In this document: positions 1 to 32,000 of the stretch, piece after piece | Layout: each line of letters opens with the position of its first letter | How positions within the stretch are numbered: the stretch's first letter is position 1 | Assembly (NCBI GenBank): GCA_048938295.1 | Contig: JBHLMI010000025.1 | Location: forward strand, 1 to 32,000 | Length of the DNA stretch: 32,000 bases | Direction of reading: 5' to 3' | Source of the DNA: Promethearchaeota archaeon | GTDB taxonomy: Archaea > Asgardarchaeota > Hermodarchaeia > Hermodarchaeales > Hermodarchaeaceae | Notes under the pieces: model-generated | What the model was told of the DNA's origin: nothing | What the model saw: only the letters and a program-made list of their open reading frames with translations | Databases searched by the model: none | Program-made: the position numbers and the translations under genes

Positions 1-101
1 ACAGTGCTGTCGCAGTTGCCATTATCATCGTAATTGGACTGATTCTCATTCCATATCTCAAGAAATCCAATCTCATCAAATACTACAAGGGGCCTCAATA
101 G
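1..101 (+). CDS. 3' end of a CDS truncated by the window edge; C-terminal transmembrane helix plus basic tail
   Basis: Frame 3 reads SAVAVAIIIVIGLILIPYLKKSNLIKYYKGPQ, stop TAG at 99-101. A hydrophobic run followed by KK is typical of a C-terminal membrane anchor. Confidence 0.6.
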   Translation, partial: SAVAVAIIIVIGLILIPYLKKSNLIKYYKGPQ

Positions 102-271
102 GACGAAATCATCTTTCAGCGGTGTTGTATTATCTAATGACGACACTCTAGGTATGAGTGGAAACTCAGAATTCATTTCGATTACTGGATATAGGTTATC
201 ATGACTGATCGTTTGCTGGGAACCGATAATTTAAGTTCAGAATAGTAGTTCTTGTTTGAGGTGAGTATCTG

Positions 272-706
272 TTGTCGCCGATAAAACGCGGAAACTCTAT
301 TCCTAATGAATTACCACCGGTTCCTACAACTGCGGTTTCCATTGATTCGCCATCCCGCTCTACTTCAACCTATATCTCCTTTGGCCTCCTCTTCTTTGGT
401 GCCCTGCTTGCCACTGTCAATATCGGAAACGCCATTTATCTGCAACTTTCTGTCCTTATCCCCTCCCTACCCCCATGGATGGGTTTCCAAATCTGGAACT
501 ACATTATCTTAGATGCTATCTTAGTGGTCGGATTGGTTTTCATGTATATTGGCGCAGTTGTTGTTTATTTCGAAAAGGGATGGCCCTATGGAGGCGTTAT
601 CGCGTTATTGGGGGCTTTCATGACAATACAGTTATTCAGCATCATTCTGGGCGGATTAGGTGCCTTCATTGCTTTTTGTAGTCGCCCAGAACCGAAGAGA
701 ACATAA
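272..706 (+). CDS. Uncharacterised membrane protein (3-4 TM)
   Basis: 144-aa ORF; SD GAGGTGA at 258-264, 7 nt before the TTG; Pro/Ser-rich N-terminus followed by hydrophobic segments. Confidence 0.7.
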   Translation: MSPIKRGNSIPNELPPVPTTAVSIDSPSRSTSTYISFGLLFFGALLATVNIGNAIYLQLSVLIPSLPPWMGFQIWNYIILDAILVVGLVFMYIGAVVVYFEKGWPYGGVIALLGAFMTIQLFSIILGGLGAFIAFCSRPEPKRT

Positions 707-753
707 ACAATGGACGCCACTTTCTCAATATCGCTTCGCTGAGGAGATGCTTC

Positions 754-1077
754 TTGCCGATTATCGATATTTGGGAACAGGTCCGTCAGATGCAACAGCC
801 ATGGGCTCCCAAAGAAATCGCCCGAATCAATGATCAGGTCATCCGTCTCGCCTTGTTTGATGGTCAGTTCCCCATGCACAAGCATTCAAACGCCGATGAG
901 CTCTTCTTTGTCTTAAAAGGGAAGATACTTATTCGGCTTAAAGGGCAGCCCGACATTGAATTATCTGAGGGGAAGATGGCGGTCATTCTCAAAGGTATCG
1001 AACATTCTCCAAAAAGCCTTGAGCCCTCATATGTTCTGATGTTCGAACCCTTGGCCTTAAATCCGAGGGGCGACTGA
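754..1077 (+). CDS. Cupin-domain protein
   Basis: Cupin motifs FPMHKHSNADELFFVLKG and VILKGIEHSP; SD GAGGAG upstream. Confidence 0.9.
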   Translation: MPIIDIWEQVRQMQQPWAPKEIARINDQVIRLALFDGQFPMHKHSNADELFFVLKGKILIRLKGQPDIELSEGKMAVILKGIEHSPKSLEPSYVLMFEPLALNPRGD

Positions 1078-1234
1078 GGTGAATTATTCACAGAAGGTTA
1101 TCAACTCTTTGTTTCGAGAGTTTGCGACCTAATTAAAGAAAAGATCCTTGAGTGGTTGGAATCAGTAGAAATCACATTAAAGCTCATGGATTAGAACAAG
1201 CCAACAAACTTTTCCCCCCATCTCGAATTGTTCC

Positions 1235-2209
1235 TTGGCGATTTCAAACTTGCGTAATCATACATGGAAATACACAGGTCCGATTTTCGACGCACATACC
1301 CATGTCTGGGAAACCACGAACCTTCGTCAAAATATCGAGGAACAGATGGAACTAGGTATCAAATCTCAATTAGTAATAGCCCACAGTGCTAAGATCCGTG
1401 ATTTCACGGACGGAGAATTTCCAAATACATTTGTTTTCGCAAAATATCTATCTACTCAATATGTCATTGGATCCCAAGTTGAGATTGTGTTATCTGAAAT
1501 CGAAACAATGCGGGAAGAGGGATTCTCGCTAGCGAAAATGTGGGCGGCTCCCGGCTGGCGGAACTATTTCAAGAACTACGAAGGGGTGTTTCAACTTACT
1601 GACCAACGCTACAAACCCATATTCGAGCTGTTAGCCTCGAATGGATTTCCCCTACTGTTGCATATGTCAGACCCAGATACGTACTACGCGTCTACATATT
1701 CGAATGCAAAGATTTACGGAACCAAAGAAAAACACCTCAACGAATTAGAAACCCTGATCCAAAGTTTTCCTGATTTGCAATTCCAGCTAGCTCATTTTGC
1801 AGCTCAGCCTGAGATCCATCGCCTACCCCATCTGGCTGAATGGTTTGAGAAATATGATAATATCGTTGTCGATACCGCCTCCTCGCGGTGGATGGCCCGA
1901 GAACTTAGTAAAGATCCAGATGCTGCGCGCAATTTTCTTATTCGCTTTTCGAAACGAATCCTCTTTGGAACTGATGGCACCTTGAATGCTTCATCGAAAC
2001 AAGTGACCTCTACGTCGATGTCACCCTATAAGGCCAGATTACTCGCACAGCGTATCCTGTGGGAAACAAGTGAACATCACACTCCACTTCCGTTCCCTGA
2101 CAGGGATACTGAATCCATTGGTGGCACTTTCATCAATGGGCTGAATCTTCCCAATCACGTATTGAAGGATTTATACTGGCAAAACGGGAAACGTATTTAC
2201 GATTTCTGA
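1235..2209 (+). CDS. Amidohydrolase-family (TIM-barrel, Amidohydro_2-like) metal-dependent hydrolase
   Basis: IFDAHTH (HxH), LLLHMSDP, LAHFAA, VVDTAS and ILFGTD motifs in the expected order. Confidence 0.85.
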   Translation: MAISNLRNHTWKYTGPIFDAHTHVWETTNLRQNIEEQMELGIKSQLVIAHSAKIRDFTDGEFPNTFVFAKYLSTQYVIGSQVEIVLSEIETMREEGFSLAKMWAAPGWRNYFKNYEGVFQLTDQRYKPIFELLASNGFPLLLHMSDPDTYYASTYSNAKIYGTKEKHLNELETLIQSFPDLQFQLAHFAAQPEIHRLPHLAEWFEKYDNIVVDTASSRWMARELSKDPDAARNFLIRFSKRILFGTDGTLNASSKQVTSTSMSPYKARLLAQRILWETSEHHTPLPFPDRDTESIGGTFINGLNLPNHVLKDLYWQNGKRIYDF

Positions 2210-2305
2210 GAGATTTTGTAGTCCAGTCAGTGAATTGATAAAGGCTTTTTAGTTACACATGAGCACTGTCGCATTACCTGAACCATTTCGGAGGTCTAAC
2301 TTCTT

Positions 2306-2686
2306 ATGTCGGACGAATCGACAGCTACGACGCTTATTCTGCTGGGGGCTATTTTCCAGTTAATTCTTGCCATTCTCTTGCTACTTGGTGGTTTGGGGAG
2401 CAGCATTGGTACTACCATTGGACTCTTGTTGGGAGGGATTAGCACTCCGCTAGACTTGGTCTGGGTCGCTTTCCCTGGAGTGCCCCTTATGGTGTTAGGC
2501 ATCCTGGGTCTTGTATTTGGGACCTACTGGTTCCGCTGGCGCCATACACCCACTGACTACAAAGAAAAACTCATTCTGACAGGAATCGTTGCCCTCATCT
2601 TCGCTGGAGTGCTACCCGGGCTTCTCGTATTAATCGGCGGCGCCATTGTTCCAGGTGAAGACACTTATCCTCAAAGTAACTCATAA
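2306..2686 (+). CDS. Uncharacterised membrane protein (3-4 TM)
   Basis: 126 aa, Gly/Leu-rich hydrophobic segments. Confidence 0.75.
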   Translation: MSDESTATTLILLGAIFQLILAILLLLGGLGSSIGTTIGLLLGGISTPLDLVWVAFPGVPLMVLGILGLVFGTYWFRWRHTPTDYKEKLILTGIVALIFAGVLPGLLVLIGGAIVPGEDTYPQSNS

Positions 2687-2732
2687 TTTCATCTTCTACC
2701 TCTTGAGATCTAAAAACTGGGAAGCGATTGGC

Positions 2733-2954
2733 TCACATTTCTTTCCGGCAAATAAAATAGCTGAATCCAATCACTAACATTATGCAACCTCCTACTTGGC
2801 AGACAATGACTAACTGGTCCAGATTCGGAATCGTGTAAAGTGTATTCAGGAGAATAAGTATAATTGGTAAAATAACTGCTATTCCGGCTCCTGAGAAGAT
2901 TATAAGGCTCATGGCCAAGTCCAGTTTGGCGTCAAACCGATATTCGGTTGTCAT
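2733..2954 (-). CDS. Small 2-TM membrane protein
   Basis: 73 aa with two hydrophobic segments; GGTG SD-like motif shortly before the ATG on the minus strand. Confidence 0.6.
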   Translation of the reverse strand: MTTEYRFDAKLDLAMSLIIFSGAGIAVILPIILILLNTLYTIPNLDQLVIVCQVGGCIMLVIGFSYFICRKEM

Positions 2955-3030
2955 AATCTCGCACCAATAGTGGAACTCGCCTTCCTCTTGGTTTTTATGT
3001 TTATGTTAGCGGCTAAGAGCCATAATATTG

Positions 3031-3819
3031 TCAGGGAAAGCTATTCACACCAATAATAAGCGATTGGCAGATGGCATCATACAGCTGGTCTGATAACTCA
3101 ACATACCGGTCCTGGTCCTTTCCCCTAAAAACCAAATCGTTCCACGATCCCATTCCACCAAAGACCCAACCTTGAAAACACCCAGCGATGAGTTGCTGCG
3201 CCTCCTTAGAGAAGCAACCTCGTGGAAGAAGGTCGGAGTCAGCCAGTGGGTCTTCTGCCACAAGGCTCTCTCGAGCTGACTGAAACCATTTTACCCAATT
3301 CACTAAGCGTTGCTCCCGAGCAAACCCACCAATTTTATCTAAGATATCCTGAAGATGCTGAATCGCGTTCTGCACTGATTTATTACGATAAGTTAATGGC
3401 ACTCCACCGCCTGCCGTGATGAAATAATATACCTTCCAGACTCCGCCTTTAGCCATGCGCCAACCAGCTTCCCATAAGTCGCTAGAATCAGCATACAATG
3501 TTTCCATTATCCACTCTCCTCCGCCCCCAACAAAAGCAGCCCCAATTCTATCAGCAATCTCTATTTGTGGAGAATGTCCGTAGAAAAGTCGCACCCGGCC
3601 AACGCCTTTTTTCTGCAACACTTCAAACCATTGATTCGGCGTCTCTGCTAGAATACGGAAATCATCTAGTGCGCCTTCAGGCGTTAACTCACCAAATTCA
3701 ATACTTCGGCAAAACCTAGCCGTAGAATGATCTAAGCTAAAATCAACTGAGTGGTCCTGAAGCACTGCATTAGCAAAAGCTGATAGTGACAGCATCTGGG
3801 CAATATTAATGTTCATCAC
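3031..3819 (-). CDS. Hypothetical protein with C-terminal WVFGGMGSWND motif
   Basis: 262-aa ORF filling the gap between neighbours; globular composition; distinctive GGMGSWND motif. Confidence 0.75.
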   Translation of the reverse strand: MMNINIAQMLSLSAFANAVLQDHSVDFSLDHSTARFCRSIEFGELTPEGALDDFRILAETPNQWFEVLQKKGVGRVRLFYGHSPQIEIADRIGAAFVGGGGEWIMETLYADSSDLWEAGWRMAKGGVWKVYYFITAGGGVPLTYRNKSVQNAIQHLQDILDKIGGFAREQRLVNWVKWFQSARESLVAEDPLADSDLLPRGCFSKEAQQLIAGCFQGWVFGGMGSWNDLVFRGKDQDRYVELSDQLYDAICQSLIIGVNSFP

Positions 3820-3907
3820 TGTGCTCTTCTAAATCGGCTCATAAATTATTATGCGAACAGGCTAGACATCATCAAATACAAATACTTCAACTGCTTACAA
3901 ATCCGCG

Positions 3908-4552
3908 GTGCCCAACGTGACAGAAGACCTAGTCTTTATCCTTGTCTTTTTACTCATGTACGCCATTTTCGGTTTTGTCAGAATTTATTATCGCCGCAAA
4001 GCTGCGAAGGCAAAACGTGAGCATAGCGTTCAGCCACCTAAGACGAAACCCATCCGTTCATGGGCGCATACCGCGATCTCCATTAGCATCCTGGGTATGC
4101 TAATTGCATACCTCCTCTATCTGTTCGTTACACCTTGGTTCCCGTGGTTTCCTCTTCCCATTCCCTCATTGGTGCGGTGGATTGGTGTGATTCCTTGTGT
4201 AGTTGCCATCCCCCTCCTCATCTGGACCCACCGAACGTTGGGTCGCAGTTATTCACCTGAACTAGAAATTCAAGACCAACACCAATTGGTCAATACAGGC
4301 CCCTATGCTCGTATCCGCCATCCGATGTATACCGTCTTCATCCTATTCACTATAGGAACCGTACTCATCACTGCTAACCTCTTTATCACCATTTTTGGGC
4401 TCTTAGTCTGCTTTCTCCTTTATCCCATTTCCAAACAAGAGGAGCAAATGCTCATCACTGAGTTTGGCGACCAATACCGTGGCTACATGAACCGTACTGG
4501 CAGGTTCCTTCCACGGATTCGCCAATCCTCCCAATGGGAGGAGGATAGCTAA
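3908..4552 (+). CDS. Isoprenylcysteine carboxyl methyltransferase (ICMT/Ste14/PEMT)-family membrane methyltransferase
   Basis: Multi-TM protein with LVNTGPYARIRHPMY signature, EE near the C-terminus and the Y...TGRFLP ending. Confidence 0.9.
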   Translation: MPNVTEDLVFILVFLLMYAIFGFVRIYYRRKAAKAKREHSVQPPKTKPIRSWAHTAISISILGMLIAYLLYLFVTPWFPWFPLPIPSLVRWIGVIPCVVAIPLLIWTHRTLGRSYSPELEIQDQHQLVNTGPYARIRHPMYTVFILFTIGTVLITANLFITIFGLLVCFLLYPISKQEEQMLITEFGDQYRGYMNRTGRFLPRIRQSSQWEEDS

Positions 4553-4555
4553 AAG

Positions 4556-5368
4556 ATGGTTAACAAAAAAGACGCCACAACATATCAGGGGATTCAACTC
4601 AATGTCTCCGAAGCTGCTGTCCTCCAAGATTTAGAGGAAATTATTGGAGAGCCCATTCCTCCTAGTGGCATCGCCTTCTACAGAACAGGGTTTGTTCACG
4701 CTAACCAGCATGTCACGGGGCTTAGCCTTCACAACAAGCAACTCACTATTATCCCAGAAGGCATACATGCACTCACCCAACTTGAACGATTATACCTTCG
4801 TGATAACCAACTCACTACTCTTCCAAGTACTATTGGCATGCTCACGCATCTTCAAAACCTTGATGTCTTTAATAATAAAATCACAAAACTCCCTGAAACC
4901 ATCGGTGAACTCTCGCAACTACGGCGCTTCGACCTCTCTAGGAATTTCACTCCTTCGCTTCCCAAAAACATTGGAAACCTTCAATCGCTTGAACGACTCG
5001 GGCTTCTCAATATCCAATTAGAATCCCTACCAGATACCATTGGAAACCTTACAAATTTATGGGATTTCATCGCTTCCATCAATCACCTCATGTCCATCCC
5101 TGATTCTATTGGCAAACTTACCAAGTTAAAACGCCTCGTTCTTCACGAAAACTCACTCACCACGATTCCGGACACGCTCGGACAGTTGGTAAACCTAGAA
5201 CTACTCTCCCTGCATTCAAATCAACTCACAACCCTCCCTTCAACTGTGACTCAATTAAAATCGCTAACAGTTCTTAGACTAGAACACAATCAATTCAAGC
5301 CCATTTCTACAGCGGTTATAAAATGGATCTCAGACTTGAAATCAAAGGGATGCAGGGTCCGAATCTAA
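4556..5368 (+). CDS. Leucine-rich repeat protein
   Basis: About eight consecutive 23-aa repeats of the type LTTLPSTIGMLTHLQNLDVFNNK, with short N- and C-terminal caps. Confidence 0.95.
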   Translation: MVNKKDATTYQGIQLNVSEAAVLQDLEEIIGEPIPPSGIAFYRTGFVHANQHVTGLSLHNKQLTIIPEGIHALTQLERLYLRDNQLTTLPSTIGMLTHLQNLDVFNNKITKLPETIGELSQLRRFDLSRNFTPSLPKNIGNLQSLERLGLLNIQLESLPDTIGNLTNLWDFIASINHLMSIPDSIGKLTKLKRLVLHENSLTTIPDTLGQLVNLELLSLHSNQLTTLPSTVTQLKSLTVLRLEHNQFKPISTAVIKWISDLKSKGCRVRI

Positions 5369-5437
5369 CTCCCTGAAATAGAAGCTAAGGTTATATTACT
5401 ACCACCTGCTCATATGCATATCCTGAGGGATACTTGA

Positions 5438-6073
5438 ATGCCAAAACCAACCATTACCTTTCTCGGTAACTCGGGCTTTCTTCTTGAATACAAAAATTCG
5501 TCTCTGCTTATCGACCCGCAAAATAAAAAGTCTGGTGATCGAAAAGGTGACATCGTCTACTGCACCCACAACCATCCTGATCATGTTGGTGGAGTAAACG
5601 TCTTCATGGAGCAAAACCCGGTTGCCTTTCTAATCGGAAACATCGAGGTTGCAAAGAAATTCTCCAAGTGGACCCATCGCACGATAGTTGTCCACGAAGG
5701 CGAATTCATCCAACAGACCCCCTGGAATCTACGATTCATTCAGGCACCTCCTGGACTAACCAAAAGCAAAACAAATCTCGGAGTCATCATCCGAGCTGAT
5801 GATTTCACCTTCGGTCATGTCGGCAATGCAGTACAATTCAATGGCTTTGCAGGCGCGAAACTAGCTGTTCTTGCGGTTCCCATTTTTGGAGGCTTCACCG
5901 CTTCCTCAAAACGGACCATCGAAGAGTTGAAGAAATTCGACCCGCCCCTACCAATCATTGTACCCATGCATTGGGTCTACAGAAATCCCACAAAATTTTG
6001 TGAGCAGTTAAAACGCGAAATCCCTAAAGTGACCTGTCTTCTCCCGACAAAGAATGAAACCCTGCCTATCTAG
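5438..6073 (+). CDS. Metallo-beta-lactamase-fold protein (UPF0173/UlaG-like), partly degenerate metal site
   Basis: ITFLGNSGF, LLIDP, THNHPDHVGG (HxHxDH) and VPMHW motifs. Confidence 0.85.
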   Translation: MPKPTITFLGNSGFLLEYKNSSLLIDPQNKKSGDRKGDIVYCTHNHPDHVGGVNVFMEQNPVAFLIGNIEVAKKFSKWTHRTIVVHEGEFIQQTPWNLRFIQAPPGLTKSKTNLGVIIRADDFTFGHVGNAVQFNGFAGAKLAVLAVPIFGGFTASSKRTIEELKKFDPPLPIIVPMHWVYRNPTKFCEQLKREIPKVTCLLPTKNETLPI

Positions 6074-6191
6074 CCATTTGATTTCTTGACCACCCTTATC
6101 CCTCGCCTGTGCCGACGCCTCGACGTTTTTTCCTACTCAAATGTTGGTGAAATTCTTTAATATGAAGCCCTATAACAATCAAAAATTCGGT

Positions 6192-7001
6192 TTATAGTAA
6201 TGTGATTATCATTCCCCATTGACCGATACTTAGCTGAAGTTCATCTCTGAATTCTTTGACATACCCTTCTTCAATACGAATAGAGGTGTTCTCTTTCACT
6301 TGCCTAATCTGCTCATTCCAAAGTACGAGTTTGATTGAACCAGTGTCATCTGAAAGTTTTGTATCGACTACCTTGAGTTCTTCACCTGTCTTTTTCGAAA
6401 TCACTTTACGTGGACTCGAGACATGATCCACCTTTCCCTCAACAACAATTCTCTGCTGACCGTTCTGAATATCTGTAATCTGTGACATAGATTGTGGAAA
6501 TTCATCTGACATCCTTTTTTCATAATAGATGCCAGTCCACGTTAGATAATCATGGGTTGTACCTATCTGAACAAATCCAAGACTCTTATAGAAAGGATTC
6601 GTTCTAACATTCCACTCAGGAGTGCCTACCACCCACAGATCTGCGGATACGTATTGCTCCCAGACAAGTTCGAAGGCCTTTGTCCCAATCCCCTTTCTCA
6701 TATAATCAGGGTCGACCCAGATTCGCTCACAGACCTGATACCCTGGACCTCGATTCCCAACAATGAATCCGCCAACAACTTCTGAACCAAACACAATCTT
6801 CCGATACTGCAGCCACTTATTCTGAATTGCCTTAGTATTCCATTCAATCGAGTCATACCCTGGTGGACCACCCGAACCAGGAGCACCAAAATTCAAGTCT
6901 GAATCAAATGACCTCCGACATGTTGCTGTCAGGATCTCCGCATCTTCAACCACTGCCTTCTGCAGCAACACTTCACGAGATTGATTCATACTCAACACCA
7001 A
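6192..7001 (-). CDS. GNAT N-acetyltransferase fused to a C-terminal SSB/RPA-like OB fold
   Basis: Acetyl-CoA motif VDPDYMRKGIG and FYKSLGF in aa 1-164; the segment LSDDTGSIKLVLW...GYVKEFRDELQLSIG (aa ~172-269) matches crenarchaeal SSB-type OB folds. Confidence 0.85.
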   Translation of the reverse strand: MVLSMNQSREVLLQKAVVEDAEILTATCRRSFDSDLNFGAPGSGGPPGYDSIEWNTKAIQNKWLQYRKIVFGSEVVGGFIVGNRGPGYQVCERIWVDPDYMRKGIGTKAFELVWEQYVSADLWVVGTPEWNVRTNPFYKSLGFVQIGTTHDYLTWTGIYYEKRMSDEFPQSMSQITDIQNGQQRIVVEGKVDHVSSPRKVISKKTGEELKVVDTKLSDDTGSIKLVLWNEQIRQVKENTSIRIEEGYVKEFRDELQLSIGQWGMIITLL

Positions 7002-7114
7002 AACCTACAGGATAACACCCTGCTGTCTCTTCTACTCCGAAGATAAACAAGCAAAAGCGGCGCCCAGTATAAATCGTTTACTTGCCTAATCCAATCTACT
7101 CAAAATTAATATAA

Positions 7115-7345
7115 TATAGTCAAAGCCGCGTTCTCGACCCCGCGCCTTCTCGGCGCCTCGACGCCGCCCCTTATGGAAGCACACTCGCCTGGGAGAAAGG
7201 TGTGGCTACAGATTTCCAGCGGGGATATCGAGGTTTTTAAAATTCTAGGCTTGCATTGCGGCTTTTCCTCGTTGAAGCCAAGTATGCTTGTTCCCGGGGT
7301 AAACCTCTGGAGACAGGGCTTTTGTCCTGCCACCTTTCTCGCTGT
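7115..7345 (-). ncRNA. Putative structured non-coding RNA, family unassigned
   Basis: GC-rich island in a 600-nt intergenic gap with several long complementary segments (7122-7129/7258-7265, 7133-7143/7219-7232, 7193-7206/7329-7340, hairpin 7151-7166). TATA-like ATTATAAG at 7373-7366 on the minus strand and an A/T-rich end; G-U wobbles favour the minus strand. Confidence 0.45.
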
Positions 7346-7611
7346 CTTACTGTGCGTTGTGGCGCCTTATAATGGTTACGTTTGTGCTCTGTGTAGAAGG
7401 TTAAAGGGTGCGGAAAAATGATTTAAGTCGGTGCTATTTTCGTCTTAATGGTTTTACATGGATGATTACAGGATTTTAGAGGCTCTGGTTGGCTTTCACG
7501 GGAAATGGCGCTAAACGCGATGCTATTCCTTTAGAATCGAAGCCGAAGTTATAAATGTAAGATATGTAGAACAGGGGGCGCCAAAACACCTACGGGTGGG
7601 TAAAAAACACA

Positions 7612-7968
7612 ATGCAAATCTTAGCAACTGTCTTGATGTTCATCATCAACTGGTTCGTTCTAGCGTTCATCATCATGCTGGCTGCGAAATTAGTAGCTGG
7701 TATGGAAGCAACCTTTGTTAAAGCACTGATTGCATCCCTTATTGGTGGCATTATCTCCGCAATACTCTACTATGCCTTTCTACTAGTTCTCGCACCCTGG
7801 TTCTGGGCTGCAGGAATCGTTATCTTCATTGTCTATCTGCTGGTAATTAGGTACTACTTCGGAACAGGATGCCTAGGGGCGCTGATTATCGCTATCCTAG
7901 CGATTATTATCTATTTGATATTCGCTTGGCTCTTTCAATTCTTCCTGGCTCCACTTCTACCCTTCTAA
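7612..7968 (+). CDS. Uncharacterised 4-TM membrane protein
   Basis: 118 aa, almost wholly hydrophobic; TATA-like TTATAAA near 7549 and a terminator downstream. Confidence 0.8.
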   Translation: MQILATVLMFIINWFVLAFIIMLAAKLVAGMEATFVKALIASLIGGIISAILYYAFLLVLAPWFWAAGIVIFIVYLLVIRYYFGTGCLGALIIAILAIIIYLIFAWLFQFFLAPLLPF

Positions 7969-7970
7969 GA

Positions 7971-8012
7971 AAGAGGAGCCGTTTTCAGGCTCCTTCTTTC
8001 CTTCTTTTTTTT
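7971..8012 (+). terminator. Hairpin plus T-tract terminator
   Basis: AAGAGGAGCC-gttttca-GGCTCCTTCTT followed by a long pyrimidine/T run. Confidence 0.65.
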
Positions 8013-8099
8013 ATACTATGACAGGTTAGGGTTCAGTGTTAATCAGCAAAAAGATTGTACATGAAAGGTGACTGAGTACTGATTCGCGCTTTAATCGGC

Positions 8100-9191
8100 A
8101 TGCTCCGGCAAAACGTTCATGATCACAGCGAATGGCCCTTACAGCTTGAAGAGTTTCTCAGTCTTGTTGAAGCAGCAGGATTTGAAGTGGTTGAAACGGT
8201 GCTGCAAACTCGAATGCGTCTGCATGGAGGGTTTCTTTTTGGACGTGGGAAAGTCGAGGAGATCGCACAGATCGTGGCCATGGAAGACATTGAAACAGTG
8301 GCGGTCTATAATGTGTTGACCTCAATGCAAAAGTTCAACCTACAACGGGCCCTCGGGGTTCCAGTGCTAGACAGGTATGAAATTGTGTTACAGGTGTTTG
8401 GCAAAGCGGCCCGTGATAACGTATCGCAGCTGCAGTTAGAATTGGCTGCTTTACAGAAGAGCTATCCATACATCAAAGTCACTGAGAGTGAGCGGTTGAT
8501 ACGCGAACGGCCTGCTCGATTGGGTGGTAGAGGTCCAGGTGAGTATGCTTATCATGCCCAGCTCCGTCAGCTGCGGAAACGAATCGCCAAGGTGACCGCG
8601 GAGCTAGCGCAGTTTCGGGAGGAGCATCGTCAACGAATGCGTAAACGCCGAGAACTAAACGTTCCAATGGTGTGCTTAGTTGGTTGTTACAATGCTGGCA
8701 AGACCAGTCTGTTCAATGCATTGACAGGCGCTGACAAGGAGGTGAGTGACCGCCCCTTTACTACCTTGACCTCGAAGTGGTCCATGACGGGAAATCCTGA
8801 GATGTTCTTCGTTGACACCATTGGGTTTGCCTTGGATCTAGACCCTGAGCTCATCTCTGCATTTCAGCTAAACCTCGATGATATGCGGGGCGCTGATGTG
8901 CTCCTCTTGGTCGTTGATGTTTCCGATTCCTTCCAATTAATGCAGATGAAAATGCGTAGTGCTTTGGAGATCCTCCGTGAAACTGGAATCGATGAATCAC
9001 GGATTCTCATCGTGTTAAACAAAACGGACATAATGAATTCAGAGCAAACCGCAGAAGTCGCGGACTTTATCGATGCAACATATGGGTTTTCATCCGTATT
9101 GGTTTCAGCCGCAATGAAGTGGAATCTGACCCATCTTATGGATTGTATTCGACAGCTGTATGAGGGTGTAGGGGCCAATCTTGTAAATTAA
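8100..9191 (+). CDS. hflX: GTPase HflX
   Basis: HflX N-domain FGRGKVEEI and LQLELAAL; GGRGPGEY linker; G1 GCYNAGKT, G2 PFTTL, G3 DTIG, G4 NKTD. The start may be at 8079 (see findings). Confidence 0.92.
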   Translation: MLRQNVHDHSEWPLQLEEFLSLVEAAGFEVVETVLQTRMRLHGGFLFGRGKVEEIAQIVAMEDIETVAVYNVLTSMQKFNLQRALGVPVLDRYEIVLQVFGKAARDNVSQLQLELAALQKSYPYIKVTESERLIRERPARLGGRGPGEYAYHAQLRQLRKRIAKVTAELAQFREEHRQRMRKRRELNVPMVCLVGCYNAGKTSLFNALTGADKEVSDRPFTTLTSKWSMTGNPEMFFVDTIGFALDLDPELISAFQLNLDDMRGADVLLLVVDVSDSFQLMQMKMRSALEILRETGIDESRILIVLNKTDIMNSEQTAEVADFIDATYGFSSVLVSAAMKWNLTHLMDCIRQLYEGVGANLVN

Positions 9192-9252
9192 AAGACCGAA
9201 AAGAAATCGAATCGTTGATATAGCCTCATTCAATACCAGAGATGTAGTTTAG

Positions 9253-10911
9253 GTGTCCATGGTGACCGAAGAGCGTGAATACCAGCATTGGATTGATGCA
9301 CTAGTCGAGGAGACCATTAACTATTGGGGGAAGGACGCTGCAAAGATCGATTGCAGTTGTGGATTATCTGTCTCCGGGTTACAGCACGTAGGTCGGTTGC
9401 GAGGAGAAATCACGTTAGCCAATACGGTTATGCAACAACTTCGGCAGAAAGGGTTTGAGTCAAAACATTATATTGTGCGGTACACTAGTGATGAATGGAA
9501 AGGAAAGGCTGCCCAACTCGCACAATTTCCAGATCCGGCCAAGGCTAAGAAGTATGTTGGCCAACGGTTGGTGGATATTCCTGACCCACAATGTAAATTA
9601 AGCAGTTGGGTTGATCGGTACTGGCTCGATTTCGGGCCATATCTGGATTATTTCAGCCGTGGCACCACAGTGGTCAGTACCAATGAAATCTATACTTGGC
9701 CACAAATGCATGAGCTGATTCGTTTCACTATTCAGCATCGTGAGCAAGCCCGAAAGATTATCAACAAATATCGAGTCCGAAATCCATATCCTAAAGACTG
9801 GTTTCCAATCAACGTTATTTGTAACAAGTGCCATCGAATCAATACAACCACGGTAGTTAGTGTTGATCTAGATGCCTACACCGCAAGTTATCGATGCGAT
9901 GAGTGCCATCATGAAGGGACAACCAATATCGAAAATGGAAAGCTATCGTGGCGGCTGGAATGGGCGGCTCTCTGGAAAATCCTCGATGTGGGGTTTGAAC
10001 CCTTCGGGAAAGACCACGCTACTCCTGGAGGGTCACGGGATAGTGCCAAAGAAATCGCTGAAACGTTCTATAAATTCAAGCCACCAGTTCCATATGCCAA
10101 CGAATGGGTAGGCCTGATTGAAAACGGAGTCGACAAAGGAGACATGGGGAGTTCAGATTTTAATGGGTTTACACCGAAAACTTGGATTTCTGTCGCTCCT
10201 GGTGAAGCTCTACGCTACATCTATTTGAAAAATAAATCCATGAAACGTATCACCTTAGGACTTGAGTACATTCCCAATTACATCGGCCAATATGAACGAG
10301 CGGAAAGAGTCTACTACCAAATCGATCTGCCTCGGGTCCCACCTTTGGAAATCGCAGATATTCGACGTAGCTATGAACTCGCTAACCTTAATCCTCTACC
10401 CGAAACGCCACCCCTGCAGATCCCCTATCTTCATGCAGTGCTTCTCACCCAAATCATCCCCACAGAAAATCTTCCTGATGCTGCCCTCGAAAAACTCACG
10501 GACACGGGTATCATTCCAAAAAGCCTTACCGATAATCAACGAATTTCAATTACTACTCGGTTATACCGCGCTCGAACTTGGGTCACTTCCTTTGCGCCTG
10601 ATTCGTATCGTATCATCACTCTTTCCACTCCTCCTGATGGACTTCGCGAAAGCATACCAGATGAGCTCCGACCCGTTTTTCAACAGCTCCATGCCTCCTT
10701 AAATCCTGACGAGTGGACAGAAGAGGCTATCACCGCTACCATGCGAAAACTCACCGGATCTATGTCTAAGGACACACAACGGGCGTTCTTCGAATTCCTC
10801 TATCAAGCCTTTTTTGGAACAGGCAAGGGTCCCCGGATCTCGACCTTTTTTGCCTTCACCGATCCTTTATTCATCCGCGCTCGCGTAAAATATCTTGCTA
10901 GGTTGCCTTAA
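9253..10911 (+). CDS. lysS: Lysine--tRNA ligase, class I
   Basis: SVSGLQHVGR (HIGH-like), two CxxC zinc motifs, GKLSWRLEWAALW, EPFGKDHATPGGS, MGSS (KMSKS-like) and C-terminal GPR motif. Confidence 0.95.
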   Translation: MSMVTEEREYQHWIDALVEETINYWGKDAAKIDCSCGLSVSGLQHVGRLRGEITLANTVMQQLRQKGFESKHYIVRYTSDEWKGKAAQLAQFPDPAKAKKYVGQRLVDIPDPQCKLSSWVDRYWLDFGPYLDYFSRGTTVVSTNEIYTWPQMHELIRFTIQHREQARKIINKYRVRNPYPKDWFPINVICNKCHRINTTTVVSVDLDAYTASYRCDECHHEGTTNIENGKLSWRLEWAALWKILDVGFEPFGKDHATPGGSRDSAKEIAETFYKFKPPVPYANEWVGLIENGVDKGDMGSSDFNGFTPKTWISVAPGEALRYIYLKNKSMKRITLGLEYIPNYIGQYERAERVYYQIDLPRVPPLEIADIRRSYELANLNPLPETPPLQIPYLHAVLLTQIIPTENLPDAALEKLTDTGIIPKSLTDNQRISITTRLYRARTWVTSFAPDSYRIITLSTPPDGLRESIPDELRPVFQQLHASLNPDEWTEEAITATMRKLTGSMSKDTQRAFFEFLYQAFFGTGKGPRISTFFAFTDPLFIRARVKYLARLP

Positions 10912-11021
10912 TGAGAGCTGTTTAAACTAAACCTCTTTTCCAGATTCAAGACACAACCTATATATGCTAAAATCCCTTAAGTCAATTCTATCCCGTACTC
11001 GGATAACGGAGAGAAGAAACC

Positions 11022-11294
11022 ATGTCAAAACCAGCAGTCAGTGCATTCCGCCAAGCTGTTTACAATGAAGCCAAGGCACTTAAGATTCCCATTGTGGATG
11101 AACGAGCAATTGACAAACTCGGTATCAATAAAGGCTCAGTCGGTGGAACGGTTGAAATGAGGTACCGTGATGGCGAGGAAACGAAGATCAAAACCTTTCT
11201 AGCGGTGGCTAAATACCATCATGCTCTCGTGATTTACAAGGATGAGATGTTCTACATCTTAGCCAATAACACGATTTGGCGTCTATCGACTTAG
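11022..11294 (+). CDS. Small soluble hypothetical protein
   Basis: 90-aa ORF with its own TATA-like box (TATATAT near 10959), a purine-rich SD region and a downstream terminator hairpin. Confidence 0.75.
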   Translation: MSKPAVSAFRQAVYNEAKALKIPIVDERAIDKLGINKGSVGGTVEMRYRDGEETKIKTFLAVAKYHHALVIYKDEMFYILANNTIWRLST

Positions 11295-11345
11295 GGTACA
11301 TGAGCTAAATACCATGTAACCCTCTTCCTCTCATTTTCTTCCTTT
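11294..11345 (+). terminator. Hairpin plus pyrimidine-tract terminator
   Basis: GGGTACATG...CATGTAACCC inverted repeat (11294-11322) followed by a C/T-rich run. Confidence 0.5.
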
Positions 11346-11451
11346 ACTCGCACTCAATGTAGTGCAGAATAGAACTTTCTCCGTAGTGACAAATGGAGTT
11401 TCCACTGGTGCCTATAATTTAGTGAGAGCATCTGAAAAAAACGCTGTTAGA

Positions 11452-12108
11452 TTAGCTCTCAAAGATTTCTTTGATTCGCTTGATTTCTGCCATCATTTCA
11501 TTACGCAAACCAGCAATCCCTGGAGCGGCAGCAACAGCGGCTGGAGCAGCAACTGGAGGAGGTGGACTTGTTGTACCTGCAGGCGGTGCGCTGGGTGCAG
11601 CAGCTGCGGGTTGAACAGCGGGCATTGCACTCGGAGGACCTGCAGGTGGGGCCTTTGGAGGACCAGCAGGTGGTGCACTAGGGGGTCCTCTTGGCGGTGC
11701 ACTCGGTGGACCCTTCGGTGGTATAGCAGTTGGAGGACCAGTAGGAATTGCGGTAGGGGCTGCGGTTGCTACAGCAGTGGCCATAGTGCCCTCTCCGAGA
11801 AGAATAGATTCAGCATCGTCACCTGGACCAGCAGTTGTGATGGCGGCCTCATCTCCTTCAAGAAAATCAAATAGTGCGTCAGTTGAGGGGCCTCCTGTAC
11901 TGGTTTCTGCTTCCATAAGTGGTGTGCTGGCAGCAGTCATCGGTGTGATTTGGGCACTCTTCAAATCGCTACGAATTTTACTAAGGCTGTTCTGAAACTC
12001 AGTGACCTCTTTTGCAACGGTATTTAATGCATCAGCTAAGTCGTTGACAGCTTTCGATAAAAATTCGGATACACGAATCAAAATGGCTTCCTTGTCTGAG
12101 CCTGACAT
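11452..12108 (-). CDS. Proline-rich protein: N-terminal coiled coil, acidic linker, GPPxAPPx repeats, C-terminal amphipathic helix
   Basis: 218-aa ORF with SD GGGGTG and TATA TTTATA upstream. The domain layout is read directly from the translation. Confidence 0.85.
   Translation of the reverse strand: MSGSDKEAILIRVSEFLSKAVNDLADALNTVAKEVTEFQNSLSKIRSDLKSAQITPMTAASTPLMEAETSTGGPSTDALFDFLEGDEAAITTAGPGDDAESILLGEGTMATAVATAAPTAIPTGPPTAIPPKGPPSAPPRGPPSAPPAGPPKAPPAGPPSAMPAVQPAAAAPSAPPAGTTSPPPPVAAPAAVAAAPGIAGLRNEMMAEIKRIKEIFES
11617..11739 (-). repeat. Intragenic tandem repeat of about 24 nt encoding G-P-P-x-A-P-P-x
   Basis: GPPTAIPPK/GPPSAPPR/GPPSAPPA/GPPKAPPA/GPPSAMPA (aa 124-164). Confidence 0.85.
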
Positions 12109-12110
12109 TC

Positions 12111-12180
12111 TTGCTACACCCCGTCATCTGCAGCATGGGGTACTGCAAATTAGGTTGTAATAGGCTTACATATAAACTTT
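12111..12180 (-). promoter_or_regulatory. Promoter and hairpin-forming 5' leader of the proline-rich gene
   Basis: AAAG-TTTATA at 12180-12171; the 38-nt inverted repeat at 12148-12111 covers the SD GGGGTG. Confidence 0.5.
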
Positions 12181-12227
12181 GTTGAGTCCTATTCACCAAC
12201 TAAACGAGTTTTGCGGTCCGCTCCACT

Positions 12228-12683
12228 TTAAAGGGCTTTAGACGCTTTGAGGATTTCTCGATGATCGAAGGCAACTTGCTTCGGCATTTTCACAAAGACC
12301 TTGACTTCCAAAGCATCACTACTTGGTTCCATTGAACCACCCACCACTCGCGCATTGAAGGCAATACTCACAACATGTCCCCGGGGATCACGGGTTGGAT
12401 CCGAAAACACGCCTATTAACCCACTAGGTACTACCACAAGTCCAGTTTCCTCTTTGACCTCCCGAACTAGGGCTTCCTCAACAGTTTCACCGATTTCCAC
12501 TTTTCCTCCTGGTAGCGCCCAATATTTTTGGAAAGGCGGAAATCGGCGACGAACGAACACAACACCTTTTTTGGCTAGCTGAATGACTGCATCCACGGCA
12601 AGCACAGGTGATTTTTGCAGTGCAGCGTTCCAATCCGATGGTGACGTGAAATATACCTCCTCTCTTATGAGGTGCAGCTTCAA
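12228..12683 (-). CDS. Nudix hydrolase (ADP-ribose pyrophosphatase-like)
   Basis: Nudix box [23 protein letters not shown]; RDPRGH and AFDH motifs. Confidence 0.93.
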
Positions 12684-12723
12684 AAGCCTTAAAAGCCATT
12701 GGTACTACGCCACACCGACGACA

Positions 12724-13215
12724 ATGACGGTAGAATCTTGGCGCGAGCCGAAACCCACCATTGCGCAGCTTCGCAGACTGGTAGAGCGAATAAAATCCTA
12801 TGCACGGACCAGCCGATTCATGGGATATCTTTCAACTACCATTCTCACTATTCTGATGATCCAATTAGGCATCCTAGTGTACAGCTACTTCCTCCCAATT
12901 TTCTGGGGAACCTCATTATTTCTACCTGAATGGTTTTACTACGTGATGTTCATAACCTTTGCTTTATCCATGGTCATTTATGGCGTCACAGGATCCATCA
13001 ATGCCCGTTTGAACCGCTATATCATCGAATACAAGAAGATCGGGGTCGTCGTCCAACTGCGGTGCGAAGAATGCAACCGGACTAGCGAACGGGTCTGGGA
13101 AAAAGATGATTACATCTTCAAAAAGGAAGGCACCTGCGCTTGTGGTGGAAAGCAGTTCATCTCCCAGATGTATCTCATGCCACTTCCTTTAAAGAAGGAC
13201 GGAACTGACCTCTAA
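12724..13215 (+). CDS. 2-TM membrane protein with C-terminal zinc ribbon
   Basis: The ORF-track start at 12583 overlaps the Nudix gene, so ATG 12724 is preferred. Two TM segments, then CEEC...DYIFK...CAC. Confidence 0.75.
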   Translation: MTVESWREPKPTIAQLRRLVERIKSYARTSRFMGYLSTTILTILMIQLGILVYSYFLPIFWGTSLFLPEWFYYVMFITFALSMVIYGVTGSINARLNRYIIEYKKIGVVVQLRCEECNRTSERVWEKDDYIFKKEGTCACGGKQFISQMYLMPLPLKKDGTDL

Positions 13216-13259
13216 TTTTCTTTAACAACCTTATCTAACCTTGAACCCTCAACAATCAG

Positions 13260-15059
13260 CTAGTTGGCAGGTTCTAAAACTCCTCGTAATCGCAGAGTGT
13301 CAGCACCAATGCGTTTTTGCCGTGAAATCCGAAACTTTCCAAGAATCCCTGTACGGCTCACATGGGGTCCACTGCAGATCTCTTTAGACACGTCTCCAAC
13401 CGAATAGACTTTGACTTGATCCCCGTATTTTTCACCAAAGAACCCTAAAGCCCCCTGCTTTTTAGCCTCTTCCGGCGACATCGTTTCAAACGTGATCGCC
13501 AAATCACGTTGGATGATATCATTAACCCATTTTTCAACCTCTGAAAGCTCTTTGGCTGTTAGTTTCCGGTTCAACTGGACATCCAGGCGTAGCCGTTGTT
13601 TAGTAATATTACTCCCCTTTTGATGAACATCTGACCCGATAAACTTGCGAAGCGCGGCGTGGAGTAAATGGGTCGCAGTATGAAGGCGTATTACTTCCTC
13701 CGAATGGTCGGCTAGCCCGCTGGTGAATTTCTGTTGAGTGGCCTCACGCGAGATTTGCTGATGCCGTTCAAACTCCTTTCTAAACTCTGTTAGATTGATC
13801 TTTTGACCATTTTCTTCTGCAATTTGTACTGTCATCTCAATGGGGAAACCGTAGGTGGCAAAGAGCATGAATGCATCTTTGCCAGTTAACTCGCCTTTCT
13901 CAGCGAGCGTTTTTTCGGCTATTCGGAGCCCACGACGAACGGTATTACGAAATCGTTTCTCTTCTTTTTCAATCTCGGACAACACATGGTCTTTGTTTCG
14001 AAGAAGTTCATCGTATTCCTTCCCAAGGACCACAAGAACCGGGGGACCTAATTCACCCAAGAAGAATCGGTCAATTCCAAGTTGAAGTCCTTGCCGAATT
14101 GCGATGCGTAATAACCGTCGTATCACGTACCCCCTTTCTAAATTAGAAGGTACTAAGCCCTGATCATCTGCAAGCGCCATTATGGCAGATCGAACATGAT
14201 CGGCGATAATTCGAATTGATCGGAGTTGGTCTTTGGTTGGTTCTTTGATTTTGGCAATCTCATGGATTTTCTCCACAATGGGCTTAAAAACATCAGTCTC
14301 GTAGACACTCGGCAGCCTGTTCAGAACTTGGAGCGCTCGTTCTAATCCCATTCCCGTGTCGATATTCTTTTTCTTCAACGGTGTCAGCGATCCATCCTCC
14401 CCACGATTATAGGACATGAACACGAGGTTCCAAATCTCAACAAACTTTCCACATCCACAACCTGGACGACACTCCGCTGAACATCTTGGGGTATTAGTAT
14501 CAACGAAAATCTCTGTATCCGGTCCCTGTGGGCCAGTGTCACCGAGAGCCCACCAGTTATCCTTGTAAGGCAAATAATGGATGTGATCAGAGGGAATTCC
14601 CAGTGCCTCCCAGGCACGTGCTGCTTCTTTATCTGGTGGCACCTGTTTGTCTCCTTCGAACACTGTGAAGTGTAAGACTTGTTTTTCTAACCCTAGGCCA
14701 ATTTTGGGATCAAGGAGAAATTCCATTGCCATGTTGATGGCTTCTTGTTTCCAATAGTCACCTAAGGACCAGTTGCCTAGCATCTCGAAGAAGGTCAGAT
14801 GAAATGTATCACCTACTTCGTCGATATCATCAGTTCTAATGCATTTCTGGACGTTTACTAGCCGTTTGCCTTCAGGATGAGGTTGGCCAAGTAAATATGG
14901 GACCAAAGGCTGCATACCGGCGCTTTGAAAGAGGACGGTGGGGTCTAGCTGAGGAATGAGAGATGCCGAGGGGATGACAGCATGACCTCTTTCTTGAAAG
15001 AACTTCAAGTAGCGTCTGCGAAGTTCTGTTGCGGTCATTTGCATGGATAGCGTCCTCAC
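13260..15059 (-). CDS. alaS: Alanine--tRNA ligase, short form lacking the C-Ala domain
   Basis: QKCIRTDDI, HLTFFEMLGNWS, GPQGPDTEI, EIWNLVFM, IDTGMGLER, IIADH, RGYVIRRLLR; editing motifs HTATHLLH and CSGPH. Confidence 0.95.
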   Translation of the reverse strand: MRTLSMQMTATELRRRYLKFFQERGHAVIPSASLIPQLDPTVLFQSAGMQPLVPYLLGQPHPEGKRLVNVQKCIRTDDIDEVGDTFHLTFFEMLGNWSLGDYWKQEAINMAMEFLLDPKIGLGLEKQVLHFTVFEGDKQVPPDKEAARAWEALGIPSDHIHYLPYKDNWWALGDTGPQGPDTEIFVDTNTPRCSAECRPGCGCGKFVEIWNLVFMSYNRGEDGSLTPLKKKNIDTGMGLERALQVLNRLPSVYETDVFKPIVEKIHEIAKIKEPTKDQLRSIRIIADHVRSAIMALADDQGLVPSNLERGYVIRRLLRIAIRQGLQLGIDRFFLGELGPPVLVVLGKEYDELLRNKDHVLSEIEKEEKRFRNTVRRGLRIAEKTLAEKGELTGKDAFMLFATYGFPIEMTVQIAEENGQKINLTEFRKEFERHQQISREATQQKFTSGLADHSEEVIRLHTATHLLHAALRKFIGSDVHQKGSNITKQRLRLDVQLNRKLTAKELSEVEKWVNDIIQRDLAITFETMSPEEAKKQGALGFFGEKYGDQVKVYSVGDVSKEICSGPHVSRTGILGKFRISRQKRIGADTLRLRGVLEPAN

Positions 15060-15103
15060 TGGGTATGCTCAGAATGAAATAATGCTCTTTAATTATTCGG
15101 CTC

Positions 15104-15424
15104 TTATCGGCGGCTGTATTTCACCGCTTCATCATAACCTTTCCATCGGATTCGCCGACCTGAAATCCAAAATATCAAAAGAATAACAACGATTGCAGGG
15201 AGTATAAGCCAGGCGAACTCAACTGCTGCATCAAGTGGCGAGACGATTGTTTGAGATGAAAGGATTTGCGGATCCGTTAGGCCCTGGATAAATGGGGATG
15301 CGGCTCCCATCATATAATGGACTAGGAACGGAAGAATCATCACCGTTATTCCAATTGCTATGCCGGCTAGCAGATACAGGATTTGTCGCCGATATCGCTG
15401 CTTTACTGTTCCTTTCGACACCAT
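15104..15424 (-). CDS. Small 2-TM membrane protein
   Basis: 106 aa; basic N-terminus and two hydrophobic segments; AGGTGA SD upstream. Confidence 0.7.
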   Translation of the reverse strand: MVSKGTVKQRYRRQILYLLAGIAIGITVMILPFLVHYMMGAASPFIQGLTDPQILSSQTIVSPLDAAVEFAWLILPAIVVILLIFWISGRRIRWKGYDEAVKYSRR

Positions 15425-15479
15425 AATTCACCTTTCCTATTGAGTGGATTCAATATTAGACTACGGTTTAGAACACCTC

Positions 15480-15935
15480 TCATGGTAGATTCTTGTACGC
15501 TCGCCAGGTCTCAAACCAAAACAGAGCCGATGCCGCGCCTCCAAAAAGCCAGGCAGCAAGACTCGCGAAGGTGAGCGGCTGCGGATATACGAGAAGGTAG
15601 ATGATGAGTGCCGTCGTGAAGAAAGCAGCATAGAATAGGTGACGTGGTAATGCCCGGCGTCCAACCCAAATGAATTGCTTTAGTACTCCGACTTGGACCA
15701 CCTCTTCCACTTCATACTCTCCTCGCTCTCGGCGAACTAGTCCCAATTCTACTAACTTGTCTAGATGATACGCGGCCAGACTGGGGGAGGATAAGTCCAG
15801 TTTCCGTTGTAGTTCCCGTGGTCCCATCGGCTCTTTGGCAGATAAAAGCTCGAAGTACACCCGGAGGGTCCGACCGCGGAGTTCCGACTCTAAGTCAAAC
15901 GCACGGCGGCGTTCTTGATCGGGTTCTTGACTCAA
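15480..15935 (-). CDS. Winged-HTH (ArsR-like) transcriptional regulator with two C-terminal TM helices
   Basis: GPRELQRKLDLSSPSLAAYHLDKLVELGLV HTH plus wing, then two hydrophobic segments; GGAGG SD before the TTG. Confidence 0.85.
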   Translation of the reverse strand: MSQEPDQERRRAFDLESELRGRTLRVYFELLSAKEPMGPRELQRKLDLSSPSLAAYHLDKLVELGLVRRERGEYEVEEVVQVGVLKQFIWVGRRALPRHLFYAAFFTTALIIYLLVYPQPLTFASLAAWLFGGAASALFWFETWRAYKNLP

Positions 15936-16116
15936 GGAAATTAGCCCTCCTGTTTCAGATGGTTTGAGGTCTACTGCTCTTTTTTCATAACTTATTCATT
16001 AATAGGCTGGTTGGCTCCTCTTCTCCCCTTTTTTAACTCGATGACTGTTCTAAAATGTAGTTTTTTGAACCTGTCTTACACTAATCCTTGTGAAGGATCA
16101 CAAAGGAGATTACAAA

Positions 16117-16791
16117 ATGACCATACGTCAAAAGATTAGGGAAACTTTACTCCGGATAAGTGGATACCTAGTTCCACTCGTTCAGCAGATTCCAACACTC
16201 GGTATCTATACCGGATTGATGACACTGCCTCTATTAGCTGTTCTTGCTATTCTTTTCACACAGTTTCCAATCAACATTGTTGGAATGGTTACCGAATTCA
16301 TTACCATGAATCTCATGTCGATTAGCGTTCTTGTTGCCAATCTAATAACATCTGCTGGGCTTTTACTGACAATTTATTCGGTCATCTACCTTCTACGCCA
16401 TAAAAAGGATGGATTGATTACCACAGGACCCTACCGGTTCATCCGCCATCCGCAATACACCGGATTTCTTCTAGTCACCTTGGGCCTTACCTTATTTAGT
16501 TACTGGTGGCTATCCAACACGTTTGGCATCGGTTGGCTCTCCAAGGAAGCAACTGTAGCTATATGGTTCATTCAACTGGGTATCTATGTGGCCCTAGCCC
16601 TGATTGAAGAATCTCACCTTTTGAAGACATTTGGTGAACACTACACCGACTACAAAAAAACCACATCTTTCTTCGTTCCAATTGGAAGAGTCAACCGGTT
16701 CGATATCCCGATCTCAATTGGAATTCTAAGCCTCCTCATGTTCTTGCTTATCCTCGTCCAATCAATCGGTAGTCCTTTCATATTTTCCTAA
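16117..16791 (+). CDS. Second ICMT/PEMT-family membrane methyltransferase
   Basis: LITTGPYRFIRHPQY, EE...FGEHY..Y motifs; multi-TM. ATG 16117 follows a GGAG SD (the ORF track starts at 16090). Confidence 0.85.
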   Translation: MTIRQKIRETLLRISGYLVPLVQQIPTLGIYTGLMTLPLLAVLAILFTQFPINIVGMVTEFITMNLMSISVLVANLITSAGLLLTIYSVIYLLRHKKDGLITTGPYRFIRHPQYTGFLLVTLGLTLFSYWWLSNTFGIGWLSKEATVAIWFIQLGIYVALALIEESHLLKTFGEHYTDYKKTTSFFVPIGRVNRFDIPISIGILSLLMFLLILVQSIGSPFIFS

Positions 16792-16880
16792 GGAGAAAAA
16801 ACGAACACACCCAACCATACAGACTTAAGAGTAGTATTCACTATCCCTTTTTCTGAATCTCCCTAATTCACTTATGAGAA

Positions 16881-17693
16881 GTGCGAGAAATGCTCGTTAA
16901 ACCTCCTGAAAAAGTTTCGATCGGCATGATTGGCGGAACGGGTGTGTATGACCCCGAAGTATTCACCAATATCAAAGAATACAAGATTTACACGCCGTTT
17001 GGTGCTCCCTCTGATAAAATCATGGTAGGTTCTTTAGGAAAGCAACGTGTGGCTTTCATCCCCCGGCATGGTCGAGATCATATTTATCCACCACACCTAG
17101 TGAATTATAGGGCTAACATTTGGGCCCTCAAAACTATGGGGGTGACACGACTTATCACCATCTCGGCCGTCGGAAGCCTCAGAGATGAAATCAAACCGGG
17201 TGTTCTCTTTATTCCCGATCAAGCCTTTGATTGGACGCGGAGTCGCCCACGAACCTTCTTTGAAGAAGGGGTTGTAGCCCATGTCTCCATGGCTCATCCT
17301 TTCTGCCCCGATTTGTCTAAATTCATAGCAGACAGGGCTAAAGCGCTCAAACTCCCCCATCATTACAAAGGTACTATTATTACCATCGAGGGACCCCAAT
17401 TTTCTACCATCGCGGAATCCCACTTCTATCGTGCACAGGGGTTTGACATCATAGGCATGACCCTCCATCCTGAAGTATATCTAGCCCGGGAAGCCCAGCT
17501 GTGCTTCACGAATGTATCGATGATTACCGACTATGATGTGTATGCCGAGAAACCCGTCAGCCATGAAGAAGTCCAAAAAACCATGGCTGAAAACCTTGGC
17601 AAAGTCAAGCAATTACTCACAGACGTAATTCCCAGCATGTCCACTAAGCAAGACAAGTGTGGGTGTGGGAAAACCCTCGAAGGTGCCGTTTAA
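16881..17693 (+). CDS. mtnP: S-methyl-5'-thioadenosine phosphorylase
   Basis: IGMIGGTG, TPFGAPS, PRHGRDH, NYRANIWAL, AVGSL, EGPQFSTIAES, IIGMT, TDYD motifs. Confidence 0.93.
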   Translation: MREMLVKPPEKVSIGMIGGTGVYDPEVFTNIKEYKIYTPFGAPSDKIMVGSLGKQRVAFIPRHGRDHIYPPHLVNYRANIWALKTMGVTRLITISAVGSLRDEIKPGVLFIPDQAFDWTRSRPRTFFEEGVVAHVSMAHPFCPDLSKFIADRAKALKLPHHYKGTIITIEGPQFSTIAESHFYRAQGFDIIGMTLHPEVYLAREAQLCFTNVSMITDYDVYAEKPVSHEEVQKTMAENLGKVKQLLTDVIPSMSTKQDKCGCGKTLEGAV

Positions 17694-17768
17694 TCCTCTA
17701 GACTGCCAGGACTTCAATGGCTAACAGCCACCTCTAAACTTTTTATGCCATACCTTCTACTCTAATTT

Positions 17769-18767
17769 ATGGAATATCAAACTCTTGCTCGTCCTGAGGT
17801 ATTGGAATGGCTGTTCGAGTCTTCCAATCCTAGCATTCGATACTGGGCACTTCAACTTCTCCTGGGGAAACCACCAACTGATTTCGACGTGCTAGCGGCC
17901 CGAGAGGCTATCCAGGAATCACCCATTGTGAAGGCCTATCTGGGTGCCCAAACCTCAAAAGGGTATTGGGAAAAGGAGAACTCTATCTATGCCAGCAAAT
18001 ACAAGGCCACAACCCATGTCCTTCTAATCCTGGCGGAGTTAGGTCTTTCGCGAATCCCTGAAATCGAGAAAGCAGTTGAGCATCTGTTCAAATTCCAACT
18101 CAATTCAGGCCATTTCAATACCGTCCTGCCCAAAACTGCTCGTGGATATGATAGCACAATCTCCGATACCTGCTGCCTTGACGCGAACATCCTCTACTAT
18201 CTTGCTCGCTTTGATTTCCTTGAAGATCCACGCACCCAGAAAACCATCCAATTCTTAGTTGACCATTATACTGCGGAAGAGGGTGGATGGAAATGCCGTG
18301 CTTACCCCATCAATCCCGATGGAGTCTTCCCCCAAACCTGCTTCATGGGACTCTGCAAAGTGCTCAAAGCATTCTCGGTTTTCCCCCAACACCATCGTTC
18401 AAAGGACATTAACCGAATCATTGATGGAGTAGTAGATGTCATTTTAGAAAATCAAATTTATAAGTATCTTCGCAACCCGGATGGCAGTCGAAAAGAAAAG
18501 GCTGGGTGGAAACGTTTTGGCTTTCCCCTCTTCTATAACTCAGACATCTTGGATGTCCTTGGGACCCTGACTCGACTTAAAGTTAAAGACTCCCGAATAA
18601 CAGATTCAATCAAGGTTGTCATTGATGCCCAACAAGCTGACGGCAAATGGTTACTGAAGACCACTTTCAATGGTAAATTCTGGCACGATATCGAACAAAA
18701 GGGGAAGCCTTCAAAATGGATCACTCTCCGTGCTCTATATGCGCTCAAACATTTCGTAGAGCGCTGA
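17769..18767 (+). CDS. Prenyltransferase/squalene-cyclase-like alpha/alpha-toroid protein of unknown function
   Basis: QW-like repeats QTSKGYW, QLNSGHF, EEGGW and QQADGKW; GFPLFYNSDIL and GKPSKWITLRAL motifs typical of a widespread uncharacterised family. Confidence 0.75.
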   Translation: MEYQTLARPEVLEWLFESSNPSIRYWALQLLLGKPPTDFDVLAAREAIQESPIVKAYLGAQTSKGYWEKENSIYASKYKATTHVLLILAELGLSRIPEIEKAVEHLFKFQLNSGHFNTVLPKTARGYDSTISDTCCLDANILYYLARFDFLEDPRTQKTIQFLVDHYTAEEGGWKCRAYPINPDGVFPQTCFMGLCKVLKAFSVFPQHHRSKDINRIIDGVVDVILENQIYKYLRNPDGSRKEKAGWKRFGFPLFYNSDILDVLGTLTRLKVKDSRITDSIKVVIDAQQADGKWLLKTTFNGKFWHDIEQKGKPSKWITLRALYALKHFVER

Positions 18768-18835
18768 TGGGGCTAGACACTTTTATGGAAGTGCCACCTT
18801 GTGGGCAGGTGCTTACAATCTAGGAGCTGTCTTGT

Positions 18836-19501
18836 ATGGTTGAGCCAATCAAATGCCAGTTCGTCGACTTTCAAGAAATCTATGATATGTCGAAACAGTT
18901 GGCCTTCAAAGTCACTGAATCTGGATACGAACCCGATCTCCTCTTAGCCATAGCGAGAAGTGGCTTTGTACCCGGACGCCTGATGTCCGACTTCATGGGC
19001 AACTCAAACCTCTATGCCCTTAAAGTTGAACACTGGCTCGATACCACCGCTGAACATCAAGAAGATGCTACCATTCCCGTTCGGTCCCCGTTACCCGTCA
19101 AGGGAAAAAGTGTCTTGATCATTGATGACATCGTAGATACTGGACGATCTGCAATCCAAACTCTCAAGTACATCAACGGGATCGGAGCGAAGGAAGCAAA
19201 AACCGCAGTAATGCTCTATTTGACGGTTTCAGAATATGAGCCAGATTACTATACGGTGAAGGAATCAGAATGGATCTGGTTTATCTGGTTCTGGAATCGA
19301 TTCGAAGATCTTCGTAACCTCACAATCAAACTCTTTGATAATGACAAAGATCGGACACTAAGTCTAAGAGACATCCTTGCTGGTCTAAAGAAAAACTTCA
19401 CCTTGGATGTTGACCAAAAAGAACTTGAACAAGTCTTGTATACCGCAGGGCGTGTTGGAAAACTTCAAGTTGATGACCTGGACCGAATCCGTCTTCTTTA
19501 G
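18836..19501 (+). CDS. Type I phosphoribosyltransferase (purine salvage, HPRT-like) with C-terminal extension
   Basis: AIARSG and the PRPP loop VLIIDDIVDTGRS; WIWFIW motif. Confidence 0.9.
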   Translation: MVEPIKCQFVDFQEIYDMSKQLAFKVTESGYEPDLLLAIARSGFVPGRLMSDFMGNSNLYALKVEHWLDTTAEHQEDATIPVRSPLPVKGKSVLIIDDIVDTGRSAIQTLKYINGIGAKEAKTAVMLYLTVSEYEPDYYTVKESEWIWFIWFWNRFEDLRNLTIKLFDNDKDRTLSLRDILAGLKKNFTLDVDQKELEQVLYTAGRVGKLQVDDLDRIRLL

Positions 19502-19577
19502 TCATCCATCCCTCGGTATAATGGCTCCACTAATAGCAGGTTTCTTCTTCTTTTAACTCTCGAAGGGGGTTTCAGAA

Positions 19578-20531
19578 TTAAGCCAAGCTCATGCTTAGTA
19601 GGAATAAATATAGACCAATAGCCACGAGAGCGCCGATTAAACAAGACACCATGTTGACCATGTGATTGTCCAAGAAATGGCTACCACGAAGATAAGTGGC
19701 ATTTTCTCCACAATGAACTTTCTTTTCGGTTTGCTTACCGCATACACCACAGGCCCAATGTCCCTGAATTGTAGCTCCTAAAACACTGTCAACCGTACAG
19801 CCAACGATTCCGCCTAGCATTGCGACTAAAACATAGGTGACCGGAGCAATTCCTGCTAGTTCAGGCATCAACATGGTTCCAAACCAATTAATCCAGAATG
19901 GTGCTACGAGGAGGGCAGCAATCCCGCCAATGAGCAAGGTGCCAAGAAGTGTGGCAAGCTCACCGGCCACAGAGATTCCACCTGAGGTTCCTGGAGGAAC
20001 CACCATGCGGAGGTTGGTAATCAGACGTGGAGGTTGTGGATTGAGTAATCCAATTTCTGTAGCTAGTGTGTCTGCTGTGGCGGTAGCCACTGCACCTAAA
20101 AACGCTACAAAGGCCACTGCAATCACTAACGATGCGGGGACCACCATATGACCAACACCGACATCAATCCGTCCATACGCATTGCTTTGCCCAAAGAAAA
20201 AAATCAGCGAAACCGCAAAGAGCACAATACTGAGTGGCAAACCTCCGTTCGCCAAAACATGGGACCAATCCCTAGCCCCGCCCTTTTCTTGTGCCGCACC
20301 ATGCTGATGTTTAATCTTGTATTTGTAATGAGTAAATTGGGCGGTTACCACGAAGAAGATTAGCAGAATTAAAAACCAGGTCCACGAGGTGAGTAACCAC
20401 ACTGTGATGCCCAAGAAAAAGGCTGCAACAAGTCCTGACTTAGTCACAATGCGCCCCCTGTAAGCTATTACTGCCAAGGTCCCCATCACAAGGATGGCAA
20501 TCAGCACACTTACGGGGTCAAATAGCACCAT
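19578..20531 (-). CDS. DUF92/TMEM19-family membrane protein
   Basis: EKGGARDWSHVLANG, ATATADTLATEIG, VPPGTSGGIS, DSVLGATIQ, LDNHMVN motifs. Confidence 0.92.
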   Translation of the reverse strand: MVLFDPVSVLIAILVMGTLAVIAYRGRIVTKSGLVAAFFLGITVWLLTSWTWFLILLIFFVVTAQFTHYKYKIKHQHGAAQEKGGARDWSHVLANGGLPLSIVLFAVSLIFFFGQSNAYGRIDVGVGHMVVPASLVIAVAFVAFLGAVATATADTLATEIGLLNPQPPRLITNLRMVVPPGTSGGISVAGELATLLGTLLIGGIAALLVAPFWINWFGTMLMPELAGIAPVTYVLVAMLGGIVGCTVDSVLGATIQGHWACGVCGKQTEKKVHCGENATYLRGSHFLDNHMVNMVSCLIGALVAIGLYLFLLSMSLA

Positions 20532-20720
20532 GGAATGTCAACTCTGCATCAAATGTCGCATAAATTCTGTTGCGTAGGTTTCCAGGGAAGAGATTGCGTT
20601 GGAACACGTCTGATAGCCGTGTGCCAATACATTCTGATATAAACCTTGCCGTTGAAGAAACAGGAAAGTCGGTGATTGTCGAAAGATTATAGGGGTATCG
20701 ACTCGATGGTCACATACTAG

Positions 20721-22697
20721 TTATTGCATTAGATGTTTCTTGAAGAAAGCCACAATCGCCCGATACGCCTTCATCAAGTTCTCCACCTTCGTGAAGCCGT
20801 GGCCTTCATTCTCAAACACAAGGTATTCAACTTCGACTCCCTGTTTACGGAGTTGCTTAGCGACATCAGCGGATTCTGCTTCGACAACCCGGGGGTCATT
20901 ACGTCCTTGAATGATTAGCATTGGCGCTTTGACGTTGCTGAAGTGGGTTGCAGGTGATCGCTCGGTTAGAAATTCTTTGTCGGTGTCTGGGTGTCCTACA
21001 GCATGATAGAACCAAGTTCGCCAAGTTTCAGGTAAACGCTCAATGAAAGTAAAGAGGTTATACGGTCCAAACATATCACAGGACGCTTTCCAATATTCTG
21101 AATAGTTTGCAGACAGCCATAGAGTCATATAGCCACCATAACTACGACCCACGACAGCTCGACGGCTCGAATCAATACGTTGATCCTTCTCAAGGAACTT
21201 CAATCCTTCGATATGATCCTTTGCGTCACCGCCTCCCCAATCCCGGTCAACAAGTTTCATGTAAGATTGTCCGTATCCTGTACTACCACGGACGTTGGGC
21301 ACAAATACTGCAAATCCATTTAATGTGAAATACTGAATAAGGGGCATGGAAAACCATGTGTAATCTGGGCGCTCTTGACTTTGGGGACCTCCATGGACAT
21401 AGAGAATCAATGGATACGGTTTCTTGTATCCCAGTTCCTTGGAGGGCAGGTATAATCGTGCTGAAATCTGTAAGCCATCGAAACTTTTGAAACTGGCATC
21501 TTCTCCAGGGGCGAGATAGTTTTGGTCAATACCAAGAATACGTTCATTCGAAAGTCGTTTAACCCACTCAGTTTTTGAAGAAGGGGTTATGAGAAAAATC
21601 TGGGAAGGGGATGTGGCCGTTGTAAATGTAGCAACATACTCTACTGCAGGACTTTCCTTTTCGTCAGATATTGCTTCATCAATGCCTAAATCAACACCAC
21701 CATCCAATGGTGGCTTCCCGATGAGAACTTCTTTAAGGTGGAATTGCGGCGCCGTAGGTGTTTCATCTAATTCGGCTTGATATACCCAGCTGCAACCATC
21801 AATGTTGAATCCAATTATGTACCGGCTGCCTTGGATTTGTCTCATCCAATCCAGTTGGCCCAAGCCTTTATGCTGTATCCCAGTGACTTTCACCGGATGA
21901 ACCTTCTTAGGATCTGACAAATCGAGGAATCCAATACCACCTTTATCATCGTGAAGAGTCGTCTTGAAGATGAGTGCTAAATCGTCTCGGATAAAATAAC
22001 AGCGCCCTAATCCTAGCAGTGGATACTCCTTTCCCTTCTCTCGATCCTCTATGGGAGTTCCGAGTAAAAGGGATCGTTGTTTGTCACCCTTCTTGAAGAT
22101 ATATAATACATCGTCATTTGCCGTGTAGGTGTCTCCGAGGAGGACTTGGTCGTGATTCTGATTATAGCCCACGCAATAGTTCCCATAAATGCTTGTTCCT
22201 AATGATGTGATATCCAGAGTCTCAAGATCCACCTTGATTGTTTCCATGTCAGGGGTTTTTCGATCATCAATTGTAAAATAAACCGTGGCTGTTCTCCTAT
22301 CAAATTCAATGAGCATTAATTGTTGCCCTGCATATCGATCACCGAATATGGGTTTAGGAACCCCTCCAGAAAGCGGGATGAAACAAGGCTGATAGTTTTC
22401 ATCACCATCTTTATCCACCATGACTAAAATTTTCTTGAGTGATGGGATTACCCGGTAATTGTAACCAGCCATTAGGTGGGGATTTTGAAGGGCTAAACCC
22501 CGTGGAAGGAGTGGTTCCGGGATACTACCCTGCTTATCCATAACGAACAGGCTATACAATCCACTCATATCGCTGATGAAATAGATTCTCCCATCAACGA
22601 GCTGAGGGGACAATATCCGGCGCGCCGATAGTAGTGATTCGAGAGGAAAGGATTTGCTTTTATCCGCCATTATAATTACCTCGGTCAGACCTTTCAA
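20721..22697 (-). CDS. S9-family serine peptidase (prolyl oligopeptidase/acylaminoacyl-peptidase-like)
   Basis: YVHGGPQ, NVRGSTGYG, nucleophile GRSYGG, Asp in GRNDPRV, His in EGHG; N-terminal propeller region. Confidence 0.95.
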   Translation of the reverse strand: MKGLTEVIIMADKSKSFPLESLLSARRILSPQLVDGRIYFISDMSGLYSLFVMDKQGSIPEPLLPRGLALQNPHLMAGYNYRVIPSLKKILVMVDKDGDENYQPCFIPLSGGVPKPIFGDRYAGQQLMLIEFDRRTATVYFTIDDRKTPDMETIKVDLETLDITSLGTSIYGNYCVGYNQNHDQVLLGDTYTANDDVLYIFKKGDKQRSLLLGTPIEDREKGKEYPLLGLGRCYFIRDDLALIFKTTLHDDKGGIGFLDLSDPKKVHPVKVTGIQHKGLGQLDWMRQIQGSRYIIGFNIDGCSWVYQAELDETPTAPQFHLKEVLIGKPPLDGGVDLGIDEAISDEKESPAVEYVATFTTATSPSQIFLITPSSKTEWVKRLSNERILGIDQNYLAPGEDASFKSFDGLQISARLYLPSKELGYKKPYPLILYVHGGPQSQERPDYTWFSMPLIQYFTLNGFAVFVPNVRGSTGYGQSYMKLVDRDWGGGDAKDHIEGLKFLEKDQRIDSSRRAVVGRSYGGYMTLWLSANYSEYWKASCDMFGPYNLFTFIERLPETWRTWFYHAVGHPDTDKEFLTERSPATHFSNVKAPMLIIQGRNDPRVVEAESADVAKQLRKQGVEVEYLVFENEGHGFTKVENLMKAYRAIVAFFKKHLMQ

Positions 22698-22752
22698 GCC
22701 CTCGTCTTTATAGATTTGATTGTCTAGGACGGATTCGCATATAGACTGCAGG

Positions 22753-23667
22753 TTAACGAAGTTCTAGCGACTCTGAGTCTCGTACAAGGCTTACTTCTCG
22801 GGCTAATAATATAGTTGCACCCATGACAATTGCAGCACCCGCAAGTTGCCAAGGTGTGGGAGGAATCTTGAAAACAATAGCATAAAGAGTAAATGTAACC
22901 AGCGGTGCTGGAGCGATTAGTGCTGTAGCTTTCCCCAGGTTTATACGACTGATACCTTCATACCATAGACTATGGGCAAGGAGAATCACGATTGCTTCAA
23001 TTATGATTATCACCACAACCACCGAGAAGTTGGACGTAAAAAGAATGAGGTCTCCTAGCAATATTCCACTAACCGCCAGGAGGAGAAGCAATGCCCCCCC
23101 AACAAGGTTGCGATATGCTACAGCCGTCCACGAAGATACCCGTTGTAATACTGGTTTGGCAAAGGTATGTCCTGCAGCCCATGCCATTGGTGTAATCAGG
23201 AGGAGTATGTCACCGATTCCAAGTGCTGTCAATTGGTTTGTCACTACGACAAGTAAGACACCAAAAAACATGAGCGTCATCCAAGCTAATTGCCGCTTTG
23301 AGATTGTTTCATTCAAAAAGAAATATCCAAAGGTTAAGGCGAATACCAATTCAGATCGTAAAATAATGGCCGCATTATTCGAACTGGAAAGTTGTACTCC
23401 GATAAACAGACAGGTAAAGGCTAAAAAGGTCCCTAAAACTCCAGCCATCATAAGACGACGTTTATCTGATGCTGAGATGCCCTGGCTAATCTTCGGCGTT
23501 GATTTTCGCCTGATGATGAATGCTGTAAGGCCAGCGCCAAGTGCTGCTATGGAGGCAAACACAAGTGGGGCTACCAATAATCCGCCAAACTCGATGACGA
23601 CCGGATGAATACCATAGACAAAGAGACCAATGAGGATGAAAAGTGTGCCAAGGTTTTCTTTGTCCAT
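22753..23667 (-). CDS. EamA/DMT-family transporter
   Basis: About 10 TM in two EamA-like halves; FFLNETISKRQ and WYEGISRI motifs. Confidence 0.9.
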   Translation of the reverse strand: MDKENLGTLFILIGLFVYGIHPVVIEFGGLLVAPLVFASIAALGAGLTAFIIRRKSTPKISQGISASDKRRLMMAGVLGTFLAFTCLFIGVQLSSSNNAAIILRSELVFALTFGYFFLNETISKRQLAWMTLMFFGVLLVVVTNQLTALGIGDILLLITPMAWAAGHTFAKPVLQRVSSWTAVAYRNLVGGALLLLLAVSGILLGDLILFTSNFSVVVVIIIIEAIVILLAHSLWYEGISRINLGKATALIAPAPLVTFTLYAIVFKIPPTPWQLAGAAIVMGATILLAREVSLVRDSESLELR

Positions 23668-23779
23668 GTTAAGTCACTTTCTTGAAGACGCATCTCTGAC
23701 ATTACTGATAGATATAAATGGTATGTCACTAGTGAGTACAATATCCCAACACCTTTCACTCCGCTTGGAGTTCCTTTAT

Positions 23780-24325
23780 ATGGCTGAATCCTTGCTCGAA
23801 ATAGAAGTATTAAACCGCATCAAAGCCGAAGCGAAAAAGAACAGCTGTTCTGAGAAAGAGGTCATCCAAGCATATATTCGAAAAATGAATCAAGATAACC
23901 ATGATGAATTTCAGAAAACGCCCATTGAGGAGCGGATCGTGCTTGTCCCACAATGTCTCCGCGAATCTGACTGCAAAGCCCCCCTGGGCGAATATGGCTA
24001 CATCTGCCAGCACTGCAACCCTGAATGCCAGGTAAATCAGATTTCCAAAGCCGCAGACAAACTTGGGTATAAAGGTGTCTACATCCTACCAGGCGGCAGT
24101 ATGGCTCAAAAAATCATCGACTTCAGTCAACCCCACGCCATCCTTGGCATCGCCTGTGAAAAAGAAGCCTTGCTGGGTGGACTCCTTCTGAAGAAACTTG
24201 GAATCATTGGCCGTGCGATTCTACTTTTCCGTGATGGCTGCGTCAACACCTTGGTTAAAGTCGCTGATGTCCTTAAAATCCTCGGCGTCAAGCTAGACCG
24301 CCGGCAAGATGCGAAAGATCGATGA
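23780..24325 (+). CDS. DUF116-family Cys-rich protein
   Basis: VPQCLR..C, CQHC...C, ILPGGS, GIACEKE and GCVNT motifs. ATG 23780 is preferred because the ORF-track start at 23630 overlaps the EamA gene. Confidence 0.85.
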   Translation: MAESLLEIEVLNRIKAEAKKNSCSEKEVIQAYIRKMNQDNHDEFQKTPIEERIVLVPQCLRESDCKAPLGEYGYICQHCNPECQVNQISKAADKLGYKGVYILPGGSMAQKIIDFSQPHAILGIACEKEALLGGLLLKKLGIIGRAILLFRDGCVNTLVKVADVLKILGVKLDRRQDAKDR

Positions 24326-24331
24326 ATTAAT

Positions 24332-24739
24332 TCACCCTTCCCAGGTCTTCGCAGGCACCCAACCGTGCATCTCATCTGCCGCATTCAGTACTTGGCGAAT
24401 GTATCGGGATAACTCTTCTGCCGTAAGATCCGTATCAGCAGTCTCTACCACAACAGCCAAGTCTCCATCAGGGTCCAAACAGAATTTAATGCCATTCCAA
24501 GACCACGCCTCCTGGAGCAACTTCGCGTAGAATGCAGTCGTGTCCTTAGCAGAGAGCTTGGGAAATTTCTGCCAGCCCACAATGGTGAGCCAGACATCAT
24601 TAGGGCTAAAAATGAAATTAATAACAAGATTTTCCCATTTGTCGGTTTTCCAGAGGGCGACGACGGTTTCGTCTTTGAGTTCGTATCTGACTTCAAGTTC
24701 ATCAAGCAGGCTGGTAATTTCTTCTATTCGTTTTCCCAT
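24332..24739 (-). CDS. YbjN / type III secretion chaperone-like domain protein
   Basis: Acidic 135-aa protein with KLLQEAWSWNGIKFCLDPDGDL and LTAEEL pattern. Confidence 0.7.
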   Translation of the reverse strand: MGKRIEEITSLLDELEVRYELKDETVVALWKTDKWENLVINFIFSPNDVWLTIVGWQKFPKLSAKDTTAFYAKLLQEAWSWNGIKFCLDPDGDLAVVVETADTDLTAEELSRYIRQVLNAADEMHGWVPAKTWEG

Positions 24740-24925
24740 TGGTGTAGCCTCAGATTGGTTATAGTGGTTTCGTCACTGTTCGTGTAACGGTAGAAAAACC
24801 TTTTCGAGTTAAGGCTTTGAAGGTGCACGGAGGATGTGTTTTCGTAATGGAGGGGTTCTTTAAAAGACCAGACCCCGGTTAGTATCGTGGGTTCTCAATA
24901 GGCGGCAAGTTTCTGCTATCGTCTA

Positions 24926-25273
24926 ATGAGCCAGTTTACCTATAGGTTGCAGTTATCAAAGGTGTTGAAAGTGACCCAGGACAGTTCCATTTACAAACGG
25001 ACACGTTACGACATCTATGCCATGCTACTCCGCATCATCATAATTCATGGCTATTGCCCCCTAACCCGGGCAGCTCGCTCAACGAATCTGCCCGTGGATC
25101 GGGCAAAGACCACCCTGGTGTTTCTTGAAGAGCGGGGCCTTGTCGAAGCCATTGAAGAAAAAAATCGGAGGTTATTTCGGGTCACAGTCCGGGGACGACA
25201 GTACCTGGAAATGTATAAGCGTATGATTGGCTTTGTCGGCATGCCCATGCCCGAACCCGTCACACCGTTTTAG
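24926..25273 (+). CDS. Winged-HTH predicted transcriptional regulator (archaeal COG3432-like)
   Basis: RTRYDIYAML, TRAARSTNL, LEERGLV and FRVTVRGRQYL pattern. Confidence 0.8.
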   Translation: MSQFTYRLQLSKVLKVTQDSSIYKRTRYDIYAMLLRIIIIHGYCPLTRAARSTNLPVDRAKTTLVFLEERGLVEAIEEKNRRLFRVTVRGRQYLEMYKRMIGFVGMPMPEPVTPF

Positions 25274-25320
25274 TGTTATCGCAATATGAAGGGAATTCCA
25301 AAGTGAAATGAGGTTTAGCG

Positions 25321-26277
25321 ATGGGAATCAATTCAAGTGTATATGACACTGTAGTTGTTGGCGGTGGTCCTGCAGGAATCGCCGCCGCAATGCATTTGGG
25401 GTTTCATCAGCGGAGAGTCTTAATCATCGACCGAAAGACAACACCGATGCAATTTGCGAATACTCCAATCCATAATTATCCTGGTGTGAAACCCCTCGTT
25501 GCCCCCACAAAAATCCTTCAAAAGATGAGGAGAGAATTACGTGAGTATAACGTTGAAACCTTTTTTGGTAATGTGATCGGCATCACGGGGCAGACGCCAA
25601 ATTTTCTTATTGACGTCAAATCTGCCCAAGAGACGCTTACAACGGTCACCGCGAAAACCTTGGTCTTGGCAACGGGGATTGCTCGCAAACATCCTAAGGT
25701 CGACGGTGATTGGAAAAAGTGGCTTCCGTTTGCGGGAAAAAATCACACGAGCTATTACTGTCCAGATTGTGATAGTCCACAAGCTACCGGGAAAGACGTC
25801 ATCATCGTCAATGCTGGGACAGCCAATAGCGCACTGCACGTGGCTCGGTGCATCAAACCCTTTGCAACGCGCATTCGAATTTTCATGACCGAAGATGCCT
25901 ACGCCCCTTACACCAAGGACTCTGAAACAATTCTGAATAAGTCGGGTTTCGAATGGACCCATGGACTCATTAAAGAAATTAACATACTAGAACCTGGAAA
26001 ACGACAGCAGCTTATCACCGCTGATGATCGAACCCTTGAATGCAATATCTTCTTCGTTGCATGGGTTGCTGTTCCACGGAGTGAGCTTGCGAAACGAATG
26101 GGTGTTGATGTGGATACGCAAGGTAATATCATCACTGATCACAAGGGAACTACAAATATCAAAGGGGTCTGGGCTGCAGGAGACATCCTACCTATCACCC
26201 AAACAGTTGCTACCGCAGTTGGGACAGGTGTATATGCTGGAATCATGATTGCCCACTACTTGTTATCATTTGATTGA
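25321..26277 (+). CDS. Thioredoxin reductase-like FAD-dependent disulfide oxidoreductase
   Basis: GGGPAG FAD motif, NYPG, ATG, redox CPDC, TNIKGVWAAGD. Confidence 0.88.
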   Translation: MGINSSVYDTVVVGGGPAGIAAAMHLGFHQRRVLIIDRKTTPMQFANTPIHNYPGVKPLVAPTKILQKMRRELREYNVETFFGNVIGITGQTPNFLIDVKSAQETLTTVTAKTLVLATGIARKHPKVDGDWKKWLPFAGKNHTSYYCPDCDSPQATGKDVIIVNAGTANSALHVARCIKPFATRIRIFMTEDAYAPYTKDSETILNKSGFEWTHGLIKEINILEPGKRQQLITADDRTLECNIFFVAWVAVPRSELAKRMGVDVDTQGNIITDHKGTTNIKGVWAAGDILPITQTVATAVGTGVYAGIMIAHYLLSFD

Positions 26278-26343
26278 ACTCAACAACACAACCATTGGCT
26301 AGCAATTTCATCAGCCTGAAAAGATAATAACATCTCAGAGACT

Positions 26344-26619
26344 TCACACAACGACTCTTTCCTCAGCTAGTTCTTTTAACAGTATTAATCCCCGGTTGAT
26401 CTTATCTCTCAGTTCCGCAATATCTCCTTCTTCAGCCTTATGTTTATCAAAAAGTACCACTACCGAAAGCTGAAGTCTATTAAGGGAAAGAAAAATCCGA
26501 TAACAAGTCTGATGTTCCTCTGGGGTATCAAACGAAAAGGTTACTGGCCAATCCCATTCTTTCGTGATTTGTAAAATGAATTGCTTCACCCATGAAGAAA
26601 GTTTTCTCCTAGATACCAT
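26344..26619 (-). CDS. Small hypothetical protein
   Basis: 91-aa ORF with plausible globular composition; convergent with the reductase; T-rich TATA-like sequence upstream. Confidence 0.6.
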   Translation of the reverse strand: MVSRRKLSSWVKQFILQITKEWDWPVTFSFDTPEEHQTCYRIFLSLNRLQLSVVVLFDKHKAEEGDIAELRDKINRGLILLKELAEERVVV

Positions 26620-26761
26620 TAGTTACGCACAATCCACTATTTGTCGAGTATGAATATAAAAAATGAAGATAGTCGCATCATCTGACTCCAAACTCACCAA
26701 TTACTCTCATAATTCGCCTATTTTAAGTTTAAACACTCGTTTTCAAACAAAGTCAGTTTAG

Positions 26762-26807
26762 TTACATTATGTGAATCCAAAATGGAGAATTACTCACATA
26801 TTGTGAG
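26762..26807. promoter_or_regulatory. Operator-like array A (TCACA-N3-TGTGA units)
   Basis: TTACA-TTA-TGTGA at 26762, ATCCA-AAA-TGGAG at 26775, perfect CTCACA-TAT-TGTGAG at 26793-26807. Confidence 0.6.
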
Positions 26808-26953
26808 TCTCAAAATACCGATTTTTGTATGGCTATATGATAGGACAGACCTTAAGTCCCAGATTACCGTTTTTTGGGTCGGATAGTGATGGGACTCGTA
26901 CTTGGAGAGGTGGAGAAAAAAAGGAGTTGATATTAATGAAAAATTGCTGTAGG

Positions 26954-27463
26954 TTAGCAACAATACCTGAATTGCTGAGGAAAGTTGTCTCCAATCACCA
27001 GGAATTCTCCAGAGACTATAATATTGATGATTGTACGAGCCATAACAACAATTTCGCCTTCAATGTAGCTTATGGCATAGACGTTGCCGTATACCCATAG
27101 AGTTACATTACACGCACCCACTAGGTCAATCCACCCAGTGTCATACAGGCCAGGTTCAGAAAAGGGAAAAAACGCAATCTGCTGTTCCGAGGTTCCTATT
27201 TCAATTCCTGTTAATGCTGCGGGTACATCGAGGCAAACCAGATCTGAAATTTCAACAATCGCACGCATTTGTGAGTATGGCCAAGGAACATTCACCTCAT
27301 AGGTCCATTCAATACCTGGAAGGCCATAAAGTTCAAACTGAGTTGGAGTCAAGATTACAATGGGCATCGAATATATTATAGCCGTGAAGCCACCCACAAT
27401 CCCTATCGCTATTAGTAAGGTTATTCCTAGCTTGAAAGGTTTTCTCACCAAAAAGACCTCCAA
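26954..27463 (-). CDS. Membrane-anchored or secreted protein with beta-rich domain
   Basis: Basic N-terminus, one TM/signal segment, then a beta-strand-rich region; the true start may be the GTG after GGAGG. Confidence 0.7.
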   Translation of the reverse strand: MEVFLVRKPFKLGITLLIAIGIVGGFTAIIYSMPIVILTPTQFELYGLPGIEWTYEVNVPWPYSQMRAIVEISDLVCLDVPAALTGIEIGTSEQQIAFFPFSEPGLYDTGWIDLVGACNVTLWVYGNVYAISYIEGEIVVMARTIINIIVSGEFLVIGDNFPQQFRYCC

Positions 27464-27544
27464 GGATACTAAGAGAACTCTGCCTAAACCTTGTATTTAG
27501 GAATTTTCACTATATCGTCAATTATTCTTATTTAATGAATGTAG

Positions 27545-27590
27545 TCATATCAAGTGACCCCAAAATAGAGAATTACTCACATTATGAAAA
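27545..27590. promoter_or_regulatory. Operator-like array B
   Basis: 27554-27582 matches 26771-26799 at 26 of 29 nt (GTGAnnCCAAAATrGAGAATTACTCACAT). Confidence 0.55.
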
Positions 27591-27730
27591 AAGGGGGCGC
27601 TCTTCTTCTGTGAATGAACTGCCTAAAACCATCTTGCGTTGTAACGCCACTTAGGGTGTTTTTGGATGCCGTCTATCTACTTATCAGCTGAAAAATATTT
27701 ATTGGTTTTACATGTCGCTAGAGAGAAGGC

Positions 27731-27769
27731 AATAAAAAGAAGAAGGGGAGGAAGAGTAGACTCTTCCTC
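27731..27769 (-). terminator. Hairpin plus T-tract terminator of the regulator/bPH_2 operon
   Basis: Perfect GAGGAAGAG-N4-CTCTTCCTC (27748-27769), followed on the minus strand by a C/T-rich run. Confidence 0.7.
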
Positions 27770-27789
27770 ATGTTCAGGCTTAGCCACGT

Positions 27790-28527
27790 TTAGCTTTTTT
27801 CGAGTTTTCGGGCAATTTCCGAGAGGATCTCACGCATTTCCCGAAGGGTTAGAAGAATCTCATCATCCAACGTGTCGGGGAGTTTTGGTACTTGTTCCTC
27901 TCGGCGCCTTAGAACTTCAGTACCGATCGTATAGGGTGCTCGGAACTTCCGTAACTCTTGAAGAATGAAGTCACGTAATTCCTCAAAAAATTCAAAACCC
28001 TCTAATTTTTCTTCAGGACCTGATTTTTGCCCAGAATATCCGGCAGTTTCTATATTGATATTACCAATACCGAATAGCCTGTCGAAGGGTCCTGCAGTGG
28101 TGCTAATGTTAGTGATAGTTCGGAAAGGCACGTGCTTTCGTGTTATGCTAATAATCCCTTTCCGGACATACACCTCTGGCATAGTTTCACCTGACTCCGC
28201 AATCACCGAATATTCAATTCTTCCAACATAGATGGGCGTTAAAATCCAGGCTGGAATCAGCCAAATTAGGTTAAAGATCCACATTCCAATGTTCATCGGC
28301 ATCCACCAGGTTATAAGCCAAAGGAATGCACTTGGATCATCAAGACCAATAATTGTGCCAATCCCCCCGACAAAAATTAAGAACAGTACGTAGAAGAATA
28401 GAGCTAAAATAACCTGTTGAAGCCACATCTTATTCCGCAGAGCCTTTGATGGTTTAAACACCCGACCGCTGGTGATTTTTTCGCCTGGAGGCTTAATCAC
28501 CCGTGTCTCTTCATATTCCTTTCCCAA
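27790..28527 (-). CDS. Bacterial PH-domain (bPH_2, YdbS-like) membrane protein
   Basis: Two TM segments, then RKHVPFRTITNISTTAGPFDRLFGIGNINIETAG; the start directly abuts the upstream stop. Confidence 0.88.
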   Translation of the reverse strand: MGKEYEETRVIKPPGEKITSGRVFKPSKALRNKMWLQQVILALFFYVLFLIFVGGIGTIIGLDDPSAFLWLITWWMPMNIGMWIFNLIWLIPAWILTPIYVGRIEYSVIAESGETMPEVYVRKGIISITRKHVPFRTITNISTTAGPFDRLFGIGNINIETAGYSGQKSGPEEKLEGFEFFEELRDFILQELRKFRAPYTIGTEVLRRREEQVPKLPDTLDDEILLTLREMREILSEIARKLEKS

Positions 28528-29028
28528 TTAATCCACACTCCGTTGATACCGGGGTATCTCTTTTGCAGCAAGTTTATTGAAGAGTGCAATGGACTGCCTT
28601 GTCATAGGGAGCTCCTTCTCATCTGATCGCAATGTAATATTATATTCATCAATGATTGCATCAAGGGTTTGTCGACACTCTTGTTGTTTTGGACACTCTG
28701 GGCAAAGCTTACCCGCGTAAGATTCGTGTTTGTACCAAACGATAATGCCCATTTTGATTGTAAAAATGATGTATACTTGGGTATTGGCCTGATAGTCAAA
28801 ACCTATCAGAAGCCCCTTGTAATCTAACAAACTCTCAACATCCAAGCGATGACTTCGAGCATGCTCCTGCAGTACTTTTGCAATCTTTTTTCTTGCACGG
28901 TTTAACACACGGGATACATACGAAACAGACCAACTCTCCTTTTTGCTAGCACTTGCAATATCGCTAGTTGATTGTCCTTGCTGAAACTGCTGCCAAACTA
29001 GCTCTTCATCAGGAGAGAGAAGTCCCAT
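28528..29028 (-). CDS. HTH DNA-binding protein with C-terminal Cys cluster
   Basis: STSDIA...SYVSRVLNRARKKI (LuxR/sigma region 4-like HTH); H-x7-C-x2-C-x5-C. ATG 29028 has a GAGG SD (the ORF track starts at 29166). Confidence 0.75.
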   Translation of the reverse strand: MGLLSPDEELVWQQFQQGQSTSDIASASKKESWSVSYVSRVLNRARKKIAKVLQEHARSHRLDVESLLDYKGLLIGFDYQANTQVYIIFTIKMGIIVWYKHESYAGKLCPECPKQQECRQTLDAIIDEYNITLRSDEKELPMTRQSIALFNKLAAKEIPRYQRSVD

Positions 29029-29196
29029 TGTATATTCCTCGTTTTTCGTTTTTATGTAGCGAATTCCTGTTAATGCCTTCGTACAAGATTTTGCCACATG
29101 TTTACTAAATATTAGTAAACATTTATAAATTTTTGTTTTGCGGAACACGCCAACTAAACTATTCAAACGAATGAAGGGTAAACAAAGTTATCATCT

Positions 29197-29229
29197 TCAC
29201 AAGTTGTTATTTGAGTCACATTTTGTGAC
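29197..29229. promoter_or_regulatory. Operator-like array D between the divergent regulator and TrmO genes
   Basis: TCACA-AGT-TGTTA at 29197 and perfect GTCACA-TTT-TGTGAC at 29215-29229. Confidence 0.6.
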
Positions 29230-29275
29230 ACCTTAATGATAATCCTTAATTCACGCTATATAATATCTCATTGCC

Positions 29276-29749
29276 GTGATTCATTTGAGCTGGCTTAAAT
29301 CAATTCATCTCCAACCAATAGGATTCATAGAACGCCTCTCGTCAGATGAGAGAGATTTTAGTGCCATGTCTAAAGTTGTGCTAAAAAACTCTTTGACAGA
29401 CGCCCTATTAGGGATTGAGGAATTTTCACATATTTTCATAATCTTTTGGCTACACGAAATGAAAATCAGAGAAGATGTTTCCTGGATTCATCCGAGCTGC
29501 TCAGATAATCAACATTTAGTAGGCTTTTTAGCGACTAGAGCTCCCCTTCGTCCAAATCCCATAGGTCTGACTCTTGTTGAGCTTGTTAACCATGAAAACA
29601 ATGTTCTTTGGGTGAAAGGATTGGACGCAGTTGATGGAACTCCTGTTATTGATATTAAGCCATACCCTGATTGGCATACGGGAGAATGTCAGGTGATTGT
29701 TGATTACAAAATTCCTGATTGGTTGAAACAATTACTTGACTCAAGTTAG
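29276..29749 (+). CDS. trmO: tRNA m6t6A37 methyltransferase TrmO/TsaA-like protein
   Basis: PIGFI, GIEEFSHIFIIFWLH, ATRAPLRPNPIG, GLDAVDGTPVIDIKPY motifs. Confidence 0.9.
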   Translation: MIHLSWLKSIHLQPIGFIERLSSDERDFSAMSKVVLKNSLTDALLGIEEFSHIFIIFWLHEMKIREDVSWIHPSCSDNQHLVGFLATRAPLRPNPIGLTLVELVNHENNVLWVKGLDAVDGTPVIDIKPYPDWHTGECQVIVDYKIPDWLKQLLDSS

Positions 29750-29838
29750 GGAATAATCTAGTCAATAGTCTTCGATTTAATTGACGAGTGTATTGTCGTA
29801 AAAGCTGAAGGTTATCGTTCTATTCTATTTTCACTATT

Positions 29839-29883
29839 TTACAAAATGTGAGTAAAGTAACATTATGTGACCCCAAAATGTGA
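29839..29883. promoter_or_regulatory. Operator-like array C upstream of the beta-helix gene
   Basis: TTACA-AAA-TGTGA at 29839, TAACA-TTA-TGTGA at 29858, CCCCA-AAA-TGTGA at 29871; TATA-like TTTTAAA at about 29891. Confidence 0.6.
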
Positions 29884-29944
29884 GTCCGCCTTTTAAAGTA
29901 GGAATCCTTTGCTTCTATCAGCAGAATACTTGGAGGCATGCAAA

Positions 29945-31135
29945 ATGGATGAAAAACTCCGATTCAAAAACGAACACGACCTCAAATTAGGACACGTCAA
30001 AGGTGATCTAGAACTCAACAACTGCCGACATGTCCATCCTGAAAAGGGTGATATTATCGTCGTTGATGGTCGTGTCTCTGTGCGTGGCGACGTAATATTC
30101 GAGGGCTCCTTACAAGCCGAATATTTAGAAATTCACGGCGATAACAGCTCAGAAATTCATGGTGACCTCCTTGTAGCCCGGGCAGTGAATGTACGACGAG
30201 GCCAATTAGCAATTACAGGATCCACAACAGCAAATCGCTTCGAAATAAACGCCGCTTTAAGCGTCGGCAAAGACTTACAAGCCACCAAAGTTTCGATTGG
30301 CGGTGCCCTCAAAGTCGGAGGAAACGCCACCGTTGAAGAGATCAAAGTTGGAGGGGCAGTGAAAATTGAAGGGAAAATCGATTCGAAGTCGTTGGAAGTT
30401 GGTGGCGCAGCGAAATGTAACACTGGGATAATCGGCAAGGTTGATGTTGGTGGGTCATTCAAAGCCGATGGTGCTGTTGAAATTGGTTCGATTGATGTTG
30501 GAGGGGCTGTCGTCGTTGGACCTGGCTCTAAGGTAATTAGAATCGATGTTGGAGGCAGTTTCAAGAGTGATGGTGAAGTGACGTTTGAAGATCTGGATGT
30601 AGGTGGGGCTGCTAAATTTGGTGGGGATGCTATCGGTAAATCCATTGATGTTGGAGGCGCTGTCTCTGGCGAAGGCTCCATCACCCTAGCTGAAAAGCTG
30701 GATGTTGGGGGTTCGGTGGTCGTTACAAAGAACCTTATCGTTGCTAAAGAAATTGAGGTTGGTGGGTCTTTGAGGGCGGGCGACAAGATTGAATCTCCGC
30801 GAATCGATATCGGTGGTTTGATTCAGGGAACTCACATCATTGCTGAGCAGTTCCGAATTGGTCGACGGGGCGAAGTCTCTGGCTTTGTTGAAGCAACTGA
30901 TATCACAGTCGAAGAAAATGCTCGGGGCGCTTCCTTCTATGGTGATTCCATCCGTGTGGAAGAGCAGGCTCGAGTAAAGAACCTTTATGGACGTCAAATC
31001 TACATTGAACGTGATGTCAGGGTTGAAGGTGAAGTCCTGTATACCGAGGGATTAGAAACTGAACCTGGAGTCCACTTCAGCAAGGAACCGGAGCAAGTCA
31101 AGAAACTTCCTCGACCCGAAGACCTACTCAAATAG
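29945..31135 (+). CDS. Long bactofilin-like / polymer-forming-cytoskeletal-type beta-helix repeat protein
   Basis: About 12 repeats of 16-18 aa containing (I/L/V)xVGG. ATG 29945 follows GGAGG (the ORF track starts at 29909). Confidence 0.8.
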   Translation: MDEKLRFKNEHDLKLGHVKGDLELNNCRHVHPEKGDIIVVDGRVSVRGDVIFEGSLQAEYLEIHGDNSSEIHGDLLVARAVNVRRGQLAITGSTTANRFEINAALSVGKDLQATKVSIGGALKVGGNATVEEIKVGGAVKIEGKIDSKSLEVGGAAKCNTGIIGKVDVGGSFKADGAVEIGSIDVGGAVVVGPGSKVIRIDVGGSFKSDGEVTFEDLDVGGAAKFGGDAIGKSIDVGGAVSGEGSITLAEKLDVGGSVVVTKNLIVAKEIEVGGSLRAGDKIESPRIDIGGLIQGTHIIAEQFRIGRRGEVSGFVEATDITVEENARGASFYGDSIRVEEQARVKNLYGRQIYIERDVRVEGEVLYTEGLETEPGVHFSKEPEQVKKLPRPEDLLK

Positions 31136-31153
31136 CCTTAGCCTACAGCAGTC

Positions 31154-31200
31154 GGGTTCGGGAGCACGCTTGGCCTCTCGAACCCCCCTTTTTAGTTTTT
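31154..31200 (+). terminator. Hairpin plus T-tract terminator
   Basis: GGGTTCGGGAG...CTCTCGAACCC (11 bp with one G-U) followed by CCCTTTTTAGTTTTT. Confidence 0.7.
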
Positions 31201-31279
31201 CACTTTCAAGGAGCATATAAGCACAAGAAAGGGATAGTTTATACTTCAACCTACGACTTTTCTGTTGGTGCTCCGAAAC

Positions 31280-32000
31280 ATGGCTAATGGGAATCCATCA
31301 CCCAGTGGAGGAATTCAACTTAGTGGTGAATTCAAAATTTTGCCACTTGCAGCTGAAAGCCTTGGTGTCCGTAGCCTTGCCACGCAGGTGCAAACAGCAG
31401 ATGCATCCATTCTCATCGACCCCAATGTTGCCTTGGGTTTCCGAGATAATTTTCATCCACATCCCACCGAATACATCCTCCTCAAATCATTACGCACACA
31501 AATCCTTCAAGTTGCACAGTCTGTAGACCTGATTGTGGTATCCCACTTCCATCATGATCACTTCATGCCTTTCTTCCGGAATTATGCCTACTTCTGGTCA
31601 AACTCCGATGACGCCGAAACGTTGTATGGTCACAAGAAGGTCTGGTGTAAGGATATCCGGTCCCGGATTAACTACTCACAACAAGGACGCGGTTACAATT
31701 TCCTGCGGCGCGCTCGAAAAGTAGCTAAAGAGGTCGTATACGCCGATGGCAAGGCGATGAAACTTGGCAACACGCTCATTCGGTTCTCGCCTGCTGTTCC
31801 TCACGGTGAAACCGGAACACGACTTGGATGGGTAATCATGACATCCATTCGATGTGGCGGGTTTTCAATGGTGCATGCCTCTGATGTTCAGGGTCCAATG
31901 GTAAATGAGACGGCTGACTGGATTTTACATCAAAAACCCGATGTTGTGGTTCTGGGTGGACCACCCACCTATCTTGCTCCGGACCGAGTATCCCAAGATG
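31280..32000 (+). CDS. MBL-fold hydrolase of the archaeal UPF0282 family, truncated by the window edge (absent from the ORF track)
   Basis: Open frame from ATG 31280 to the window end: KILPLAAESLGVRS, ILIDP, SHFHHDH, VPHG...LGWV, HASDVQG, LGGPPTYL. Confidence 0.9.
   Translation, partial: MANGNPSPSGGIQLSGEFKILPLAAESLGVRSLATQVQTADASILIDPNVALGFRDNFHPHPTEYILLKSLRTQILQVAQSVDLIVVSHFHHDHFMPFFRNYAYFWSNSDDAETLYGHKKVWCKDIRSRINYSQQGRGYNFLRRARKVAKEVVYADGKAMKLGNTLIRFSPAVPHGETGTRLGWVIMTSIRCGGFSMVHASDVQGPMVNETADWILHQKPDVVVLGGPPTYLAPDRVSQD

What the first reader, a model, noticed from the sequence alone, without database searches (positions are those of the whole stretch)
7115..7345. Unassigned structured RNA-like element with crossing helices
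Seen on the minus strand: TATA-like ATTATAAG (7373-7366) places a start at about 7342, right at GAGAAAGGUGGC, which pairs with GCCA-CA-CCUUUCUC (7206-7193). AAAGCCGC (7265-7258) pairs with GCGGCUUU (7129-7122), crossing the first helix as a pseudoknot. CUCGA-UAU-CCCCGC (7232-7219) can pair with either GCGGGGUCGAG (7143-7133) or GGGGCGGCGUCGAGG, suggesting alternative conformers. There is also a hairpin CGGCGU-CGAG-GCGCCG. GAGGAAAAGCCGC and AGAACGCGGCUUU resemble the RNase P/MRP P4 strands (GAGGAAAGUCC / AGAAnnnGGCUUA) in a P2-P3-P4...P2-P19-P4 order. However, the bulged U, P1 and the S-domain are missing, so this is at most a diverged P-like RNA or a new family. A plus-strand RNA of about 100 nt (7133-7233, terminal stem then TTTTT) is an alternative reading.
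Basis: partly seen in the sequence, partly recalled or inferred. Interest (0 to 1): 0.62.

Follow-up and report, generated by a model that had tools for sequence, protein, structure and literature searches.

The report
Orphan structured RNA gene in Hermodarchaeia
This is a real, separately transcribed and extremely conserved non-coding RNA gene of about 240 nt, found only in the Hermod lineage of Asgard archaea; it matches no known RNA family, is not an RNase P relative, and in one genus its 3' end is a hotspot where accessory genes get inserted.

Summary
The element is an independent minus-strand RNA gene (about 7343 to 7100) with a conserved archaeal BRE/TATA promoter. It occurs in 18 of 19 species genomes of the class, beside hflX in every locus that reaches that far. 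MAG titles confirm the class as Candidatus Hermodarchaeota.

The core is nearly invariant, while flanking protein genes are only 65-72% identical. Two 3' hairpins covary, and four conserved G-U pairs fix the strand.

It is not RNase P-like:
- The genome has canonical RNase P RNA and SRP RNA elsewhere.
- No Rfam family matches, even permissively.
- The P4-like pairing is absent in the second genus and has no bulged U or P1.

A new finding concerns genus g1. DNA segments of 1.7-14 kb, each carrying its own copy of the RNA's 3' part, are inserted into the gene and displace the old 3' part. This resembles islands at tRNA or tmRNA genes, but no integrase was found.

The function is unknown. My best guess is a protein-bound housekeeping RNA.

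First readers of this scan had already flagged look-alike elements in three other genomes.

The parts
7366..7384 (-). Conserved archaeal BRE/TATA promoter of the RNA gene (TATA 7372-7367)
   Evidence: Nearly identical in all g1 homologues while the surrounding spacer diverges (alignment). It places the start at about 7343-7341. The start site is inferred, not measured.
7100..7343 (-). Predicted transcript, about 240 nt, ending at a U-run (7105-7102)
   Evidence: The conserved block starts at 7343. Genus g2 copies end at T5 runs. 1- and 2-nt indels among homologues break the frame of the ORFs listed on both strands.
7331..7340 (-). Helix A, 5' strand; pairs with 7202-7193 (10 perfect bp)
   Evidence: Kept in g2 with one A-U to G-U change and one mismatch in one genome; no two-sided change.
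7193..7202 (-). Helix A, 3' strand
7302..7329 (-). Variable 5' hairpin region (B)
   Evidence: The stem is kept while the loop varies in sequence and length. In three g1 genomes and in g2 it is replaced by unrelated hairpins. Read by eye; not formally counted.
7248..7297 (-). Invariant core I, with two small candidate hairpins (7289-7280 and 7279-7260)
   Evidence: 37 columns are identical in all 17 sequences across two genera. These helices are untestable because nothing varies.
7234..7247 (-). A/U-rich variable linker with an invariant U-run
   Evidence: This is the only variable stretch inside the core and is probably single-stranded. Its likeness to an Sm-type site is speculation.
7219..7233 (-). 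Helix E, 5' strand; pairs with the tail at 7143-7132 and crosses helix A (pseudoknot)
   Evidence: The duplex is better than shuffled tails in every g1 copy (p = 0.004-0.048). In g2 this holds only in L016 (p = 0.002), in a different register; two other g2 copies are weak. Changes are one-sided only.
7205..7220 (-). Hairpin h3
   Evidence: The stem is invariant. The loop gains 1 nt in two g2 copies (L016, L018) and 5 nt in a third (L019).
7169..7192 (-). Hairpin h4, with two conserved G-U pairs
   Evidence: 3 of 5 inner pairs show two-sided changes once the partial copies are included. G-U changes to A-U in two of the four g2 genomes.
7151..7166 (-). Hairpin h5, the best-supported helix
   Evidence: 5 of 6 pairs have two-sided changes; the closing pair is seen as C-G, G-C, A-U, G-U and U-G. 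One allele (L010) has an unrelated hairpin here; L013 carries a shortened, covarying variant.
7132..7143 (-). Helix E, 3' strand
7258..7265 (-). P4-like helix, 5' strand; pairs with 7129-7122 (8 bp) and excludes the small hairpin at 7279-7260
   Evidence: Better than shuffles in most g1 copies (p < 0.002 to 0.086), including the rearranged L010 allele (p = 0.004). Not better in g2 (p = 0.26-0.94) or in the G012 allele (p = 0.63).
7122..7129 (-). P4-like helix, 3' strand (genus g1 only)
6990..7199 (-). Segment that is duplicated in relatives: the RNA's 3' part plus the promoter and leader of the next gene (att-like module)
   Evidence: Partial copies begin near 7199-7190. They run through the RNA's end into sequence homologous to 7100-6990, and lie 1.7-14 kb downstream of the intact gene in G003, G006, G010, G012 and G013. 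This window has no duplicate.
7068..7079 (-). Separate BRE/TATA promoter of the downstream GNAT-OB gene
   Evidence: Read from sequence. Conserved after the displaced partial copies. It shows the RNA is not simply that gene's leader.
8100..9191 (+). hflX-type GTPase gene, divergent from the RNA; the only neighbour conserved across the class
   Evidence: Pfam. Adjacent in every homologous locus that reaches that far.
6192..7001 (-). GNAT-OB fusion gene, downstream neighbour in genus g1 only
   Evidence: Pfam. In g2 the downstream neighbour is a gelsolin-repeat protein.

Best explanation
The element is the gene for an orphan structured non-coding RNA of about 225-245 nt, specific to the Hermod lineage of Asgard archaea. 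It is transcribed on the minus strand from its own strong BRE/TATA promoter and ends at a U-run.

Shown:
- It is conserved far more strongly than the neighbouring protein genes.
- It is single-copy here and does not encode a protein.
- Its two 3' hairpins are under selection for pairing.
- It matches no Rfam family.

Inferred architecture:
- A 10-bp helix joins the 5' end to an internal segment. It encloses a variable hairpin, an invariant core of about 50 nt, an A/U-rich linker and a small hairpin.
- Two covarying hairpins follow.
- A tail folds back onto the core, crossing the first helix as a pseudoknot.
- In genus g1 the tail is longer and makes a second, P4-like contact. Genus g2 lacks that contact.

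Inferred function: a stable, protein-bound housekeeping RNA acting in trans. The invariant 5' two-thirds would be the working surface, and the 3' third a stabilising module. I give this about 35-40%.

The 3' third also serves, in genus g1, as the chromosomal target for Campbell-type insertion of accessory DNA. Each insert brings a replacement copy of that 3' part, so the gene stays intact. This is as seen at tRNA and tmRNA genes.
For: Promoter and conserved block.

Distribution: 18 of 19 class genomes by BLAST. No credible match in 132 other genomes of the phylum by covariance model. Taxonomy comes from MAG titles.

Conservation: 37 invariant columns across two genera, against 65-72% identity for hflX DNA.

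Not coding: indels of 1-2 nt among homologues, and no Pfam hit for either overlapping ORF.

Covariation: h5 has two-sided changes in 5 of 6 pairs and h4 in 3 of 5. The h5 closing pair is seen as C-G, A-U, G-C and G-U in the unfitted alignment.

Strand: conserved G-U pairs in h3, h4 and h5, plus the promoter.

Long-range helices: 10-bp helix A (1.7% of shuffles). Tail duplexes beat shuffles in every g1 copy for E and in most for the P4-like helix, and both survive in the rearranged L010 allele.

Not a known family. Canonical RNase P RNA and SRP RNA are elsewhere in the genome.

Insertion target: partial 3' copies continue into the GNAT-OB promoter. Inserts carry methyltransferases, a kinase-like protein, a luciferase-like oxidoreductase and a Rad50-Mre11-HerA-NurA cluster. 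Contigs break inside the gene with overlaps of 55, 77 and 127 nt, typical k-mer lengths.
Against: There are no expression data of any kind. The start and end of the transcript are predictions.

The nested MFE is no better than shuffles.

Most helices, including helix A, E and everything in the invariant core, have no two-sided changes, because the 17 sequences come from only two genera.

The covariation count that looks strongest comes from an alignment fitted to the model. Its first three helices are inflated by non-homologous sequence and must be ignored.

The best-supported hairpins lie inside the duplicated att-like module. Part of their conservation could therefore reflect a DNA recombination site and not RNA function.

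No integrase or other recombinase was found next to any insert.

Nothing found here points to a specific molecular function. There is no antisense target longer than 15 nt in the genome, and no protein neighbour other than hflX is conserved.
Confidence: 0.7

Rival explanations
1. It is a diverged RNase P/MRP-like RNA. On this view the 10-bp helix is P2, the 5' hairpins are P3, 7270-7258 with 7134-7122 are the P4 strands, and the 3' hairpins are P19.
For: In this copy both strands resemble the P4 consensus words and occur in the right order. The 8-bp helix is real and beats shuffles in most g1 copies. The size is close to the minimal type-T RNase P RNA (from general knowledge; not tested).
Against: - A complete canonical RNase P RNA lies on contig 47 (177 bits). 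Its P4 strands differ from the element's.
- The type-T model gives no hit. No RNase P or MRP model reaches E = 10 on this copy or on five divergent copies.
- The 3' strand is absent in all four g2 genomes and weak in the G012 allele. The bases next to it vary freely within g1.
- There is no bulged U, no P1 and no S-domain.
- The 5' strand can instead form a local hairpin.
Confidence: 0.03
2. It is a cis-acting platform and not a trans-acting RNA. A strong outward promoter plus a structured recombination site would sit at the head of an array of swappable gene cassettes, working like the Pc-attI end of an integron. The 'RNA' would be the leader of whatever cassette comes next.
For: The first gene after the element is co-oriented with it in the window, G002, G005, G006, G010 and G012. 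The 3' module recurs at cassette boundaries. The best covariation lies in that module.
Against: - U-runs follow the element, and the next gene has its own BRE/TATA.
- In g2 the element is just as conserved, yet there are no inserts and the neighbour is fixed.
- The most conserved part is the 5' core, which is never duplicated.
- No integrase gene lies nearby.
- The repeats are direct copies of a gene end, not attC-like imperfect palindromes.
Confidence: 0.1
3. There is no RNA function at all. The block is conserved as DNA, as an attachment site or the relic end of a mobile element, and the hairpins are recombinase-binding inverted repeats.
For: The 3' part is dispersed in several g1 genomes in two sequence types. 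The h5 hairpin is a near-palindrome.
Against: - A DNA site does not explain a conserved BRE/TATA at the right distance.
- Nor does it explain an invariant, never-duplicated 5' core of about 150 nt.
- The G-U pairs are kept as G-U on one strand only.
- The element has a fixed chromosomal position next to hflX in two genera, one of which has no inserts.
Confidence: 0.05
4. The functional unit is a plus-strand RNA of about 100 nt (7133-7233), closed by a long stem and followed by a T-run, or a terminator for a plus-strand gene.
For: On the plus strand, 7133-7143 pairs with 7219-7232 and is followed by five T.
Against: - There is no conserved plus-strand promoter.
- The nearest upstream plus-strand gene ends at 6073.
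- Four conserved G-U pairs become A-C on the plus strand.
- Conservation extends 110 nt beyond this unit on the promoter side.
- Plus-strand fold z = 0.05.
Confidence: 0.02

Closest known systems
RNase P RNA (archaeal type A/M; minimal type T of Thermoproteaceae) and eukaryotic RNase MRP RNA
   Same: Own promoter; a few hundred nt long; a long-range pseudoknot. In this copy the two strands read like the P4 consensus words.
   Different: No covariance-model match. No P1, no bulged U, no S-domain. The P4-like 3' strand is missing in one genus. A canonical RNase P RNA is present elsewhere in the genome.
tRNA and tmRNA (ssrA) genes as attachment sites of integrative elements (archaeal SSV- and pNOB8-type integrases; bacterial ssrA islands)
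   Same: Inserted DNA carries a replacement copy of the gene's 3' part, so an intact gene is regenerated. The displaced old 3' part remains as a decaying direct repeat at the far end. Repeated insertion gives tandem remnants.
   Different: The target is not tRNA-like (ARAGORN finds nothing). No integrase was found in or beside any insert. Most inserts hold only one to three accessory genes.
Large or mid-sized orphan structured ncRNAs known only from comparative genomics (for example OLE, GOLLD, ROOL and raiA in bacteria)
   Same: Restricted to one lineage, strongly conserved, structured, with no function assignable from sequence.
   Different: No sequence or model similarity to any of them. 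It is archaeal (Asgard), and its conservation is mainly at the sequence level.
Integron attI/attC cassette platform (reported in Archaea by Ghaly et al. 2022; cited from memory, not read here)
   Same: A variable run of mostly co-oriented small cassettes beside a strong promoter, with a structured repeat at the cassette joints.
   Different: No IntI-type integrase. The repeats are direct copies of an RNA gene's end plus the next promoter. The cassettes have their own promoters. The platform sequence is fully conserved in a genus that has no cassettes.

Membership tests
RNase P RNA / RNase MRP RNA | Significant score against a family covariance model (RF00373, RF02357, RF00009-11, RF00030) | tested here: not met
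   No hit at gathering score. None at E up to 10 on this copy or on five divergent copies. The type-T model finds nothing in the genome, though that model also rang in none of the control genomes.
RNase P RNA / RNase MRP RNA | P4 pseudoknot conserved in all members, with a bulged U | tested here: not met
   The 8-bp helix has no bulge. Its 3' strand is absent in g2 (p = 0.26-0.94) and weak in the G012 allele.
RNase P RNA / RNase MRP RNA | P1 helix pairing the 5' and 3' ends; specificity domain or its remnants (CR-II/III) | tested here: not met
   The 5' end pairs with an internal segment, 7202-7193, not with the 3' end. No such elements appear in the alignment.
RNase P RNA / RNase MRP RNA | It is the genome's RNase P RNA (no other copy) | tested here: not met
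   A complete canonical RNaseP_arch lies at contig 47:7929-8306, 177 bits.
RNase P RNA / RNase MRP RNA | Catalytic activity, or association with Pop5/Rpp30/Rpp21/Rpp29 | not testable with these tools
   Needs biochemistry.
Archaeal SRP RNA | Match to RF01857; sole copy in the genome | tested here: not met
   No match here. A canonical copy lies on contig 35, 123 bits.
tRNA / tmRNA | Cloverleaf or tRNA-like domain | tested here: not met
   ARAGORN finds no gene in the window.
RNA gene used as attachment site by integrative elements | Direct repeat of the gene's 3' part flanking inserted DNA, with an intact gene at one end | tested here: met
   Seen in G003, G006, G010, G012 and G013. The partial copies continue into the original downstream promoter.
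RNA gene used as attachment site by integrative elements | Integrase encoded at one end of the insert | tested here: not met
   No recombinase domain in any flanking ORF by Pfam or PHROGs. Several ORFs remain unknown.
RNA gene used as attachment site by integrative elements | Excised circular form, or an empty site in sister strains | tested here: inconclusive
   An empty site exists (this window and G001). Contig breaks with k-mer-length overlaps suggest strain polymorphism. Circular forms need read-level data.
Integron | IntI-type tyrosine recombinase next to attI; attC imperfect palindromes | tested here: not met
   The neighbours are hflX, a 118-aa unknown and GNAT-OB. The repeats are direct copies of the RNA's end.
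C/D-box or H/ACA sRNA | Box motifs and a family model match | tested here: not met
   No such hit on the element. The weak sR5 hit (16 bits, cut-off 40) lies outside it, at 7618-7676.

The most novel reading that the evidence does not exclude
The RNA is the core of a previously unseen Asgard ribonucleoprotein. One possibility is a ribosome-linked particle, given the class-wide pairing with hflX. Another is an Sm-type particle, given the invariant U-run in a single-stranded linker between structured domains. In addition, or instead, its 3' module may be the anchor of a new cassette-capture system in Hermod archaea that works without any recognisable integrase.
Probability: 0.12. Interest if true: 0.8.

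Novelty: categorically new. Interest (0 to 1): 0.55.

Why it matters
Non-coding RNAs of Asgard archaea are almost unexplored. A full-text search found no paper describing anything like this one.

An RNA conserved as tightly as this is likely to matter to the cell: it is near-identical across two genera, while its neighbouring genes have drifted to about 65% identity. Lineage-specific RNPs in the closest relatives of eukaryotes are of evolutionary interest.

Its 3' end also marks a boundary between core and accessory genome. There, small gene sets come and go without a visible recombinase. To my knowledge this would be the first non-tRNA RNA gene seen as an insertion target in archaea, and a handle on how Asgard genomes acquire genes.

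The claim is limited. The family is new, but its function is unknown, and the sample covers only one family of MAGs.

Tried and rejected
- Rfam at gathering and permissive thresholds, on the window and on five divergent homologues: only noise.
- RNase P type-T model on the genome: nothing.
- Covariance model of the 152-nt core against 132 other genomes of the phylum: only marginal hits with E above 0.1.
- Two-block motif search in 400 phylum genomes: only g2 plus two random hits. My pattern wrongly excluded g1, which has one extra A.
- Antisense targets in the genome: nothing longer than 15 nt, at chance level.
- RNAalifold: few helices and no covariation, because the core does not vary.
- Protein-coding readings of the two overlapping ORFs: no family, and the frames are broken by indels.
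- GNAT-OB as a partner protein: rejected, since it is not the neighbour in g2.
- The recurrent protein of about 265 aa after the RNA as a recombinase: rejected, since it carries a kinase-type motif (motif read by eye).
- The marginal hit in another family (L020): a 27-nt chance match.

Full report
**What is in the sequence**

These are the TATA-like octamer at 7373-7366, the purine-rich 5' strand from 7340, its partner at 7206-7193, the 8-nt pair 7265-7258 / 7129-7122, the bipartite pair 7232-7219 / 7143-7133, and the hairpin at 7166-7151.

The first helix is best drawn as ten perfect pairs, 7340-7331 with 7202-7193. In 300 dinucleotide shuffles, 1.7% had a perfect stem that long, and 5% had two stems of 8 bp or more.

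The nested minimum-free-energy fold is no better than shuffles on either strand (z = 0.36 and 0.05). Energy alone would not have picked this element out.

**It is a gene**

The element is conserved in 13 of 14 genomes of the window's genus (g1) and in all 4 of a second genus (g2). That is 18 of the 19 species genomes of the class, counting the window's own. It lies next to an hflX-type GTPase gene in every homologous locus that reaches that far.

Titles of the closest hflX loci name the organisms as Candidatus Hermodarchaeota and Ca. Hermodarchaeum yapensis. This confirms independently what earlier notes of the scan had said.

The alignment shows a near-identical BRE/TATA block at 7384-7366, then a diverging 20-nt spacer, then a conserved block starting at 7343. 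This is the spacing expected between an archaeal TATA box and a transcription start (general knowledge). The block ends before U-runs, and the downstream gene has a BRE/TATA of its own at 7079-7068.

Thirty-seven columns are identical in all 17 sequences. The hflX DNA next door is 65-72% identical between the same genomes.

Indels of one and two bases among the homologues break the frames of the 75-aa and 82-aa ORFs that overlap the element. Neither ORF matches a protein family.

**Strand and structure**

Conserved G-U pairs in three hairpins would be A-C mismatches on the other strand.

On the plain alignment, the hand-drawn structure including both crossing helices is 93% paired, against 41-56% when the partners are slid. 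But only one pair has changes on both sides, because almost nothing varies.

Adding the partial copies described below gives real variation in the 3' third. Five of six pairs of the terminal hairpin (7166-7151) and three of five inner pairs of the hairpin before it (7192-7169) change on both sides and stay paired. That alignment is fitted to the model. Its first three helices are inflated by sequence that is not homologous, so I discount them.

By eye, the 5' hairpin region (7329-7302) keeps a stem while its loop changes. In three g1 genomes and in g2 it is replaced by unrelated hairpins.

The long-range contacts of the tail were tested copy by copy against shuffled tails:
- The contact with 7233-7219 beats shuffles in all g1 copies (p = 0.004-0.048). 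In g2 it does so only in L016 (p = 0.002), and in a different register.
- The P4-like contact beats shuffles in most g1 copies (p < 0.002 to 0.086), including a heavily rearranged allele (L010, p = 0.004).
- The P4-like contact does not beat shuffles in g2 (p = 0.26-0.94) or in the G012 allele.
- Related copies are not independent, so these figures are supportive, not proof.

**What it is not**

The genome has a complete canonical archaeal RNase P RNA on contig 47 (177 bits). Its P4 strands differ from the element's. It also has a canonical SRP RNA on contig 35.

No Rfam family reaches its threshold in the window. A permissive scan of this copy and of five divergent copies returns only unrelated noise. 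ARAGORN finds no tRNA or tmRNA.

The RNase P/MRP reading is therefore not supported. The P4-like helix lacks the bulged U and is not conserved in the class. There is no P1 and no specificity domain.

The resemblance of the two words in this particular copy to the P4 consensus is real. However, the bases flanking the 3' word vary freely, even within the genus.

**An unexpected second property**

The covariance model found extra weak hits in g1 genomes. These are copies of the 3' part only, starting near 7199-7190. When aligned, they run through the RNA's end and on into sequence homologous to the window's 7100-6990, which is the promoter and leader of the GNAT-OB gene.

So the window shows the uninterrupted order: hflX, RNA, GNAT-OB. 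In G003, G006, G010, G012 and G013, segments of 1.7 to 14 kb sit inside the RNA gene. Each brings a fresh 3' part that keeps the gene whole, and pushes the old 3' part to the far side, where it decays.

This is the pattern left by Campbell-type integration at tRNA and tmRNA genes (general knowledge).

The inserts carry the following:
- methyltransferases
- a kinase-like protein
- a luciferase-like oxidoreductase
- a DUF4332 protein
- a Rad50-Mre11-HerA-NurA cluster

None of the ORFs next to the joints has a recombinase domain in Pfam or PHROGs. The mechanism is therefore inferred from the scars, not shown.

A second sequence type of the 3' module exists. It serves as the actual 3' end of the RNA in G013.

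Many MAG contigs end inside the gene with overlaps of 55, 77 or 127 nt. This is what a de Bruijn assembler does at a branch point, and it suggests the site is polymorphic among co-occurring strains.

In g2 the RNA ends sooner and has no P4-like tail. It is always followed by a gelsolin-repeat gene, and no inserts were seen.

**Function**

Nothing here points to a specific activity. There is no antisense complementarity above chance anywhere in the genome. No conserved protein neighbour exists apart from the divergently transcribed hflX. No paper in the library describes such an RNA.

The features are a strong dedicated promoter, a single copy, sequence-level invariance of the 5' two-thirds, and use of its end as an attachment site. 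This combination is the one shared by housekeeping RNP RNAs.

I therefore commit to a stable, protein-bound, trans-acting RNA as the most likely reading (about 35-40%). An integron-like cis platform is the main rival (about 10%).

**Limits**
- All sequences come from one family of metagenome-assembled genomes.
- The metagenome scan was wasted on a word that was too short.
- No expression data were available.

**Earlier notes of this scan**

First readers had flagged look-alike elements in three other genomes:
- One saw the same locus after hflX at a core/accessory boundary, with the same P4-like remark.
- One saw the 3' module as a dispersed element.
- One read it as a leader of hflX-lysS, which the promoter and the G-U evidence here contradict.

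Noticed in passing
window 7618-7676 (-): Weak C/D-box sRNA-like match (Rfam sR5, 16 bits against a cut-off of 40, E = 0.41). It has two UGAUGA words but no clear D box, and it lies antisense to the start of the 118-aa ORF. Probably chance.
   Followed up: no
window 7612-7968 (+): A 118-aa ORF with no Pfam family lies between the RNA and hflX. Homologous DNA is seen in only some relatives (for example G001, G003, G009, G013). The other loci, including all of g2, have only 170-450 nt between the RNA and hflX.
   Followed up: partly
G000 contig 48:36-1167 and contig 20:44859-46418: The genome's rRNA gene fragments are much longer than the model stretches they match: SSU positions 830-1343 span 1132 nt, and LSU positions 2144-2973 span 1560 nt. 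This suggests large introns or expansion segments.
   Followed up: no
L206 (G010:C43) 2900-10800: A Rad50-like ATPase, an Mre11-like phosphoesterase, HerA and NurA genes form one cluster inside a 14-kb insert. The insert is bounded by copies of the RNA's 3' module. It is either a mobile copy of the archaeal end-resection operon or a defence island.
   Followed up: partly
L080 2520-3320; L005 562-1365; L042 629-1420: An unknown protein of about 265 aa (81-86% identical among three genomes), with a kinase-type motif like aminoglycoside/choline-kinase phosphotransferases and no Pfam hit. It is the first cassette gene after the RNA in L080 and L005 (G006, G002) and, by position, in L042 (G005).
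   Followed up: partly
L016 758-1375; L017 448-1056; L018 301-909; L019 1791-2399: In all four g2 genomes the gene downstream of the RNA encodes a 202-205-aa two-repeat gelsolin-domain protein, an Asgard eukaryote-like protein.
   Followed up: no
L010 (G003:C26) about 1095-1125 (-): One allele has a 30-nt insertion inside the 5' strand of helix E. The insertion contains a 12-nt inverted copy of part of the terminal hairpin. The same allele has a different terminal hairpin and a longer tail. Possibly a recombination scar.
   Followed up: partly
L013 (G013:C407) about 960-990 (-): Another allele has a 31-nt insertion with its own small hairpin, exactly at the point where the duplicated 3' module begins. 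This is the presumed crossover region.
   Followed up: no
window 6192-7001 (-): GNAT acetyltransferase fused to an SSB-like OB fold. It is conserved as the far-side flank of the insertion site in g1, but it is not linked to the RNA in g2.
   Followed up: partly
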